From the IMG/VR virus record IMGVR_UViG_3300035162_004754, positions 1 through 64,000 of that record: a stretch of 64,000 nucleotides of DNA. One strand, written 5' to 3'. The notes under the pieces were generated by a model. That model had not been told where the DNA came from and ran no database searches. It worked only from the letters and a program-made list of their open reading frames with translations. Below, piece by piece: positions 1 through 64,000 of this stretch. The stretch comes from a virus. The translations under genes were made by a program, and so were the position numbers. Every line of letters starts with the position of its first letter. Within the stretch, counting starts at the first letter, position 1.

Positions 1-76
1 ACATCCGCAGCACGAGCAATACTAGGAGATAGGATGCAAAGCAGCATAATACCAGTAATGGATTTTTTTGTTCCAT

Positions 77-547
77 TTACTGCGTAAAAATGGAAGTTGT
101 ATCGCTCACGCTGGTAACCTCCGTGACCCTTTGAATCACAGTTTGATTTGTTACACCCGGACCCATGTAGGTCTGAGTGAATTGGAATGCTGCTCCTGGT
201 TCTGCGATTGTAAAACTCTGTCCATTTAAATTTAGACCAGAGTTGGCACTTGTTACTTGCCCCTCTGTTCCTCCTAATGGATTCACTATCACTGAGTTTG
301 TCGTTGGATTGGGACTGAGAGATTGTCCCCCGTTGGTCACGTTTGAACCCGATACTGAATATTGCCATCCTGTTGCATAGTCTATAGAGTTAATCGTTTC
401 AGTCACTTTGGAGGTTGTCTCCGTGTGGCTTGTCATTGAGCCCTGCGTGAAGTTTGGGACGACCGGCACGGACAGGGCAGCGGCAGGAATAAGACTTACT
501 CCCACCGCAGACATCACAGTATATATGATTGTCTTTCCAGAAGTCAT
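77..547 (-). CDS. Conserved cyanophage protein with signal peptide (possibly secreted/virion)
   Basis: ORF track; hydrophobic N-terminus followed by VPVVPNF, Thr/Ser-rich body. Confidence 0.75.
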   Translation of the reverse strand: MTSGKTIIYTVMSAVGVSLIPAAALSVPVVPNFTQGSMTSHTETTSKVTETINSIDYATGWQYSVSGSNVTNGGQSLSPNPTTNSVIVNPLGGTEGQVTSANSGLNLNGQSFTIAEPGAAFQFTQTYMGPGVTNQTVIQRVTEVTSVSDTTSIFTQ

Positions 548-567
548 GATCTCTGACCTCCATTTAT

Positions 568-1074
568 TTAGTGTAGAATCGAGAGTTCACTAACAAATTG
601 TCCGGTAGCATTTGTACCAGCACCACCAGCCGTTAAAGTAATAGCACCAGTAGTTCCGAGAGTACCAGCTAGACTACCAGCAGTTCCTGCTGTTGTAGAT
701 GTAATGTTACCGAAGTTTGCTACATCACCAACAGTCACTGCTGCTGCTGGGATTGCATCAGCCTGTGTGTAAGACTGAGAGAAACTAAAAGCATTTCCCG
801 CAGTATTTTGAGTGGCAGCAATTGTTCCTGGGGCATAAACACCACTAGTGATTGCACCAGTAGAAATTGTATTAACTGTTGTTCCGTCAGTAGTATCTAC
901 ACCGTTGCCTGAGATTGCGAATGTACTTCCAAGTCTTGTGACGTTAGTAGCAGCAGCATCAACTGTCAACTGAACACTTGAAGATATTTTATGCGTAAGA
1001 GCACCTGCATTTGCTGCTGATGCGGTCATCAATAACATTATGAAGGGTAAAAACCGTTTCATATGATTTACCAA
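568..1074 (-). CDS. Conserved cyanophage Thr/Gly/Ala-rich protein with signal peptide
   Basis: ORF track; MKRFLPFIMLLMTASAANA signal-like sequence; true start may be ATG at 1062. Confidence 0.75.
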   Translation of the reverse strand: MVNHMKRFLPFIMLLMTASAANAGALTHKISSSVQLTVDAAATNVTRLGSTFAISGNGVDTTDGTTVNTISTGAITSGVYAPGTIAATQNTAGNAFSFSQSYTQADAIPAAAVTVGDVANFGNITSTTAGTAGSLAGTLGTTGAITLTAGGAGTNATGQFVSELSILH

Positions 1075-1173
1075 AGAGGTATGTATACTTATTTAGAGAG
1101 ATATATTTTTAAAAGGAGATAAATGTTCTATGTGATACTAATATAAATAAAATTAAATATTTTTTATATTGAA

Positions 1174-1386
1174 ATGAACGAGCAGCAAAATCACCTTTCG
1201 CAATTAATCGAACAAAGAGTAACACTGTCTCAACAGTTGGAAGGAATTCAGGCACAAACTACAAGAACCAGAGATTTGATGCTAAAGACTCAAGGTGCTA
1301 TTGAATATTTGGAAGCAACCGGAGTCAAGTTACCTGAACCAGAAGTCACCGAAGAAGCAGAAACGGAAGTCGTAGAAGAGGGTTGA
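1174..1386 (+). CDS. Hypothetical coiled-coil protein
   Basis: ORF track; late promoter TATAAATA at 1142-1149 upstream. Confidence 0.7.
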   Translation: MNEQQNHLSQLIEQRVTLSQQLEGIQAQTTRTRDLMLKTQGAIEYLEATGVKLPEPEVTEEAETEVVEEG

Positions 1387-1411
1387 CGCACAGACTGGAA
1401 GGTATTATAAT
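1383..1411 (+). promoter_or_regulatory. sigma70-type early promoter
   Basis: TTGACG-17 nt-TATAAT. Confidence 0.75.
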
Positions 1412-1417
1412 AAGTGA

Positions 1418-1477
1418 GTTGAGAGGCAAAACACAGGTAAGAGCATCGACAAACAGATGACGCCTCTTGACTTTTTT
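1418..1477 (+). ncRNA. Candidate small structured RNA upstream of the tRNA pair
   Basis: GTTGAGAGGC(1418-1427)/GCCTCTTGAC(1462-1471) stem, inner CATC/GATG hairpin, T6 tail; starts ~7 nt after the -10 box. Confidence 0.45.
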
Positions 1478-1479
1478 AT

Positions 1480-1553
1480 GGGCAAGTAGCTCAGATGGAT
1501 AGAGCCACGCACTTCTAATGCGTTGGTCGGGGGTTCGAGTCCCTCCTTGCCTG
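1480..1553 (+). tRNA. tRNA-Arg(TCT)
   Basis: Cloverleaf: GGGCAAG acceptor, ACGCA-CTTCTAA-TGCGT anticodon arm, TTCGAGT T-loop; no encoded CCA. Confidence 0.95.
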
Positions 1554-1558
1554 CCTGA

Positions 1559-1632
1559 TCCCCTGTAGCACAATTGGTAGTTGCGTTGGACTGTTAATCC
1601 GAATGTTCTTGGTTCGAGTCCAAGTGGGGGAG
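1559..1632 (+). tRNA. tRNA-Asn(GTT)
   Basis: TCCCCTG/TGGGGGA acceptor, TTGGA-CTGTTAA-TCCGA anticodon arm, TTCGAGT T-loop. Confidence 0.93.
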
Positions 1633-1661
1633 TTGACAAGAATCAAATCTTGTCTTATACT
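1633..1661 (+). promoter_or_regulatory. sigma70-type early promoter for tRNA-Gly
   Basis: TTGACA-17 nt-TATACT. Confidence 0.8.
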
Positions 1662-1707
1662 ATCTCTTGTGTGGAGGAAGTGCGGTGGGAGAGCAATCTC
1701 CCACTCT

Positions 1708-1778
1708 GCGGAATTAGTTTAGAGGCAAAACTAAAGGTTTCCAACCTTTCGTCACCAGTTCGATTCTGGTATTCCGCT
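1708..1778 (+). tRNA. tRNA-Gly(TCC)
   Basis: GCGGAAT/ATTCCGC acceptor, AAAGG-TTTCCAA-CCTTT anticodon arm, TTCGATT T-loop. Confidence 0.93.
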
Positions 1779-1813
1779 TTCGGGTTAACCGAATACCCGA
1801 AAAACAAAATGAG

Positions 1814-1821
1814 TATAAATA
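1814..1821 (+). promoter_or_regulatory. T4-type late promoter
   Basis: TATAAATA inside palindrome GAGTAT-AA-ATACTC. Confidence 0.7.
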
Positions 1822-1916
1822 CTCCGTTACTTACTGTAACGATTTACAACAGAACCAGTCGAGGTTCTTAACATCTGCGGGTAACCATTCCGCAAGTAAA
1901 AAAACGAGGAAAACAA

Positions 1917-2291
1917 ATGTTCAAAACGACTATCGCCGCAGCTGCCGCTGCAATTGCTCTTGCCCCTGCTGCCGCCCTAGCCGGACCCTACGTCAACGTG
2001 GAAGCTAATTCTGGTTGGACCGGATCTGATTACAATTCGACCACCACAGACCTGCACGTAGGTTATGAAGGTGAACTTAGTGAGTCCGCTTCATATTACG
2101 TCCAAGGAGGAGCTAGTGTAGTCTCCCCTGATGGTGGTGAAAGTGACACTGTTCCTTCTGGTAAGGCAGGTCTCGGTCTTGCACTGACTGATGCATTTGG
2201 TGCATACGGAGAAGTTAGTTTCGTCGGTTCTGGCGATGCTGACATCGACCGTGGATATGGAGCTAAATTGGGAGTTAAGTACAACTTCTGA
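1917..2291 (+). CDS. Small outer-membrane beta-barrel-like protein
   Basis: Ala-rich signal peptide, amphipathic beta strands, C-terminal KYNF (BAM-type signal); GAGG RBS. Confidence 0.75.
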   Translation: MFKTTIAAAAAAIALAPAAALAGPYVNVEANSGWTGSDYNSTTTDLHVGYEGELSESASYYVQGGASVVSPDGGESDTVPSGKAGLGLALTDAFGAYGEVSFVGSGDADIDRGYGAKLGVKYNF

Positions 2292-2326
2292 TCTTTATAG
2301 ACACATATACATCTAGATGTTATACT

Positions 2327-2354
2327 GGGGGTGCGACGGCATCCCCTTTTTTTA
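2327..2354 (+). terminator. Intrinsic terminator
   Basis: GGGGGTGC-GACG-GCATCCCC followed by T run. Confidence 0.8.
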
Positions 2355-2357
2355 TAT

Positions 2358-2576
2358 ATGGATTATACCCCACCTGCACTTTGTATTAGAAGTATTGAAC
2401 CTGCTAAAACACCAGGAAGAGTACTTTTAGATATGCCATCTCTATGGAGAGATAGTGATGCAATAAACCCTGTAGAGGTTGATAAAAAAATAGTTGAATC
2501 TATTATGAGTGAACCTTATAGTGTACCTATGTGTCCGCCAGGATGGCCCAATCCTCCTCTTATTGAGACGGAATGA
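2358..2576 (+). CDS. Hypothetical protein
   Basis: ORF track, start moved to ATG 2358; ATGA overlap with next gene. Confidence 0.55.
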   Translation: MDYTPPALCIRSIEPAKTPGRVLLDMPSLWRDSDAINPVEVDKKIVESIMSEPYSVPMCPPGWPNPPLIETE

Positions 2577-2782
2577 AAAAATACTTTATAAACTTTATAA
2601 CGAATCCAGGAGTAATGACCTCTCTCTTGATGTTTGGAATGATAGCATTCATAGGAGCACTGCACAACCATGCTCACTACATAATGGATACAGATGCAGA
2701 TGCTTATGTGAGACAGTGGTGTAGATCATCGGCAGAAAACAAAAAGACTTGTATCAGATATGGTGGAGATATGGATTACTAA
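2573..2782 (+). CDS. Hypothetical membrane protein
   Basis: ORF track; one TM segment, two Cys. Confidence 0.65.
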   Translation: MKKYFINFITNPGVMTSLLMFGMIAFIGALHNHAHYIMDTDADAYVRQWCRSSAENKKTCIRYGGDMDY

Positions 2783-2958
2783 TGAAAAAGAAAATCAAAA
2801 AGTCGGAACAAAAAATTGCAGACTGTGATAACATCTATGATATGATTGAGATACTACAGAGTCGTATTGAGGAAATAGAAACTGAACATATGCAATTGAT
2901 TCGTAAGATGGGAGAACTAAATAGTCGCGTAGACGATTTTTCTACGAATGAAAATTAA
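2782..2958 (+). CDS. Hypothetical coiled-coil protein
   Basis: ORF track, start moved to ATG 2782 (TAATG coupling). Confidence 0.6.
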   Translation: MKKKIKKSEQKIADCDNIYDMIEILQSRIEEIETEHMQLIRKMGELNSRVDDFSTNEN

Positions 2959-3121
2959 TCTTTGGTATTCTAAGAGTATGAGTCAATGGAGATGGACTCT
3001 CTGTGAAGAATTTAAGAATGGTGTTACGAAAGTAGAACAACATGCCGGACAACGTGAGAAATTGCGAGATGCAATGAATGATGTTGCCAATACGGTAGAG
3101 TATATGTTAGATGATAAATAA
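2948..3121 (+). CDS. Small hypothetical protein (MKINLWYSKSMSQWRWTL...)
   Basis: Hand-translated 57-aa ORF absent from the ORF track; fits operon spacing. Confidence 0.65.
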   Translation: MKINLWYSKSMSQWRWTLCEEFKNGVTKVEQHAGQREKLRDAMNDVANTVEYMLDDK

Positions 3122-3153
3122 CTGAAAACTGAAGACGTATAAAGAATTATACA

Positions 3154-3411
3154 ATGGAAAATATAAAGATTAGGTGTCGTTCCTGTGGAAAGGAATTGGA
3201 AGGACATCCAAGTAAGACAGTTTGTTGTGGTTGTCCGAATATGACAACCATTCGTGGTGATAAGATTTCAGCAGTTGACTTATCAAATGTTGTTATGGTA
3301 AACTCTTATCAGACTAAAAATAAAAAAGAAGTTCTTTCATCAGAAGATATCTTATGGCAGGAACAAAGAAAGCAACGCAAAGTTCGTAAAATGAATTTTG
3401 AGGTTAGATAA
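3154..3411 (+). CDS. Zn-ribbon hypothetical protein
   Basis: CRSC...CGC motifs. Confidence 0.75.
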   Translation: MENIKIRCRSCGKELEGHPSKTVCCGCPNMTTIRGDKISAVDLSNVVMVNSYQTKNKKEVLSSEDILWQEQRKQRKVRKMNFEVR

Positions 3412-3488
3412 TATTAGGAAATCAAGATAAGTTGACGAATACTAATTGGTAACTATTATAGCTAATATGTATTTCAATTTAAAAAACC

Positions 3489-3653
3489 ATGGACGAGCAC
3501 ACCTATAATAATTGGGTGAAAGTCAAAGAGACTTTTGAGTCATCTGGAAATATTGAAAACTTTTTCTATCAGAGAGCATGTGCAATTGTTGGTGGAGCAC
3601 CAGATCCTATTGATAAAATGATAAAACAAGATAATGCCGCATCGGATGGATGA
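3489..3653 (+). CDS. Small hypothetical protein (MDEHTYNNWVKVKETFE...)
   Basis: Hand-translated 54-aa ORF absent from the ORF track. Confidence 0.65.
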   Translation: MDEHTYNNWVKVKETFESSGNIENFFYQRACAIVGGAPDPIDKMIKQDNAASDG

Positions 3654-3849
3654 AATAAAACCAGAACATTATGTCACTCAGAAAGAGTGCCAGGAGATGA
3701 TTGACGATGCTATTCGGAGACACAATAGAAACGCAGGTATTATCAGCATGTGTGTTGGGTGGGTTGTCTTATGCTTATTTGCTGAGGGCCTTCTCAGATT
3801 GATTGGTGTTATTCCACCACTATTACCATGGTTACAAATTAAATTATAG
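3634..3849 (+). CDS. Hypothetical membrane protein
   Basis: ORF track; IDDAIRRHNRNA followed by a TM helix. Confidence 0.7.
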   Translation: MPHRMDEIKPEHYVTQKECQEMIDDAIRRHNRNAGIISMCVGWVVLCLFAEGLLRLIGVIPPLLPWLQIKL

Positions 3850-3858
3850 GAGAATTTT

Positions 3859-4329
3859 ATGAAAGTTGGAATGATTGGTCTGGGTCGTACTGGTGAAGGT
3901 ATGTCCCGTCGTATGATTGAAAAGGGAATTGAAGTTTGGGGTTATAGTAGTAGTAACTATGAGAATGCCTGTGGACAGTATGAAGCAGGATACATTAGTG
4001 GATGTGTAACCTCAATAGAGTATCTTGTTCAGGCAGTCAAATCTGATAGTCTTAGATACACTAGTGCCGGAAAAGTTCCTGGTATCTTTCAGATTACACT
4101 TCCAGAAGTAAAGGTAGAGGACACACTTGATGAGTTACTACCATTACTTGAGGAGGGTGATATCATTATTGATCATAGTAACACTGACATAACAAAATGT
4201 CAGGAACTGGAGAAGTATTGCTCTAAGTTGGGTATATCTTATATCTTCTCTGGTGTGTATGGAGCACCTTATGCTATTGATGTTTGCGCTAAAATTTTCC
4301 AATCTCTATCACCGGGCAATATTATATGA
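3859..4329 (+). CDS. 6-phosphogluconate dehydrogenase-like NAD(P)-binding domain only (truncated gnd-like)
   Basis: MKVGMIGLGRTG Rossmann motif, EGDIIIDHSN; only 156 aa, no C-terminal catalytic domain; AGGAG RBS. Confidence 0.7.
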   Translation: MKVGMIGLGRTGEGMSRRMIEKGIEVWGYSSSNYENACGQYEAGYISGCVTSIEYLVQAVKSDSLRYTSAGKVPGIFQITLPEVKVEDTLDELLPLLEEGDIIIDHSNTDITKCQELEKYCSKLGISYIFSGVYGAPYAIDVCAKIFQSLSPGNII

Positions 4330-4457
4330 CTTTATCTGATGTCTTACTTTTCGGATCACTACCCTTTCTATGTGCCACCATCTATTTCGGGCACAGAAAA
4401 GGTGAAAATGTCTACTATGAAAGTGACAAATATGACGGAAATGGAACAGCGCATTAA
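4326..4457 (+). CDS. ndhP: NDH-1 subunit NdhP homolog (43 aa)
   Basis: Hand translation MTLSDVLLFGSLPFLCATIYFGHRKGENVYYESDKYDGNGTAH: TM helix plus FG...YY.SD.Y.GNG.AH tail as in cyanobacterial NdhP; ATGA-coupled to upstream gene. Confidence 0.8.
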   Translation: MTLSDVLLFGSLPFLCATIYFGHRKGENVYYESDKYDGNGTAH

Positions 4458-4644
4458 GATGAGGTATGCTTTTGCCATGTCTTCATTTGGTAGAATGTTT
4501 ACACCGAATAATATTGTATGTGAGATGAGAGCATTTTGTATTGACTGGTCTGAAAACATTGATGAAATTCCACCTGCTAAAGACTTATATCAAGTTGATC
4601 GTTACTTTTTAGAACTATGGAAAACATGGTCATTGCCTTCATAG
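4432..4644 (+). CDS. Hypothetical protein
   Basis: ORF track 4339..4644 with start moved to 4432 (or 4441) to limit overlap with ndhP. Confidence 0.6.
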   Translation: MTEMEQRIKMRYAFAMSSFGRMFTPNNIVCEMRAFCIDWSENIDEIPPAKDLYQVDRYFLELWKTWSLPS

Positions 4645-4699
4645 TATTTTATTCTTTATTCGGTTTATTTCTTTTTATCCTTTCAATTTTACAAGAGTA

Positions 4700-4861
4700 A
4701 TGTTGCATTTTGCTAGGTTCTGCGGAACAATATTAAACAATCCATGGGGTTGTGGATTTTTGGCATGGTGTCTTGTGTTTGTTCCTGTTATAGGAATGTG
4801 GGCAGTCCACAAATATAACTGGCAGCACTGGGCACCATTTGACAGAGGGCACTATAGGTAG
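4700..4861 (+). CDS. Small membrane protein (MLHFARFCGTILNNPWG...WQHWAPF)
   Basis: Hand-translated 53-aa ORF with a TM helix and Trp-rich tail. Confidence 0.55.
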   Translation: MLHFARFCGTILNNPWGCGFLAWCLVFVPVIGMWAVHKYNWQHWAPFDRGHYR

Positions 4862-4867
4862 TATAAT
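4839..4867 (+). promoter_or_regulatory. sigma70-type early promoter
   Basis: Perfect TTGACA-17 nt-TATAAT. Confidence 0.85.
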
Positions 4868-4873
4868 ATATGA

Positions 4874-4945
4874 GTTGAGAAATCAACTGCGGTGCTCCCC
4901 TTCAGTAGGTTCAGGAGTAGCGGCGATAGGAACCTACTTTATTTG
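4874..4945 (+). ncRNA. Candidate standalone small RNA with pseudoknot potential
   Basis: GTTGA-GAAA-TCAAC hairpin; AGTAGGTTC/GAACCTACT stem plus T-rich tail; TGCTCC/GGAGTA cross-pairing; GC-rich, no ORF. Confidence 0.55.
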
Positions 4946-4993
4946 ACTACATAATTACAACACCTTATAATACACAGGTAATCAAAACGGACA

Positions 4994-5215
4994 ATGGCAC
5001 TGACTGAAAAATTCAAGACCAAAGATTTGGATATTCTTCGTAATGCTGCAAAGGGTGAAATCTTTTTAGATGTGAAAAATCCAAAATTGTTTAAAAAAGT
5101 TCGTAAATATTATGAATCTAATGGGGTCGTATTTTCTGGAGATCCTCTTGATGATTATGAAATCATGATGGACTATCTTTATTCTGATTTACAAATTTCT
5201 GTTGAGATTGTCTGA
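4994..5215 (+). CDS. Conserved hypothetical protein
   Basis: ORF track; own TTGACT-17-TATAAT promoter at ~4944-4972. Confidence 0.75.
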   Translation: MALTEKFKTKDLDILRNAAKGEIFLDVKNPKLFKKVRKYYESNGVVFSGDPLDDYEIMMDYLYSDLQISVEIV

Positions 5216-5475
5216 TGAATGTTGTACAAAAACCAACCGTTCTTCTTGAACGGTCTCCATATCGTTATATCCAAGTTGGCACTTTGGAAATCAATGGTAA
5301 ACCAGATTGTCGTATTCAAAAAGCAGATTCATATACCGGTCGTTATCGTGATATGTATCTCTGTGATAATGAATTGCAACTGATGACTGCTATGGAGGAT
5401 TATGAATATACCAAATGGTTAGATCCGGATGGTATTCCTTGTTATGTTAGAGACTCGGTATCGTCTGAAAACTAG
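5215..5475 (+). CDS. Conserved cyanophage hypothetical protein
   Basis: ORF track; TGATG coupling. Confidence 0.75.
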   Translation: MNVVQKPTVLLERSPYRYIQVGTLEINGKPDCRIQKADSYTGRYRDMYLCDNELQLMTAMEDYEYTKWLDPDGIPCYVRDSVSSEN

Positions 5476-5600
5476 ACCTGGTGGAGTCATATGACCCTCT
5501 TATGAGTTTACGGCATCTCTCAAATGCCGTTGGTGCGGGTGGGTTACTACCGTCCAGTTTCTTGCTCCTGGTCAAAGAGTAAGTGGCGTGCATGGCAAGA
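5476..5600 (+). ncRNA. wcaG/manA-type cyanophage structured RNA
   Basis: Three TGGYG motifs, hairpins ACGGCAT/ATGCCGT and CTTGCT/AGTAAG with pseudoknot-capable loops, directly upstream of nucleotide-sugar genes; exact family not confirmed. Confidence 0.65.
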
Positions 5601-5607
5601 CCGTATG

Positions 5608-5635
5608 AGGAGAGTTGCATAAACTCTCCTTTTTT
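5608..5635 (+). terminator. Intrinsic terminator
   Basis: AGGAGAGTT-GCATA-AACTCTCCT followed by T run. Confidence 0.8.
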
Positions 5636-5664
5636 AGTATAATATAAACAAAGTAATTTTTCTC

Positions 5665-6150
5665 ATGAAAATAGGATTTCAATGTAGTTCTTTCGATTTA
5701 TTTCATGCTGGTCATGTTACCATGCTTAAGATGGAAAAGGAATTATGTGATTACTTAAAAGTAGCACTTCAAGTTGATCCTACCATAGATAGACCTGGAG
5801 TTAAAAATAAACCAGTACAATCCATATACGAAAGATATGTTCAATTGCAAGGGTGTAAATATGTGGATGAAATTTTAGTATACGAAACAGAATTAGATTT
5901 GCTTAATTTAATTCAAACTCAAACATTCGATATTAGATTTTTAAGTGAAGAATATAAAGATGTAGATGTTACTGGAAAGCAGTACTGTATTGATAATGGA
6001 ATTCATATACATTATCATTTGAGAAGACATACATATTCTTCAACTGAAATTAGAAATAGAGTATATGAATTTGAAAAAGTAAAAATGTCCGAACAAACTG
6101 ATGAGGTTGTAGAACAATATTCCCCAGAACTTTTGGAGAAGTATAAGTAA
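5665..6150 (+). CDS. Cytidylyltransferase (TagD-like)
   Basis: FDLFHAGH motif and SSTEIR motif. Confidence 0.85.
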   Translation: MKIGFQCSSFDLFHAGHVTMLKMEKELCDYLKVALQVDPTIDRPGVKNKPVQSIYERYVQLQGCKYVDEILVYETELDLLNLIQTQTFDIRFLSEEYKDVDVTGKQYCIDNGIHIHYHLRRHTYSSTEIRNRVYEFEKVKMSEQTDEVVEQYSPELLEKYK

Positions 6151-7076
6151 TGTCAATTTTAGTTACGGGTGGAGCAGGTTTTATTGGGAGCAATTTTCTT
6201 AATACTTTAATTAATTCTTGTGATGATGAAATTATTTGTTTGGATAGTTTAACTTATGCTTCTAATTTAAATAATGTTCCAAAGGAAGTAACTTTACTTC
6301 CATATGATATATCAAACAAAGATAAAGTATTTGAAATTTTCACTATACATAAACCAAAATATGTTTTTCATTTTGCCGCAGAAAGTCATGTAGACAATTC
6401 TATTAAAGATTGTACTCCTTTCATTCAGACAAATATTATTGGAACTGTAAATCTTCTTATGGCTTCTCTAAAATATGAAGTTGAAAAGTTTATGCACATT
6501 TCTACTGATGAAGTATATGGTTCTATTAAAAATGGATCTTTTACAGAAGAAACTAATTATGACCCTAGAAATCCATATTCTGCATCAAAAGCATCTAGTG
6601 ATCATTTTGTAAAGGCATTCAACAATACATATAATCTACCTACGATTATTACGAACTGTTCCAATAATTATGGTCCAAGACAACATAGAGAAAAACTTAT
6701 ACCTCAAACAATATGTAACCTTTTAAGAGGTAAGAATGTTCCTGTATATGGTGACGGAAAACAAATTAGAGATTGGTTATATGTTCAGGATCATTGTGAA
6801 GCATTAATAGAAGTGTGGAAGGGGGGTAAAATTGGAGAGAAATATAATATCGGAGGAGAATGTGAACTTCATAATATTGATTTAATTAGAAAAATTATCT
6901 CTATGATGGGAAAAGAAGAAAGTATGATAGAATATGTAAAAGATAGGCCAGGACATGATAGAAGATACTCAACTAATATTAATAAAATTTCTGCTGATTT
7001 AAATTGGAGACCAAAATTTAATATTGATGAAGGACTTAAAGAAACAATTGAATGGTATGAACTCTACAGCAACTGA
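6150..7076 (+). CDS. rmlB: dTDP-glucose 4,6-dehydratase
   Basis: GGAGFIG, HFAAESHVD, STDEVYG, YSASK, DRPGHDRRY. Confidence 0.95.
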   Translation: MSILVTGGAGFIGSNFLNTLINSCDDEIICLDSLTYASNLNNVPKEVTLLPYDISNKDKVFEIFTIHKPKYVFHFAAESHVDNSIKDCTPFIQTNIIGTVNLLMASLKYEVEKFMHISTDEVYGSIKNGSFTEETNYDPRNPYSASKASSDHFVKAFNNTYNLPTIITNCSNNYGPRQHREKLIPQTICNLLRGKNVPVYGDGKQIRDWLYVQDHCEALIEVWKGGKIGEKYNIGGECELHNIDLIRKIISMMGKEESMIEYVKDRPGHDRRYSTNINKISADLNWRPKFNIDEGLKETIEWYELYSN

Positions 7077-7599
7077 ACTGGAAGATGTCTACATTATTGA
7101 GAGTAAATTATTTCAAGATGATCGTGGTTTCTTTATGGAATCATTTAATCAACAACAATTTGAAAACATTATTCAATGTTCTATAGAGTTTGTACAGGAT
7201 AATCATTCAAAATCATCACAATCTGTCTTACGTGGATTGCATTATCAGGTCAAACGTCCACAAGGTAAATTAATAAGATGTATCTCTGGTTCTATTTACG
7301 ATGTTGCTGTTGATCTTAGAAAATCTTCGAAAACTTTTGGTAAGTGGATAGGTGTTACATTAAATCGACCAGAGAAACAACTATGGATCCCACCTGGATT
7401 TGCACATGGATTTCATGTAATGAGTGAAACAGCAGAAGTTACATACAAAACCACTGATTATTATGTACCAGATGATCAAGAAACTCTTGCATGGGACGAC
7501 CCTATCTTGAATATTGACTGGGTGAATATACGAGAACCCATATTGTCTGCAAAAGATAAGGTGGGAAAATCATTTGAACAGTGTCATAAGTATGACTAA
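7057..7599 (+). CDS. rmlC: dTDP-4-dehydrorhamnose 3,5-epimerase
   Basis: DDRGFFMESF, QDNHSKS, LRGLHYQ, GFAHGF; start moved to ATG 7057. Confidence 0.93.
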   Translation: MNSTATELEDVYIIESKLFQDDRGFFMESFNQQQFENIIQCSIEFVQDNHSKSSQSVLRGLHYQVKRPQGKLIRCISGSIYDVAVDLRKSSKTFGKWIGVTLNRPEKQLWIPPGFAHGFHVMSETAEVTYKTTDYYVPDDQETLAWDDPILNIDWVNIREPILSAKDKVGKSFEQCHKYD

Positions 7600-8416
7600 T
7601 TTATCTGTATTTGGAGGAACTGGATTTATTGGAGGTAAATTTTGTGAAATGTATTCTGATAAAGTTATTTTAGTCTCAAGAAACGATACAATTCCTCTTA
7701 CAAAAGACATTCTTTATTTTATTAGTACAACAACTAATCAAAATATCTTTAAAGATTTGCATGTAGATATTGATACTAATCTAACTCTATTGATGAATGT
7801 TTTATCTAATTGCAAGAAGAAGGATATAACATTTAACTTTATAAGTTCTGGTTTTGTCTATGGTAATGATGTATTATGTGCAAAAGAAAGTGATTGTTGC
7901 AATCCTACAGGGTTCTATTCGATTACTAAAAGAAGTGCAGAACAATTATTAATTTCTTATTGTAAAACATTTGATATAAAATATAGAATTTTCAGAATTG
8001 GAAATGTTTATGGATTAGATCCTACAATTACTCCAGGAAAAAATGTTCTTGGATTTATGATTGGACTTCTTAAACAAAACAAAGAAATTAAATTATTTGA
8101 AGGAGGAGATTTTCAAAAAGATTATATGTTTGTTGATGATATTTGTGGATCTATTAAATTTTTAATTGATAAATCTAACGTGAACGAAATTTATAATATC
8201 TCTACAGGATATTCTAAATCTTTTAGAGATATTATCTTAATCGCTAGAGATGTAGTTTCTAGCAAGAGTGAAATACTATCAATTCCATTTCCCAAAGATC
8301 AAGAATATATTCAAGTTAAAAATATGACACTCGATAATCATAAACTTTCCTCACTTGGTTATCTTCCGCATATGAATTTTAACGAGGGACTTCTTGAAAT
8401 GTGTAAAATATATTGA
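7592..8416 (+). CDS. NAD-dependent epimerase/dehydratase (extended SDR)
   Basis: GGTGFIG and YSITK motifs. Confidence 0.85.
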   Translation: MTNLSVFGGTGFIGGKFCEMYSDKVILVSRNDTIPLTKDILYFISTTTNQNIFKDLHVDIDTNLTLLMNVLSNCKKKDITFNFISSGFVYGNDVLCAKESDCCNPTGFYSITKRSAEQLLISYCKTFDIKYRIFRIGNVYGLDPTITPGKNVLGFMIGLLKQNKEIKLFEGGDFQKDYMFVDDICGSIKFLIDKSNVNEIYNISTGYSKSFRDIILIARDVVSSKSEILSIPFPKDQEYIQVKNMTLDNHKLSSLGYLPHMNFNEGLLEMCKIY

Positions 8417-8468
8417 CTTTCTGTTGATACTATAGTAATATATACATTAGGAATTGAAAAAAAAAATT

Positions 8469-9515
8469 ATGTCCGATTATAAAAAAACTGCACTTGTACT
8501 TGGTGCCGGTGGATTTATTGGAAGTCATATGGTAAAGAGACTTCGTTCCGAAGGATACTGGGTTCGTGGTGTAGATCTTAAACATCCTGAATTTTCTGAA
8601 ACGGAAGCGAATGAATTTATTATTGGTGATTTAAGAGATGTTATTTTTGTAAGACGATGTGCTTTGTTTAATGGATATCTTGGAAATTTCTATAAAGATA
8701 TTGCAGATAAGTTTTGCGAACCTTTTGATGAAATTTATCAGTTTGCTGCTGATATGGGTGGAGCAGGTTTTGTTTTTACTGGTGAAAATGATGCAGATAT
8801 CATGCATAACTCGGTAAGAATTAATCTTAATCTTCTAGAAGAAGTAAAAAATATTAATTATAAACATGTTGTTAATAAAACTAAAATTTTCTATTCTGGA
8901 TCGGCATGTATGTATCCAGAACATAATCAATTAGACCCTGATAATCCAGACTGTCGTGAAGAATCAGCATACCCCGCTAACCCGGACTCCGAATACGGAT
9001 GGGAAAAACTTTTTAGTGAGCGTCTCTATCTTGCCTACAATCGCAACCATGATATCCCAATTAGGATTGCTAGGTATCATAATATTTTTGGACCTGAAGG
9101 AACTTGGGACGGTGGAAGAGAGAAGGCACCAGCTGCAATCTGCCGCAAAGTTGCTAAGCTCCCGCAGTCGGGTGGACCTATCGAGGTGTGGGGAGATGGG
9201 TTACAAACTCGTTCCTTCTTGTTCATTGATGAATGCATCGAAGCAACTAGAAGACTAATGGAAAGTGACTTTATAGGTCCTGTGAACATTGGTTCTGAAG
9301 AGATGGTGACTATTAATCAACTTGTGGATATTGCTGCCGAAGTTGCAGAAAAAGAAGTTTCTAAAACTCACAAACTTGATGGACCTCTGGGTGTTCGTGG
9401 TCGCAACTCTAATAATGATTTGATACGTGAGAAGTTGGATTGGGACTATGAAATGACACTTAAAGAAGGTATTCGTTATACTTACTATTGGATTAATGGT
9501 CAAATAAACAATTAA
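8469..9515 (+). CDS. GDP-mannose 3,5-epimerase-like SDR
   Basis: GAGGFIG, FAADMGGAGF, SACMYP, YGWEK, GGREKAPAAICRK, GVRGRNS. Confidence 0.85.
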   Translation: MSDYKKTALVLGAGGFIGSHMVKRLRSEGYWVRGVDLKHPEFSETEANEFIIGDLRDVIFVRRCALFNGYLGNFYKDIADKFCEPFDEIYQFAADMGGAGFVFTGENDADIMHNSVRINLNLLEEVKNINYKHVVNKTKIFYSGSACMYPEHNQLDPDNPDCREESAYPANPDSEYGWEKLFSERLYLAYNRNHDIPIRIARYHNIFGPEGTWDGGREKAPAAICRKVAKLPQSGGPIEVWGDGLQTRSFLFIDECIEATRRLMESDFIGPVNIGSEEMVTINQLVDIAAEVAEKEVSKTHKLDGPLGVRGRNSNNDLIREKLDWDYEMTLKEGIRYTYYWINGQINN

Positions 9516-9536
9516 AATTTTTTTGTAAAAACTAGT

Positions 9537-10073
9537 ATGATTAAATTACTTATTCTTGATGTTGATGGTGTCATGACAGATGGCATAAAATATTATGACC
9601 GTGAGGGAACAGTTAAGTTAAAAACATTTTGTGATAAAGATTGGACTGCAATAAAAAGATTTCGTGCAATAGGTATTAATGTAGTATTTTTGACTGGTGA
9701 CCCATATAATATTAGTATTCTTGAGAATAGAAATCTTCATGTGATTGCTAATCGTGGAGAGGGTTTTCATAGTGATAAGAAAAATTATCTTGGAAAAATT
9801 TTGGAAGATTATAAATGTTCTGATGCAGAAACTGTATATGTTGGAGATGATCTTTTTGATATTGGAATTATGAGAAAAGTTTTTCATCCATATTGTCTTA
9901 TAGACTCTCCAAGATGTGTTAAGCAGGTTTCTAAAGTTCTGCCAGTTAAGGGTGGTGAAAATGTAGTTATGACACTATTCGACACACTTGAAATAGATGG
10001 GTTGCTTCCTTGCTTCTCTTATGATAAAGTAATAGACAAGATCTATGAACTTGACTTAAAGGAAAAATTTTAA
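9537..10073 (+). CDS. KdsC/YrbI-like HAD phosphatase
   Basis: DVDGVMTDG, YVGDDLFD, KGGE. Confidence 0.85.
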   Translation: MIKLLILDVDGVMTDGIKYYDREGTVKLKTFCDKDWTAIKRFRAIGINVVFLTGDPYNISILENRNLHVIANRGEGFHSDKKNYLGKILEDYKCSDAETVYVGDDLFDIGIMRKVFHPYCLIDSPRCVKQVSKVLPVKGGENVVMTLFDTLEIDGLLPCFSYDKVIDKIYELDLKEKF

Positions 10074-10744
10074 TGAAAGACGTTTCTCTTTACGGACATT
10101 TAACGATTGATACTATTCTTGAAGGGACTAAAGAAAAGAAAACTTTAGGATCAATGGCAAATGTATGGAAGGCATTATTAGAAATTGATTCAACTCTTGA
10201 TATTGGATTGTCTCCTATTGACATTGGACAAGCACTCATCTATATTGATAAACCTGCAGCTAAAAGATATTCTAAAGTTCAACTTAGTTTAGTTCAACAC
10301 AAAGCAAAAATTTTTTCATCTACAATTCATCATCTTATCTATTTGAATGAGATGAAACTGTATGATTTTATTCCCACTCTTGATGGAATTATTACAGCAG
10401 ATATATGTCCTGGTAAATCTGTAAATAAAAATTTACTTAAGTATATTGATTATCTTTTTATATCTGATGAAGATATTGATAGTGATTTATCAGACTACAC
10501 ATCCGAAACAAAAGGTTGGGTAATTCTTCATAGTGCATCTGGTAGTATTGTTTCTAATGGAGAAAAAGAGTTTTTTTACAAACTACCTGAAGATCTGATA
10601 CTGAAAGATGTAAATGTTTTGGGAGCAGGTGATATATTTGCTTCCTGTTTTTTATATAAATTATTAAAAGGTGAGGGAGATATTCATAATTGGATTGAAT
10701 TTGCACATTTAAAGACTACTGAAATTATTAAAAATTCTATATGA
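10073..10744 (+). CDS. PfkB-family carbohydrate kinase-like protein
   Basis: NVLGAGDIFA anion-hole motif. Confidence 0.7.
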   Translation: MKDVSLYGHLTIDTILEGTKEKKTLGSMANVWKALLEIDSTLDIGLSPIDIGQALIYIDKPAAKRYSKVQLSLVQHKAKIFSSTIHHLIYLNEMKLYDFIPTLDGIITADICPGKSVNKNLLKYIDYLFISDEDIDSDLSDYTSETKGWVILHSASGSIVSNGEKEFFYKLPEDLILKDVNVLGAGDIFASCFLYKLLKGEGDIHNWIEFAHLKTTEIIKNSI

Positions 10745-11898
10745 AACCAAATATTCTTATCCCTATGGCAGGACTTGGGAGCCGTTTTATTAAAGAGGGA
10801 TTTAAAGTTCCCAAACAACTGATCAATATCAAAGACAAACATTTGATTGACATCTCTCTAGATTGTTTAGACTATGAAGGATGCAATCTTATTTTTGTAG
10901 TTCGTGATGAAACAATTTATAATTTTCACATAGACGAACTTTTGAGAAAGAAGTTTGGTGATGATATTGAAATTGTTGTTTTAGATAAACTTACAGATGG
11001 TTCTGTTTGTAGTTGTCTTTATGCCGAAGAATATATTGATAACGATGCTCCTCTCATTATTCATACTTTAGACATTGAGTTTAGACCGGTCTTCAATCCT
11101 CATATTATGAATGAGATAGATGCTGATGGAATGCTTTTGACATTCAAATCAAACTCTATAAACTATAGTTATGCTGATGTGGGTGATGATGGGTATGTAA
11201 AGAAAACTGCTGAAAAGAAAGCAATTAGTAGTAATGCCTGTGTTGGTATATACGGATTCAAGAAAGGTTCTGATTTTTGTAAATATGCACGAGATATGAT
11301 TGATCGTGATCTTAGAACAAAAAATGAATTTTATATTTCACCACTGTATAATCTTTTGATTGATGATGGTAAGAAAATTCTTACTCAATCTGTAGATAAG
11401 ATGCATATTTTTGGAACTCCTGATGAGTTTCATTTTTATAAAAACAATGTTATTCGTCGCATTGGTGATAAACCCATTGCCATTTGTTCTGATCATTCTG
11501 GATTTGAAGCAAAAGAAATTTTTAAACAGATTTTAAATAAGCACAGTCTTGAATACATTGACTTTGGAACTATTCTGAATAAGGATTGTGATTATCGTGA
11601 TTATATTGCTCAGGCAGTTAAGTCAATTGGAGAGAGGGATTGTGACTATGGATTTGGATTCTGTCGTACAGGGCAAGGTATCAATATTTGTGCGAACAAG
11701 TATAAAGGTATTAGATCTGCTTTGATTTATAATGAGTTTGCAATGGAGATGTCAATCAGACATAATTGTGCTAACTTTTTTGCTATTCCCTCAAGAGATA
11801 TTGATTACAATACTTTAGACAAATATCTAGAGATTTGTTCAAACAATACTTTTGACGGTGGTCGTCATCAGATTCGTATTCAGGAGTTAGAAAAATGA
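10741..11898 (+). CDS. Sugar nucleotidyltransferase fused to an RpiB/LacAB isomerase domain
   Basis: N-terminal PMAGLGSRF...PKQLI and NEFYISP; C-terminal SDHSG, CRTGQG, ANKYKGIRSA, FDGGRH. Confidence 0.88.
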   Translation: MKPNILIPMAGLGSRFIKEGFKVPKQLINIKDKHLIDISLDCLDYEGCNLIFVVRDETIYNFHIDELLRKKFGDDIEIVVLDKLTDGSVCSCLYAEEYIDNDAPLIIHTLDIEFRPVFNPHIMNEIDADGMLLTFKSNSINYSYADVGDDGYVKKTAEKKAISSNACVGIYGFKKGSDFCKYARDMIDRDLRTKNEFYISPLYNLLIDDGKKILTQSVDKMHIFGTPDEFHFYKNNVIRRIGDKPIAICSDHSGFEAKEIFKQILNKHSLEYIDFGTILNKDCDYRDYIAQAVKSIGERDCDYGFGFCRTGQGINICANKYKGIRSALIYNEFAMEMSIRHNCANFFAIPSRDIDYNTLDKYLEICSNNTFDGGRHQIRIQELEK

Positions 11899-12218
11899 TT
11901 GAATCTAATATTAAAGATTATAGGGGAGGATGGTTTGTTGGTGATTTTAATCCATCTTTATTTAAAAATCCATTCTTCGAAGTAGGACATCATAACCATA
12001 AAAAAGGATGTGAAACATTTCCACATACTCACAAGGTTACAACTGAGTTAAATTATATTGTATCTGGAGAACTTAAAGTAAATGGTAAACTTATGAGTGC
12101 CGGAGACATGTGGATTTATGAACCCAATGAAGTTTCCAATGTGGAATTTCTTGAAGATTCTGACCTGATTGTTGTGAGATGGCCATCCATTCCTTCAGAT
12201 AAATATTCAGTTAATTGA
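11895..12218 (+). CDS. Cupin-domain protein
   Basis: GWFVGDF, HTHKVTTE. Confidence 0.75.
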   Translation: MIESNIKDYRGGWFVGDFNPSLFKNPFFEVGHHNHKKGCETFPHTHKVTTELNYIVSGELKVNGKLMSAGDMWIYEPNEVSNVEFLEDSDLIVVRWPSIPSDKYSVN

Positions 12219-12259
12219 GGTATAATTTATGTTTATTATTTCTTGGAGTACTATAGGGG

Positions 12260-12733
12260 ATGAAACTGATAGCACATCGTGGTAACATTGATGGTCCGAA
12301 TTTATTAAATGAAAATAATCCTGAACATATTGACAATATAATCCTACAAGGTTATGATGTTGAAATTGATATTAGATTTGATGATGACACTGAAAAATTT
12401 TTTCTTGGGCATGACTATTCAAAATATCTAGTTAATTGGTCTTGGTTACATAAACATAAAGAAAAATTGTGGATTCATTGTAAAAATATTGAGGCACTCT
12501 ATCAATTTTCTTCTAATCTTGATGGTTATAATTATTTTTGGCATGATAAAGATTCATACACTATGACTAGTAAAAAATATATTTGGTCTTATCCAGGAGA
12601 AAAATATAATTCCAAATCTATTATAGTGATGCCTGAGTTAAATTTATTTGAGTTTATTAATTGTGGATATATAGTTATGAAGCATTACAATTGTTTTGGT
12701 ATTTGTAGTGATTATGTGGGTAAAATTAAATGA
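12260..12733 (+). CDS. Glycerophosphodiester phosphodiesterase-like protein
   Basis: IAHRGN, EN, DVEID, LGHD, GICSD. Confidence 0.75.
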   Translation: MKLIAHRGNIDGPNLLNENNPEHIDNIILQGYDVEIDIRFDDDTEKFFLGHDYSKYLVNWSWLHKHKEKLWIHCKNIEALYQFSSNLDGYNYFWHDKDSYTMTSKKYIWSYPGEKYNSKSIIVMPELNLFEFINCGYIVMKHYNCFGICSDYVGKIK

Positions 12734-13428
12734 CTTGTGTAAATGATTCTGCTTTTGTAGAACTTAAGAATAATTATGCCAATATTAATGTTGTTGATGT
12801 AGGAGCCGCAAGAGCATCATTTTTAGTTGAGTTAGAAAAAATTTTTAATTTAAATGATGTTTATGCTATAGGAATTGATCCTTTTGATCATAATGTTAAA
12901 GATCATTATGATAAATTTTTTCAGATATGTGTTGACAATGTAGATTCTCCTACAAAGAAAAAATTCTTTGTAAATTCTGATGATCAAACTAGTTCTCTTT
13001 GTAAATTGCAACCAGAGAATTTTTCCTCAAATTTGAATGATAAAGATAAATTTTATTATTCTCAAACAATTATTAATAAGATAACAAAAATTAAAGAAGT
13101 TGTCGAAGTTGATGTTTTAAATTTAAATTCTATTATTGAAGAAGAACTTCCAGAAGGAATAGTTCATTTTATAAAAATTGATACTGAGGGTAAGGACTTA
13201 GATATTATAAAATCTTTATCTGATGATACTTTAAATAGAACAAAATTTATATGTATCGAATGTCCTAATTTTATTTCTAGATTTGAAGGTGAGTCTAACA
13301 GAAAAGAATGTATAGATTATTTTGAATCTAAAAATTTTGAAGTATTTAATTTTATGAATTATGAGGAAGATCCTACTAATAGACAACCTATGAGTGATAT
13401 AGTTTTTGTTAATGGGAAAGATATATGA
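12730..13428 (+). CDS. FkbM-family methyltransferase
   Basis: VDVGA and IKIDTEG motifs. Confidence 0.8.
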   Translation: MTCVNDSAFVELKNNYANINVVDVGAARASFLVELEKIFNLNDVYAIGIDPFDHNVKDHYDKFFQICVDNVDSPTKKKFFVNSDDQTSSLCKLQPENFSSNLNDKDKFYYSQTIINKITKIKEVVEVDVLNLNSIIEEELPEGIVHFIKIDTEGKDLDIIKSLSDDTLNRTKFICIECPNFISRFEGESNRKECIDYFESKNFEVFNFMNYEEDPTNRQPMSDIVFVNGKDI

Positions 13429-14168
13429 AAATTGCATTATGTTTATCTGGACAACCAAGAGTTGTTGATGTTGGATTTTCTAAATTAAGTCAATCAATTC
13501 TTCAGCACAATAGTGATGTTGATGTTTTTATTCATACCTGGTTTGATGAAGAAAATCTTAGTACTAATTCTATAATACCCGGTAGAGAAAGCCATAGATT
13601 AGATCCAAATGCTATCAATAAATTAATTCAATATTATAGTCCTAAAAGAATAATGGTTGAGAAACCAAAAAAGTGGACAAGAAAATATGAATTTCCTGAT
13701 AAAGTTTTTACTCATGCACATACTTGGGCTTTAGAAGTTCCTTCTGGTTTGGAAGTTGCAAAAAAATATATTTGTGATACTACCAATAGTATGTTTTATA
13801 GTATTATGATGTCAAATCTTTTGAAGGAGCAGTATTCTGTTGAGAATAGTATAGAATATGATCTTGTTATTCGTAACCGTATTGATTATTCTCCCCATGT
13901 TGTGCTACAATTAGAGAACATCGTGATAAATGATGATGACCTCATGTATCAAGATTTATATCAACCTGATGGTATGATTAGTGATTGGTTTGCTATGGGA
14001 TCTTCTAATGCTATTAATACATTTTGTGGAGTTTACAATCAAATCGGACAATTAATTAAACAATCAAATGAAGTTGATGGTTATTGGTGTAATGAACTTT
14101 TATTAAAACATCATATTTCAAATAACAATATTAAAGTAAAACCTATTGACTTTCAAGTACACTATTAA
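13425..14168 (+). CDS. Hypothetical glycan-biosynthesis protein
   Basis: MKIALCLSGQPR, DVFIHTW, YDLVIRNRID: family typical of polysaccharide loci. Confidence 0.65.
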   Translation: MKIALCLSGQPRVVDVGFSKLSQSILQHNSDVDVFIHTWFDEENLSTNSIIPGRESHRLDPNAINKLIQYYSPKRIMVEKPKKWTRKYEFPDKVFTHAHTWALEVPSGLEVAKKYICDTTNSMFYSIMMSNLLKEQYSVENSIEYDLVIRNRIDYSPHVVLQLENIVINDDDLMYQDLYQPDGMISDWFAMGSSNAINTFCGVYNQIGQLIKQSNEVDGYWCNELLLKHHISNNNIKVKPIDFQVHY

Positions 14169-14174
14169 ATTGAT

Positions 14175-15200
14175 ATGAAAACAGCACTTATCACCGGAAT
14201 TACAGGACAAGACGGTTCTTATCTTACTGAATTTTTGTTGGATAAAGGATACCGTATTCATGGTATTATTAGAAGAAACTCTACATCTGATGGTACAGAT
14301 CGTATTAATTATCTTTTGAATAATCCTTACATTACTCTTCATTATGGGGATATGACAGATTTTTCTAATCTTACATCAATTATTCAGGAAACTAGACCTG
14401 ATGAAATTTATAATCTGGCAGCACAGAGTCATGTTAAAGTTTCATTTTCCAGTTCTCTCTATACTTCAGATGTAGATGCATTAGGAGTTACCAGACTTTT
14501 GGAGGCATTGAGAATTCTTGGAATGATTAATACCACAAAATTTTATCAGGCAAGTACGTCTGAGATGTATGGTAAAGTTCAGTCTATTCCTCAAAGAGAA
14601 AGCACTAAATTTCATCCACGTTCTCCATATGGAGTAGCAAAATTATATGCACATTGGATTCTTAAAAATTATAGAGAAGCATATGGTCTCTTTGGGTGTA
14701 GTGGAATTCTTTTTAATCATGAAAGTCCAAGACGTGGAGAAAATTTTGTAACACGCAAAACTACGAAGGTTCTTTCGGAAATTAAAAATGGTAAGAGATC
14801 TGCTCCTTTAGAGTTGGGAAATTTAGATGCTAAAAGAGACTGGGGTCATGCTAAAGATTATGTTGAGGCAATGTGGTTAATGCTGCAACAAGAGCATCCT
14901 AATGATTATGTTGTATCTACAGGGGAACAGCATTCAGTGCGTGAGTTTGTAAGTATTGCATGTGAACATATTGGATTTGATATTGAATGGAGTGGAACTG
15001 GAATAGATGAAGTGGCAACTATCAAAGAAACTGGTGAAGTTCTTGTAAGAGTCAATCCAGATTATTATCGTCCTACCGAAGTTGATTCTTTAGTCGGTGA
15101 TCCAACTTTCGTTAAAAACGAAATTGGATGGAAACCCAAGTATTCTTTTGCAGATCTTGTAAAAGAAATGTGTGATAGTGATATGGAGGCATCTAAATGA
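14175..15200 (+). CDS. gmd: GDP-mannose 4,6-dehydratase
   Basis: [42 protein letters not shown]. Confidence 0.95.
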
Positions 15201-16126
15201 AAAGAAAAATTATTTTTTGGGTAGAAAATAAACCATATCAAACATTTTCATACATTTATGCTGGTATGAAAAGAGCTTTTGAAAAATTGGGATGTGAAAC
15301 ATATTGGTTTAGTGATCAATCTTTTCCCTCTGCTTCAGAATTTGATTATAGTAACTGTATCTTTTTTATTGATAATCAAGGTCCTCTTGATTGGAATGTT
15401 CCTATTATAGATAGTGGAATTTATTTTGCTTATGATAAATTTACTAATGTTAATAAGTATCTGGATAAAGTTAAGTGCTTAATTAATTATCGTGTAGCAG
15501 AATTTAAACATCCTATTTTGGATAATGATAGATATGTTGAAATTGAAAAGGGAGTTATATTTGATACACAAACACCCGAACCATACAATGTAGTTCACTT
15601 TCATTATGCAACTAACTTACTTCCGGAAGAAATTGATTTGAATTGGGCAAAGAAAAATAGGAATAATGAGTACAATTTTGTGGGTACTATTCATGATCCC
15701 AGACCTAATTGTGAACCAATTCATCAGCAATTTATTGAGATTGTAAAAGAGAAACAAATTCCTTTTAATCATTACAATCCAAATATTAATCCAGTAACGG
15801 ATGAAGAACATGTTAAAATTCTTCAAGACTCAATGTTTGTCCCAGATTTTAGACCTGCAGAACAAAAAGTTCAACGTTATGTTGCTGATAGAATTATGAA
15901 AGCAATTAGTTACGGTTGTCTTGTAGTTTCTGATTGTCATTATGCAAAAGATTTTATTGATAAAGATCTTTTAACTTCTGAAAATGCACAAGAAATTTTT
16001 GATTTGGGTATGGAAAATCAAAATAACATAGAATTAATTTCTCATTTAATGGAGATTGTTAAAAGAGATCATACGTATATGAACAGATGCAAAGGAATTT
16101 TAAGTATTGTTGAGGAGGTTGAGTAA
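15197..16126 (+). CDS. Putative glycosyltransferase (GT-B-like)
   Basis: Context; [16 protein letters not shown] and HTYMNR C-terminal pattern. Confidence 0.55.
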
Positions 16127-17361
16127 TGTCTAGGTATGTTGAAATTGAATCCTGTAGGGTAAGTAAAAAAAATGATTTAGTATCTTTTTTAAATCTTGGA
16201 AGTCAAAAACTAACAGGTGTCTTTCCAAGGCCAAATGAAGAAATTGATAGTGGACCTTTGGAATTGGTTTGGAGTCCATCTAGTAATCTTGTACAATTAA
16301 AGCATACTTTTGAACCTACGGAAATGTATGGGGATAACTATGGGTATCGTTCTGGATTGAATAATTCAATGGTTCAACACCTTACTAGTAAGGCAAATTA
16401 TCTTATTGAACTTTCTAATCTTGAACCTGGAGATGTTGTTGTTGATATTGGATCAAATGATTGCACAACTCTTAAATCATTTCCCAACTACACAAAAAGA
16501 ATTGGTATTGATCCTACTATAAAAAAGTTTTCTCAATATTATCCTGAAGAAATTCCCTATATTGCAGATTTTTTCTCGAAGGAATCTTATCGTTCTGTTG
16601 AAAAAGATAAGAATGCAAAACTCGTAATGTCTATTGCATGTTTTTATGATCTTGATGATCCTGTCACATTTGTAAAAGACATTCGTTCTATTCTTACTGA
16701 TGATGGAATGTGGCATTTTGAACAAGCGTATTTGCCATCAACTCTTAGATCTAGTTCTTATGATACAGCATGTCATGAACATATTGAATATTACTCAATG
16801 CTTTCTGTTCAAAATATTCTTGAACGGGCAGGGATGAAAATTGTTGATGTCACTCTTAATGACATTAATGGTGGTAGTTTTGCTGTAACTGCATGTAAAG
16901 ATACTAATACTTCAATTAAAGTAAATGATGCAGTAATTAATTGGTTGATTGATGAAGAGTATAAAATGGGTCTTCATACAATTAAACCTTATTATGACTT
17001 TGCTCAGAGAGCATATGATCATCGTGATTCGATTGTAAATCTTGTTAGGTCTCTTCGTGCTGATGGTAAAACCATTTATGGATACGGTGCCTCAACTAAA
17101 GGTAATGTTCTTCTTCAGTGGTGTGGATTTACTTCTGATGATATTACTGCTGTTGGTGAAGTTAATAGTGATAAGTTTGGTTGTGTAACTCCGGGAACTG
17201 ATATACCTATCATCTCTGAGGAGGAAGTTAAAGCATCCAATCCAGATTATATGATTGTGTTACCGTGGCACTTTAAAAATGGTATAATCCAAAGAGAAAA
17301 AGATTTCATGAAATCTGGAGGTAATTTTATTTTTCCTCTCCCATACATTCAAATTATTTGA
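16126..17361 (+). CDS. NDP-hexose C-methyltransferase family protein
   Basis: VDIGSNDC, HEHIEYYS, NGGS, YGASTKGNVLL, PGTDIPI, LPWHF. Confidence 0.85.
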   Translation: MSRYVEIESCRVSKKNDLVSFLNLGSQKLTGVFPRPNEEIDSGPLELVWSPSSNLVQLKHTFEPTEMYGDNYGYRSGLNNSMVQHLTSKANYLIELSNLEPGDVVVDIGSNDCTTLKSFPNYTKRIGIDPTIKKFSQYYPEEIPYIADFFSKESYRSVEKDKNAKLVMSIACFYDLDDPVTFVKDIRSILTDDGMWHFEQAYLPSTLRSSSYDTACHEHIEYYSMLSVQNILERAGMKIVDVTLNDINGGSFAVTACKDTNTSIKVNDAVINWLIDEEYKMGLHTIKPYYDFAQRAYDHRDSIVNLVRSLRADGKTIYGYGASTKGNVLLQWCGFTSDDITAVGEVNSDKFGCVTPGTDIPIISEEEVKASNPDYMIVLPWHFKNGIIQREKDFMKSGGNFIFPLPYIQII

Positions 17362-17410
17362 CAAATAATTTAAACAGTGGTAGTATAAATTATAAAGTAT
17401 TGGTAAATTT

Positions 17411-18184
17411 ATGAGTGTCAATGTTTACTACCATATTTGGTCTCCTCCAGACACCGACATGTGGAAGTTAATGGTTGATGAACAAATTAAAAGATTGTAT
17501 CGTTCGGGTTTGTCTGAAATAGCAAATATAAAATGTGCTATTAATGGAAAACAAGCATCGAGAATTAAAGAATTTGTTTCTCTTTACGATTGGATTGAAA
17601 TTTTAGAGTGTAAAGATAGTGATGATCAATATGAAGGATTTACTCTTAAATATCTTTATGAAGATTGTGTAAATCAGAAAGTTGATAAAGTGATGTACTT
17701 TCATACAAAGGGTATGAGTCATCTTTCTGGAGCAAGAGATGTATATTCTGATCGTAGATTTCGAGCAATAAATAGTTGGAGACACCTCATGGAATGGGGT
17801 TGTATCGATAAATGGAATGTAAACTTACATAAGTTAAATGCCTGTCAAGTTTCAGGAGTTAACTATTGCTTGGATCCATGGCCACACATGAGTGGTAATT
17901 TTTGGTGGGCAAGAGCAGATTATATATCAACTCTTCAGCATCCAACTAAACAAGCATTTCAGAGAACAGCAGAAGACTTTGGTCCAATTGAAAGGATGAA
18001 TTTTGAGAAATGGATTGGTATGAAAAATCCATCTGTTTATAGTTTTTACGATCCACCATTCAGTTATGATTTTAAGAATCTTGTTCCTGACATTCAACCT
18101 ACTCCTCCAGGTGAGCCATATTGGTTCTGGTTATATCGAGATGATATCCACCCACATTATTTAAAATATTTAAAAGAAGTATGA
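17411..18184 (+). CDS. Putative glycosyltransferase
   Basis: YEGFTL, YFHTKG, HMSGNFWWA family motifs; context. Confidence 0.55.
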   Translation: MSVNVYYHIWSPPDTDMWKLMVDEQIKRLYRSGLSEIANIKCAINGKQASRIKEFVSLYDWIEILECKDSDDQYEGFTLKYLYEDCVNQKVDKVMYFHTKGMSHLSGARDVYSDRRFRAINSWRHLMEWGCIDKWNVNLHKLNACQVSGVNYCLDPWPHMSGNFWWARADYISTLQHPTKQAFQRTAEDFGPIERMNFEKWIGMKNPSVYSFYDPPFSYDFKNLVPDIQPTPPGEPYWFWLYRDDIHPHYLKYLKEV

Positions 18185-18909
18185 CTGTAAAATTTGGATG
18201 TTTTCATACAGTATATGAAAACAAAAAAGCAACTGAGTTTATATTACAAGAGTTTAGAAAATATCATCCAGATGCTCCATATACTATCTGTTGCGATGGT
18301 GGAGTAGACTACTCTGATCTCTGTGAAAAATATAATGTAAATTATGTTCATTCATACATGAGAATTGGTCGAAGAAATGCTGGTGATCCCTCAGGAATTT
18401 ATGGATTCACAAAAGATGAAAGTCTGCATTGGATTCATATGTTTAGAGAAGCTGCTAGACATGTAATGGATAATGGTGGAACACATATGATCATGATGGA
18501 AGATGATGTTCTTACACAAGGTGAAGTAAAAATTAATCCTATTTGGGAATGTGCTGGATTTGAAGTTCCTGAAAATAAAATTTCACCAAAAATGTTAGAA
18601 TTTATTTCTGACAAATATGGAGCAAATCCAAATGTAGATTGGTATGGTGCTGGTGGAGGTAGCATCTATAATATAGAAACCTTCCTCAATAATTATCATA
18701 AAATTTATGATTTTATTGATTTTGATTTTGATAATATTCTTGAAAATATGGATCACAGATTTGGTTGGTTGGATCTTTATATGCAAATTGCATATTTTGT
18801 AATTGGTAAACATTATTCTATTAATACCAATCTCACTGAAGTATGGAAAACTCCAAACTTTCGTGAAAGTGATTTCACTCTTGTTCATGCTTATAAGGAA
18901 TTGTACTAA
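18181..18909 (+). CDS. Putative GT-A glycosyltransferase
   Basis: CDGG and MEDDV (DxD-like); context. Confidence 0.55.
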   Translation: MTVKFGCFHTVYENKKATEFILQEFRKYHPDAPYTICCDGGVDYSDLCEKYNVNYVHSYMRIGRRNAGDPSGIYGFTKDESLHWIHMFREAARHVMDNGGTHMIMMEDDVLTQGEVKINPIWECAGFEVPENKISPKMLEFISDKYGANPNVDWYGAGGGSIYNIETFLNNYHKIYDFIDFDFDNILENMDHRFGWLDLYMQIAYFVIGKHYSINTNLTEVWKTPNFRESDFTLVHAYKELY

Positions 18910-19880
18910 TGAAAATTGGATTTATTGGACCAGGTATTATACCCATTCCTCCTGATGGATGGGGTGCTGTAGAATCTTTAATATGGGAGATTGCATGTGA
19001 ACTTGGAGAAAAAGGTCATGAAGGAATGATCATTAATGATCCTGATTTGGATGAAATTGTAAAAACAGTTCAAGAAAACGATTTTGATTTTATTCATGTT
19101 TTCTATGATGTGTTCTATCCGATAATGGATGCTATTAAAAAAGTTTCTCCCAAATCAGTAACTGCCATTAGTAGTGCATATCCATATGTTGATCAACCTA
19201 ATTTTTATCCTAGAGATGGATATGCTCCTATCTATGAATGGTTTGTAAGTCAGAAAGATCATTATAATTTTTGTCTTTCTGATAAAGATTTGTTGACATA
19301 TAAAAATGGTGGAGCAGATGAATCCAAACTTATTCGTTTAGGTCTTGGTGCTCAACACAAAAATTTCAAATTTGATCTTGAATGTGAGAAGACAAACAAA
19401 ACTTTGTACATGGCAAAAATTGAAATTAGAAAACGTCAGTGGATTTATCAACCAATTGAAAGTATAGATTTTGTTGGTAGGTATTCTTCAACTACAACTT
19501 TTGATAAACTTCATAAAAGTTATATTGGAGAATGGACAACTGAAGAAAAGCATGATAATGTAACTAAGTATGCAAATTTAATGCTTCTATCTGATGGAGA
19601 AAATGGAACACCCTTAGTCATTAAAGAGGCACTTGTTTCTGGTCTTGGTATTGTGTGCTCCAGATATTGTGCATATGATCTCGATACTTCTCTTCCATTT
19701 ATTACAATCATTCCGGATGATAAATTAAATGACCTTGAATATGTTGAGAATGCAATTGAAGAGAATAGAAAGATTTCTATTACTATGCGTAAAGAAATTA
19801 GGGAATATGGTGTAAGTAATTTCTCTTGGGAAAATATTGTCAATCAATATGAAAAAGATATTATTGAAATTATGAAATGA
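18909..19880 (+). CDS. GT4-like glycosyltransferase
   Basis: IPIPPDGWGAVE and SDGENGTPLVIKEALVSGL (EX7E-like). Confidence 0.75.
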   Translation: MKIGFIGPGIIPIPPDGWGAVESLIWEIACELGEKGHEGMIINDPDLDEIVKTVQENDFDFIHVFYDVFYPIMDAIKKVSPKSVTAISSAYPYVDQPNFYPRDGYAPIYEWFVSQKDHYNFCLSDKDLLTYKNGGADESKLIRLGLGAQHKNFKFDLECEKTNKTLYMAKIEIRKRQWIYQPIESIDFVGRYSSTTTFDKLHKSYIGEWTTEEKHDNVTKYANLMLLSDGENGTPLVIKEALVSGLGIVCSRYCAYDLDTSLPFITIIPDDKLNDLEYVENAIEENRKISITMRKEIREYGVSNFSWENIVNQYEKDIIEIMK

Positions 19881-21544
19881 GAATATCAATTATTGGCCCA
19901 AACACTCCCATTCCTCCTAGAGGTTGGGGTGCTGTAGAATCTCTTATTTGGGATTATAAATTATCTTTGGAAAAGTTGGGACATACAGTTCAAATAATAA
20001 ACATTGGGGAACCAATAAAAATTTTGAACATGATTGAGGAGTTCCAACCAGATTTTGTTCATATTAATTATGATGATTGGATTCCTCTATATCCTTATAT
20101 TAGATATCCTTGTGCCATAACAACTCACTTTGCTTACATTGAAAGACCTGAATTAATGGGTCCATATAAGGAAAGAGTTTTTGATGTTTTTACTCAAGTT
20201 AAACCTACAGTCTTTGGATTGTCTGATGGAATCAACAAAGTCTATGAGAATGATTGCAAAATATCTTCGGATAGATTATTTTTAAATCCAAATGGAGTCA
20301 TGTCAGATAACTTTAGAGTAACTGATTCTCCAAAATTTTCTGATAGATCAATCTTTCTTGCAAAAGTTGATTATAGGAAGAGGCAATGCTTCTTTCAATC
20401 AATTGATAGTTTATGGTATGCAGGTAATATTGTAGATCATAGATTTGACCAATCTAAAAACTATCTTGGAGAGTGGGAAAAAGAATATCTTTATGATAAT
20501 CTAACTGACTATGGCAATCTTGTGCTCTTGTCTGATGGTGAGGCACATTCTTTAGTTATTATGGAAGCCTTTGCTGCAGGTCTTGGAGTTGTTGTTAGTG
20601 AATGGGCAACTGCAAATCTTGATATAAGTAAAGAATTTATTACTGTAATTCCTGAAGACAAGGTAAATGATTTAGAATATATTGAGAAAGTAATCATTGA
20701 GAACAGAGAATATTCTGTAAATAATAGAGATGAAATTTTAGAATATTCAAAACAATTTGACTGGACAAACGTAATACAAAATTATTATATGCCTAACATT
20801 GAAACAGTTATTAAAAACAAAAAAACTAAAGTTGCCATATGCTTTATTGGAACTGGCAAGTATCTTAATTTTTTACCAAAATATTATGAGAATATAGAAA
20901 AATATTTTCTTCCAAATTCAATAAAAACTTTCATGGTCTTTACTGATGGTGAACTAGATGGATTGCCTGATAATATAATTAAGTATCAACAAGAACATTT
21001 AAAATGGCCTTTTATTACTTTAAAGAGATTTGAAATTATTGATAAGGCAAGGGACGAGATTTTAAAAAACGATTGGTTGGTCTTTATTGATGCTGATGGT
21101 TTAGTTGTTGATGAAATCAGTGAAGAAGAATTTTTTGATGATGATAAATCTTTCTTTGGAGTTCATCATCCATGTCATTATTTGAAAATGCCAGGGCATC
21201 AAAGTTTTTCTGGATCATTCGAAACTAATCCAAAATCTAGATCTTCTGTTTCTAATGAAGATGATACTTCTACATATTGGCAAGGATGTTTATGGGGTGG
21301 AAAAGTTCCTGATGTTTTTAAACTGATTGATGAAATTAAAACAAGAGTTAATGATGATTTAAAAGATGATATAATTGCAGTATGGCATGATGAAAGTCAT
21401 TTAAATAAATTTTTTATTGAAAATAAAAATAATGTAAATACTTTACCTTCATCCTATGCATACCCAGAAGATTTTTCTTCTCAATGTAATTTTGATCCAA
21501 AAATAGTTCATCTATCAAAAGATAATTCAAAATATCAATTATAA
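19877..21544 (+). CDS. Bifunctional GT4-like + GT6 (ABO-type) glycosyltransferase
   Basis: N-terminal half paralogous to the preceding gene; C-terminal IGTGKY, WPFITLKRF, FIDAD, WHDESHLNK (GT6 signature). Confidence 0.85.
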   Translation: MRISIIGPNTPIPPRGWGAVESLIWDYKLSLEKLGHTVQIINIGEPIKILNMIEEFQPDFVHINYDDWIPLYPYIRYPCAITTHFAYIERPELMGPYKERVFDVFTQVKPTVFGLSDGINKVYENDCKISSDRLFLNPNGVMSDNFRVTDSPKFSDRSIFLAKVDYRKRQCFFQSIDSLWYAGNIVDHRFDQSKNYLGEWEKEYLYDNLTDYGNLVLLSDGEAHSLVIMEAFAAGLGVVVSEWATANLDISKEFITVIPEDKVNDLEYIEKVIIENREYSVNNRDEILEYSKQFDWTNVIQNYYMPNIETVIKNKKTKVAICFIGTGKYLNFLPKYYENIEKYFLPNSIKTFMVFTDGELDGLPDNIIKYQQEHLKWPFITLKRFEIIDKARDEILKNDWLVFIDADGLVVDEISEEEFFDDDKSFFGVHHPCHYLKMPGHQSFSGSFETNPKSRSSVSNEDDTSTYWQGCLWGGKVPDVFKLIDEIKTRVNDDLKDDIIAVWHDESHLNKFFIENKNNVNTLPSSYAYPEDFSSQCNFDPKIVHLSKDNSKYQL

Positions 21545-21548
21545 AAAA

Positions 21549-22397
21549 ATGAAAATCGCAATCTTAGGATCTGCTGGACAGATCGGTGCTTATCTAGAAG
21601 ATTACTTAAAAGAGAAAGGTCATGATGTAATTGGTGTTGATATAGTTGAAGGTCCGCAGAATGATCTTCGTGTAACACCAAACACTTATGTTGAAGGCAT
21701 TATAAAGAATGCTGACTTTGTTTTCTTCTTGGCATTTGATGTTGGTGGATCACATTACCTGAAGAAGTATCAACATACTTTTCAGTTCATTAACAACAAT
21801 ACTCGTATGATGGCAAATACTTTTGCCTTACTTGAGAAGTATCGGAAGAGATTTATATTTGCATCTTCACAGATGAGTAACATGTCTTACTCTCCATATG
21901 GTGTGATGAAGAGAGTTGGTGAACTTCATACCACTGCACTCAAAGGACTTACAGTGAAGTTCTGGAATGTCTATGGTATTGAAAAAGATATGGAGAAGGC
22001 TCATGTCATCACTGATTTCATTCGTAGAGGATTTGAGGAGGGTGAATTTGAGATGATGACTGATGGCACTGAAGAACGTCAGTTCCTCTATGCTGAGGAC
22101 TGTTGTGAGGCACTAGAGACTGTGATGGAAAACTTTACCGACTTCAAACCAGAAGATCCTCTCCATATTACGTCTTTTAGTTCTACTTCGATTAAAGATG
22201 TCGCTTCTATTATTCAGGGACAATTTAATTTGATTGGTAAAACAGTTAATATTAAACCTGGTCTTGCAAAAGATAGTGTTCAGATGGATAAGAGAAACGA
22301 AGCAGACACTTACATTATGGGATGGTGGATACCTAAAACTACTATAGATAGAGGGATTGCAAAAGTTTTTGAGGATATGAAAGGTGATTGGATTTAA
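21549..22397 (+). CDS. NAD-dependent nucleotide-sugar epimerase/reductase
   Basis: GSAGQIG, LAFDVGG, YGVMK. Confidence 0.8.
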   Translation: MKIAILGSAGQIGAYLEDYLKEKGHDVIGVDIVEGPQNDLRVTPNTYVEGIIKNADFVFFLAFDVGGSHYLKKYQHTFQFINNNTRMMANTFALLEKYRKRFIFASSQMSNMSYSPYGVMKRVGELHTTALKGLTVKFWNVYGIEKDMEKAHVITDFIRRGFEEGEFEMMTDGTEERQFLYAEDCCEALETVMENFTDFKPEDPLHITSFSSTSIKDVASIIQGQFNLIGKTVNIKPGLAKDSVQMDKRNEADTYIMGWWIPKTTIDRGIAKVFEDMKGDWI

Positions 22398-23235
22398 TCA
22401 TATTGGAACGATTGGAAGATTTGGCAATCAAATGTTTCAGTATGCAGCACTCAAAGGTATTGCCGCAAATCGAAAGTTTGAATATACAATTCCTCCAGAG
22501 AACTCACAAGTTCAAATTGATAATTATGGATTGCTAGAAGCATTTGAACTTACAGACAATAAAAATATTGGATGGATTGAAACTGAAAATATAATTCAGG
22601 AAAAGCATTTCCATTTTGATGAGGATATATTTAATAAGTGTCCTGACAAAGTAAGTGTTTATGGATTTTTTCAGACGGAAAAATATTTCAAACATATTGA
22701 AGATGAAGTTCGTAAAGATTTTACTTTCAAAAGTAATTGGTTAGATCCTTGTAAAGAGTTTCGTAGTCAGATGGGAGAAGAAGTTATCTTCCTTCATGTT
22801 CGTCGTGGTGATCCTGGACTTGCCGATAAGAGAGGATTTAAATGGGCATACGTAAACCTTGCACATCAACATCCTGTGCAACCTCTTGAGTATTATGAAA
22901 AAGCACTTGCAGAGTTTGATGAAAGTCTTCCTGTAGTTGTATTTTCTGATTCGATTGAGTGGTGTAAGGAGCAAGAGTTCTTTCAGAATGATCGATTTAT
23001 GTTCTCTGAACCAGAAGATACTCATTCAGACGGTGCATTAGTTCCTTATCTTGACATGTGCTTGATGTCTTTGTGTGATCATGCTATTATTGCTAATAGT
23101 TCTATGAGTTGGTGGGGTGCATGGTTGATTCAAAATCCAAACAAAAAAGTAATTGCTCCAAGCATGTGGTTTGGTTCTGATTATGCTGATAAAGATACAA
23201 AAGATTTATATTGCGAGAATTGGAAAGTAATTTAA
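22384..23235 (+). CDS. GT11 alpha-1,2-fucosyltransferase-like protein
   Basis: GRFGNQMFQYA, GFFQTEKYF, HVRRGD, IIANSSMSWWGAWL. Confidence 0.9.
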   Translation: MIGFNHIGTIGRFGNQMFQYAALKGIAANRKFEYTIPPENSQVQIDNYGLLEAFELTDNKNIGWIETENIIQEKHFHFDEDIFNKCPDKVSVYGFFQTEKYFKHIEDEVRKDFTFKSNWLDPCKEFRSQMGEEVIFLHVRRGDPGLADKRGFKWAYVNLAHQHPVQPLEYYEKALAEFDESLPVVVFSDSIEWCKEQEFFQNDRFMFSEPEDTHSDGALVPYLDMCLMSLCDHAIIANSSMSWWGAWLIQNPNKKVIAPSMWFGSDYADKDTKDLYCENWKVI

Positions 23236-24029
23236 TGGATAAAAATAAGGCACTTTATAAACTCAAAAAACTTCCTCCCATATATTATCTAAATCTGGAT
23301 GAGCAACCAGAAAGAAAAGAATATATGGAAGAGCAATTTAAGTATTGGGAGATTGAGAATTATACTCGTATCTCTGCATACGACGGTAGAGATGGTAGAG
23401 ACCTTGGAGATATTCTTAAAGGAAGATATCCAGATAATATGTCCTCTGGTGAGGTTGGATGCACCACGTCTCATTTAAAAGCAATGGTGGAGTTTCTCAA
23501 GACAGATGCTCCATGTGCCTTAGTAATGGAAGATGATTGCGATATTTCTACTGCTGCTCATTGGCCTTTTGAATGGAAAAATTTTTATGCAAAAATTCCT
23601 TATGATTATGATGTAGTCCAACTTGCTGTCATTAATCCTGCATCAGTTCATTTGAGAATACATAAGAGATTTGTGAATGATTTCTCAACTGCATGTTATT
23701 TGATTACACGTCGTCATGCACAAAAACTAATTGACCTTCATGTGAGAGGAGATAAGTATAAGATTGATAATGGAGTCAAACCAAGAGCAGTTGCCGATGA
23801 TTTGATTTATAATTCTGGAAATACTTTTGCTATTCCTTTGTTCTTATATAAACTTGAACTCGGTTCTTCGATTCATAAAGAACATATCGATGTTTTTCAT
23901 AAGTCAAGTTATGAAGGTCTTTGGAATTTTTGGAAGACACAGGCAAATCAAATAGAAGATTGGAACTCTATATTTGACTACGACCCATACTTTAATCGGT
24001 TGCCACCAGAACAAAAAAGTGACGAATAA
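23235..24029 (+). CDS. GT25 glycosyltransferase
   Basis: YLNLD..PERK, RISAYDG, GEVGCTTSH, VMEDD; start moved to ATG 23235. Confidence 0.85.
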   Translation: MDKNKALYKLKKLPPIYYLNLDEQPERKEYMEEQFKYWEIENYTRISAYDGRDGRDLGDILKGRYPDNMSSGEVGCTTSHLKAMVEFLKTDAPCALVMEDDCDISTAAHWPFEWKNFYAKIPYDYDVVQLAVINPASVHLRIHKRFVNDFSTACYLITRRHAQKLIDLHVRGDKYKIDNGVKPRAVADDLIYNSGNTFAIPLFLYKLELGSSIHKEHIDVFHKSSYEGLWNFWKTQANQIEDWNSIFDYDPYFNRLPPEQKSDE

Positions 24030-24042
24030 TACAGAGAGGGGC

Positions 24043-24071
24043 TTGACTCCTCTTTATTTTTGCTATATAAT
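24043..24071 (+). promoter_or_regulatory. sigma70-type promoter for the hli/petF cluster
   Basis: TTGACT-17 nt-TATAAT. Confidence 0.75.
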
Positions 24072-24097
24072 ATGTAAAGATTCATTACAAAAAGTAA

Positions 24098-24316
24098 ATG
24101 ACTGTAACAACCAATGATCGTGGGCAGCAAAATCTATTTGCTAAAGAACCCAGAATGTATGTTTCTCAAATCGATGCAGAACGATATGGTTATGAGACAT
24201 ATGCAGAGAAAGCAGAGAAACTCAATGGTCGCACGGCAATGATTGGATTTGCCGCAGCACTGATTTCTTATGCTACGACTGGTAGTGTTTTCTTTTTCGG
24301 ACTTTTCGGTTTCTGA
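24098..24316 (+). CDS. hli: High-light-inducible protein
   Basis: AEKLNGRTAMIGF motif. Confidence 0.92.
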   Translation: MTVTTNDRGQQNLFAKEPRMYVSQIDAERYGYETYAEKAEKLNGRTAMIGFAAALISYATTGSVFFFGLFGF

Positions 24317-24326
24317 GCACTTGACA

Positions 24327-24413
24327 ATGTATCAAATCTTGTTTACAATGACTAGCATTGCCTTCTTTGTATTGCTGGCATATTCCGTAGAACAATTATC
24401 TGAAACTTACTAA
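24327..24413 (+). CDS. 28-aa single-TM peptide
   Basis: Hand translation [28 protein letters not shown]; TAATG-coupled to petF. Confidence 0.4.
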
Positions 24414-24706
24414 TGGACTTTAACGTTACCTTCCGTACTCCTGATGGTGCCGAAACAACTATCACCTGTCAGGATGATCAATATCTTCTTGATGCTGCCG
24501 AGGAAGGTGGTATTGATATGAACTACTCTTGCCGTGCAGGAGCCTGTTCATCTTGTGCAGGTAAGATTGTATCGGGTACAGTAGATCAAACTGATCAATC
24601 ATTCTTGGATGACGATCAAATGGAAGAAGGATTTGTGCTTACTTGTGTTGCATATCCAACTTCTGATGTTATAATTGAAACTGAACAAGAAGAGAACCTC
24701 TACTGA
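24413..24706 (+). CDS. petF: Plant-type 2Fe-2S ferredoxin
   Basis: [11 protein letters not shown] ... LTCVAYP. Confidence 0.97.
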
Positions 24707-25035
24707 TGCACGGAAGTCTTGAACCAGATGAAAGGGTACTTGAACCCGAATCATATAATGTTGAAATGCTGAAAGGCATTTATGAAACAATTGAAAAATT
24801 GGGTTGGGAAGAAACTGATAATGTTGTAGTTGAAGTTGGAGGTACTGTTGTCTCTGGTATTCATCAAGGTGAGAATTACAATAAAAAATGGGCTACACAA
24901 TATGGTACTCGCAAGTACAATAAAGATGCTTTTATTGTGATTAAAAATCTTTCTCGCACACCATTTGAGTCTTCTGAACCTATGGATAGAGATCATAAAC
25001 CTCAACATCCATATGAACCAGTAACGAATGTTTAA
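24706..25035 (+). CDS. Conserved cyanophage hypothetical protein
   Basis: ORF track; coupled to petF. Confidence 0.7.
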   Translation: MHGSLEPDERVLEPESYNVEMLKGIYETIEKLGWEETDNVVVEVGGTVVSGIHQGENYNKKWATQYGTRKYNKDAFIVIKNLSRTPFESSEPMDRDHKPQHPYEPVTNV

Positions 25036-25177
25036 TCCAAATCAACTCTATGACGATATGGAGAGACTAAATGCCCTATACGAAGAACTCTGCTGGGCAC
25101 ATGGTGATGAATTAGTATTCACTCATGAAAATAATAGAGTCATTATTTACAACAAAACACAGGAGCAAGAACAATGA
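25028..25177 (+). CDS. Small hypothetical protein (MFNPNQLYDDMERLNALYEELCW...)
   Basis: Hand-translated 49-aa ORF overlapping both neighbours by a few nt. Confidence 0.6.
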   Translation: MFNPNQLYDDMERLNALYEELCWAHGDELVFTHENNRVIIYNKTQEQEQ

Positions 25178-25281
25178 ACGAAAGAGCAGAACGTATTAAT
25201 GGATGGGCAGCAATGATTGGTGTCATTGCCGCTATGGGTAGTTATGCCCTTACCGGCGATTTAATTCCTGGAGTATGGTGA
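25174..25281 (+). CDS. hli: High-light-inducible protein (35 aa)
   Basis: MNERAERINGWAAMIGVIAAMGSYALTGDLIPGVW; AGGAG RBS; absent from ORF track. Confidence 0.92.
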   Translation: MNERAERINGWAAMIGVIAAMGSYALTGDLIPGVW

Positions 25282-25282
25282 G

Positions 25283-25405
25283 ATGATGTTATTAGCAACC
25301 TTTTTGTTGGGTGCTTTTATAATTAACGACATATTTAATGAAGATATTGATGACGATGACCATTTTGATGGTGGTATGTTGATACCGGCACAAAACCCAA
25401 TCTAA
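25283..25405 (+). CDS. Small membrane peptide with acidic DDDD...GGM tail
   Basis: Hand-translated 40-aa ORF. Confidence 0.5.
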   Translation: MMLLATFLLGAFIINDIFNEDIDDDDHFDGGMLIPAQNPI

Positions 25406-25413
25406 AATAGACA

Positions 25414-25452
25414 AAAAAGACTTTACTCTATATACTGAGTAGAGTCTTTTTT
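25414..25452. terminator. Bidirectional intrinsic terminator
   Basis: A6-GACTTTACTC...GAGTAGAGTC-T run. Confidence 0.7.
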
Positions 25453-25457
25453 ATTAT

Positions 25458-25619
25458 ATGCCAAAGAATCAATTGAATAAGGATGAACTTATATGTCATG
25501 TTCTTAAACTTAAGCATGAAGTTGATACAGAATCGAAATCAGTTTGGCAGAAAGAAAAAGACCTAGCACACAAGTATCTAAATCGAGTACTGGATCGGAT
25601 TCAAGAGTATCGATACTAG
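25458..25619 (+). CDS. Small hypothetical protein (MPKNQLNKDEL...)
   Basis: Hand-translated 53-aa ORF. Confidence 0.6.
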   Translation: MPKNQLNKDELICHVLKLKHEVDTESKSVWQKEKDLAHKYLNRVLDRIQEYRY

Positions 25620-25628
25620 ACACGGGGC

Positions 25629-25662
25629 TTGACAGGGGAGGAAAACCGTAGTATACTAAATA
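25629..25662 (+). promoter_or_regulatory. psbA promoter (sigma70-type with overlapping late-like element)
   Basis: TTGACA-17 nt-TATACT overlapping CTAAATA. Confidence 0.75.
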
Positions 25663-25716
25663 AGTCAGTAAGTCAAGAAACGAACACATTTCTTAACTGT
25701 TCTTAACACCCCGCAA

Positions 25717-25810
25717 ACCAAGACCTCTAGGGTGTCTAAACACGTCTTTCATATCCCAGACTTAGGGTGTCTGGGAAATAGTAACTCCACCATTCCCTGA
25801 TGGTCTTACT
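25717..25810 (+). ncRNA. PhotoRC-II-type structured psbA leader RNA
   Basis: Two TAGGGTG loops, TCCCAGAC/GTCTGGGA stem, ACCAT-TCCCTG-ATGGT hairpin directly upstream of psbA. Confidence 0.7.
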
Positions 25811-25825
25811 TTTTCGTACAAAACA

Positions 25826-27114
25826 ATGGCTACAACTCTTTCAAGACAACAAACCTCTCCGTGGAATGATTTCTGCGAGTGGGTAACATCAACTAACAAT
25901 CGTTTGTATGTTGGTTGGTTCGGTGTATTGATGATCCCAACACTGTTAGCAGCAACTGTCTGCTTCATTGTCGCATTCATCGCAGCACCACCCGTCGATA
26001 TTGACGGTATCCGTGAACCCGTAGCAGGTTCACTCATGTATGGCAACAACATCATTTCTGGTGCAGTTGTCCCAAGTTCAAATGCAATCGGTCTCCACTT
26101 CTACCCCATTTGGGAAGCAGCATCTTTGGATGAGTGGCTTTACAATGGTGGTCCTTTCCAACTGGTAGTCTTCCACTTCCTTATCGGCATCTATGCTTAT
26201 ATGGGACGTGAGTGGGAACTTTCTTACCGTTTAGGTATGCGTCCATGGATCTGTGTTGCCTACTCGGCACCAGTCGCTGCTGCGAGTGCAGTATTCCTCG
26301 TCTATCCTTTCGGTCAAGGTTCTTTCTCTGATGCGATGCCTCTTGGTATTTCTGGTACTTTTAACTACATGCTTGTATTCCAGGCAGAACACAATATCCT
26401 TATGCACCCGTTCCACATGCTCGGTGTTGCTGGGGTATTCGGTGGATCTCTGTTCTCTGCTATGCATGGAAGTCTGGTTACATCTTCACTCGTCCGTGAG
26501 ACGACTGAAACTGAGTCCCAGAACTATGGTTATAAGTTCGGTCAAGAAGAAGAGACCTATAACATCGTCGCAGCCCATGGTTACTTCGGTCGTTTGATCT
26601 TCCAATATGCTTCATTCAACAACTCACGTTCCTTGCACTTCTTCCTTGCTGCATGGCCCGTTGTTGGCATCTGGTTCACCGCACTTGGTGTTTCTACGAT
26701 GGCTTTCAATTTAAATGGTTTCAACTTTAATCAGTCCATCCTTGATGGTCAGGGTCGTGTGCTCAACACATGGGCAGACGTATTGAACCGTGCCGGTCTT
26801 GGAATGGAAGTTATGCATGAGCGTCAAGTTGTGCTTTGCGCTCTTTAAATCGGATGAATTGCTGGAAACCCCAAGTGGGCAATCAGCAGCCAAGTCCTGG
26901 ATACATCCAGGAAAGGTTCAGAGACTACCTGAGGAATACAGTTTCCTTAATAACAGGTTCAAGCGTCCGACACCAGAAATGGTGATGATATAGTCCAATC
27001 CTGATAGCAATATCAGATAGTTAGGGAAAGTTTAAGAATGCACACAACTTCCCTCTTGACCTGGCATCAGCAGAATCTACTCCTGTAGCACTTACTGCTC
27101 CTTCCATCGGTTGA
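25826..27114 (+). CDS. psbA: Photosystem II D1 protein; spliced, exon 1 25826-26824, exon 2 27037-27114 (358 aa)
   Basis: D1 sequence up to EVMHER, resuming after the intron with [25 protein letters not shown]. Confidence 0.98.
26825..27036 (+). mobile_element. Group I intron in psbA (212 nt, no ORF)
   Basis: Exon ends in T, intron ends in G; P1 GAGCGT/GCGCTC with U.G pair; core elements AATTGCTGGAAA, AATCAGCAG, TTCAGAGACTA, GATATAGTCC; same position and length as the S-PM2 psbA intron. Confidence 0.95.
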
Positions 27115-27141
27115 GTTAGTTAGAAAAACTGAATAACAAGA

Positions 27142-27166
27142 AAGAGACCTTTAGGTCTCTTTTTTT
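27142..27166 (+). terminator. psbA terminator
   Basis: AAGAGACC-TTTA-GGTCTCTT followed by T run. Confidence 0.8.
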
Positions 27167-27210
27167 ATGCTATAATGTATAAATAGTTATACACGAAAGA
27201 AAGCACGAAA

Positions 27211-27639
27211 ATGACTAAATTGTATTCTGACCTTTATAGAACTTGCATGACTTGTGGGGAAGAAAAAAGTATTCTTGAATTTTATTTTCGTGATAAAAAA
27301 ACTGGTAGAAGACACTCTGCATGTAAAGAATGTGATAAAGCAAGAATAAGGGCAAGACATCAAGCAAACCCAGAACGCACAAGAAATAATGATCTGAAAA
27401 GAAAATATGGTATAACACTTCAAGAACATACTAAAATGTTTGAAGAACAAAATGGTGTTTGTGCTATTTGTAAAGGAGAAGGTGATGGTAAATGGAAAAA
27501 ACTATGTGTTGATCACGATCATAAAACGGGAAAGGTTCGCAAACTCCTTTGCAGAAACTGTAATGTGGTGTTAGGACAGGTTGGAGACAATACCCACACC
27601 CTTCAAAGTATGATTAACTACTTAAGTATAAACTCGTAG
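27211..27639 (+). CDS. Free-standing homing endonuclease, F-CphI homolog (Endonuclease VII family)
   Basis: MTKLYSDLYRTCMTC start, YGIT...Q.G.CAIC, VDHDH.TG.VR.LLC..CN; TATAAATA at 27178-27185. Confidence 0.92.
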   Translation: MTKLYSDLYRTCMTCGEEKSILEFYFRDKKTGRRHSACKECDKARIRARHQANPERTRNNDLKRKYGITLQEHTKMFEEQNGVCAICKGEGDGKWKKLCVDHDHKTGKVRKLLCRNCNVVLGQVGDNTHTLQSMINYLSINS

Positions 27640-27757
27640 GCATAAATTTTTGTTTCCTAATTGTATTGATTTCCACACAAATGCTCTAAATAATGATAGA
27701 ATTGGGGAGTTGAGAAAAGTGTAACTAAGTCGATTTTTATTATGAGCAAACTTATTC

Positions 27758-27955
27758 GTGGAGGTTATTTTGCACAATCTTATATCTTATAATCAATTAG
27801 CAGGATGGAAAGAAAGTTTTAAAAGGTTCGGTAAAACCCTAGACAGAAGTATAGAGGAATCGGATCTAATCAATGATTATTACAATTGTCTAATTGAGTG
27901 TGATGATAATCAGTCATCATGCAAACGTATATGTCGGGAGGTTCTTAGAGAATAA
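27758..27955 (+). CDS. Small 4-Cys hypothetical protein
   Basis: ORF track; DYYNCLIECDDNQSSCKRIC. Confidence 0.6.
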   Translation: MEVILHNLISYNQLAGWKESFKRFGKTLDRSIEESDLINDYYNCLIECDDNQSSCKRICREVLRE

Positions 27956-28042
27956 TGCATATGGTCTTATCTAAATATTAATACAATAAGGACTCTGGAT
28001 GAGTCCTTTTTTAATGAATGAACCCAATTTGCATGTAAACTG

Positions 28043-28693
28043 ATGAAAATATTTTTAGATACTGCTGATATCGATGAAATCAGTAAGGCAAATACAACAG
28101 GAATGATTGAAGGAATCACAACCAATCCTACTTTGATTAAGAGAAGTGGTCGTGATCCTGTAGAAGTTATCAAAGAGATTTCTTCTATGAGTAATCAATT
28201 TGAGTCTGTATCAGCAGAAGTTGTTGCCGATACTGCCGAAGAAATGATTGATCAGGCAAGTGAATTTGAAGGACTTTGGAATGTTACAATCAAAGTTCCT
28301 TGTACTGTAGAAGGACTGAAGGCATGTACTGCACTTGCTGCCGTTGGAAGAAAGGTTAATGTAACTCTTATCTTCTCTGTGGCACAGGCAATTCTTGCTC
28401 GTCGTGCAGGTGCCGCATATGTTTCTCCTTTTGTAGGAAGACTGAATGATAACTCTGTTTCTGGAGTTGCACTTGTGGATGCAATTGCTAGTGTTTATGA
28501 TCGTCACTTCAGCACGACTCAAGTTCTTGCCGCATCAGTTCGTGATGTTCATCAGGTAGGAAGATGTTTTGATGCTGGTGCGAACATTTGCACTATCCCT
28601 CCAAAAGTATTCTGGGGAATGTATAATCATGTCCTAACCGACCAAGGTCTGGAGCAGTTTCAGCAGGACTGGAATTCTGTTAAGGGTCTGTGA
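28043..28693 (+). CDS. talC: Transaldolase (TalC/FSA family)
   Basis: FLDTAD, GITTNPTL, IKVP, NVTLIFS, YVSPFVGR. Confidence 0.96.
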   Translation: MKIFLDTADIDEISKANTTGMIEGITTNPTLIKRSGRDPVEVIKEISSMSNQFESVSAEVVADTAEEMIDQASEFEGLWNVTIKVPCTVEGLKACTALAAVGRKVNVTLIFSVAQAILARRAGAAYVSPFVGRLNDNSVSGVALVDAIASVYDRHFSTTQVLAASVRDVHQVGRCFDAGANICTIPPKVFWGMYNHVLTDQGLEQFQQDWNSVKGL

Positions 28694-28788
28694 TTAGTTC
28701 ATCTACACCCGATAAACTGGCAGAGATTATTCGGGACACTTGGCCTCAACTCTATCGAAAACATAAAGTAGGTATAACTTCTCATTGA
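28690..28788 (+). CDS. 32-aa peptide (ISSSTPDKLAEIIRDTWPQLYR...)
   Basis: Hand-translated GTG-start ORF coupled to the talC stop. Confidence 0.45.
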   Translation: MISSSTPDKLAEIIRDTWPQLYRKHKVGITSH

Positions 28789-28818
28789 CTTCTATTGTAA
28801 AGAAGTGTAAACTAAATA
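28785..28818 (+). promoter_or_regulatory. psbD promoter with overlapping HLR1-like direct repeat
   Basis: TTGACT-17 nt-TAAACT; TGTAAA-GAAG-TGTAAA at 28796-28811; CTAAATA follows. Confidence 0.55.
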
Positions 28819-28839
28819 CCATAAGTTTATTACGGAGTT

Positions 28840-29901
28840 ATGACTACTTCATCACTTTCACCCCCAATTACACAAAGAGGATGGTTCGATGTCTTGGATG
28901 ACTGGCTTAAACGGGATCGTTTTGTCTTTGTGGGTTGGTCTGGACTACTACTTCTTCCCACTGCTTATTTGTCAATTGGTGGCTGGCTTACTGGCACAAC
29001 TTTCGTTACGTCGTGGTACACCCACGGGTTGGCAACTTCCTATCTTGAAGGTGCTAATTTCCTTACAGCGGCTGTGTCAACGCCTGCTGATGCTATGGGT
29101 CATTCTCTTCTTCTACTTTGGGGTCCTGAGTCTCAAGGGGACTTTCAGCGGTGGCTCCAACTTGGAGGGCTTTGGTCCTTTGTTGCTCTCCACGGTGCAT
29201 TTGCCCTTATAGGTTTTATGTTACGTCAGTTTGAACTGGCACGTCTCATCGGTATCCGTCCCTACAATGCGATTGCTTTTTCCGGTCCTATTGCTGTATT
29301 CGTGTCTGTATTCCTCATCTATCCTTTGGGACAGTCATCTTGGTTCTTTGCGCCGAGTTTCGGTGTTGCGGCGATTTTCAGGTTCCTTCTCTTCCTCCAG
29401 GGCTTTCATAACTGGACGCTCAACCCCTTCCATATGATGGGAGTTGCTGGTATACTGGGAGGAGCACTGCTCAGTGCTATTCATGGAGTAACCGTAGAGA
29501 ATACATTGTATGAAGATGGAGAGCAAGCAAATACATTTAAAGCGTTCGATTCCACTCAGGAGGAGGAGACCTATTCGATGGTTACTGCGAACCGTTTTTG
29601 GTCGCAAATCTTCGGCATTGCTTTTAGCAATAAGCGTTGGTTGCACTTCTTTATGTTGTTTGTTCCTGTCATGGGTCTCTGGACATCTTCTATTGGCATC
29701 ATTGGGCTTGCTCTTAATCTTCGTGCTTATGATTTTGTAAGTCAAGAGATCAGAGCAGCAGAAGATCCAGAATTTGAGACAATGTACACGAAGAACATAT
29801 TATTATCGGAGGGCATCCGTGTTTGGTTGTCTCAAGTAGACCAGCCACATGAGAATTTCCAATTTCCAGAGGAAATTATGCCGAGGGGTAATGCTCTGTA
29901 A
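28840..29901 (+). CDS. psbD: Photosystem II D2 protein
   Basis: Full D2 sequence from [11 protein letters not shown] to PRGNAL. Confidence 0.98.
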
Positions 29902-29954
29902 CCTTTAATAAGGATTCTTGTTATTAAAACTTTCACCCTAACCTTTAATAAGAC

Positions 29955-30200
29955 ATGATCAAATCACTATTCAGTATTATATTTGCTGCTCTAATGTGGG
30001 TTCAAGTCCCACAATGGAGTGATGATTGGTCTAAGTGTGCTGTTGATGTACCAGACACAGCATGTCATTGGTATATTACCGCACCCGATAACACCATGGG
30101 TGAAGGATTTAGTTGGGCAAATGCCCCTTGGTTTAGTGCTGAAGGTCTCCTTGACATTGGAGAACTTCACAACACAGTTCAATCTTTACAGGAAGCATGA
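29955..30200 (+). CDS. Conserved hypothetical protein with signal/TM segment
   Basis: ORF track; WVQVPQWSDDWSKC. Confidence 0.7.
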   Translation: MIKSLFSIIFAALMWVQVPQWSDDWSKCAVDVPDTACHWYITAPDNTMGEGFSWANAPWFSAEGLLDIGELHNTVQSLQEA

Positions 30201-30409
30201 TGAATCACTATCTCGTATTTGTTTATGGAGTATGTTTCTCCCTTATTGGAGGTGCTGCATTTGCAATGATGTGGAGTAATATCAAATCTATCAATGATGA
30301 TATGAGAAAACCTCCTAAACCAAAACATCCAGAAGCACCACAGGCAGGAGAAGAAGTTATGTATGTAGATTTGTCCAGAGAAAAACTGGAAGATCTTTAC
30401 AAGGACTAA
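30197..30409 (+). CDS. DUF2973-like membrane protein
   Basis: TM helix followed by HPEAP..GEE..YV. Confidence 0.6.
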   Translation: MMNHYLVFVYGVCFSLIGGAAFAMMWSNIKSINDDMRKPPKPKHPEAPQAGEEVMYVDLSREKLEDLYKD

Positions 30410-30533
30410 ACTAACGTGTTAAAGAAATCTCATATCCTTAACACATCAAAGACAATGTGTTAAGTGTCCCACCACCTCTTTACAAGGGTGGTTTTTTATT
30501 GTATACTGAGAGGGTTAGAAACCCTCTTTTTTT

Positions 30534-31232
30534 ATGGAAGTAATTATAGAAGGCAAGGTCAAAACTGTGTATTCTGGTGACGATGCTGATCGTGTCATCA
30601 TTGAATATCATGATAAGGTAACTGCTGGTAATGGGGAGAAGGAAGATCATCCTTTAGGAAAAGGATCCCTTTGCTGTAGTATCTCATCTATTATCTTTGA
30701 GAAACTTGCCAAAGAAAATATCCCAACACATTATATTAATATGGTTGGTGCTAACAAGATGATCTGTAAGAAAGTAGACATCGTTCCATTAGAAGTTATT
30801 TGTCGTAATCGTGCTGCCGGATCTATTGTTCGTGAGACAACTCTGACAGAAGGTGCGCCACTACCACAACCGATTGTTGAGTTCTTTTTAAAGGATGATA
30901 GTAAGCACGATCCTTTACTTACACCAGACCGTGTGCGTTTGATGGGATATGATCCTGAGCCTTTCATTGAGATGACATTAAGGATTAATGATTATCTTCG
31001 TCAGATGTTTTATATCATGGGCATTGATTTGGTTGATTTTAAAGTTGAGTATGGTTATGATGCTCATGGTGATTTGTATCTTGCCGATGAGATCAGTCCT
31101 GATAGTATGAGACTATGGAGGATTGGTAGTGACGAACGATTTGATAAAGATCTATTCCGAAAAGACGAAGGTGATATTGTACCTGCCTATCGTTACATCC
31201 TTGACCGACTACAACCACTTGCAATTCAATGA
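30534..31232 (+). CDS. purC: SAICAR synthetase
   Basis: EGKVKTVY, PLEVICRNRAAGS, LVDFKVEYG, LADEISPDSMRLW, DKDLFR. Confidence 0.96.
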   Translation: MEVIIEGKVKTVYSGDDADRVIIEYHDKVTAGNGEKEDHPLGKGSLCCSISSIIFEKLAKENIPTHYINMVGANKMICKKVDIVPLEVICRNRAAGSIVRETTLTEGAPLPQPIVEFFLKDDSKHDPLLTPDRVRLMGYDPEPFIEMTLRINDYLRQMFYIMGIDLVDFKVEYGYDAHGDLYLADEISPDSMRLWRIGSDERFDKDLFRKDEGDIVPAYRYILDRLQPLAIQ

Positions 31233-31465
31233 CCATCAAAGAAAAGAAAGCACTTATTAAAACACTTGAGAATGCCTACAACACTTGTTTTGATTGTGGA
31301 CATAAGTATGGAGTTTATTCTGTAGGATGTTCATCTGTGTATGAATCAAAGTGTGGTGTATGTGGTGAGACAAAACCCATCACAGAAACCAGGGACTTTG
31401 GTTATTTCATCACTGGTATTCGTAAACTTAAACTTGAGATTCAAAATGAAACACGAAATCCCTGA
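31229..31465 (+). CDS. Zn-finger hypothetical protein
   Basis: CFDCG...CGVCG motifs. Confidence 0.65.
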   Translation: MTIKEKKALIKTLENAYNTCFDCGHKYGVYSVGCSSVYESKCGVCGETKPITETRDFGYFITGIRKLKLEIQNETRNP

Positions 31466-31718
31466 CATCATTAGAAAGAACTGCTTTGATTGCTTCAAGA
31501 GTTTGAATGCTGCTGAGAGAGCAGTTGTTATGTTTGGTGAGGAAGAGTATCGTAAGTCATTAGACCTTGAGAATGATGATGCTCCCTGTTGGAAGATACC
31601 CAGTGAAGAGTCAACAACCTTTGTTGGTTGGAACCCTATGTGTATCCCAACAATGGATTACATAGTATGGAAACTAAAACGTCGTGAGCAAATTGCCAGA
31701 GGTGAAGTCATTGGATAA
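31446..31718 (+). CDS. Hypothetical protein
   Basis: ORF track, start moved to ATG 31446. Confidence 0.65.
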   Translation: MKHEIPDIIRKNCFDCFKSLNAAERAVVMFGEEEYRKSLDLENDDAPCWKIPSEESTTFVGWNPMCIPTMDYIVWKLKRREQIARGEVIG

Positions 31719-31881
31719 GTTATCAAAAGAAGAGATGAGGTCTAAGATCAAAGAGTTCTCTGCACTTCTCAAAAGTCAAAGAGAACACTGGGACAAGGAA
31801 AATAAGATTGGATTTACATATTCTTGCGATCTAATCTCGCAATCATTGATTACTTTATACATTCGTTTAGGAAGAGACTGA
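31711..31881 (+). CDS. Hypothetical protein
   Basis: ORF track, probable TTG start at 31711; TGATG-coupled to purM. Confidence 0.5.
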   Translation: MDKLSKEEMRSKIKEFSALLKSQREHWDKENKIGFTYSCDLISQSLITLYIRLGRD

Positions 31882-32816
31882 TGGACTACAAGACTTCTGG
31901 TGTTGACATTATCAAGGGTAGATCCTTTGTAGAGTATATTAAAGCACTGGCACCTAATGTTGGTGGTTTTAATGGAATGATGGAGGTCCCATCAGGATAT
32001 GAGAAACCTGTATTAGTATCTGGTGCTGATGGTGTCGGAACTAAAATTAACATTTGTAGGATTGCTCATGATTACACCACTATTGGCCAGGACCTTGTTG
32101 CTATGTGCGTCAATGACGTTATATGTTCTGGTGCTAAACCATTATATTTTCTAGATTATATCTCTACTAAATCACTTGATGATAATGTCAGTGATATTGT
32201 GTATGGAGTTAATGTTGGTTGTGTGATGGCTGGAATGGAATTGCTAGGTGGAGAAACTGCCGAACATTTTAGAGCAACTGATTATGACCTTGCTGGTTTC
32301 TGCACTGGTATTGTAGAGAAGAACCAGATTATTGATGGTAGTGAAATGTGGCCGGGTGATGTAGTCATTGGTATTGAGAGTAGTGGTCTTCATAGTAATG
32401 GATACACACTGGTCAATGATATGCTGTGGCGAAATTATATTTACTATAAGGAGATGCCGGAACTGTTGGTGCCAACCACCATCTATGCCCGTCTCATTCA
32501 GCACCTGTTGGACGAAGTTCCTATCCTAGGAATGGCACATATTACTGGAGGAGGACTGCCTGAGAACCTCCCACGATGCCTTCCAGAGCATCTGACTGTC
32601 GATGTTGATTGGTCTGCTTGGGAACGACCGGAACTCTTTAACAAGATACAGGAGGCAGGAGAGATTGCCGAGGAGGAGATGAGAAATGTATTCAACTGTG
32701 GTATTGGATTCTGTTTAGTTGTGCCACCAGATGCAGTAGAATTGGTCCAGAATTTTATTGCCGATACTCCATTTGGTATGAGGTCTTGGAACATTGGAAC
32801 TGTTAGAAACAAATGA
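31881..32816 (+). CDS. purM: AIR synthetase
   Basis: YKTSGVDI, DGVGTK, GQDLVAMCVND, GGETAE, SSGLHSNGY, HITGGG, FNCGIG. Confidence 0.96.
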   Translation: MDYKTSGVDIIKGRSFVEYIKALAPNVGGFNGMMEVPSGYEKPVLVSGADGVGTKINICRIAHDYTTIGQDLVAMCVNDVICSGAKPLYFLDYISTKSLDDNVSDIVYGVNVGCVMAGMELLGGETAEHFRATDYDLAGFCTGIVEKNQIIDGSEMWPGDVVIGIESSGLHSNGYTLVNDMLWRNYIYYKEMPELLVPTTIYARLIQHLLDEVPILGMAHITGGGLPENLPRCLPEHLTVDVDWSAWERPELFNKIQEAGEIAEEEMRNVFNCGIGFCLVVPPDAVELVQNFIADTPFGMRSWNIGTVRNK

Positions 32817-33317
32817 GTGGATATTATGGAAGTTAATCAACAGTATTATAAGTATTGGAAGGACATTTGGAGTTCTCAATCTGAAGAAGTATTAGATGCG
32901 ACTGCACTTATTCGTGTTGTGGAATGCACGAATGGATGTGTACAACATGCATTTAGAGATGGTGATGAGAGAGCATTGTCTGTCGAACAGAGTCGAGAGT
33001 GTATGAAACTTTCGATGGGAACAATTAAAAATAAAGTATTGCCATTGCCTGATGGAAGAACTAAGGTTATTCTTCCAGAAGAATGTCATGAGATTATGAA
33101 TACTGCACGGGATTTATATGTTCGTGGATTTAAGCAAGGAGATGAAGAAGCACTCGAAGAATTTTTTGCATTATCAAAGGCACACTTCCAAGTATTAGGT
33201 CGCAAACTTATTGATGAGAAGTTTAGATTTTTTGCGGAACATTTTGAGGATATGTTCACTTCATATTGGATTATGATGGGAAGAATGTATATCTATGATA
33301 TGGGTGAGTTTATCTAA
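32817..33317 (+). CDS. Hypothetical protein
   Basis: ORF track only. Confidence 0.65.
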
Positions 33318-33340
33318 ATAATCGTAAGACGCAATCTTTT

Positions 33341-33712
33341 ATGCCTCTCTACAATTCTCCTCAAGCCTATGTCTTCAACCTCCAAACAACAAGTTCTGCA
33401 GAAGCAAAAAGGTTATGGAGGTCAAAGATAAAGGAAGAGTGGGGATATGAGTGTGCCTATTGTGGATCGCAAGATAATCTTACGATAGATCATATTGTTC
33501 CAAAGGCAAAGGGTGGACCAGAGTTTACAAAAAATCTTTTGTGTGCCTGCCATGATTGTAATCAAGATAAAGCATATTCTCCTATGGAAGATTGGTATCT
33601 TTCGCAGGAGTTTTTTAATGTTGATCGATACGAGAAAATTAAGAAGTGGATGGAACCAGAACCGGCAGTGAATCTTTATCGGTATGGTTCTAGAAGAAAC
33701 AACCTATTATAA
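33341..33712 (+). CDS. HNH endonuclease
   Basis: [27 protein letters not shown]. Confidence 0.9.
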
Positions 33713-33771
33713 ATAAATGAAAAAGGACAGTATATACTGTTCTGAAACGGTACATACCGATAGAAGAATAG

Positions 33772-35997
33772 ATGGCCACTCCGATTAGGATTAAAAGGTC
33801 AGCGGTTGCTGGCAAGAAACCAACAGATGGACAGTTACAGTTAGGTGAATTAGCTGTAAACTTTTATGATGGTAAAATTTTCCTGAAGCAGGATACTGGT
33901 GGAGTTGGTGTTGGAACAAGAATTGTAGAAGTTGGTGCAGGAAACACTACATTTGCAGGTAAGACTTTATTTGTTACTGAAAATGGTAATGATGATAATA
34001 CTGGGTTAGATGATAATAATGCAAAGGCAACAATTAAAGCAGCAGTGGCACTTGCATCTCCTGGTGATACTGTAAAAGTATTTCCTGGAACTTATACTGA
34101 AAATAATCCAATCAATCTTCCAGATAATGTTTCTGTAGAAGGAACAGAACTTCGTCGTTGTCTGGTTGCACCACAAAATACAAATACTGATTTATTTTAT
34201 GTAAGTCAAGGATGTCATGTTACTGACTTGAGTTTTGTCGGTGGTCCAATGACGAATGGTGCAGCAGTTATTGCACTCAGACCACTTGTTGGTGTATCTT
34301 CTGATAGATTTTTTGATGCCGCAAGAATTATTCGTGCAAATTTAGATTTTATTGCGAAAGAAGCAGTAGGTTATATAACAAGTACGGATTATAAAAATCC
34401 TGCTATTACAATTGATTCGATAAATTGTGCTGATGATGTTAAAGATATCTACAAAGCAGTTTGTCATGATATTACCAGAGGTGGTAATTCCAAATCTATT
34501 GGAGCAGGTAAATCATACTTTGATATCAACGGGAATTTAGATCATATTGTTGGCTTTGGTGCAACAACAATTGATGTACTTGATTATTCTATTGGTATTG
34601 CTCGTTCTTGTATCAATAATATTACTTGGAATGGTGGATACCAATCGACTTATACTCAGATAAAAGATGTAAGTATTCAGGCAGAAGGTGGATCATATGG
34701 TATAGGAAACTGTGCCAATGTGAATTCTGCGATTACAGTTTGTGTTGGTATTGTAACTGGAATTATTCAGAATGGTATTAGTGGAAACCCTGCAACAACC
34801 GGATTCACTACAAACTTCCCTGGTAATAGTGGAACAATCAACTCTGGTATCTTAACTTCATCTCTTAGTCCATTACAAGGAACCGGTATTATTACAAAAG
34901 GTCCTTACATAAGAAACTGTACCAATTTCATTCAGGATAGTATTGGTGCTAAGGTTGATGGTTTTAATGCCGATGAAGGAGATAAGATAAGCACGATAGG
35001 AGTTCAGGGTTCATTTAATATTGATTCTTATACACAATTTAATCAAGGTGGCATTGGAGTTTCAGTAACTAATGGTGCTTATGCTCAATTAGTGTCACTC
35101 TTTACTATCTGTGATGATATTGCAGTTTATACTGCCAATGGTGGTCAATGCGATTTAACGAACTCTAATTCATCATTCGGAACTAAAGGATTAGTTGCCG
35201 AAGGTGTTGGTGATGAGACTTCTAAGTGTAATGATCGTTATACTGGAACTGTAAGTTCTACTGCAGCAGTAGGTCAAAATCTAGTTGTCGTTTCTGGTGT
35301 AGGAAATAATCGTCCTTATGATGGACAGGCAGTTTATTTTGATCGTAAGTATTTTATTGTGAGTGATATTAAGGTTACGAATGGTGGTTCTGGATATACT
35401 TCACCACCAATTGTAAGTATTGATGCTCCAACAGGACCTGGTGTTGCTGTTCCTGCACAAGCTATAGCAACTATTGAAAATGGTGCTGTTACTGTTGTCA
35501 CTGTAAGAAGTGCGGGATCACAATATGAAAGTGTTCCTAATGTTACTTTCAGTGGTGGTGGAGGATCAAGTGCTGCTGCTACGGCAGAGACTGATACAAT
35601 TTATTATGATGTTCTTGAGGCAACTGAACCATCTGCAGGTATCACAACTATTAGTTTGGTACAAAATCTAAATAATGAAGTTGGAGTTGGTTTCACATCA
35701 TTCTTTGCCAGACAGAGTTTTCAACTTGTAAGTTCGCAATCTTTTCAATACATTGGTTCCGGTAACACAATTGAAACTGCATATCCATCGAGAGGTGGAG
35801 TGACTATACAAGCTAATGAGATCATAACTACTGATGGTGGAAGAATTAATTATACCAGCACAGATCAAAGAGGTAACTTTAGGATTGGTGATGGTGTTTT
35901 AATTGATCAAACAACTGGAAATATATCCGGTGATGTTTACATTAAAAGTTTATTCACGCAAGTGACACCATTCATTCTTGCCTTAGGAGGAGATTAA
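33772..35997 (+). CDS. Virion fibre/structural protein (fibre-type N-terminus, beta-helix-like region, helical insert)
   Basis: IRIKRSAVAGKKP..GELAVN..DGK N-terminus typical of T4-like fibres; late promoter TATAAATA at 33708-33715. Confidence 0.7.
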   Translation: MATPIRIKRSAVAGKKPTDGQLQLGELAVNFYDGKIFLKQDTGGVGVGTRIVEVGAGNTTFAGKTLFVTENGNDDNTGLDDNNAKATIKAAVALASPGDTVKVFPGTYTENNPINLPDNVSVEGTELRRCLVAPQNTNTDLFYVSQGCHVTDLSFVGGPMTNGAAVIALRPLVGVSSDRFFDAARIIRANLDFIAKEAVGYITSTDYKNPAITIDSINCADDVKDIYKAVCHDITRGGNSKSIGAGKSYFDINGNLDHIVGFGATTIDVLDYSIGIARSCINNITWNGGYQSTYTQIKDVSIQAEGGSYGIGNCANVNSAITVCVGIVTGIIQNGISGNPATTGFTTNFPGNSGTINSGILTSSLSPLQGTGIITKGPYIRNCTNFIQDSIGAKVDGFNADEGDKISTIGVQGSFNIDSYTQFNQGGIGVSVTNGAYAQLVSLFTICDDIAVYTANGGQCDLTNSNSSFGTKGLVAEGVGDETSKCNDRYTGTVSSTAAVGQNLVVVSGVGNNRPYDGQAVYFDRKYFIVSDIKVTNGGSGYTSPPIVSIDAPTGPGVAVPAQAIATIENGAVTVVTVRSAGSQYESVPNVTFSGGGGSSAAATAETDTIYYDVLEATEPSAGITTISLVQNLNNEVGVGFTSFFARQSFQLVSSQSFQYIGSGNTIETAYPSRGGVTIQANEIITTDGGRINYTSTDQRGNFRIGDGVLIDQTTGNISGDVYIKSLFTQVTPFILALGGD

Positions 35998-36001
35998 TCA
36001 A

Positions 36002-36343
36002 ATGGCAGTTGCAGCAGCAGCAGTAAATGTATTCCAAACTGTTACAAATATAGTTGGAACAAGTACAGTCGGAATTTATACAGCACCCATTGGATATACG
36101 GGGGTTGTTCTTCTGGCACAAGTAACTAATATTGGGTCATCGACTCAAACACTTAGTTTTGGTCATCGTAGAAGTGGAACAGATACTGAGATTGTTAAGA
36201 ATTTAGCAATTCCGGCAAGTGACACAGCAAATTTATTGCCAGGAAAACTGGTTGTAGAAACTGGTGACATATTGACTACGGTTGGTAGCACTTCTACTGA
36301 TCTTAAATTTTTATCGAGCATTCTGGAAACATCAAATCTCTAA
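36002..36343 (+). CDS. Small virion structural protein
   Basis: ORF track; YTAP..Y..VVL...KLV.ETGD pattern. Confidence 0.6.
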   Translation: MAVAAAAVNVFQTVTNIVGTSTVGIYTAPIGYTGVVLLAQVTNIGSSTQTLSFGHRRSGTDTEIVKNLAIPASDTANLLPGKLVVETGDILTTVGSTSTDLKFLSSILETSNL

Positions 36344-36360
36344 TATTTTAAAGTAGTAAA

Positions 36361-39300
36361 ATGGCATCACCAACACGGTTTCTTAGTGGTAGACAGCAAG
36401 AACAAAAAATTGGTATAGAAGGAAGTACTGATAACAAAAAAGTATTGGAGGTTGTCGGCCGAGTTGGTATTGGAACAACTATCTTTGAGACGAGAACAGA
36501 ACTAGACGTTCGTGGTAATGCAGTTGTTAGTGGTATATTAACAGTAGGTGATATAGTAGTTTCATCTGGTGTTGGTGGTGTCTTTGCGATAGAGAAATTA
36601 AGGGTAACAGGTATATCAACTTTTGTTGATATAGGTACATTTGAAAATAATCTTTTTGTTGGTGGTGATCTAGACGTAGATGGTCATACTGAACTCGACG
36701 ATGTAAATGTATCTGGTGCCTCAACCTTCACTGGTGCCATTGATGCCAATGGGTCTTTAGATGTTAATGGATTAACTGAACTCGACGATGTAAATGTATC
36801 TGGTGCCTCAACCTTCACTGGTGCAATTGATGCCAATGGTGATCTAGATGTTGATGGTCATACTGAACTTGATAACTTAAATGTATCAGGTGTTTCTACC
36901 TTCACTGGTGCCATTGATGCCAATGGGTCTTTAGATGTTGATGGATTAACTGAACTCGATGATGTAAATGTATCTGGTGCCTCAACCTTCACTGGTATTG
37001 GAACATTTTTAAGTGATCTTTTTGTTGCTGGTGACTTAAATGTTGTTGGAGATTTAGTATTTGACTCATTCACCGCAAGAAAAATTACTGTAAATGAGAA
37101 TTCCTTTCTTGGATTTGCGAGCGCTACTACATTAAATGTATCAGGTGTTTCTACCTTCACTGGTGCCATTGATGCCAATGGGTCTTTAGATGTAGATGGT
37201 CATACCGAATTAGATGATCTTAATGTTTCCGGAGTATCCACCTTTGCTTCTGCGATTGTCGGTTCTGCCGTAACAATAAGTTCTTCTGGTATTAACGTTG
37301 CTGCTGGTATTATTACGGGAACTCTTGATAATAATTTAACACTTAATACTTCCGGAACTGGATTAAGTGGAATTGCAACTTATAATAATTCTGGTGTAGT
37401 TACATTTACAGTTGCATCAAATGCTACGGATGCTAATACTGCAAGCACAATAGTTTCTCGTAATGGATCGGGTAACTTTAGTGCAGGAACAATCAGTGCT
37501 GATTTAACTGGTGTTGCTTCTACTGCAACTAAATTAGCAACCGCAAGAACATTTGAATTAACCGGAGATGTTGTTGCTTCTCAGATTAGTTTTGATGGTA
37601 CTGGTAATGTATCTTTAGCGGCAACAATCCAACCTAACCCAACAATTAGTGGAAATGTAACTATTGGTAATGACTTACAAGTTAATAATAATTTAAATGT
37701 ATCAGGAAATATTACGGTTGGTGGAACTTCTGCCACATTATTTACTGAAACATTAAGAGTAAAAGATGCTGATATTGTTCTTGGATTCACTACTAATTCT
37801 GCTGGTAATGAGGTTTCTACCGACACTACGGCAAATAATGGTGGTATTGCGATTGCATCAACAGAAGGATCTCCAATCGTTAGTTTTAATGTTGATAATA
37901 TTCCTTCCACATATAAAAATATTATGTGGTTTAAGACCAATGCTTTTACTGGTCTGAATACCGATGCTTGGTTGACAAACTATGCATTTGGTGTTGGAAC
38001 AACATCAATGTCGGCAGGCACTAAGTTTGCCGTTGGTAATATTGAGGCAGACTTTGATGATATTACATCTGTCAGACATATTAAATCATCTGGTATTGTT
38101 ACCGCATCAAGTTTTAGTGGTGATGGATCTGGATTGTTTGGAATTTCTGCTGGAACTGTTTTTGCAGAAAATTCTGCCAATCAATCTCAGACTATTCCTT
38201 TTTATGTCTCCACTGCAACTACTGATGTTGCCGGTGTTTCGACACAAAGTTTTGTATTCAATCCATCAACTAAAAGTCTTGGCATAGGAACAGATGCTCC
38301 GACATCAAATCTTCATGTTGAAGGTACATTGAATATATCAGGTGTCTCAACCTTTAGTAATAATATAGATGCTAATGGTGATCTAGACGTAGATGGTCAT
38401 ACTGAACTCGACGATGTAAATGTATCTGGTGCCTCAACCTTCACTGGTGCCATTGATGCCAATGGGTCTTTAGATGTTAATGGATTAACTGAACTCGATG
38501 ATGTAAATGTATCTGGTGCTTCTACTTTTGCTGGTGCTGCCGACTTTAATGGTGATTTAGATGTTGATGGTCATACTGAACTAGACAACTTAAATGTATC
38601 GGGTGTTTCTACCTTTGCTTCTGCAGTTAATATCAATTCCGATTTAGATGTAGACGGACATACCGAACTTGATAACGTAAATGTATCAGGTGTTTCTACT
38701 TTTAGTGATGATGTAAGATTTGTTGGTGCTGCTAATACTGATGTTGTATGGGATAAGTCTGCAAATTCATTAAACTTTGAAGATTATGCAAAAGCAACAT
38801 TTGGTGATGGTGGAGATTTAACTATTACTCATAGTAGTAATCAAAGTTCTATTTCTGAATCTGGTGGTAATGGACTCGAAGTTAAGAGTGTTAAGGTTAC
38901 TATTACTCCTAATGGTAGCACAGAAAAAATGGCAGAGTTCAATGCCAATTCTTCGGTAGAGCTCTACTTTGATGACTCTAAGAAATTAGAAACTACCGGG
39001 TATGGTATAACTGTTACTGGCGATGTTAATACTTCTAATAATATTAGTATTGCTGGTGTTTCTACTTTTGCTGGTGCCATTGATGCCAATGGGTCTTTAG
39101 ATGTTGATGGTCATACTGAACTAGACAACTTAAATGTATCGGGTGTTTCGACCTTTGCTGGTGCAATTGATGCCAATGGGTCTTTAGATGTAGATGGACA
39201 TACTGAACTTGATAACGTAAATGTATCAGGTGTTTCTACCTTCACTGGTGCAATTGATGCCAATGGGTCTTTAGATGTTGATGGTCATACTGAACTTGAT

Positions 39301-42300
39301 AACGTAAATGTATCAGGAGTTTCGACTTTTGCTGGTAGTATAGATGCTAATGGGTCTTTAGACGTAGATGGTCATACTGAATTGGATGACCTCAATGTAT
39401 CAGGTGTTTCGACCTTTGCTTCTGCGATTGTTGGTTCTGCCGTAACAATAAGTTCTTCTGGTATCAATGCTGCTACTGGTATTATAACTGCATCTTCTTT
39501 AGATGCTGCAATTTCCGAATGGGTATTAGGTGCCGATGGAACAGATAATTATACGTTTAGTGGACCTGGATTTACCGGTGCCGAAAATGATCCTACAATT
39601 TATGTGGTAAGAGGTCAAAAATATAACTTTGAAAATAAAATGGGTGCCCATCCATTTAGAATTCAAAGCGATCCAAATGGATCTACAGGAACGCAATATA
39701 ATGATGGAATAACTAATAATGATGTATCAAATGGAACTCTAGTATGGGATGTTCAGTTTGATGCTCCAGAAATTCTTTATTATCAATGTACATCTCATGC
39801 TAACATGGGGGGTAGAATTTACACAAGAAGTGATGCTGAAGATTCGATAAGTTTCGAAACTATTATTGTAGGTGGTGGTACTACAATTACTGGATCTGGT
39901 ATCAATGCTCCTACTGGTATTATAACTGCTTCTACTTTCAGTGGTTCTGGTGCATCATTAACTTCAATTCCTAATGGAGCACTAACAAACTCTAGTATTG
40001 CTATTGGTGGAGTAACTGTATCTCTTGGTGGTACTGATGCAACACCGGCATTTGACTTAAGTGATGCTACTGATTATCCTTATACATCATTGACGGGTAT
40101 TACTACCGAAATCTTAGGTGATACTACTCCACAGTTGGGTGGGAACTTAGATCTTAATAGTAAGTTTATAACCGGAACAGGTGGTATTAATGTTTCTGGT
40201 GTTGTAACTGCTACTACTTTCTCTGGTTCTGGAGCATCACTTACTAATATTCCTAATGGAGCACTAACAAACTCTAGTATTGCTATTGGTGGAGTAACTG
40301 TATCTCTTGGTGGTACTGATGCAACACCAGCATTTGACTTAAGTGATGCTACTGCTTATCCTTATACATCATTGACGGGTATCACTACCGAAATCTTAGG
40401 TGATACTACTCCACAGTTGGGTGGGAACTTAGATCTTAATAGTAAGTTTATAACCGGAACTGGTGGAGTCAATGTTACTGGTGTTGTAACTGCTACTTCT
40501 TTTGTTGGTAATGTAACTGGTGTTGCTTCTACTGCAACTAAATTAGCAACCGCAAGAACATTTGAATTAACCGGAGATGTTGTTGCTTCTCAGATTAGTT
40601 TTGATGGTACTGGTAATGTATCTTTAGCGGCAACAATCCAACCTAATAGTGTTGCTCTTGGTGGTGACACTACTGGTGATTATGTTGAGTCCATTAGTGG
40701 AACCGGAAATCAAATAACAGTAAGTAGTGGGACAGGAGAAGGTTCAACACCTGTAATTTCGATTCCAAATAACCCAACACTTCCGGGAACAACTGTTACT
40801 GTTACAACTGACTTACAAGTCAACCGCAATTTAAATGTTACTGGGAACGTAACAATTGGTGGTACTTCTGCTACATTATTTACTGAAACTTTAAAGATTA
40901 GTGACCCGGATATTATTGTTGGATTTAGAACTGATGCTGGTGGTAATGATATTTCAAATGACACTACTGCAAGTCATGGTGGTATTGCCGTTGCATCAAC
41001 AGAAGGAAGTCCCATAGTAAGTTTTGTTGGTGGTGGTGGAACAGTTCCTGTCACATATAAAAAGATCTTTTGGTTTGAGTCTGGTGCTTTTACTGGACTT
41101 GCTACTGATGCTTGGTTGACAAATTATGCATTTGGTGTTGGAACAACATCAATGTCGGCAGGCACTAAGTTTGCCGTTGGTAATATTGAGACAGACTTTG
41201 ATGATATTAAGTCTGTTAGGCACATCAATTCATCGGGTGTTGTAACTGCCACTACTTTCTCTGGTTCTGGTGCATCATTAACTTCAATTCCTAATGGAGC
41301 ACTAACAAACAATAGTGTTAATTATGGTGGAGTAACTGTATCTCTTGGTGGTACTGATGCAACACCAGCATTTGACTTGAGTGATGCTACTGCGTATCCC
41401 TATACTAGTCTTACTGGTATTACTACAGAAATTGTAGGTGATACTACTCCACAGTTAGGTGGAAACTTAGATCTTAATAGTAAGTTTATAACCGGAACTG
41501 GTGGAGTCAATGTTACTGGTGTTGTAACTGCCACTTCTTTCAGTGGTTCTGGTGCTAGTTTAACTGGAATTACTGCTGCTTCCATAGGTGCTTTGTCTGG
41601 TCTTACTATAAGAGAAGAAGGATCTGTAGCTGGATCTGCAAGTAGTGTTGGTGATATTAATTTTGTAAGTAGTAATTTAACAGCAACAGCATCTGGTATT
41701 GGTGCTACCGTTACATTATCAGATACCCCAACATTTACTAGCACTGTTATTGGAACTGGGGTTACTATTAATTCTTCCGGTATTAATGCCACTGGAGTTA
41801 TAACTGCCACATCATTTAGTGGTTCTGGTGCAAACCTTACCAACATTCCTGCTCCAGATGTAGTTACTGGTGATAAGTATAATACTGGAATTACAACATC
41901 AATTTATGTTTCAATTACTGGTGGTATTGGAACGGCAGTGTCCGGACTTACTACAGTTGCAGCAAACAATGATATCTTTATTGGTCCTGGAATTGGATAT
42001 TCATTCCCATCAACTGCGGGTAAGAGTTATATAATTGAATCTATTCATGTAACAAACATTTATAATACGCACCTTTATCTCACTTCAAGACATGATTTTA
42101 ATGGTGGTGAAAATGTTCCAACTGCACAAAGAGTCATAGTTCCCTATCAAGGTGCTTTGGAAGTCCTAGAAGAACCAATCATTGCGAAACCATCAGATAT
42201 TTTAAGATTTCAGGCATTTGCTGGTATAGGAGAAACTAGTGGAGTAGGACCAGAAGCAGTTGGAGTTAATAATGGATTGGATTCATTCATAACTTATTCT

Positions 42301-42666
42301 GAAAAAACTGATACTAATTTTATTGGAACTGGAAAAACGGTTGTTACACCAGCTGGAACAGAACTGTTCACTTCAAATACAAACCCATCTGTCATTCAAT
42401 CAATTCGATTATGTAATTATGATTTGGACTTTGATGTTGATGCATCAGTATCCATTTATCGAGGAGGAAGTGTTGGAGGTATTCTAACCACAGGTGTCAG
42501 ACAAGGATACTTGGTATATAATTTAACAGTGCCCAAGAATAGTGTAATTGAGATTTTAGAGAGACCAAAGTATCTTGCTGCAAATGACACTGTTGTTGTA
42601 GGGATTGCCGGAACCACTCTTACAAATAGTCTTTCTTCTACTTTATCCGGTAAATATATAACATAG
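36361..42666 (+). CDS. Long tail fibre-like protein with internal repeats (2101 aa)
   Basis: VGIGT motifs, many ~29-aa SG(V/A)STFTGAIDANGSLDVDGHTELD repeats, three ~94-aa repeats. Confidence 0.85.
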   Translation: MASPTRFLSGRQQEQKIGIEGSTDNKKVLEVVGRVGIGTTIFETRTELDVRGNAVVSGILTVGDIVVSSGVGGVFAIEKLRVTGISTFVDIGTFENNLFVGGDLDVDGHTELDDVNVSGASTFTGAIDANGSLDVNGLTELDDVNVSGASTFTGAIDANGDLDVDGHTELDNLNVSGVSTFTGAIDANGSLDVDGLTELDDVNVSGASTFTGIGTFLSDLFVAGDLNVVGDLVFDSFTARKITVNENSFLGFASATTLNVSGVSTFTGAIDANGSLDVDGHTELDDLNVSGVSTFASAIVGSAVTISSSGINVAAGIITGTLDNNLTLNTSGTGLSGIATYNNSGVVTFTVASNATDANTASTIVSRNGSGNFSAGTISADLTGVASTATKLATARTFELTGDVVASQISFDGTGNVSLAATIQPNPTISGNVTIGNDLQVNNNLNVSGNITVGGTSATLFTETLRVKDADIVLGFTTNSAGNEVSTDTTANNGGIAIASTEGSPIVSFNVDNIPSTYKNIMWFKTNAFTGLNTDAWLTNYAFGVGTTSMSAGTKFAVGNIEADFDDITSVRHIKSSGIVTASSFSGDGSGLFGISAGTVFAENSANQSQTIPFYVSTATTDVAGVSTQSFVFNPSTKSLGIGTDAPTSNLHVEGTLNISGVSTFSNNIDANGDLDVDGHTELDDVNVSGASTFTGAIDANGSLDVNGLTELDDVNVSGASTFAGAADFNGDLDVDGHTELDNLNVSGVSTFASAVNINSDLDVDGHTELDNVNVSGVSTFSDDVRFVGAANTDVVWDKSANSLNFEDYAKATFGDGGDLTITHSSNQSSISESGGNGLEVKSVKVTITPNGSTEKMAEFNANSSVELYFDDSKKLETTGYGITVTGDVNTSNNISIAGVSTFAGAIDANGSLDVDGHTELDNLNVSGVSTFAGAIDANGSLDVDGHTELDNVNVSGVSTFTGAIDANGSLDVDGHTELDNVNVSGVSTFAGSIDANGSLDVDGHTELDDLNVSGVSTFASAIVGSAVTISSSGINAATGIITASSLDAAISEWVLGADGTDNYTFSGPGFTGAENDPTIYVVRGQKYNFENKMGAHPFRIQSDPNGSTGTQYNDGITNNDVSNGTLVWDVQFDAPEILYYQCTSHANMGGRIYTRSDAEDSISFETIIVGGGTTITGSGINAPTGIITASTFSGSGASLTSIPNGALTNSSIAIGGVTVSLGGTDATPAFDLSDATDYPYTSLTGITTEILGDTTPQLGGNLDLNSKFITGTGGINVSGVVTATTFSGSGASLTNIPNGALTNSSIAIGGVTVSLGGTDATPAFDLSDATAYPYTSLTGITTEILGDTTPQLGGNLDLNSKFITGTGGVNVTGVVTATSFVGNVTGVASTATKLATARTFELTGDVVASQISFDGTGNVSLAATIQPNSVALGGDTTGDYVESISGTGNQITVSSGTGEGSTPVISIPNNPTLPGTTVTVTTDLQVNRNLNVTGNVTIGGTSATLFTETLKISDPDIIVGFRTDAGGNDISNDTTASHGGIAVASTEGSPIVSFVGGGGTVPVTYKKIFWFESGAFTGLATDAWLTNYAFGVGTTSMSAGTKFAVGNIETDFDDIKSVRHINSSGVVTATTFSGSGASLTSIPNGALTNNSVNYGGVTVSLGGTDATPAFDLSDATAYPYTSLTGITTEIVGDTTPQLGGNLDLNSKFITGTGGVNVTGVVTATSFSGSGASLTGITAASIGALSGLTIREEGSVAGSASSVGDINFVSSNLTATASGIGATVTLSDTPTFTSTVIGTGVTINSSGINATGVITATSFSGSGANLTNIPAPDVVTGDKYNTGITTSIYVSITGGIGTAVSGLTTVAANNDIFIGPGIGYSFPSTAGKSYIIESIHVTNIYNTHLYLTSRHDFNGGENVPTAQRVIVPYQGALEVLEEPIIAKPSDILRFQAFAGIGETSGVGPEAVGVNNGLDSFITYSEKTDTNFIGTGKTVVTPAGTELFTSNTNPSVIQSIRLCNYDLDFDVDASVSIYRGGSVGGILTTGVRQGYLVYNLTVPKNSVIEILERPKYLAANDTVVVGIAGTTLTNSLSSTLSGKYIT
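36655..39430 (+). repeat. Clusters of ~87-bp coding tandem repeats in the fibre gene
   Basis: Recurrent GATGCCAATGGGTCTTTAGATGTTGATGGTCATACTGAA units at ~36.66-37.25, 38.37-38.70 and 39.05-39.42 kb. Confidence 0.85.
39930..41560 (+). repeat. Three ~282-bp near-identical coding repeats in the fibre gene
   Basis: FSGSGASLT.IPNGALTN...GDTTPQLGGNLDLNSKFITGTGG blocks starting near 39937, 40219 and 41257. Confidence 0.85.
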
Positions 42667-42682
42667 TATTATTGAATTTTTT

Positions 42683-43264
42683 ATGTGTCAATTGAAAGAA
42701 GGTATTATTTTTCCGACTAATTTTTATACTGCTGATATTTTCAATGAGTATCAAAATCAAAAGTATAAAAATTTTTTAACTGAACTTTCTAATAGAACAG
42801 AGGGTGAAAGAAGAAGTAATCGTAATGGTTGGCAGAGTGATACTTTTTTGTGGAAACAAGATATTTTTAAACCACTTTTGGATGAAGCACTTAGTGCCAC
42901 ACAAATGATTGCCAAGAGATTGTCTAATAAAGAACTTCCACAAATGGTTGTGAGGGCAATGTGGGGAAATATCAATCCAAAAGGTGGATTTAATTTCACT
43001 CATGTTCATCCTTCTGGGTGGTTGAGTGGAGTTTATTATATACAATTACCTGAAGCAAATAATGAAATAGTTTTTCAGGATCCAAGACCTGCAAGAATGA
43101 TGGACTTTCAAAGAAGTTCTTTGATTACGGATGAATATTTTTCACATCATCCTAAGGTGGGAGAACTACTTTTATTTCCTTCTTGGTTGCCTCACTTTGT
43201 TTCACCAAATACATCGGATCAAAATAGAATTTCAATTTCATTTAATGTTGAGTTAATAGTATAG
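42683..43264 (+). CDS. 2OG-Fe(II) oxygenase (TIGR02466-like)
   Basis: SNRNGWQS, HVHP..WLSGVYY, FPSWLPHFV, RISISFN. Confidence 0.88.
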   Translation: MCQLKEGIIFPTNFYTADIFNEYQNQKYKNFLTELSNRTEGERRSNRNGWQSDTFLWKQDIFKPLLDEALSATQMIAKRLSNKELPQMVVRAMWGNINPKGGFNFTHVHPSGWLSGVYYIQLPEANNEIVFQDPRPARMMDFQRSSLITDEYFSHHPKVGELLLFPSWLPHFVSPNTSDQNRISISFNVELIV

Positions 43265-43329
43265 TATTATTACTTTGTTAAATAGTATTGGAACATTTGT
43301 TTTTTATGTTCATTACCAAGGGTAAATAG

Positions 43330-45159
43330 ATGGCACAAGGAATTTTTGGTCTTGATAGAGTATATAAAAAACAAGTTCAAAATGTAAAAAACGACAACTT
43401 TGATAGTTGGCCAGAGAGTGCCACTTATGGTTACTTTGGTGGTGGTTATAATAATCCATATCTTTCGACAGTAGACCGTATTGATTTCTCGAATGAAACT
43501 ACATCGGCACCAGGAAATAATCTAACTCAAGCAAGATATGGTTTAGCAGCAGTCTCAAGTAGTTCTTATGGTTACTTTGGTGGTGGATATTTCTCACCAC
43601 CAAATACTTATGTTACCACAGTAGACCGTCTTGATTTCTCCAATGAAACTTTCTCGGCACCAGGTAATAATTTAACTCAAGCAAGAGAAGGTTTAGCAGC
43701 AGTCTCAAGTAGTTCTTATGGATATTTTGCTGGTGGATTTACTTTCCCTCCTGCAAGTTGGAAAGATACAGTAGACCGTATTGATTTCTCCAATGAAACT
43801 ACATCGGCACCAGGTAATGATATACCTTCAGGAAGACAGGGTTTAGGAGCAACCCAAAGTAGTTCTTATGGTTACTTTGGTGGTGGTGGTAGTTCTGTTG
43901 TATCATTAGTAGACCGTATTGATTTCTCGAATGAGACTACATCGGCACCAGGTAATAATTTATCTCAAGCAAGATATAACTTAGCAGCAACCTCAAGTAG
44001 TTCTTATGGTTACTTTGGTGGTGGTGAAACTATACCACCTTATGTTACCACAGTAGACCGTATTGATTTCTCGAATGAAACTACATCGGCACCAGGTAAT
44101 AATCTACCTCAAGCAAGAGGAAGATTAGCAGCAGTCTCAAGTAGTTCTTATGGTTACTTTGGTGGTGGTACTACTCCACCTTTTGCTGCCACAGTAGACC
44201 GTATTGATTTCTCGAATGAAACCACATCGGCACCAGGTAATAATCTAACTCAAGCAAGAGAACAACTAGCAGCAGTATCCGGAGGAGCATCATACCGAAT
44301 AAAAGGTTCGAGAACTTATGGTTACTTTGGCGGTGGTGAGGCTCCACCTTATGTTGCCACAGTAGACCGTCTTGATTTCTCGAATGAGACTACATCGGCA
44401 CCAGGAAATAATCTAACTCAAGCAAGAAATGGTTTAGCAGCAGTCTCAACTAGTTCTTATGGTTACTTTGGTGGTGGTTTTGCTCCTACAGGTTATGTTA
44501 CCACAATAGATCGTATTGATTTCTCGAATGAAACTTTCTCGGCACCAGGAAATAATCTAACTCAAGCAAGATATGGTTTAGCAGCAGTCTCAAGTAATTC
44601 TTATGGTTACTTTGGTGGTGGTGAGACTCCACCTTATGTTGACACAGTAGACCGTCTTGATTACTCTAATGAAACTACATCGGCACCAGGTAAAAATCTA
44701 TCTGCAGTAAGAAGATCTTTAGCAGCAGTCTCAAGTAATTCTTATGGTTACTTTGGTGGTGGTTTTACTCCACCTTATGTTGCCACAGTAGACCGTATTG
44801 ATTTCTCTAATGAAACCACATCGGCACCAGGTAATAATCTAACTCAAGCAAGATCTGGTTTAGCAGCAGTCTCAAGTAGTTCTTATGGATACTTTGGTGG
44901 TGGACTTGCTCCACCTCTTGTTACCACAGTAGACCGTCTTGATTTCTCTAATGAAACCACATCGGCACCAGGTAATAATTTATCTCAAGCAAGATATAAC
45001 TTAGCAGCAGTCTCAAATAATTCTTATGGTTACTTTGGTGGTGGTTCATCCCCAACACGGTCTACAGTAGACCGTATTGATTTCTCGAATGAGACTACAT
45101 CGGCACCAGGTAATAATTTACCTCAAGCAAGAGAAAGTTTAGCAGCAGTCTCCAACTAA
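43330..45159 (+). CDS. Kelch-like double beta-propeller repeat protein 1 (12 blades)
   Basis: 12 copies of YGYFGGG-x(n)-TVDRIDFSNETTSAPGNNL.QAR..LAAVS. Confidence 0.85.
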   Translation: MAQGIFGLDRVYKKQVQNVKNDNFDSWPESATYGYFGGGYNNPYLSTVDRIDFSNETTSAPGNNLTQARYGLAAVSSSSYGYFGGGYFSPPNTYVTTVDRLDFSNETFSAPGNNLTQAREGLAAVSSSSYGYFAGGFTFPPASWKDTVDRIDFSNETTSAPGNDIPSGRQGLGATQSSSYGYFGGGGSSVVSLVDRIDFSNETTSAPGNNLSQARYNLAATSSSSYGYFGGGETIPPYVTTVDRIDFSNETTSAPGNNLPQARGRLAAVSSSSYGYFGGGTTPPFAATVDRIDFSNETTSAPGNNLTQAREQLAAVSGGASYRIKGSRTYGYFGGGEAPPYVATVDRLDFSNETTSAPGNNLTQARNGLAAVSTSSYGYFGGGFAPTGYVTTIDRIDFSNETFSAPGNNLTQARYGLAAVSSNSYGYFGGGETPPYVDTVDRLDYSNETTSAPGKNLSAVRRSLAAVSSNSYGYFGGGFTPPYVATVDRIDFSNETTSAPGNNLTQARSGLAAVSSSSYGYFGGGLAPPLVTTVDRLDFSNETTSAPGNNLSQARYNLAAVSNNSYGYFGGGSSPTRSTVDRIDFSNETTSAPGNNLPQARESLAAVSN

Positions 45160-45207
45160 ATAAGAATACTTATATTATTAAACAAAACTATAATCTTATA
45201 ATTGTAA

Positions 45208-47067
45208 ATGGCAATATTTTCTCTCAACGAAGTCAGAACAGAACAGATAAAAAATGTTGCAAACGACAACTTTGAGAGTTGGCCGGAGAGTGCTACTTAT
45301 GGTTACTTTGGTGGTGGACTTGCTCCACCTGCCGATTATGTTACCACAGTAGACCGTATTGATTTCTCTAATGAAACCACATCGGCACCAGGAAATAATC
45401 TAACTCAAGCAAGAGGTTATTTAGCAGCAGTCTCAAGTAATTCTTATGGTTACTTTGGTGGTGGATATTTCTCACCACCAAATACTTATGTTACCACAGT
45501 AGACCGTCTTGATTTCTCGAATGAGACTACATCGGCACCAGGAAATAATCTAACTCAAGCAAGATATGGTTTAGCAGCAGTATCAAGTAGTTCTTATGGT
45601 TATTTTGGTGGTGGTTTTGCTCCACCTTATGTTACCACAATAGACCGTCTTGATTTCTCTAGTGAGACTACATCGGCACCAGGTAATAATCTACCTCAAG
45701 CAAGAAGTGGTTTGGCAGCAGTCTCAACTAGTTCTTATGGTTACTTTGGTGGTGGTACTGCACCACCTTATGTTACCGCAATAGATCGTATTGATTTCTC
45801 GAATGAAACTTTCTCGGCACCAGGTAATAATCTAACCCAAGCAAGAGGTTATTTAGCAACAGTTTCAACTAGTTCTTATGGTTACTTTGGTGGTGGTTCT
45901 TCTCCACCTAATGTTACCACAGTAGACCGTATTGATTTCTCTAATGAAACTACATCGGCACCAGGTAATAATTTATCTCAAGCAAGAAATGGTTTAGCAG
46001 CAGTCTCAACTAGTTCTTATGGTTACTTTGGTGGTGGTTTTACTCCACCTTATGTTACCACAATAGACCGTCTTGATTTCTCTAGTGAGACTACATCAGC
46101 ACCAGGTAATAATTTACCGGCAGGAAGACGTGCTTTAGCAGCAGTATCCGGAGGAGCATCATACCGAATAAAAGGTTCGAGAACTTATGGTTACTTTGGT
46201 GGTGGTGATACTGCGCCTGGAGCACCTGGTAGTGTAGCAACAGTAGACCGTATTGATTTTTCGAATGAGACTACATCGGCACCAGGAAATGATCTAACTC
46301 AAGCAAGACGTTCGAACGCAGCAGTCTCAAGTAATTCTTATGGTTACTTTGGTGGTGGTTTTGCTCCACCTGGTAGTGTAGCAACAGTAGACCGTATTGA
46401 TTTTTCTAATGAAACTGTATCGGCACCAGGTAAGGATCTACCTGTAGCAAACCAGGCTTTAGCAGCAGTCTCAAGTAGTTCTTATGGTTACTTTGGTGGT
46501 GGTTTTATTCCCAGCTCGACTGCTGTAGTAAACCGTTTTGATTTTTTTAGTGAAACTTTCTCGGCACCAGGAAATGATCTAACTCAAGCAAGAGCTAGTT
46601 TAGCAGCAGTCTCAAATAGTTCTTATGGTTACTTTGGTGGTGGTTCACCAAAACTTACTACAGTAGATCGTATTGATTTCTCGAATGAAACTGTATCGGC
46701 ACCGGGTAATAATCTACCTTTAGGAAGAAATGGTTTAGGAGCAGTCTCAGGTAACTCTTATGGTTACTTTGCTGGTGGAGAAAATTATGTCAGTCCATCT
46801 ACTAGCTATCGTGACGATGTATTTCGTATGGATTTCTCGAATGAAACTTTTGCAGGAATCGTTCTTGCAAATAATTTATCCGCAAAGAAAGCTAGTTTAG
46901 CAGGAACCTCAAACAATTCTTATGGTTACTTTGGTGGTGGTTCGGGTCTTCCTGTACCTAATTATCTTGCCACAGTAGATCGTATTGATTTCACTACTCA
47001 TATTTGTTCAGCAACAGGAAATAATTTACCTCAGGCCAGATTTGGTTTAGCAGCAGTATCCAACTAA
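45208..47067 (+). CDS. Kelch-like double beta-propeller repeat protein 2 (12 blades)
   Basis: Same repeat and linker as paralog 1. Confidence 0.85.
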   Translation: MAIFSLNEVRTEQIKNVANDNFESWPESATYGYFGGGLAPPADYVTTVDRIDFSNETTSAPGNNLTQARGYLAAVSSNSYGYFGGGYFSPPNTYVTTVDRLDFSNETTSAPGNNLTQARYGLAAVSSSSYGYFGGGFAPPYVTTIDRLDFSSETTSAPGNNLPQARSGLAAVSTSSYGYFGGGTAPPYVTAIDRIDFSNETFSAPGNNLTQARGYLATVSTSSYGYFGGGSSPPNVTTVDRIDFSNETTSAPGNNLSQARNGLAAVSTSSYGYFGGGFTPPYVTTIDRLDFSSETTSAPGNNLPAGRRALAAVSGGASYRIKGSRTYGYFGGGDTAPGAPGSVATVDRIDFSNETTSAPGNDLTQARRSNAAVSSNSYGYFGGGFAPPGSVATVDRIDFSNETVSAPGKDLPVANQALAAVSSSSYGYFGGGFIPSSTAVVNRFDFFSETFSAPGNDLTQARASLAAVSNSSYGYFGGGSPKLTTVDRIDFSNETVSAPGNNLPLGRNGLGAVSGNSYGYFAGGENYVSPSTSYRDDVFRMDFSNETFAGIVLANNLSAKKASLAGTSNNSYGYFGGGSGLPVPNYLATVDRIDFTTHICSATGNNLPQARFGLAAVSN

Positions 47068-47108
47068 ATATGGGTATAAATATATAAAATTGGTATTTTA
47101 TAATTTTT

Positions 47109-47942
47109 ATGACTAACAATTATGAAGCGATTGCACTTGCATCATCTACGGAAGTTTTGGATGATAAAAATGAATTCATGTTCAAAGTTCTCAATGAAGC
47201 AAATCGATGGATTGAAAGTGAAGTAGAACTTGCACAAGGTCGTTCAGATTTTCAAATTGAAAAGTTTATTGTTCATGATAGTTTTACTATTCCATCTGCA
47301 TTTAAATCTGCTTTAATTAATCGTAAGAGTGTGGCAGAAAATCTTCTTTCAAAAATTATTGATGCAAAGAAAGAAGCAAGAGAGTTTCATTATAAGTGGG
47401 AAGGAAAGGATAAGACACAACCAATCTGGTGGAAGACCCGTGATGGTGGTGAAGAATTATGTTGGTATGATATTGATGAGTTTCATTTTCATCGTATGCT
47501 TGAGGGACTTAATCACGGTTTCAAAGCATCGGTCCAAGAACTTGAATGTTTTGATAAATTGATTAGTCGTTTGATTGAACTGAATGGTGGTAAATTAGTA
47601 AGCAAAGAACAATTTGATGCAGACCAACCAGATTATTGGGAGAGAAGACTTTCGAATCAATCTATTGATGATTTGTTTGCCGCAAAAACTGGTGTGAATG
47701 CAGGTAATATTCGTTCTATGAGAAGAGCAAGTGCTCCTACTGTATTAGGAAATGATGTAAATAGAACTAAAGGATCATTTGGTGATCCAACTAATCCTCT
47801 TGACTTTCTGAATAAACTTCAAGAGAATGTTTCTGCCGGTATTTCTGAAATTACTGGTATGGATCAAAAAATTCTTTCATCTATTGAGGAAGAACAAAAA
47901 CAATTTAATGGATCATTATTTAACCAAGAATTAAAACAGTAA
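47109..47942 (+). CDS. Hypothetical helical protein within the propeller cluster
   Basis: ORF track; late promoter TATAAATA at 47075-47082. Confidence 0.75.
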   Translation: MTNNYEAIALASSTEVLDDKNEFMFKVLNEANRWIESEVELAQGRSDFQIEKFIVHDSFTIPSAFKSALINRKSVAENLLSKIIDAKKEAREFHYKWEGKDKTQPIWWKTRDGGEELCWYDIDEFHFHRMLEGLNHGFKASVQELECFDKLISRLIELNGGKLVSKEQFDADQPDYWERRLSNQSIDDLFAAKTGVNAGNIRSMRRASAPTVLGNDVNRTKGSFGDPTNPLDFLNKLQENVSAGISEITGMDQKILSSIEEEQKQFNGSLFNQELKQ

Positions 47943-47948
47943 AATCTT

Positions 47949-49850
47949 ATGGCTATCATAGGAGACGTATTTGGATTAACTTCTATTTACGAGAGACAAG
48001 TAGAAAATATTGCAAACGACAACTTTGAGAGTTGGCCGGAGAGTGCTACTTATGGTTACTTTGCTGGTGGTTCTAATCCACCTTCGTCTCCTTCTTATGT
48101 TGCCACAGTAGATCGTATTGATTTCTTGAATGAAACTGCATCACTACCAGGTAATGATTTACCTTCAGGAAGAAAAAGTTTCGGAGAAGTCTCAAGTAGT
48201 TCTTATGGTTACTTTGGTGGAGGTTATGATGGTTCGAACCATATTAATACAATAAACCGTCTTGATTTTTCGAATGAAACTTTTTCGGCACCAGGTAATA
48301 ATTTATCTCAAGTAAGACAGGGTTTAGGAGGAACTCAAAGTAGTTCTTATGGTTACTTTGCTGGTGGATCAGATCCAGCTGTGTCTCCATCTTATGTTGC
48401 CACAGTAGATCGTATTGATTTCTCTAGTGAAACAATGTCAACACCAGGTAATAATTTACCTTCAGGAAGAAAGGATATTGGAACATCTCAAAGCAGTTCT
48501 TATGGTTACTTTGGTGGTGGTTATGATGGTTCGAACCATATTAATACAATAAACCGTCTTGATTTCTCTAGTGAAACTTTTTCGGCACCGGGTAATAATC
48601 TATCTCAAGTAAGACAGGGTTTAGCAGCAACCCAAAGTAGTTCTTATGGTTACTTTGGTGGTGGATCTGATCCAGCTGTGTCTCCATCTTATGTTGCCAC
48701 AGTAGATCGTATTGATTTCTTGAATGAAACTGCATCACTACCAGGTAATAATTTACCTTCAGGAAGAAAGGATATTGGAACAGTCTCAAGTAGTTCTTAT
48801 GGTTACTTTGGTGGAGGTTATGATGGTTCGAACCATATTAATACAATAAACCGTCTTGATTTTTCGAATGAAACTTTTTCGGCACCAGGTAATAATTTAT
48901 CTCAAGTAAGGCAGGGTTTAGGAGGAGTATCCGGAGGAGCATCATACCGAATAAAAGGATCAAGAACTTATGGTTACTTTGGTGGTGGTGATACTGCGCC
49001 TGGAGCACCTGGTAGTGTAGCAACAGTAGACCGTATTGATTTCTCGAATGAGACTACATCGGCACCAGGTAATGATCTAACTCAAGCAAGACGTGCGTCC
49101 GCAGCAACCGAAAGTAGTTTTTATGGATACTTTGGTGGTGGTTTTGCTCCACCTAACGTGGACACAATAGACCGTATTGATTTCTCTAATGAAACTGTAT
49201 CGGCACCAGGTAAGGATCTACCTGTAGCAAACCAGGGTTTAGCAGCAGTCTCAAGTAGTTCTTATGGTTACTTTGGTGGTGGTGCTTCTCCCAGCTCGAC
49301 TGCCGTAGTAAACCGTTTTGATTTCTCTAGTGAAACTTTCTCGGCACCAGGAAATGATCTAACTCAAGCAAGAAATAATTTAGCAGCAGTCTCAAATAGT
49401 TCTTATGGTTACTTTGGTGGTGGTGGTTATCCTGAAAAATCAACAGTAGATCGTATTGATTTCTCGAATGAAACTGTATCGGCACCGGGTAATAATCTAC
49501 CTTCGGGGAGACATGGTTTAGGAGCAGTCTCAGGTAACTCTTATGGTTACTTTGCTGGTGGAGAAAATTATGTCAGTCCATCTACTAGCTATCGTGCTGA
49601 TGTATTTCGTATGGATTTCTCGAATGAAACTTTTGCAGGAATCGTTGCTGCAAATAATTTACCCGTGAAGAAATTTGGTACAGCAGGAACCTCAAGTAAT
49701 TCTTATGGTTACTTTGGTGGTGGTAATGGTCTTCCTTCACCCAGTTATCTTGCCACAGTAGATCGTATTGATTTCACTACTCATATTTGTTCAGCAACAG
49801 GAAATAATCTACCTCAAGCAAGAAGTAGTTTAGCAGCAGTATCAAACTGA
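47949..49850 (+). CDS. Kelch-like double beta-propeller repeat protein 3 (12 blades)
   Basis: Same repeat and linker; first half is an (AB)3 blade pattern. Confidence 0.85.
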   Translation: MAIIGDVFGLTSIYERQVENIANDNFESWPESATYGYFAGGSNPPSSPSYVATVDRIDFLNETASLPGNDLPSGRKSFGEVSSSSYGYFGGGYDGSNHINTINRLDFSNETFSAPGNNLSQVRQGLGGTQSSSYGYFAGGSDPAVSPSYVATVDRIDFSSETMSTPGNNLPSGRKDIGTSQSSSYGYFGGGYDGSNHINTINRLDFSSETFSAPGNNLSQVRQGLAATQSSSYGYFGGGSDPAVSPSYVATVDRIDFLNETASLPGNNLPSGRKDIGTVSSSSYGYFGGGYDGSNHINTINRLDFSNETFSAPGNNLSQVRQGLGGVSGGASYRIKGSRTYGYFGGGDTAPGAPGSVATVDRIDFSNETTSAPGNDLTQARRASAATESSFYGYFGGGFAPPNVDTIDRIDFSNETVSAPGKDLPVANQGLAAVSSSSYGYFGGGASPSSTAVVNRFDFSSETFSAPGNDLTQARNNLAAVSNSSYGYFGGGGYPEKSTVDRIDFSNETVSAPGNNLPSGRHGLGAVSGNSYGYFAGGENYVSPSTSYRADVFRMDFSNETFAGIVAANNLPVKKFGTAGTSSNSYGYFGGGNGLPSPSYLATVDRIDFTTHICSATGNNLPQARSSLAAVSN

Positions 49851-49881
49851 CACTAAATAGAAATACTTATATTATTATGAT

Positions 49882-50544
49882 ATGAATGATATACTTAGAA
49901 ATGTATTGATACAACCAAAAGTTGTATCAAAAGAAGGAATTGATTTCTTAGTTAATCATGCAAAAAATGCACCCAAAGATAAAATGGGTGTATTTGATGG
50001 AGAGAAAGCAAATCAAAACAAAGAAGGTCATCCATCAAGAGTTGATTTGAATGTAAGAAATGTAGATTGCTCTGATACTTCAAAAATTATTGAAGAGATT
50101 AAAGAACTTTATAATAATATTGTTCATCACGTAATCAATCCTTTTTATGAGTTTAAAATAAGAGATAGTGAGTCTCCTCAGTTACTCATATATGAACCAG
50201 GAGGACACTATAAATCTCATTATGATGCAGTATCAAGGTGGAAAAACCCTGATGGATCTATTATCTGGAAGAAGTCTGTAGATAGAGATTTATCAACTAT
50301 TCTTTTTTTAAATGATGATTTTGAAGGTGGAGAATTTGTATTCCCAGATCTCAGAGTACGTATCAAACCAGAACCAGGTTTATTAGTTGCCTTTCCATCT
50401 TCACAGTTTTATCTCCATAAAGTAGAACCAGTAATTTCAGGAACTCGTTATGCAATGGTAAACTGGATGACCGTTCAAGGTATGCCTACTAAAGCGGAGA
50501 TTGATAAAGAGATAGAAGATAAATACAATATAAATGTGTACTGA
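49882..50544 (+). CDS. 2OG-Fe(II) oxygenase, prolyl 4-hydroxylase-like
   Basis: Y..GGHY..HYD, RDLS.ILFLNDDFEGGE, H.V.PV.SG.RY. Confidence 0.9.
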   Translation: MNDILRNVLIQPKVVSKEGIDFLVNHAKNAPKDKMGVFDGEKANQNKEGHPSRVDLNVRNVDCSDTSKIIEEIKELYNNIVHHVINPFYEFKIRDSESPQLLIYEPGGHYKSHYDAVSRWKNPDGSIIWKKSVDRDLSTILFLNDDFEGGEFVFPDLRVRIKPEPGLLVAFPSSQFYLHKVEPVISGTRYAMVNWMTVQGMPTKAEIDKEIEDKYNINVY

Positions 50545-50549
50545 TAAAA

Positions 50550-51278
50550 ATGTCTCAATTAATTAAACACTTTTTAGTGGATAGAGATACTGGAGAATGG
50601 ATAAAGGGTAAAATTAGAGGGTATATATTTCCAAACTTAAAGGGATTGGAAATTGTTTATCGTTTAACTGATGTAAATGGAGATCATATCTGCCTATCAA
50701 AAGTTCCAGAGTATTTTGAGTATTCGAAAACTGTAACTCCAAGTGTCTTAACTGAATATCAAAATGATTCAAATATTACAGTAGTAAGTTCTACTGAAAA
50801 GCAGGTTGAAGAACCTATTCTAAACGAAGAAACTGGAGAACCAACAGGTGAAACAACTACAGTAACTTTGCATGATGTAACTTATAGAGAAGCATATACT
50901 ATTGTAGAAAACGATGGACTCAAAATTTTAACTCAAGAACAATGGAACACTGAGATTTCTAATTATGATGCAAGACAAACTGAAAAAAGATATAGTGAAA
51001 TAAGAATAGTTAGAGATGAAGTTTTGAAAGATACTGATTGGATGGTTACAAAGACAACAGAGAGTGGGAGTAATTTATCAGATGAATTTAAGAATTGGAG
51101 AACCACTCTAAGAGATTTACCATCTGTTGGAATTACAACAGACACTTTCCCAGCAACTCCAGATTCAATTCAATTTGATCAGAATATAACTAAAGACTAT
51201 TCCCAAAAATTAAGATCTATTGTATTGATTAATGATACTCTTCCTGCATTGCCTGAAGAGGATTTAGGTGGTGAGTAA
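50550..51278 (+). CDS. Tail fibre assembly chaperone-like protein
   Basis: IR..RD..L..TDW......WR..LRDLP motif. Confidence 0.75.
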   Translation: MSQLIKHFLVDRDTGEWIKGKIRGYIFPNLKGLEIVYRLTDVNGDHICLSKVPEYFEYSKTVTPSVLTEYQNDSNITVVSSTEKQVEEPILNEETGEPTGETTTVTLHDVTYREAYTIVENDGLKILTQEQWNTEISNYDARQTEKRYSEIRIVRDEVLKDTDWMVTKTTESGSNLSDEFKNWRTTLRDLPSVGITTDTFPATPDSIQFDQNITKDYSQKLRSIVLINDTLPALPEEDLGGE

Positions 51279-51842
51279 GTCGTAACACTTTTGGTCCTTA
51301 TCATAAGCATATTCGGCATAAGGACCATTCTTTCTTACATAATGTAGGAACAATTGCATAAAACTATCATTTTTATGAGTTCTTAGTGGACTTCTCCAAT
51401 GAGGAACAATTGTTCCTAAGTATGCAACACCATCACCTGTAGGAGTCACAACTTCTCTGCGTTTTCCCGTAAGATCTTTAAGTTTAATCGGCCATTTTGC
51501 ATCACCAGAAATATTCATAGTAACTGATACCTCACAAGAAGGTCTATCAGTATGACAATTCATCCATCCTTTATTATGATAAGTTGTCGTGAACCAGTAA
51601 GAAGGAATGAGTTCTTCCCCTAATAGTTCTTCGAGAATTGGTTTGACTCTATGAACTACAAATGTTGATGATCGTGGAGCATAACAAGTTAACACTCTTC
51701 CTCTTTCTTTATCCCAGTGCCCTTCAAGAGATCCTAAATCACTTATGGCACCACAAATATTTTGATACTTAATCTTTATTGCTTCTTCTTTGGTAATAAT
51801 TTCGGGAAGGTAATACCAACCTTTGTCAGAGAAACTGCTCAT
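51264..51842 (-). CDS. 2OG-Fe(II) oxygenase
   Basis: HTDRPSCEVSVT, GD...Y.G....HWR, QLFLHYV. Confidence 0.8.
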   Translation of the reverse strand: MSSFSDKGWYYLPEIITKEEAIKIKYQNICGAISDLGSLEGHWDKERGRVLTCYAPRSSTFVVHRVKPILEELLGEELIPSYWFTTTYHNKGWMNCHTDRPSCEVSVTMNISGDAKWPIKLKDLTGKRREVVTPTGDGVAYLGTIVPHWRSPLRTHKNDSFMQLFLHYVRKNGPYAEYAYDKDQKCYDLLTT

Positions 51843-51927
51843 TATAAAAATTTATTCTTATTATTATTTATTATACATTTAATGATATAATAGGAGAATA
51901 ATATCAATTAAAAAATTAATAATTAAA

Positions 51928-52170
51928 ATGAACTTTATTGTATACACAAAAGAAAATTGTCCCCACTGTTATAAGATTAAACAAGTATTGGAATTGACTG
52001 GCACAAATTTTGCATCCTATAAACTTGAAGAGGACTTTACAAGAGAAGAATTCTATGCTAAATTTGGCAAAGGTTCTACTTTTCCACAGGTAGTATGTGA
52101 CAATAAAAAATTGGGAGGCTGTGTTGACACAATCAAATTCCTCAGAGAACATCAAGTCATCAAGTCTTAA
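51928..52170 (+). CDS. nrdC: Glutaredoxin
   Basis: CPHC, TFPQV, LGGC. Confidence 0.9.
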   Translation: MNFIVYTKENCPHCYKIKQVLELTGTNFASYKLEEDFTREEFYAKFGKGSTFPQVVCDNKKLGGCVDTIKFLREHQVIKS

Positions 52171-52375
52171 CATAAATAAAAATGAAGACCACAGAAATCG
52201 TGGTATTGAATTTTTACTTAATGGGGGAAAAAGAAAGCAAACAGAACCATTTCATATTATCTTTGAAAAGATGGTAAGCTTTCTAAAACGGGAAGTAACT
52301 ATCTATTTTGAATTTTCCATCAGAACACGGAAAATAGAGGTAACTACCCGGAGTAAAAAAGATGTTAGCAACTAG
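52097..52375 (+). CDS. Hypothetical protein
   Basis: ORF track; start uncertain. Confidence 0.5.
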   Translation: MTIKNWEAVLTQSNSSENIKSSSLNINKNEDHRNRGIEFLLNGGKRKQTEPFHIIFEKMVSFLKREVTIYFEFSIRTRKIEVTTRSKKDVSN

Positions 52376-52589
52376 TTTAGTATTTGGATCATTTTTGACT
52401 ATTCTATTTCTCATGATGGGACTGATGATTGGTTGGACTGCTAGAGAATACATGATGAACTATCGGGAGGCACCAAGATATCATCCCGAAATGTTTGATG
52501 AGCAAGGAAATCTAATTCCAGATGAAGTAATCGCATTTAATTTTGAAAACTATGACGACAGTAACGAAGAAGAAAACGACAACGACTAA
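52362..52589 (+). CDS. Conserved membrane protein (HPEMFD..GN)
   Basis: TM helix followed by HPEMFDEQGNL. Confidence 0.75.
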   Translation: MLATSLVFGSFLTILFLMMGLMIGWTAREYMMNYREAPRYHPEMFDEQGNLIPDEVIAFNFENYDDSNEEENDND

Positions 52590-53133
52590 GGCAGTATCAT
52601 TAGAACTTCCAAGAAATCCATTTGTCTTTGAAGTTTTAGATCTTCTTTCCAAACAGAGAAGTAAGGCAAAGAAGATTGAAGTTCTGAAGAAGTATGAACA
52701 CGTTTCTTTGAAGGCAACATTAATTTGGAACTTTGATGAAAGTATAATTTCTGTTCTTCCTGAAGGGGAGGTTCCCTATTCTGGATTTGAGGATCAGGCA
52801 TCATCAAATGGAACTTTGAGCACTAAAATCTCAGAAGAAGTTCGTAGAATGCACGAAACTGACTCATTTTCAATGGGTTCGAGCGATAAGAATGGACATA
52901 CTACAATTCGTAGAGAGTATAAAAACTTCTATCACTTTATTAAGGGTGGTAATGATAGTATGAATAGTGTTCGTCGTGAAACGATGTTCATTAATATTCT
53001 TGAGGGACTTCATCCATTAGAGGCTGAAATTATTTGTCTATGTAAGGATAAAAAACTTTCTGAAAGATATAAAATCACAAAGGAACTTGTGAGTGAAGCA
53101 TATCCAGACATTACTTGGGGCAATCGTTCATAA
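52552..53133 (+). CDS. Conserved T4-like hypothetical protein
   Basis: LPEGEVPY and RRETMFINILEGLHPLEAE motifs. Confidence 0.8.
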   Translation: MTTVTKKKTTTTKAVSLELPRNPFVFEVLDLLSKQRSKAKKIEVLKKYEHVSLKATLIWNFDESIISVLPEGEVPYSGFEDQASSNGTLSTKISEEVRRMHETDSFSMGSSDKNGHTTIRREYKNFYHFIKGGNDSMNSVRRETMFINILEGLHPLEAEIICLCKDKKLSERYKITKELVSEAYPDITWGNRS

Positions 53134-53135
53134 TT

Positions 53136-53495
53136 ATGGCAAATCAATTGGGAGATGCTCCTACTAAAATAGAAGAGGAACAGTCTATGACCTCCTGGAC
53201 ACCATCAGAAAAAGAAAATTCTAAATCCTTATATGGATGTGAAATTCTGATAGAGAATGGAACTTGGGAACAAGTATCCACTAAAGATTGTCCTAATGAT
53301 GCAATGATAATCACTTATGTGGTTGATGGAGAAACGAGATATGATTTGACTCGTAGTCAGAAAGAAGTTCGTATATTTAATATGTATTGGGATAAGTTTC
53401 GTGAGAATTTAAAGGGCATTGGTTTTGGTATGGGAAGAACCAATCCAAAACTATGGGGAATAGAACCACCACCCCCAACCAAAAAGCGGAAATAA
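53136..53495 (+). CDS. Conserved cyanophage hypothetical protein
   Basis: ORF track, start moved to ATG 53136; GRTNPKLWG. Confidence 0.75.
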   Translation: MANQLGDAPTKIEEEQSMTSWTPSEKENSKSLYGCEILIENGTWEQVSTKDCPNDAMIITYVVDGETRYDLTRSQKEVRIFNMYWDKFRENLKGIGFGMGRTNPKLWGIEPPPPTKKRK

Positions 53496-53559
53496 TTCCA
53501 AAATATTGGCAAAAAAAATCCCGGCAATTTTTTGGTCTGTAGGGATTTTCAGAAACCTC

Positions 53560-53588
53560 TTGACTAAATAGGGTATAGGGTCTATAAT
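53560..53588 (+). promoter_or_regulatory. sigma70-type promoter
   Basis: TTGACT-17 nt-TATAAT. Confidence 0.8.
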
Positions 53589-53594
53589 GGACCT

Positions 53595-53821
53595 ATCGTT
53601 CATCAGAGGAAACTCTGACGCAAGTAAGTCGCGGAACGGAGCGTTCATCCCATGTTTGATATACTACTGTATACCACCCTCACTTGTTCTCAATCTAATG
53701 CAATTATGTTGCGGATGAAACAGAACGAAAATATTCCTCCCGAATATGAGGTGGAATTAATTGAGGTCATGAAGGAATCAAATCCTGATTGTTATTGGGA
53801 CGCAATCGACTGAAGGAACGG
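53595..53821 (+). ncRNA. Glutamine-riboswitch-like (glnA/Downstream-peptide class) tandem RNA
   Basis: Two CGTTCATC...GACGCAA...GGAACG units; AGTAAG and CTGAAG E-loop halves; upstream of a YRG peptide gene. Confidence 0.7.
53652..53813 (+). CDS. 53-aa ORF nested in the second aptamer (MFDILLYTTLTC...CYWDAID)
   Basis: Hand translation; GGAG RBS at 53638-53641. Confidence 0.6.
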   Translation: MFDILLYTTLTCSQSNAIMLRMKQNENIPPEYEVELIEVMKESNPDCYWDAID

Positions 53822-53883
53822 GAAAACACGGATCCATCGAAAGATGAGAAGGTTAATTTTCACCCAACTTCAGGAGTAAACAA

Positions 53884-54051
53884 ATGAACACACTTCAAAT
53901 GATTAAAAAGCAGATCAACAAAGCATCTGCACTGCATGACGCACAAGTTCTTCACACCTCATATCGTGGTGTTGAGTATGATACTCGTTGTGTAAAATCA
54001 AACGAAACACACGGTACATTCTGTTATCGTGGTCGTGTCTACAATAAGTGA
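53884..54051 (+). CDS. DUF4278-like YRG-motif peptide (55 aa)
   Basis: MNTLQMIKKQINKASALHDAQVLHTSYRGVEY...FCYRGRVYNK; AGGAG RBS. Confidence 0.75.
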   Translation: MNTLQMIKKQINKASALHDAQVLHTSYRGVEYDTRCVKSNETHGTFCYRGRVYNK

Positions 54052-54071
54052 GTCACTTACGTTAAAATTGT

Positions 54072-54099
54072 TAGGGGGGTTGCAAGACCCTCTTTTTTT
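54072..54099 (+). terminator. Intrinsic terminator
   Basis: AGGGGGGTT-GCAA-GACCCTCT followed by T run. Confidence 0.75.
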
Positions 54100-54130
54100 A
54101 TGCTATAATCAATTGAAATATCGCAGTATT

Positions 54131-54307
54131 ATGGAGAAAGAAAGGCTAAAACTAATTGTTCGAAATCTTGAATTGCTTATTGATTCTCTAAAGGCAGAAG
54201 TTTATTCTGATGTTAATGTGCATACCACAAAGCAAGAAAATTTTGATGATCCATCCTCTGATTATATTTTAGATTACGACGAAGTTTTTGAGGATGATGA
54301 TGGATAA
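54131..54307 (+). CDS. Conserved cyanophage hypothetical protein
   Basis: MEKERLKLIVRNLELL..SLK.EVYSD; start moved to ATG 54131. Confidence 0.7.
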   Translation: MEKERLKLIVRNLELLIDSLKAEVYSDVNVHTTKQENFDDPSSDYILDYDEVFEDDDG

Positions 54308-54479
54308 TCGCACTAAAATCAAAAAGGTTAAAGATCTTGCAAAACTATTTGAAAGATTAATAGCACAAGATCATCTTTACAGTGAAGAACGTATTGTAGA
54401 GATGAAAGAAGCTCTTTCTGCGATAAAGAAGCAAATCACAGAAATGGAAAAACAAAATTATAAAGGATTTGGAGCATGA
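54300..54479 (+). CDS. Conserved hypothetical protein (KGFG C-terminus)
   Basis: ORF track; coupled to thyX. Confidence 0.65.
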   Translation: MDNRTKIKKVKDLAKLFERLIAQDHLYSEERIVEMKEALSAIKKQITEMEKQNYKGFGA

Positions 54480-55111
54480 ATGTAAAATTAATCAGTGTTA
54501 CACCTGATGCAGAGAAAATGATGGGATATGTGGCACGAGTGTCAAATCCTTCTAATCAAGAGAATCCAAAGGTTGCTGGTCTTCTTAAGTATTGCGTCAA
54601 ACATCAACACTGGAGTGTCTTTGAGCAGTCATTCATGACTCTTGAGATAGAGACTACAAGAGGACTGGCAGCTCAAATCTTGCGCCATCGGAGTTTTACA
54701 TTCCAGGAGTTTTCACAACGGTATGCAGATTCATCGATGCTTGCCGATACTATTCCTCTGTTTGATTTGAGACGACAAGACACAAAGAATCGTCAAAATT
54801 CTATTGATGATATTAATCCCCATACTCGTCAAAATTTTGAAATGAAGATTCAAAAGCACTTTGATGATGCTATGCAACTGTATCAAGAAATGCTTGCTGC
54901 TGGAATTGCAAAGGAATGTTCAAGATTTGTGCTTCCCTTGGCAGTACCAACCAGAATTTACATGAGTGGTTCATGTCGTTCATGGGTTCATTATATCGAT
55001 TTGCGTTCTGCTCACGGAACTCAAAAAGAGCACATGGATATTGCAGAAGCATGTAAAAAAGTTTTTGTAGAACAGTTTCCAACAGTAGCAGAAGCTCTGG
55101 AATGGATCTAA
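54476..55111 (+). CDS. thyX: Flavin-dependent thymidylate synthase
   Basis: HWSVFE and QILRHRSFTFQEFSQRY (RHRX7S). Confidence 0.95.
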   Translation: MNVKLISVTPDAEKMMGYVARVSNPSNQENPKVAGLLKYCVKHQHWSVFEQSFMTLEIETTRGLAAQILRHRSFTFQEFSQRYADSSMLADTIPLFDLRRQDTKNRQNSIDDINPHTRQNFEMKIQKHFDDAMQLYQEMLAAGIAKECSRFVLPLAVPTRIYMSGSCRSWVHYIDLRSAHGTQKEHMDIAEACKKVFVEQFPTVAEALEWI

Positions 55112-55135
55112 ATATTTTTATACTGAATTGATAAA

Positions 55136-55384
55136 ATGGCAACATATCCGATTATTAATAAAGAAACTGGTGAACAAAAGGAAATAGTTCTGAGTATTCA
55201 TGAGTGGCCAAAATGGTGCGAAGATAATAGTGATTGGATTCGTGATTGGTCTGACCCCTCTACCGCACCTATGGCAACAGATGTTGGTGAATGGAGAGAT
55301 AAACTTGTGGCAAGAAATCCTGGATGGAATGAAGTTTTAAACAAGGCATCAAAAGCACCAGGTTCGAAAGTATCTAAAATCTAA
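55136..55384 (+). CDS. Conserved hypothetical protein upstream of phoH
   Basis: MATYP....ETGE and GWNEVL.K....PGS. Confidence 0.75.
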   Translation: MATYPIINKETGEQKEIVLSIHEWPKWCEDNSDWIRDWSDPSTAPMATDVGEWRDKLVARNPGWNEVLNKASKAPGSKVSKI

Positions 55385-56145
55385 TGGCAAGAAGAAAAAG
55401 AGCATCTGCAACCGATCAACCCATTGGAGTTGGTCTTACAACAAAGCAGATGAAAAGAAAGAAACCATTAAGTTCTGGATACTTAGTGGATATAGATCCA
55501 CTTAATGATAATCAAAAAAGACTCTTTGATTCTTATAAGGAAGGAAAGCATCTTATTGCATATGGTTGTGCGGGAACAGGAAAGACCTTTATAACCCTCT
55601 TCAATGCACTTAAAGATGTATTAGATGAGAACACTCCTTATGAGAGAATATACCTTGTGAGGTCTCTTGTAGCAACTAGAGAGATTGGGTTTCTTCCTGG
55701 TTCTCATGAAGATAAGGCAGACATCTATCAAATACCATATAAGAATATGGTAAAGTATATGTTCCAGATGCCTTCTGATGCTGATTTTGAGATGTTGTAT
55801 GGTAATCTTAAATCACAGGAATCAATTAAATTCTGGAGCACATCATTCCTTCGTGGAACGACACTTGATAATGCGATTGTAATTGTTGATGAATTTCAGA
55901 ACTTGAATTTTCATGAACTCGATAGTATCATCACTCGTGTTGGTGAAAATACACGGATTTGTTTCTGTGGTGATTCTCGACAGTCAGATTTAAATAAGGC
56001 AAATGAAAGGAATGGTATTGTTGACTTTATGAACATCTTGCGTAAAATGCCTTCTTTTGATATAATTGAGTTTGGAACCGACGATATCGTTCGATCCGGT
56101 CTAGTCAAAGAGTATATCGTTGCAAAAATAGAAGCAGGTTTTTAA
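55384..56145 (+). CDS. phoH: PhoH-family ATPase
   Basis: GCAGTGKT, IGFLPG, FLRGTTL, VDEFQN, GDSRQSDL, DIVRSGLV. Confidence 0.95.
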   Translation: MARRKRASATDQPIGVGLTTKQMKRKKPLSSGYLVDIDPLNDNQKRLFDSYKEGKHLIAYGCAGTGKTFITLFNALKDVLDENTPYERIYLVRSLVATREIGFLPGSHEDKADIYQIPYKNMVKYMFQMPSDADFEMLYGNLKSQESIKFWSTSFLRGTTLDNAIVIVDEFQNLNFHELDSIITRVGENTRICFCGDSRQSDLNKANERNGIVDFMNILRKMPSFDIIEFGTDDIVRSGLVKEYIVAKIEAGF

Positions 56146-56825
56146 TGTTTAATCATGTTGATTTGAATCTCCCTCAACTTGAGAGGGAGACTATTGATGG
56201 AGTCAGATACTATTCTGTTCCTGATGAAGAAGAACTCTTAAAACTAGTTTCTATCACTTCGGTGACTAGTCATTATAATAAGGAGACTTTTGTAAAATGG
56301 AGAAAAAGAGTTGGTGATGAAGAAGCAAATCGAGTCACAAAAGCGGCAACACGTCGTGGAACTGATTTTCATAGTCTTACTGAGTGTCACCTAAAGAATA
56401 TAGAGTTACTAAAAGTTCCTCCTATTTCTGATTTTCTATTTAAGATTTCTAAGGGAACTTTAAAGAACATTGACAATATTCATGCTCTGGAAACTTCCCT
56501 ATATAGTAAGCAGTTGGGTATTGCTGGAACCGTCGATTGTATTGCAGAATACGAGGGTGAATTAGCAATAATTGACTTCAAGACTTCTAAAAAACCGAAA
56601 CCAAGAAATTGGATCGAAAACTATTTTGTACAATGTGCGGCATATGGATGTATGTTGTATGAAATGACTGGTATTCCGGTCAAAAAATTTGTAATCATTA
56701 TGGCTTGTGAAAATGGAGAATGCGTCGTCTACGAAGAAAGAGACAAATCAAAGTACATCAAACTTCTCACCGAATATATTAGAAAGTTTGTTACAGATAA
56801 ATTGGAACTCTATGGAACCGAATAA
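56145..56825 (+). CDS. PD-(D/E)XK exonuclease
   Basis: SITSV, RGTDFH, AGTVDC, IIDFKTS, YFVQ..AY. Confidence 0.88.
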   Translation: MFNHVDLNLPQLERETIDGVRYYSVPDEEELLKLVSITSVTSHYNKETFVKWRKRVGDEEANRVTKAATRRGTDFHSLTECHLKNIELLKVPPISDFLFKISKGTLKNIDNIHALETSLYSKQLGIAGTVDCIAEYEGELAIIDFKTSKKPKPRNWIENYFVQCAAYGCMLYEMTGIPVKKFVIIMACENGECVVYEERDKSKYIKLLTEYIRKFVTDKLELYGTE

Positions 56826-57072
56826 AGAACTGGAACAGGTAATTAATAGTAAATTTCTAACACCATCTAAGTTTGCATTAGAAATAGAAAAGATTGTTGC
56901 CGAAGAAAAAATAAACTACATTGATGCTATTTGCCATTATTGTGAACTGAATGGACTCGATGTAGATTCAATTACAAAACTTGTATCAAAACCACTGAAG
57001 GAAAAACTGAAGTGGGATGCTACGAGACTTAATTTTATGAAAGCAACTTCGAGAGCAAAACTGCCTTTATGA
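56812..57072 (+). CDS. Late promoter transcription accessory protein gp33
   Basis: F...IE......YIDAI..YC......LVSKPLKEKL..A..LNF; start moved to ATG 56812. Confidence 0.8.
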   Translation: MEPNKELEQVINSKFLTPSKFALEIEKIVAEEKINYIDAICHYCELNGLDVDSITKLVSKPLKEKLKWDATRLNFMKATSRAKLPL

Positions 57073-57665
57073 AAGTGTCCCCATTTGATACCTACCAACA
57101 TTATTTGTCACTTAAAAATCATTTTACGAATCCAAAATACGACTTCTTTCGATATGGTGCGAAGACCCGTGCAAGTGTATCTTCATTCAATAAAAGAAGA
57201 GATAAGTATTGGTTCGAGAAAACCAGTCGTAAATATAATGATGAAGAAGTTGTAAAATTTCTTGTATCTAATTTCGCATACGCCGACAACCCACAAAACT
57301 TATGGATTGGAGAAATTATCAGTTCTGGAGAAAGGACTTACGCAGATTGGACAAAGAGACAACAGAGTTTGACTTACTTGTTCAAAGAACAAAGCAACGA
57401 ATTACTCTCGAACAACGAATTAGAGAATCTATTCAGTTGCTCGAAAGGTCATCCAACAATCTTAAAAAGATTTCTTGGTGGAGACATAAGTCTTGAAACT
57501 TTTGTAATCTATGATAGAATATTCTCATTCAGAAAGAAGTTTGATAAGAAACTGAAAGATCCTGTATGGGAAACCGTAAGTTTAAAACTCCAAAAATATT
57601 CTCCCTTTCTAAATATTGATGTATTCAAGTTTAAGAAAATTTTGCGGGCCCTTGTAGATGAGTGA
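57069..57665 (+). CDS. Helicase loader gp59
   Basis: YLSLKNHF...YDFF.Y, F.KR.DKYWFEK; synteny gp33-gp59-gp32. Confidence 0.85.
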   Translation: MKVSPFDTYQHYLSLKNHFTNPKYDFFRYGAKTRASVSSFNKRRDKYWFEKTSRKYNDEEVVKFLVSNFAYADNPQNLWIGEIISSGERTYADWTKRQQSLTYLFKEQSNELLSNNELENLFSCSKGHPTILKRFLGGDISLETFVIYDRIFSFRKKFDKKLKDPVWETVSLKLQKYSPFLNIDVFKFKKILRALVDE

Positions 57666-57990
57666 CTTTTTTGATTCTGAAATCATTCAGGAAGAACTGA
57701 GTGAAATTAATGAAATGCAAGAAAAAATCTACGAGAGTTTTATTACTTTCGGTAGAATGTCCCGTGAACAAAAACTTGAGCACGTTGAAATACTTACAAC
57801 CTTGCTTGAAAAACAGCAAGTGATGTATACTAGACTATCTCTTTCTGATGACCCAAAGGCCATCGAAATGAAAGATAATCTACGCAAGTCAGTTTCAATG
57901 ATGGGTTTCCCACCAGAGACTGATATGCTGACTTTATTCAATAGTATGAATGCCACAATCAAATCTCTCAAAGACTATATTGACGACTGA
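57658..57990 (+). CDS. DUF1825-like protein
   Basis: FFDSEIIQEE...EKQ..MY.RLSLSDDP. Confidence 0.7.
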   Translation: MSDFFDSEIIQEELSEINEMQEKIYESFITFGRMSREQKLEHVEILTTLLEKQQVMYTRLSLSDDPKAIEMKDNLRKSVSMMGFPPETDMLTLFNSMNATIKSLKDYIDD

Positions 57991-58053
57991 GAGAATTTCT
58001 GCTATACTATCCGAGTAAATCCAAAACATCCAAACTAATCTAAGGTAATCCAA

Positions 58054-58977
58054 ATGTCTTTTGCTGATCTTAAGAAGCAATCCAAACTTGGCTCCCTGAC
58101 TGAAAAACTGGTCAAGGAAGTCGAAAAAATGAATAATGCAGGTAGTTCAGGAGATGATCGTCTCTGGAAACTAGAATGTGATAAAGGTGGTAATGGTTAT
58201 GCCGTTATTCGTTTCCTTCCTGCTCCTGAAGGTGAAGACCTTCCATTCGTCAAACTCTATTCCCATGCCTTTCAAGGTCCTGGTGGATGGTATATTGAAA
58301 ACTCTCTGACGACACTGAATCAGAAAGATCCAATGTCAGAATACAACACGATGCTGTGGAATAACGGCACAGATTCTGGTAAAGATCAGGCACGTAAGCA
58401 GAAACGTAAACTGACTTATGTTGCAAACATCTATGTTGTAAAAGATCCTGCTAATCCTTCCAATGAAGGTCAGGTAATGCTTTACAAATTCGGTAAGAAA
58501 ATCTTTGATAAGATTACTGCCGCAATGCAACCTGAGTTTGAGGACGAGGAAGCAATTGATCCGTTTGACTTCTGGCAGGGTGCTAATTTCAAACTGAAGG
58601 CAAAAAATGTTGCCGGTTATCGTAACTATGATTCTTCAGAGTTTGCCCGTCAGGATGCACTTCTGGAAGATGATGAAGCAATGGAAGCAATCTGGAAAAA
58701 AGAGTATTCTCTCGAAGATTTTGTTGCTCCCGATCAGTTCAAGTCTTATGATGAATTGAAAAAGCGTCTTGATTATGTTCTTGGTATCAAAGGAACGACT
58801 AAGTTCCAAGATCAAGAATCCGTTCAGGAAGAAGAAGAGTTCCGTCAACAGAATCGTGGAGAATCGGCACCTCCAGTTCCTCAATCAATGAAAGAAGAAT
58901 TGACTGACCTTTCTTCTACCAATACTGATGAAGATGATGATACACTCTCATACTTTGCCGCACTCGCAGCAGACTAA
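58054..58977 (+). CDS. Single-stranded DNA-binding protein gp32
   Basis: GNGYAVIRFLP, WYIENSLTTL, KFGKKIFDKI, GANFKLK, acidic C-terminus. Confidence 0.95.
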   Translation: MSFADLKKQSKLGSLTEKLVKEVEKMNNAGSSGDDRLWKLECDKGGNGYAVIRFLPAPEGEDLPFVKLYSHAFQGPGGWYIENSLTTLNQKDPMSEYNTMLWNNGTDSGKDQARKQKRKLTYVANIYVVKDPANPSNEGQVMLYKFGKKIFDKITAAMQPEFEDEEAIDPFDFWQGANFKLKAKNVAGYRNYDSSEFARQDALLEDDEAMEAIWKKEYSLEDFVAPDQFKSYDELKKRLDYVLGIKGTTKFQDQESVQEEEEFRQQNRGESAPPVPQSMKEELTDLSSTNTDEDDDTLSYFAALAAD

Positions 58978-58985
58978 GTAAGATG

Positions 58986-59008
58986 GGGAGGGAAACCTCC
59001 CTTTTTTT
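58986..59008 (+). terminator. Intrinsic terminator after gp32
   Basis: GGGAGG-GAAA-CCTCCC followed by T7. Confidence 0.85.
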
Positions 59009-59657
59009 ATGGGTTAGTGGATCTAGTATTTTCTGTTCTGATTAGATTATCGTTAATATATTCTGATGAACGTCCATAAATCATAATTTCTCTCATATCA
59101 TTCAAAAACTGTTGTAAATATGATGGTTTTAGTATATAGATGGATGATTTCTCATTATTTTTTCTAACTTCATATTCATAGTTATTGATATTAATCACAG
59201 GATTTAAAGTAGTTGCAGTATTCGAAGGATCTGGAATTGTAAAATCTTCATCTACAACTTTACCTGCAGGAAGAATCAATCTACCTTGAGTATCTTTTAC
59301 TTCTGTTGTTTCATAATGATGCACGGAAGATAATCCAGTAATACCATACTTATTTTCTGCATATCGATAGAGATCACGATTTGACAGTGGCCACTGATCT
59401 CTGACTCTTGTAATATTTGCCGTCATTAATACAACCCAATCAAGTTCTGCACTTCCATAAAATTCTTCGGCAATTGTATCAGGTCTTGCACCCTCTACAA
59501 TTTCATACTTATCAAAGATGGTGAATACATTTTGTAAGTCATCACGCAACTTATTTCTTCTGAATAAATTCTTAACTCTCAAATAATTTTGGGAAGAATT
59601 GCTATCAGATAAAAATGATTGATAATCTAATTCTGGTAGTTCTCTGAAGTATCCCAT
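59007..59657 (-). CDS. Baseplate wedge protein gp53
   Basis: YFRELP, RPD.IA..FYG...LDWVVL..N, HHYET, NYEYE...N. Confidence 0.88.
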   Translation of the reverse strand: MGYFRELPELDYQSFLSDSNSSQNYLRVKNLFRRNKLRDDLQNVFTIFDKYEIVEGARPDTIAEEFYGSAELDWVVLMTANITRVRDQWPLSNRDLYRYAENKYGITGLSSVHHYETTEVKDTQGRLILPAGKVVDEDFTIPDPSNTATTLNPVININNYEYEVRKNNEKSSIYILKPSYLQQFLNDMREIMIYGRSSEYINDNLIRTENTRSTNP

Positions 59658-59658
59658 T

Positions 59659-60624
59659 TTAGTATCCTACTCCTGTTATTTCATCACCATAATCAACATC
59701 ATAAACTGGTTCAATTTCTTTAAAACTTAAATCCATTTGCATAGAAACTGGTGTTCCATCATCATATGTCGCATAAGTTCCGTCTGCCGTATAACTGACA
59801 TTAATACTTTCCATAAAACATTGTTTGAATTTGTTTAAGAAAGAATGTTCTGTTGCACCTTGACGATATCTTAATTCAAAAACATCTGGTGTGCTAAGAA
59901 ATGTTGTGTTAGTCGTAGTAGAACCTTCACCCGATGATACTTTGGGTGCCATATGTGTTTTAAAGCATCTAATAATGTTTTTAATTTCTATTGCTTCGTC
60001 TCTATTTCTTGGAGTCATTTTGAATGAAAATCTAAAAGATCTCAAAGATGGTCCATTAAAAAGAAGTTCCATATTAGGATTTAAGATTTCACCCGATGTT
60101 CTTGCCAAAAGTTGATCTGGAGTAATATTGACACCTGCGATTCCTGCTGCTTCACTTGCCAATTGTCTAGTAAGAAATCCTTGAACTCCTCCAATTCCTC
60201 CTGACGATTTACTAATACGTTCTAGAGTTCTAGCACCTGCATCAAGTACACTTTGAGCTCCTTCTTTCATATCTTTGTTAAAGTCTGCACCAGCTCCCAT
60301 AATGCCACCAACACCACTGACTAATGCAGCTCCAATACTATTCAAACTGGAGTCACCATATTTTGTACTATTACTATCACTAATATTTGATGGAATTGGA
60401 AGTAGTATGGTTTTTATTTTACTCTTTCCCTGCTGAGGCCCCTGATTTCTTCTACCACCCGGTGCGTTTACGAGAGGTTTTCCAATAGGTTTATACTTAA
60501 TAACATCTATTTGCAGATAATCTGTAGTTTCTGCAATCATTGTATATGGATAACGTAATACTTTTTTATTACTAGAGGGTTTGTAATCTGAGGATAATGG
60601 TACAGTTCCTGGTGTTGCCGCCAT
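59659..60624 (-). CDS. Baseplate tail tube cap gp48
   Basis: NPNMELLFNGPSLRSFRFSFKMTPRN..EA. Confidence 0.85.
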   Translation of the reverse strand: MAATPGTVPLSSDYKPSSNKKVLRYPYTMIAETTDYLQIDVIKYKPIGKPLVNAPGGRRNQGPQQGKSKIKTILLPIPSNISDSNSTKYGDSSLNSIGAALVSGVGGIMGAGADFNKDMKEGAQSVLDAGARTLERISKSSGGIGGVQGFLTRQLASEAAGIAGVNITPDQLLARTSGEILNPNMELLFNGPSLRSFRFSFKMTPRNRDEAIEIKNIIRCFKTHMAPKVSSGEGSTTTNTTFLSTPDVFELRYRQGATEHSFLNKFKQCFMESINVSYTADGTYATYDDGTPVSMQMDLSFKEIEPVYDVDYGDEITGVGY

Positions 60625-60644
60625 CTATATTTCTCTCTTTACAA

Positions 60645-61046
60645 CTATTTAGAACGAACTTTAGCAAAACCGAGTTCTATCACATCAGACATCTCTTCTG
60701 GATAGATTTCGTAGAGTCCACCGATGATTTGATTGTAATCATATTGCCTTCTACTATTCTGTGTATCCCAATGAAAATTAATTCCACGAAACCCCCAAGA
60801 AAATACTTCGGTAACACCTACAAGAGGGTGTTGGTCATACTGCATTCCTGGTGTCTTGGCATTATAAAAGAAGGTATAATATTTTCCACTAGAAGGAACT
60901 TTACCACCTTCGGATAAAACACTGATTAATTCAGTCATAATATCATCAGCAGTTTCAATACCAATTAAATTATCAACAACACCACGCACACGATTATCAT
61001 TATCTTCTGTTGGATTTCTTCTTTGTTGGAGTGTCTTTCTTGGCAT
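60645..61046 (-). CDS. gp2-like DNA end protector-related protein
   Basis: GKYY.F.Y.AKT....YD..PLV....GFRGINFH. Confidence 0.65.
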   Translation of the reverse strand: MPRKTLQQRRNPTEDNDNRVRGVVDNLIGIETADDIMTELISVLSEGGKVPSSGKYYTFFYNAKTPGMQYDQHPLVGVTEVFSWGFRGINFHWDTQNSRRQYDYNQIIGGLYEIYPEEMSDVIELGFAKVRSK

Positions 61047-61483
61047 TACTTAATACCGAGTTCGTTTTCTGTAAGGACCTTAAACTCATAACCATGATCT
61101 AAACACCATTCTTTGGCGGCATTCCACTTTGCCTGATTTTTAGCATACTCAACGACTTCATAGATATAACCTTTTGTCTTTCTTTGTTTGACTTTAGGTT
61201 CGATACACTGTTTAAATGGTTTGATTTCAATAATCATTTTTTTAATCATACCATTTGATTCTTTGACCTTAATATAAAAGTCTGGAAAGTATCTGTGGTA
61301 TCTGTTATCAATGGGTGAACGATAGGGAACAATAACTTCTTCACTTCCCCATTCTAAAATATTCTGGTTATTGTCACAATAAATCATAAATCGACGCTCC
61401 CATAAGGAACGATATACGATGTTATTGGGATCACCCTTATACTTTTTAGGATAAGATGGTTTATATTTTCCCTTATATGACAT
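61046..61483 (-). CDS. Head completion nuclease gp4
   Basis: YKGDP..IVYRSLWE, WGSEE, RYFPDF, IEIKP, NQAKW.AA. Confidence 0.93.
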   Translation of the reverse strand: MSYKGKYKPSYPKKYKGDPNNIVYRSLWERRFMIYCDNNQNILEWGSEEVIVPYRSPIDNRYHRYFPDFYIKVKESNGMIKKMIIEIKPFKQCIEPKVKQRKTKGYIYEVVEYAKNQAKWNAAKEWCLDHGYEFKVLTENELGIK

Positions 61484-61523
61484 CTAAATAACTAATAATA
61501 AAAGACCATATAAGGTATTTAGA

Positions 61524-62483
61524 GTGGCAGTAAAACCTATAGTAAAATTTATTAGAAACTCTAGAGGTGGAGATGGTGATGTAGATCCTCAACGTTTATT
61601 TGGAAATTTAGCACAGACTAATCACTATCAAGTAGATTTTTCATCTCTTTCAACTTTTGGTGGTCAAGGACTTTTGGGATATATAGAGTCTAAGTTTGGA
61701 GTTAATTTAGATTTTATTTCTCGTAATTCTGGTCTTCTTTGTTCTGAAGCATCATTACCAGGAACTAGTCTTGCGACGGCAGAAGTAAAAGACAACTTTA
61801 TGGGAATATCGCAAGAATTTGCCCATACGAGATTATACACTGATTTTGATTTTACTTTTTATGTCGATAGTGACTATAATAATCTGAGATTTTTTGAGGG
61901 ATGGATTGATTTTATTTCAAGTGGCAGTGAAATTGGTGATGGAGCACTTCCCTCACAATCTAATTACTATCGTAGAATGAGATATCCCGATAGTTATAAG
62001 TGTCAGACAATATCAATTACTAAATTTGAAAAGAATTTTGGACCTAGAATAACATATTCATTCATGAATGCATTTCCAAAATTAATCAGTGCAGTTCCCG
62101 TTTCTTATGGTGGTGCCGATGTATTAAAAGTGAGTGTAAGTTTTAATTATGATCGATATGTTATAGGTAATAATGGATTTTCTAAAGGATTTCAAGGTTC
62201 TTTTGCTGATCCTAAACAACAATCTTCGGAATTGAAACAAGTACAACTTAATACACTTAAATCTGTAACTCCTCCGGCAGCAACAGGAGCACCGGCAGCA
62301 GCAACAGAGGTAGCAAGACAAACAAGACTTGAAGCAGAGACACAAAGAATTGTGGATAGTAATACTGTTCCTGCCGGTTCTTTTGGTATTACCCCTAGAT
62401 CTGCTCCGGAAGGCGCTTTTGGAATTTCTGAAGCAGGGAGAAGACAAGCATATGCTAATCGTGCTCAATTGGGTGAAATATAA
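61524..62483 (+). CDS. Tail tube initiator / gp54-like protein
   Basis: LLCSEASLPG.SLAT, FTFYVD, FFEGW, Y.F.NAFP, V.F.Y. Confidence 0.7.
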   Translation: MAVKPIVKFIRNSRGGDGDVDPQRLFGNLAQTNHYQVDFSSLSTFGGQGLLGYIESKFGVNLDFISRNSGLLCSEASLPGTSLATAEVKDNFMGISQEFAHTRLYTDFDFTFYVDSDYNNLRFFEGWIDFISSGSEIGDGALPSQSNYYRRMRYPDSYKCQTISITKFEKNFGPRITYSFMNAFPKLISAVPVSYGGADVLKVSVSFNYDRYVIGNNGFSKGFQGSFADPKQQSSELKQVQLNTLKSVTPPAATGAPAAATEVARQTRLEAETQRIVDSNTVPAGSFGITPRSAPEGAFGISEAGRRQAYANRAQLGEI

Positions 62484-62520
62484 CTCTCTAAATAAAAATA
62501 ACTGAATTATATTAATTACT

Positions 62521-63243
62521 ATGCCTTTACCTAAGATTAATACTCCAACGTATGAGATGACGTTGCCTTCCACAGGAAAGAAGATTAAATATAGACCTTT
62601 CCTTGTGAGAGAAGAAAAGATTTTAATTCTGGCAATGGAATCTGAAAATATGACAGATATTACCAATTCCATTATACAAATTCTTTCTGATTGTATTCTT
62701 ACTGAAAATGTAAAAATCGAATCTCTTGCCACTTTTGATATTGAATATTTGTTTCTAAATGTAAGAGCAAGATCTGTTGGAGAAACTGTTGATGTGAATA
62801 TTACTTGTCCTGATGATGGTGAGACACAGGTAGAAATGTCGATTGATATTGATTCGATTAAGATTCAGAAGACTAGAGGTCATAAGAATATTATTAAACT
62901 AGATGATGAACTCTCAATGAAACTTCGTTATCCTTCACTGGATCAATTTGTTGAGAATAATTTTGAGACCGGAGAAGTTGTAAGTGAAGTTGGACAATCA
63001 CTTGCAATGATTTCATCTTGTATTGAGATGATTTACAATCAAGAAGAAAGTTGGGAAGCATCCGAATATTCGAGAAAAGAACTTGATGAGTTCCTTGAAC
63101 AAATGAACACAAAACAATTTAAACAAATCGAAAAGTTCTTTACTACAATGCCAAAACTTTCTCATACAATTGCAGTAAAAAATCCAGAAACTGGTGTGGA
63201 ATCTGAAGTTGTTTTGGAAGGACTAGCAAGTTTTTTCAGTTAG
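62521..63243 (+). CDS. Baseplate hub protein (cyanophage gp26 annotation)
   Basis: MPLPKI.TPTYE, YRPFLV.EEK.L, DIEYLFL..RA.SVGE, FF.TMPKL, LEGLASFF. Confidence 0.88.
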   Translation: MPLPKINTPTYEMTLPSTGKKIKYRPFLVREEKILILAMESENMTDITNSIIQILSDCILTENVKIESLATFDIEYLFLNVRARSVGETVDVNITCPDDGETQVEMSIDIDSIKIQKTRGHKNIIKLDDELSMKLRYPSLDQFVENNFETGEVVSEVGQSLAMISSCIEMIYNQEESWEASEYSRKELDEFLEQMNTKQFKQIEKFFTTMPKLSHTIAVKNPETGVESEVVLEGLASFFS

Positions 63244-63245
63244 GT

Positions 63246-63425
63246 ATGGCTCATACAAGTCTTGAGTCATACTACAAGATAAATTTTGCCTTGATGCAGC
63301 ATCATAAATATTCATTAACAGAACTAGAAAATATGATTCCGTGGGAGAGAGAAGTTTATCTTGCTCTACTTCAACAATACATTGAAGAAGAAAACCTAAA
63401 GGCACAACAGCAAAGTGGAATCTAA
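63246..63425 (+). CDS. Baseplate hub assembly protein (cyanophage gp51 annotation, 59 aa)
   Basis: Hand translation MAHTSLESYYKINFALMQHHKYSLTELENMIPWEREVY...; absent from ORF track. Confidence 0.85.
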   Translation: MAHTSLESYYKINFALMQHHKYSLTELENMIPWEREVYLALLQQYIEEENLKAQQQSGI

Positions 63426-64000
63426 CTTAAGTATAAAGACAACAAATACACCAAAGTTTAATGTAAAGACTGTTTCATCGGCAGTTTTTGGAAAAGAAGA
63501 TAGTGCTGGAGGTAGTTCCGGAGAATCTCTCAAAAATATTCATAAGACACTAAGTAAATTATCTGGACATATAAGAAAATCTCTAGTTCGGATTAAGGCA
63601 TTAGAGTTTAATTTATCAAAAATAACTCCTAAAGTTGAAGAAGTAGAAAAGAAAGTAATAGTTAATGCTGAAAAAATTACAAAAATTAAAAATATAATAA
63701 AAACACAGAAAAGTAATATAGGTGAAAAACTTCCTGGTAGTAATAAAGACGATTTAACTAAAAATCTAATAGAAACAAATAAAATTCTTGTTCAAATTCA
63801 AAAAGAACTTATGAGAAGTTCTGCATTGAGATCGCAAGGTGGAAGAGGTGAAACTGATAGAGAAAAAAGAAGTGCATCTAAAGCAAAACTCAATAAAGAA
63901 GAGAGTCAATTAGAAAAATCATCTAGAAGAATACAAAAATCTGTAAGTGAAAAGTCAAATGAATCTTTAGCACCGGTCAAGGGAATCTTTGGTCGTATTA
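63415..64000 (+). CDS. Partial tape-measure/baseplate hub-like coiled-coil protein (runs off window)
   Basis: GTG start, frame open to window end, Lys/Glu-rich helical composition; position after gp26/gp51. Confidence 0.6.
   Translation, partial: MESNLSIKTTNTPKFNVKTVSSAVFGKEDSAGGSSGESLKNIHKTLSKLSGHIRKSLVRIKALEFNLSKITPKVEEVEKKVIVNAEKITKIKNIIKTQKSNIGEKLPGSNKDDLTKNLIETNKILVQIQKELMRSSALRSQGGRGETDREKRSASKAKLNKEESQLEKSSRRIQKSVSEKSNESLAPVKGIFGRI

Follow-up and report, generated by a model that had tools for sequence, protein, structure and literature searches.

A probable glutamine riboswitch of nested two-core form encloses a small protein gene in the leader RNA of cyanophages

The RNA encoded at 53560-54100 of the window, by which we mean the whole 64,000-nucleotide stretch of DNA analysed here, is probably a type-1 (glnA-class) glutamine riboswitch in a nested two-core form, forming the 5' leader of an early phage transcript and acting by the ON mechanism proposed below. 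Judged from the covariation among related loci, the fold consists of two nested cores and not of two units standing side by side. The outer core has the features of a complete glnA aptamer, with P1, P2a, the ACGCAAGUA linker, the AGUA/GAA E-loop and P3. P3 in turn encloses a three-way junction, which by its strand order is a circularly permuted second core. In this inner core, P1 is closed as the hairpin GAACG-GAG-CGUUC, P2b is reopened around a gene of 53 codons and the ACGCAA linker returns to P3. That the RNA senses glutamine we infer from its family membership. Its layout is an architecture new to an established class of riboswitches.

Phages are regarded as poor in riboswitches. Cyanophages were already known to carry glutamine aptamers, which have also been described in tandem, and a survey from 2017 listed two glutamine aptamers only in cyanophage genomes (PMC5473149). 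The glnA alignment of Weinberg 2010 contains one sequence of the type described here, in which unit 1 was taken as the aptamer and the remainder as flank, and the nesting was not remarked on. Our literature search found no published description of a nested two-core layout that encloses a gene.

The source phage is a T4-like cyanomyophage. Elsewhere in the window, the Rfam models reported PhotoRC-II, a wcaG RNA, a group I intron and tRNAs. A first-pass annotation, made from the letters alone, had placed paired aptamer motifs, a 53-aa ORF, a YRG gene, a promoter and a terminator at the locus, and each of these was present. The features are as follows.

53560-53588, + strand: strong sigma-70-type early promoter, TTGACT-17-TATAAT, 11 of 12 consensus matches
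53597-53638, + strand: unit 1 of the glutamine-type aptamer
53597-53601, + strand: outer P1 5' strand CGUUC, partner at 53816-53820
53604-53617, + strand: P2a hairpin CAGAG-GAAA-CUCUG, highly variable, with numerous kinds of compensatory change at three pairs
53618-53626, + strand: outer linker strand ACGCAAGUA, in which CGC is the pocket strand
53623-53626, + strand: E-loop strand AGUA, other half GAA at 53812-53814
53627-53631, + strand: P3 5' strand AGUCG, partner at 53807-53811
53633-53646, + strand: inner hairpin P1' (G-GAACG-GAG-CGUUC), the permuted P1 of the inner core
53642-53652, + strand: unit 2 5' half CGTTCATCCCA
53649-53652, + strand: P2b 5' strand CCCA, partner at 53796-53799, its A being the first base of the ORF AUG
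53652-53813, + strand: nested ORF of 53 aa, phrog_504
53796-53820, + strand: unit 2 3' half TGGGACGCAATCGACTGAAGGAACG
53796-53806, + strand: P2b 3' strand UGGG and inner linker ACGCAAU with the inner-core CGC, encoding W-D-A
53807-53815, + strand: P3 3' strand CGACU, then GAAG, which is the E-loop half and the leading G of the outer P1 3' strand
53811-53813, + strand: nested-ORF stop codon UGA
53810-53815, + strand: anti-SD strand CUGAAG, spanning the P3 end, the stop codon and the E-loop half
53816-53821, + strand: outer P1 3' strand GAACG and a G, the would-be partner of the linker C
53822-53866, + strand: optional structured spacer of 45 nt, with a covarying GNRA hairpin CAUC-GAAA-GAUG at 53835-53846
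53868-53873, + strand: CUUCAG, partner of the anti-SD strand, overlapping the downstream SD GGAG (53873-53876)
53884-54051, + strand: downstream peptide gene of 55 aa with two YRG motifs, phrog_545, DUF4278/IF17-like
54073-54100, + strand: intrinsic terminator, 9-bp stem and U run

The second CGUUCAUCCCA at 53642-53652 ends with the A that is also the first base of the 53-codon ORF, and the stop codon of this ORF lies inside the matching UGGGACGCAAUCGACUGAAGGAACG (53796-53820). The -10 box of the promoter is found within the loop of a palindrome at 53578-53594, and the -35 box shares bases with a late-type CTAAATA motif. When 145 distinct upstream regions were inspected, a sigma-70-like site was present in 102, a late-like motif in 98 and a hairpin immediately 5' of the aptamer in 138. 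The structured spacer occurs in this phage and in about a dozen loci; elsewhere, a short hairpin takes its place. Contigs from RNA libraries of two studies cover parts of the locus and several stop at 54106-54112, just beyond the terminator, which is a weak hint of transcription; such metatranscriptome contigs are uninformative on strand, ends and level, and DNA carry-over is possible.

The distribution of the locus was analysed with blastn against 50,697 deposited phage records. It was matched in 415 of them, all from Synechococcus or Prochlorococcus phages. With the nested-ORF protein as the sole query, 80 loci were recovered from IMG/VR and every complete one was flanked by the same RNA motifs. 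A DNA pattern with the inner strands left free added at least 120 further loci. In total, 196 protein-derived and pattern-derived loci were parsed and 122 distinct ones were aligned with MAFFT for the counting of base pairs; the search pattern prescribed positions 53619-53632 in 120 loci, and the 80 protein-derived loci carried no such constraint. The pair counts in the 122 distinct loci were far above shuffled and slid controls, and much of the P1 and P3 covariation may stem from few evolutionary events. Because of the wide recurrence in cyanophage records and the pair counts above the controls, the layout cannot be attributed to chance. When 120 loci were sampled without bias by means of a unit-1 pattern, 7 had no ORF, like the version in Synechococcus phage ACG-2014f, and nearly all the remaining ones carried an ORF in P2b. 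Cellular genomes were also scanned for the inner-hairpin junction, with 15 specified bases against 596 Gb. The listed matches were at the level of chance and came from unrelated taxa; the sole Cyanobium contig among them was without the aptamer context.

At the Rfam gathering thresholds, nothing was reported at the locus of the window. At permissive thresholds, unit 1 was recognised by Glutamine (RF01739) with 25 bits (gathering 35) and by Glutamine-II (RF01704) with 21 bits (gathering 33). The score stays below the Glutamine gathering threshold because the model is unable to span the 175-nt insert in P3. The ORF-less version of ACG-2014f contains the same double element in 92 nt (L321:598-689), with P2b as a plain CCAG-GAAA-CUGG hairpin. 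This RNA scored 41.1 bits on the Rfam Glutamine model (gathering 35) and was aligned over the full aptamer, with P3 carrying an insert of 41 nt; the MFE structure of its aptamer part alone is the nested fold. The locus of the window has the hallmarks of Glutamine-I (RF01739), with the P1 strands CGUUC/GAACG, a P2 following CGUUCA(U), the AGUA/GAA E-loop beside P3 and the pocket nucleotides. The hallmark of Glutamine-II (RF01704), an H-type pseudoknot that lacks an E-loop and places GGAACGG in a second hairpin's loop, was not found, and here both an E-loop and P3 are present and covary.

The long-range helices were then counted in the 122 distinct loci. The first-pass annotation had asked for the covariation of AGTCG/CGACT and of TCCCA/TGGGA across cyanophages, and both were observed. 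P3, AGUCG/CGACU, spans about 180 nt and had G-C in 113, A-U in 7 and G.U in 2 loci, with no mismatch. Further compensated forms are AUUCG/CGAAU in P-RSM4 and AGUCA/UGACU in the metagenomic sequence of Weinberg's 2010 alignment, so that four compensated variants of P3 were seen overall. In P2b, the third pair was C-G in 100, U-A in 14 and U-G in 7 loci and of another kind in 1, which shows a change from C-G to U-A with G.U intermediates. P2b is extended in many loci to 6 bp, CCCAUG with CAUGGG, so that the entire start codon is paired. The G of the E-loop GAA was replaced by A in 37 of the 122 loci. For the nested structure as a whole, 98.2% of the cells were paired and the covariation was 0.151, compared to 0.054 in the shuffles, none of which (0/500) was as high. 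Compensatory changes were seen in every helix.

CUGAAG at 53810-53815 is complementary to CUUCAG at 53868-53873, next to the downstream SD, and this helix was 99.9% paired in the 122 loci. Its third pair was GC in 64, AU in 37 and GU in 21 loci, and the change of the stop codon from UGA to UAA went together with a C to U change in the partner strand (CUAAAG/CUUUAG). The anti-SD helix is present in the MFE structure calculated for 53595-53890 (-74.5 kcal/mol). In the Synechocystis gifB leader, the binding of glutamine releases a masked ribosome-binding site, and Klahn et al. described such YRG/DUF4278 peptides as IF17-like candidate glutamine synthetase inhibitors (PMC6212724). By analogy to this leader, CUGAAG/CUUCAG would be a standard glutamine-ON platform for a DUF4278 (IF17-like) peptide. 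Two or more YRG motifs were present in 180 of 181 downstream peptides. The window peptide itself scored 21.6 bits against DUF4278 (PF14105), below the curated cut-off of 25.3; among 15 diverse peptides from the orthologous position, 14 matched the family at E <= 0.01 (best 2.3e-7). The earlier proposal that a DUF4278-type YRG peptide gene and a terminator follow the aptamer is supported. The fold of 53595-53890 also pairs GUUCAU (53598-53603) with AUGAAC at the downstream start, and a start of this kind is found only in the 54-55-aa peptide class.

When the nested ON fold was enforced, it was 11 kcal/mol less stable than the OFF fold, as calculated from nearest-neighbour energies without ligand or tertiary terms. 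Ligand binding and tertiary contacts would therefore have to offset this cost.

The position of the nested-ORF stop codon within the CUGAAG anti-SD strand, where its middle base covaries with the partner, would also fit a translational coupling or reset. Ribosomes that terminate at the UGA would then unmask the downstream SD, and the output would depend on the translation of the nested ORF as well as on glutamine. The distance of 25-70 nt between the stop and the downstream AUG is consistent with this. However, a few loci end the nested ORF earlier with a UAG in the P2b 3' strand, and the ORF-less loci retain the same platform. Such a coupling is compatible with our main model of a glutamine-controlled switch; we regard it as possible, with a chance somewhat short of even.

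Whether one or two cores bind glutamine was judged from the pocket nucleotides. In the crystal structure of glutamine-II, the pocket contains the pairs C1:G40 and G2:C39 with the linker G triple, a linker C in a long-range pair with the G after GAACG, and the leading G of GGAACG (PMC6698751). The glutamine-I pocket is virtually identical to it, and only U4:A37 and C5:G36 are not highly conserved (PMC6698751). In the 122 distinct loci, drawn from a collection in which the pattern had fixed 53619-53632 for 120 members, every pocket position was invariant in the outer and in the inner core and the sole varying pair was the equivalent of C5:G36. The RNA has two cores with complete pocket sets and one anti-SD helix, as in a glycine-like dual-aptamer riboswitch with a single expression platform. 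The inner core is without an E-loop of its own, and its linchpin G is located in a hairpin loop of 3-4 nt, a placement that may sterically hinder a second pocket. A second ligand site at the inner core is plausible.

The missing E-loop and the tight loop around the linchpin G also speak for a simpler reading, in which glutamine is bound by the outer core only and the inner junction is left over from an earlier tandem copy and persists as a scaffold, lengthening P3 and carrying the nested RBS. One complete canonical aptamer is indeed sufficient for an Rfam match. Yet all inner pocket nucleotides are invariant in the 122 loci, including non-coding positions that were free of any search pattern, and synonymous change is almost absent from the codons over ACGCAA. 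Variation is confined to the pair for which it is known to be tolerated, and the ORF-less versions retain an intact inner core. We therefore consider binding by the outer core alone rather unlikely and prefer a sensor with two sites.

The nested ORF was analysed for its coding capacity. It matched phrog_504 over its full length (residues 1-53/53, E = 1.1e-27). The entropies of the three codon positions were 0.82/0.40/1.11, with third positions varying freely outside W-D-A, and invariant Cys, Glu and Pro residues showed synonymous variation. The W-D-A codons over the inner ACGCAA strand had almost no synonymous variation. The median dN/dS was 0.27 over 3734 pairs. By this coding pattern, the nested ORF is a real gene under purifying selection. 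AF2 predicted its product as a two-helix hairpin (pLDDT 77), and two cysteines are invariant. No function-bearing family, fold or atlas match was obtained with Pfam, Foldseek PDB and the ESM Atlas; the ESM Atlas search returned unnamed viral clusters only. NblA, a small helix-loop-helix protein linked to nitrogen starvation, was considered as a candidate and rejected, with no Pfam hit, no Foldseek PDB match at E <= 0.001, NblA absent among the matches listed and nothing relevant in the viral NblA paper.

The translation signals of the nested gene coincide with elements of the aptamer, with the SD in the inner hairpin loop, the AUG in P2b and the stop in P3 and the E-loop. The SD is a GGAG formed by the GAG of the inner-hairpin loop and the preceding G. 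A GAG(N) loop that completes GGAG was present in 113 of 122 ORF-bearing loci and in none of the 8 loci without an ORF (Fisher p = 1.5e-8), leaving nine ORF-bearing loci without GGAG in this loop. The SD of the nested gene thus appears to be built into the RNA. In a few loci, the nested ORF ends earlier at the UAG in the P2b 3' strand. The earlier suggestion that the ORF has its ribosome-binding site, start and stop in aptamer elements agrees with these data, and the absence of coding constraint that would have spoken against it was not observed (phrog_504, dN/dS 0.27).

A second ORF, of about 65 aa, is located in P2a in about 14% of the loci. Its AUG lies in the 5' strand and its stop in the 3' strand, and the helix and the stop codon covary (CUCAUG..CAUGAG, CUUAUG..CAUAAG, CCUAUG..CAUAGG). 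A homology of the P2a and P2b ORF families is indicated by HHalign with a probability of 41% and E = 2.8e-4 over a Cys...Cys span, which is suggestive only.

P1' and P2b were present in both predicted states, so the glutamine dependence of nested-ORF translation follows only from an assumed stabilisation by the ligand. This observation favours a nested ORF that is a passive passenger, inserted into P2 loops that tolerate insertions, borrowing the promoter and translated independently of glutamine. The length of P2a, which ranged from 10 to 232 nt across the loci, and the existence of ORF-less versions, in which the switch would work without a gene, point in the same direction. Other observations speak against a passenger. 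In P2a and P2b alike, the ORFs begin within the 5' strand and end in or just past the 3' strand, and the identity of the helix and of the stop codon covary in the three P2a forms given above. The SD appears in the inner hairpin loop only where an ORF is present, and many loci have all three bases of the start codon paired (CCCAUG with CAUGGG). To us, a passive passenger is doubtful, and a gene embedded in the control of the switch is the preferred reading.

The partners of the P1 strands required a separate analysis. Most loci show no difference among the four P1-type strands, so that their pairing partners can be told apart by variants alone. The P1 strands were canonical in 147 loci. In 13 loci, GCAACG in the unit-1 3' strand always co-occurred with CGTTG in the unit-2 5' strand, and 2 of these 13 additionally carried CGTTT as the unit-1 5' strand, matched by AAACG as the unit-2 3' strand. 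In the 122 distinct loci, the outer closing pair of the nested structure was CG in 120 and UA in 2, and its inner closing pair GC in 110 and CG in 12, without a mismatch in either, whereas the side-by-side structure had 12 mismatches at each of them. The outer P1, CGUUC/GAACG, was 99.8% paired with one compensated pair. For the side-by-side structure as a whole, 97.4% of the cells were paired and the covariation was 0.132. Of the first-pass annotation's double glutamine-type aptamer, one part stood: the AGUA and P3 5' strand of unit 1 pair with the P3 3' strand and GAA of unit 2, and they covary. The other part, two units that each close their own P1, did not hold, since the unit-1 5' strand pairs with the unit-2 3' strand and the unit-1 3' strand with the unit-2 5' strand, and the side-by-side pairing leaves 12 mismatched loci per closing pair.

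When growing transcripts were folded, unit 1 alone closed its own P1 up to position 53660. These predictions suggest that unit 1 closes on itself first and later swaps strands into the nested fold. They would also suit a functional ligand-bound state with two side-by-side aptamers, each with its own P1 and joined only by a trans P3/E-loop pseudoknot, and so would the identity of the four P1 strands in most loci, which makes both pairings possible there, and the Rfam alignment of unit 1 alone as a truncated aptamer. We consider this state very unlikely, given the mismatches at both closing pairs in 12 of the 122 loci with none in the nested pairing, the two loci that compensate the outer pair specifically (CGTTT with AAACG), the nested alignment of the ORF-less version by the Rfam model and the energy of the nested fold, which is better by 2.4 kcal/mol even before P3 is counted for the rival.

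That the conserved RNA senses no metabolite at all and is a protein-binding site, the boundary of a recombination cassette or an mRNA stability element is extremely improbable: the link of the locus RNA to glutamine is drawn by inference and the promoter stem-loop presumably resembles the shuffling cassettes of T4-type phages, but the full glnA-class feature set with invariant pocket nucleotides, the family-typical downstream gene and the SD-masking platform all argue for a sensor.

For this sensor, we propose the following mechanism. In the ligand-free state, CUGAAG would pair with CUUCAG beside the downstream SD. The binding of glutamine, probably at both cores, would lock P3, the E-loop and the outer P1. 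With the fold locked, the downstream SD would become accessible and the IF17-like peptide would be switched on, in the manner of the gifB switch of Synechocystis. This fold would also bury the SD of the nested gene in the inner hairpin loop and its AUG in P2b, and so the translation of the nested gene should fall at high glutamine. Ribosomes that complete the nested gene would have to unwind P2b, P3 and the outer P1, by which the sensor would be reset, and they may transiently unmask the downstream SD. By these steps, the phage would read the nitrogen status of its host early in infection. Tentatively, we see in the locus a two-site, possibly cooperative sensor, where high glutamine would shut off whatever genes are embedded and activate the IF17-like peptide, both effects would be inverted at low glutamine and finishing ribosomes would reset the sensor; the odds for this complete scheme are against it at present. 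If true, two genes would be under reciprocal control by one riboswitch with translation as the reset, and one phage mRNA would re-sample the host nitrogen status, each ribosome that finishes the embedded gene resetting the sensor.

The layout is widespread, with about 200 related cyanophage loci compared, and was overlooked by the standard riboswitch thresholds. It presents a natural example of an aptamer that is circularly permuted and sits within a helix of its twin. As protein genes are embedded in the aptamer stems, sensing and translation share nucleotides. The locus opens a route to ask how cyanophages read or manipulate host nitrogen via IF17-like peptides in the globally important picocyanobacteria, and the compact 92-nt ORF-less RNA is an easy object for binding and structural work.

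The closest known system is Glutamine-I (RF01739), exemplified by the gifB/IF17 leader of Synechocystis (PMC6212724). It shares with the locus the CGUUC/GAACG P1, the P2 hairpin, the ACGNAAGUA linker, the AGUA/GAA E-loop and P3, as well as the SD-masking ON platform and the DUF4278 downstream gene. In contrast to Glutamine-I, P3 of the locus is not a hairpin but is closed over about 180 nt and holds a permuted core and a protein gene. Like that of type 2, the linker of the locus combines CGC with a 3' G, whereas Glutamine-I has CGG with a 3' C, and the window copy stays under the Rfam gathering score. Glutamine-II (the Downstream-peptide motif, RF01704; PMC6698751) has the pocket nucleotides, the CGC linker and the GGAACGG strand in common with the locus, and also the marine picocyanobacteria as the host group and the YRG peptide genes. 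It differs in being a pseudoknot without an E-loop or three-way junction, whereas the locus has a covarying E-loop and P3.

Tandem arrangements of glutamine riboswitches were compiled by Sherlock et al. 2022, who counted 157 doublets and 4 triplets and classed them as independent, pseudo-cooperative units with separate expression platforms (PMC9481103). They share with the locus the two glutamine aptamer cores per leader, but in the locus the cores are nested, with one common P3/E-loop and a single expression platform; the word 'nested' is absent from that review (PMC9481103). In the tandem glycine riboswitch, two homologous cores also feed one platform and dock on each other. The glycine aptamers, however, are consecutive and docked by tertiary contacts, whereas in the locus one core is circularly permuted and sits within a helix of its partner. 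The proposed action of the ribosome has its counterpart in the long-range pairing of MS2-type phages, where a ribosome on an upstream ORF opens a helix that masks another ribosome-binding site. Unlike in MS2-type coupling, the masking strands of the locus double as parts of a metabolite aptamer.

The 5' end of the predicted glutamine aptamer is complementary to the start of the downstream YRG peptide gene. The sequence GUUCAU at 53598-53603 matches AUGAAC at 53884-53889, and both strands were found paired with each other in the minimum free energy fold computed for positions 53595-53890. When the related cyanophage loci were compared, the peptide gene was found to begin with ATGAAC or ATGAAT in 134 of the 181.

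The interval between the aptamer and the Shine-Dalgarno sequence of this gene holds one further element:

53822-53866: optional structured spacer of 45 nt

About a dozen loci carry this spacer. Its GNRA hairpin covaries, with CAUC/GAUG in some and CAGC/GCUG in others, and it ends in a conserved GAGAAGGUUAA tail. An Rfam search of the spacer at 53822-53866 gave no match. The gathering-level Rfam matches in the window were the following:

5502-5597: wcaG RNA
25694-25789: PhotoRC-II RNA
26815-27017: group I intron
1480-1778: three tRNAs

A second promoter-like site (TTGCAA-18-TATAAT, with TG upstream) was observed at 54080-54109, where it overlaps the terminator of the peptide gene; the next small ORFs lie downstream of it, as does the gene for thymidylate synthase.

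In addition, in some related loci the P2a hairpin of the outer core encloses a second nested-ORF family of about 65 amino acids with the pattern MLSILLALTLAHH...SCERFL...C, whose start and stop codons lie within the helix strands. This family is carried by L043:464-661 (Syn9), by L324 (P-RSM4) and by about 25 further loci.

Two variants were seen among the related loci. In L098 (4626-4961, minus strand), a third aptamer-like CGTTCATCCCATCAG is located 3' of the double element. The CGTTC strand of unit 2 is absent from L339 and L344.

Upstream of the aptamer, the promoter region contains the following features:

within 53564-53594: palindrome GGGTC-TATAAT-GGACC with the -10 box in its loop
within 53564-53594: CTAAATA late-type motif overlapping the -35 box

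A hairpin immediately 5' of the aptamer was present in 138 of 145 distinct upstream regions, a sigma-70-like site in 102 and a late-like motif in 98. The promoter palindrome is presumably similar to the stem-loops with early promoters (promoter-early stem-loops) known from T4-type phages.

What the first reader, a model, noticed from the sequence alone, without database searches (positions are those of the whole stretch)
63229..63425. Putative programmed -1 frameshift fusing gp26 to gp51, like lambda G/GT, ahead of the tape-measure-like gene
Seen: gp26 ends AGT TTT TTC AGT TAG, giving slippery heptamer T TTT TTC (63231-63237) in the correct phase. After a 6-nt spacer comes a 10-bp hairpin GTATGGCTCA(63244-63253)/TGAGTCATAC(63263-63272) that also buries the gp51 ATG. 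The -1 frame reads TTT TTT CAG TTA GGT ATG GCT..., directly in frame with gp51. Established: long-tailed phages make tail assembly chaperones G and GT by a -1 frameshift just upstream of the tape measure gene. Inference: these two genes form such a chaperone pair giving 240-aa and ~301-aa products. I am not aware of this being described for T4-like cyanophages.
Basis: partly seen in the sequence, partly recalled or inferred. Interest (0 to 1): 0.8.

Follow-up and report, generated by a model that had tools for sequence, protein, structure and literature searches.

The report
Frameshift in T4-like hub-chaperone gene
The gp26 gene of this marine T4-like cyanophage very probably makes a 240-residue and a 301-residue protein because some ribosomes slip back one base on a strictly conserved TTTTTTC, so one gene does what phage T4 does with its two genes 26 and 51.

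Summary
gp26 (62521-63243) ends AGT TTT TTC AGT TAG, the 59-codon 'gp51' ORF lies in the -1 frame, and an 11-bp hairpin starts 5-6 nt after the heptamer.

- An in-phase T_TTT_TT(C/T/A) sits at this spot in 250 of 255 related loci examined, including GC-rich phages where TTT is a rare codon.
- In 115 of 162 loci the -1 frame has no ATG, GTG or TTG for 13 codons after the slip site, yet it is conserved as protein.
- The predicted trans-frame product aligns without a gap at the junction with T4-type gp51, which is itself a gp26-like domain plus the same C-terminal tail.
- Tevenvirinae, which carry separate genes 26 and 51, use non-slippery GAA TTC TTY.
- The first ~90 residues of gp26 fold like the HK97 tail assembly chaperone (Z 7.4).

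The hairpin is specific to this clade. The tape-measure identity of the next gene is only weakly supported.

I found no published description; a 2016 review says G-T frameshifting is conserved in long-tailed phages 'except T4'. This scan has already made the same claim on many other genomes (421 notes), so it is not new to the scan.

The parts
62521..63243 (+). gp26-type gene (short form, 240 aa): N-terminal TAC-like domain plus a second domain. The zero-frame product ends ..SFFS.
   Evidence: ORF. PF12322 T4_baseplate E 3.4e-74. PHROG 150 E 3.6e-81. AF2 model pLDDT 94.8. Residues 1-~91 match HK97 TAC 2ob9_B at Z 7.4.
63231..63237 (+). Slippery heptamer T_TTT_TTC (X_XXY_YYZ), the proposed -1 shift site.
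   Evidence: Sequence. Invariant in 78 of 78 close relatives although the preceding codon changes amino acid (AGT/GCT/AAT/TCT) and always ends in T. Present in 250 of 255 loci overall. Synonymous diversity is 0.00 at both Phe codons against a gene mean of 0.30.
63241..63243 (+). Zero-frame stop codon of gp26, one codon after the heptamer.
   Evidence: It varies among relatives (TAG/TGA/TAA) while its distance from the heptamer is kept.
63243..63273 (+). Hairpin 5-6 nt downstream of the heptamer: 11 bp, loop 63254-63262. It contains the ATG at 63246. Probable frameshift stimulator in this clade.
   Evidence: -14.7 kcal/mol, z -4.27. 99% of cells paired in 35 distinct sequences, with one compensatory G.U to U-A change in S-SSM7, but covariation is weak (40 of 500 shuffles). 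Synonymous diversity is 0.00 at the four codons of the 3' arm.
63237..63425 (+). -1 frame extension (62 codons plus stop), read after C63237 is read a second time. It includes the annotated 59-aa 'gp51' ORF 63246-63425.
   Evidence: PHROG 634 E 2.6e-28 and PHROG 150 profile positions 239-278. BLASTP to the C-terminal tail (211-246) of T4-type gp51, E 5e-6. One HSP through the junction with no gap at the junction.
63415..64000 (+). Start of the next gene (553 aa, runs to 65076 of the parent record): candidate gp29-like tape measure protein.
   Evidence: PHROG 5062 and 7025 'tail length tape measure protein', E 6e-8 and 6e-4, over short stretches only. Atlas leads at 0.85 to tape-measure clusters including PF25671 T4_Tape_measure. 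No Pfam or NCBIfam hit above cut-off.
61524..62483 (+). Upstream tail-tube-family gene (gp54/gp48-like tube initiator or cap): context only.
   Evidence: PF23849 Phage_TTP_2 E 3e-22. PHROG 45 tail tube E 5.7e-42. The same position is annotated 'baseplate tail tube initiator' in phi-Grn1 and OLIVR5.

Best explanation
A programmed -1 ribosomal frameshift. Most ribosomes translating gp26 stop at TAG 63241 and release the 240-aa short form. A minority slip back one base with tRNA-Phe on UUU and UUC of U_UUU_UUC, probably helped in this clade by the 11-bp hairpin 5-6 nt downstream. They read on in the -1 frame and add 62 residues, giving a 301-aa long form (gp26-51). The two forms share an N-terminal domain with a tail-assembly-chaperone fold; the long form adds a helical tail. 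By analogy with lambda G/GT and with T4 gp26/gp51 (both non-virion hub-assembly chaperones), the pair would act in a fixed ratio to assemble the baseplate hub and tape-measure complex. Shown here: the sequence anatomy, its conservation, coding in the -1 frame without a start codon, homology to T4 gp51, and fold similarity to TACs. Inferred: that slippage occurs, its efficiency, the role of the hairpin, and the binding partners.
For: (1) Conservation. T_TTT_TTC is kept in 78 of 78 close IMG/VR relatives while the preceding amino acid and the stop codon vary. It is kept in 10 of 10 named cyanophages of different genera, in 152 of 152 further IMG/VR loci as TTC, TTT or TTA, and in Cr30, pf16, Aeromonas G2, ACP17, KVP40-like phages, Marzo, RSP15, OLIVR5 and D484. 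(2) Nucleotides are conserved, not amino acids. One class encodes F-L with T_TTT_TTA. In GC-rich ACP17 only 2 of 36 sampled Phe codons are TTT, in Marzo 5 of 33, in pf16 10 of 41, yet the heptamer is kept. (3) 115 of 162 loci have no ATG/GTG/TTG in the first 13 -1-frame codons after the site, but L4, H6, L9 and Y12-13 are (nearly) invariant, and codon position 3 varies most (0.318/0.235/0.458). (4) T4-type gp51 is PF12322 plus a tail homologous to the window's gp51. The trans-frame product aligns with it in one HSP with no gap at the junction. (5) Natural control: three Tevenvirinae genera with separate genes 26 and 51 use GAA TTC TTY. (6) The hairpin is stable and its synonymous sites are frozen. 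(7) TAC fold: 3fgx_B Z 7.8, YqbN 3klu_A Z 7.4, HK97 TAC 2ob9_B Z 7.4; the next hit, an uncharacterised protein of a phage-inducible element, scores 5.0 and unrelated proteins 4.2 or less. The same three came top with a second model. (8) Gene order is tube-family gene, this gene, then a candidate tape measure.
Against: There is no direct evidence of the 301-aa protein or of slippage. In the window's own clade an ATG lies 2 nt after the stop, so gp51 could also be made separately. Hairpin covariation is weak (one compensatory pair; 40 of 500 shuffles reach the score), and other clades have different hairpins or none that is convincing. The fold match has Z below 8, a range the tool warns can reflect a common arrangement. 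Two Vibrio phages (K364, SD25) lack a canonical heptamer and start the small ORF with their own ATG. The tape-measure identity of the next gene is weak.
Confidence: 0.88

Rival explanations
1. There is no frameshift. gp51 is a separate 59-aa protein started at ATG 63246 by termination-reinitiation (stop and start are 2 nt apart), and the T-run only encodes a conserved Phe-Phe.
For: The window and its clade have an ATG right after the stop. Vibrio phages K364 and SD25 have TAATG overlaps and no canonical heptamer. Databases annotate gp51 as a separate gene.
Against: 115 of 162 loci have no start codon for 13 codons although that stretch is conserved as protein. The window's Met aligns with an otherwise invariant Leu. 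The heptamer is kept against codon bias and across amino-acid change. Tevenvirinae avoid it. In T4-type gp51 the same tail is covalently joined to a gp26-like domain. The hairpin would occlude this ATG. Some free gp51 may still be made in this clade alongside the fusion.
Confidence: 0.07
2. The frame change happens at the RNA level. RNA polymerase stutters on the T6 run and adds one U, so a minority of transcripts encode the fusion in one frame.
For: A homopolymer run lies at the site. Some lineages have T7 (Cr30, pf16, RSP15 and 53 IMG/VR loci). Rare database proteins carry the fusion as a single ORF.
Against: The run is never longer than 7 in 250 loci. From my own knowledge, not tested here, known productive slippage sites usually need 8-9 or more. 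The last base is C, T or A and never G, as tRNA re-pairing rules predict. A hairpin at 5-6 nt is the ribosomal geometry. Contigs from three RNA libraries cross the site with no inserted base, though contigs cannot exclude a minority species.
Confidence: 0.04
3. Coincidence: an AT-rich genome, a conserved FF motif and a short neighbouring ORF, with no recoding.
For: TTTTTTC is not enriched in the window (23 found, 33.6 expected).
Against: All the comparative results above, especially the GC-rich phages, the F-L class with T_TTT_TTA and coding without a start codon.
Confidence: 0.01

Closest known systems
Lambda gpG/gpGT and the conserved -1 frameshift of tail assembly chaperone genes (Xu, Hendrix and Duda 2004; reviewed in PMC5009743)
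   Same: Two products share an N-terminus. A -1 shift on an X_XXY_YYZ heptamer occurs a few codons before the zero-frame stop. The gene lies between a tube-family gene and a candidate tape-measure gene. The N-terminal domain has a TAC-like fold.
   Different: There is no detectable sequence similarity. The shared part is 240 aa with an extra second domain (lambda gpG is far shorter, from memory). The heptamer is U_UUU_UUC rather than G_GGA_AAG. The review states the frameshift is conserved 'except T4'. Binding to a tape measure or tube protein is untested.
Phage T4 gp26 (208 aa) and gp51 (249 aa), baseplate hub assembly chaperones (PMC3004832)
   Same: Same Pfam family PF12322. gp51 is a gp26-like domain plus a tail homologous to the window's -1 extension, colinear with the predicted fusion.
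   Different: T4 and other Tevenvirinae encode the two forms as two divergently transcribed paralogous genes with a non-slippery GAA TTC TTY. Here a single gene with recoding is proposed.
HK97 tail assembly chaperone (PDB 2OB9) and B. subtilis prophage protein YqbN (3KLU)
   Same: Residues 1-~91 of the gp26 model superpose: Z 7.4, rmsd 4.0-4.1, 85-86 residues aligned of 104-119.
   Different: Sequence identity is 7-9%. Z is below 8. gp26 has a further ~150-residue domain with no PDB match. Foldseek found nothing significant.

Membership tests
Programmed -1 ribosomal frameshift site | X_XXY_YYZ heptamer in the zero-frame phase | tested here: met
   T_TTT_TTC at 63231-63237, in phase.
Programmed -1 ribosomal frameshift site | The -1 frame is open from the site into a conserved coding extension | tested here: met
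   62 codons in the window; 59-68 codons in 152 other loci. Coding signature without a start codon.
Programmed -1 ribosomal frameshift site | The site is conserved beyond what the encoded amino acids and codon usage require | tested here: met
   Tevenvirinae serve as a negative control.
Programmed -1 ribosomal frameshift site | Downstream stimulatory RNA structure 5-9 nt from the heptamer | tested here: inconclusive
   A stable hairpin exists in this clade (z -4.27) with frozen synonymous sites. It has only one compensatory pair, and other clades have different hairpins or none that is clear.
Programmed -1 ribosomal frameshift site | The trans-frame protein is actually produced | not testable with these tools
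   Needs mass spectrometry, a reporter assay or ribosome profiling.
Tail assembly chaperone pair (lambda G/GT type) | Short and long forms share an N-terminus through a frameshift near the 3' end | tested here: met
   At the sequence level.
Tail assembly chaperone pair (lambda G/GT type) | The gene lies immediately upstream of the tape measure gene | tested here: inconclusive
   The next gene (553 aa) has only weak tape-measure signals. In Cr30 an annotated tape measure lies two genes downstream.
Tail assembly chaperone pair (lambda G/GT type) | TAC fold of the shared domain | tested here: inconclusive
   The three best PDB matches are 3fgx_B (an uncharacterised Bacillus protein), prophage protein YqbN and the HK97 tail assembly chaperone, at Z 7.4-7.8. 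They stand clear of all later rows (5.0 or less) but lie below the tool's caution line of 8.
Tail assembly chaperone pair (lambda G/GT type) | Binds the tape measure (shared part) and the tube protein (extension); absent from virions | not testable with these tools
   T4 gp51 is reported absent from the particle (PMC3004832). Nothing is known for this phage.
Pfam PF12322 T4_baseplate (gp26/gp51 family) | Match above the gathering score | tested here: met
   249.7 bits against a cut-off of 24.5.
T4 gp51-type long form | A C-terminal tail homologous to T4 gp51 residues ~211-246 follows the PF12322 domain | tested here: met
   it is joined only through the -1 frame.

The most novel reading that the evidence does not exclude
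gp26 and gp51 are the G and GT of the T4 superfamily. On this reading the ancestral and still prevailing state is one gene with a -1 frameshift, and Tevenvirinae (T4 itself) replaced recoding by a gene duplication. That would remove the textbook exception ('except T4') and assign the long-unexplained T4 gp51 'catalyst' a tape-measure and hub chaperone role. A further, less likely layer: in the window's clade the hairpin both stimulates slippage and hides a secondary start codon, giving three products.
Probability: 0.55. Interest if true: 0.75.

Novelty: new member of a known kind. Interest (0 to 1): 0.65.

Why it matters
Tail-chaperone frameshifting is one of the most widely conserved recoding events in viruses, and T4 is cited as the exception to it. 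If this site works, that exception applies only to T4's own subfamily. Marine cyanophages and many other T4-like phages would use the standard solution, and T4 gp26/gp51 become interpretable as a duplicated G/GT pair.

There is also a practical consequence. Current annotations call gp51 as a separate ORF, call it too short, or miss it. The ORF is un-annotated in ACG-2014b, ACG-2014e, S-PRM1, Aeromonas G2 and ACP17. Its annotated start lies about 17 conserved codons too late in S-RIM2 and Syn19.

Tried and rejected
Single queries from phi-Grn1 and Marzo returned only 2 loci each.
- Foldseek against the PDB gave nothing significant; HK97 TAC ranked 6 with E 0.78.
- The PDB sequence search with gp26 gave 0 hits.
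- NCBIfam gave no hit for gp26 or gp51.
- BLASTP of the downstream 553-aa protein against the annotated Cr30 tape measure found no similarity, so the tape-measure label stays weak.
- L155 looked like the only locus without a heptamer. It has an internal in-frame TGA, and the true 3' end carries the heptamer.
- Hairpin covariation is too little to claim.
- The heptamer count in the window is not enriched.
- RNA-library runs are held only as contigs, so they cannot give the start, level or minor indels of the RNA, and DNA carry-over is possible. Parts of the stretch without cover mean nothing.
- Nine literature searches found no description of this frameshift. This covers only the open-access library.
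- I could not retrieve a measured efficiency for U_UUU_UUC from PMC4066793, because the string search found no match.
- The Pfam copy on hand lacks PF28602, which the protein database lists on gp51-type sequences. I do not know its name.

Full report
**Observation.** The + strand ORF 62521-63243 (240 aa) ends AGT TTT TTC AGT TAG. This places T_TTT_TTC (63231-63237) in X_XXY_YYZ phase, one sense codon before the stop. The 59-codon ORF 63246-63425 is in the -1 frame, and the -1 reading TTT TTT CAG TTA GGT ATG has no stop. RNAfold adds a G.U pair, giving 63243-63273 with 11 bp, -14.7 kcal/mol, z -4.27 and 0 of 200 shuffles as stable. TTTTTTC by itself is not unusual in this AT-rich window: 23 copies against 33.6 expected. 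So the case rests on comparison with relatives.

**Identity of the genes.**
- The long ORF is PF12322 T4_baseplate (E 3e-74) and PHROG 150 'baseplate hub'.
- The short ORF is PHROG 634 'baseplate hub assembly catalyst'. It also matches positions 239-278 of the 282-position PHROG 150 profile, whose first 232 positions match gp26.
- The explanation is that T4-type gp51 (Tequatrovirus locus L095, 250 aa) is itself PF12322 over residues 1-201 (E 3e-55). Its residues 211-246 are homologous to the window's gp51 (BLASTP E 5e-6).
- The window's trans-frame product aligns with that gp51 in a single HSP that crosses the junction with no gap at the junction (see also the alignment).
- T4 therefore encodes the short form (gp26) and the long form (gp51) as two paralogous, divergently transcribed genes.

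**Conservation of the site.**
- Among 78 IMG/VR relatives (79-99% identical gp26) the run TTTTTTCAG is invariant. The preceding codon changes amino acid (AGT, GCT, AAT, TCT) but always ends in T, and the stop varies among TAG, TGA and TAA.
- Ten named cyanophages of ten genera all have NNT TTT TTC, one codon, then a stop.
- A further 152 of 152 untruncated IMG/VR loci from two other clades carry the in-phase heptamer: C 73, T 53, A 26. This count includes L155, which my script first missed because of an internal TGA.
- The TTA class encodes Phe-Leu, so the nucleotide run is kept while the amino acid changes.
- A class with eight codons between the heptamer and the stop also keeps the heptamer.
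- Outside the cyanophages, the heptamer is present in Cr30, pf16, Aeromonas G2, ACP17, KVP40-like phages, Marzo, RSP15, OLIVR5 and D484.
- In GC-rich ACP17 only 2 of 36 sampled Phe codons are TTT, in Marzo 5 of 33 and in pf16 10 of 41, yet the heptamer stands.
- The exceptions are informative. Three Tevenvirinae genera, which have separate genes 26 and 51, write the same E-F-F as GAA TTC TTY. Two Vibrio phages (K364, SD25) have no canonical heptamer and start the small ORF at an ATG that overlaps the stop.

**Coding without a start codon.** In 115 of 162 loci the -1 frame has no ATG, GTG or TTG in the 13 codons after the site. Even so, Leu4, His6, Leu9 and Tyr/Phe12-13 are invariant or nearly so. 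Variation is also highest at the third codon position of that frame (0.318, 0.235, 0.458). These residues must therefore be translated, and only a shift from gp26 can reach them. The window's ATG at 63246 aligns with the otherwise invariant Leu4. It is a feature of this clade, not the ancestral start. Several GenBank records either fail to annotate this ORF or start it about 17 conserved codons too late.

**Hairpin.** In the window's clade plus P-SSM2, S-PRM1 and S-SSM7, 99% of cells pair across 35 distinct sequences. There is one compensatory change (G.U to U-A in S-SSM7, which changes two amino acids). Formal covariation is weak: 40 of 500 shuffles reach the observed score. Synonymous diversity is 0.00 at the two Phe codons and at the four codons of the 3' arm, against a gene mean of 0.30. 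Other clades show different hairpins at a similar distance (P-HM1, Cr30, S-SM2) or nothing convincing. I read the hairpin as a probable stimulator specific to this clade.

**Function.**
- The AF2 model of the window's gp26 is confident (pLDDT 94.8).
- An all-against-representatives structure search puts three proteins on top: 3fgx_B (an uncharacterised Bacillus protein, Z 7.8), prophage protein YqbN (7.4) and the HK97 tail assembly chaperone 2ob9_B (7.4, rmsd 4.0, 85 residues aligned).
- All three cover model residues 1-~91. The next hit, an uncharacterised protein of a phage-inducible element, scores 5.0, and unrelated proteins score 4.2 or less.
- A model of a rare database protein that carries the fusion as one ORF (P0160, 63% identical to the predicted product over 299 residues) gives the same three hits.
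- That model also shows a disordered junction (residues 239-243) followed by a helical tail.
- Z is below 8, so this is supportive rather than conclusive.
- The gene order is a tube-family gene, this gene, then a 553-aa protein with weak tape-measure signals.
- T4 gp26 and gp51 are listed as hub assembly chaperones, and gp51 is not in the particle (PMC3004832).

**RNA level.** Contigs from three metatranscriptome libraries cross the junction with no inserted base. This fits ribosomal rather than transcriptional slippage, but the evidence is weak.

**Novelty.** Nine full-text searches found no report of this site. The 2016 recoding review states that G-T frameshifting is conserved in long-tailed phages 'except T4' (PMC5009743). 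The scan's own notes hold 421 entries that make the same claim on other genomes. I reached the reading before consulting them. I then checked two of their leads myself: the 'except T4' quotation and the TAC fold. The family is large, with 4,676 cluster representatives at E <= 1e-3.

**Verdict.** The -1 frameshift reading is very probably right (0.88). The chaperone role is plausible by homology and fold. Nothing has been shown at the protein level.

Noticed in passing
L155:962-1000 (IMG/VR relative): The gp26 homolog carries an in-frame TGA in the middle of the gene (..DQSFN*IAAC..), and the protein continues in the same frame. This could be a sequencing error, a pseudogene or readthrough.
   Followed up: partly
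P0160, P0165, P0169, P0176, P0193 (database proteins, 297-306 aa): These are rare single-ORF versions of the gp26-gp51 fusion. Each is a singleton or near-singleton cluster and aligns over the full length of the predicted trans-frame product. They are either indel errors in the T-run or phages that fixed the long form.
   Followed up: partly
L098:2190-2230 (Vibrio phage K364) and L107:2010-2050 (Vibrio phage SD25): These gp26 homologs end ..CTT TTT GCG TAA and ..GTT TTT CGC TAA, without a canonical heptamer. The gp51-like ORF starts at an ATG overlapping the stop. This may be a third arrangement (a separate small protein) or a one-tRNA slip on T_TTT.
   Followed up: no
window 63160-63215 versus alignment A1: Non-cyanophage gp26 homologs carry CxxC...CPxCG motifs, a zinc-ribbon-like pair of cysteine pairs. 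The window's protein has lost them (..NPETGVES..).
   Followed up: no
parent record G000 65081-71707 (L100:3082-9997): Downstream of the candidate tape measure lie five genes: a 575-aa protein with a Peptidase_M23 domain, a 524-aa protein (PHROG 2588/5867), a 430-aa PHROG 350 tail protein, and two gp5-like pieces (OB domain, then a 582-aa hub/lysozyme-family protein). Together these form a hub module.
   Followed up: partly
window 61524-62483: A tail-tube-family protein (PF23849) lies immediately upstream. Its annotation differs between genomes: hypothetical, tail tube, or tube initiator.
   Followed up: no
Pfam column: The protein database tags gp51-type sequences with PF28602. That family is absent from the Pfam copy available here, so its name and description could not be read.
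   Followed up: no
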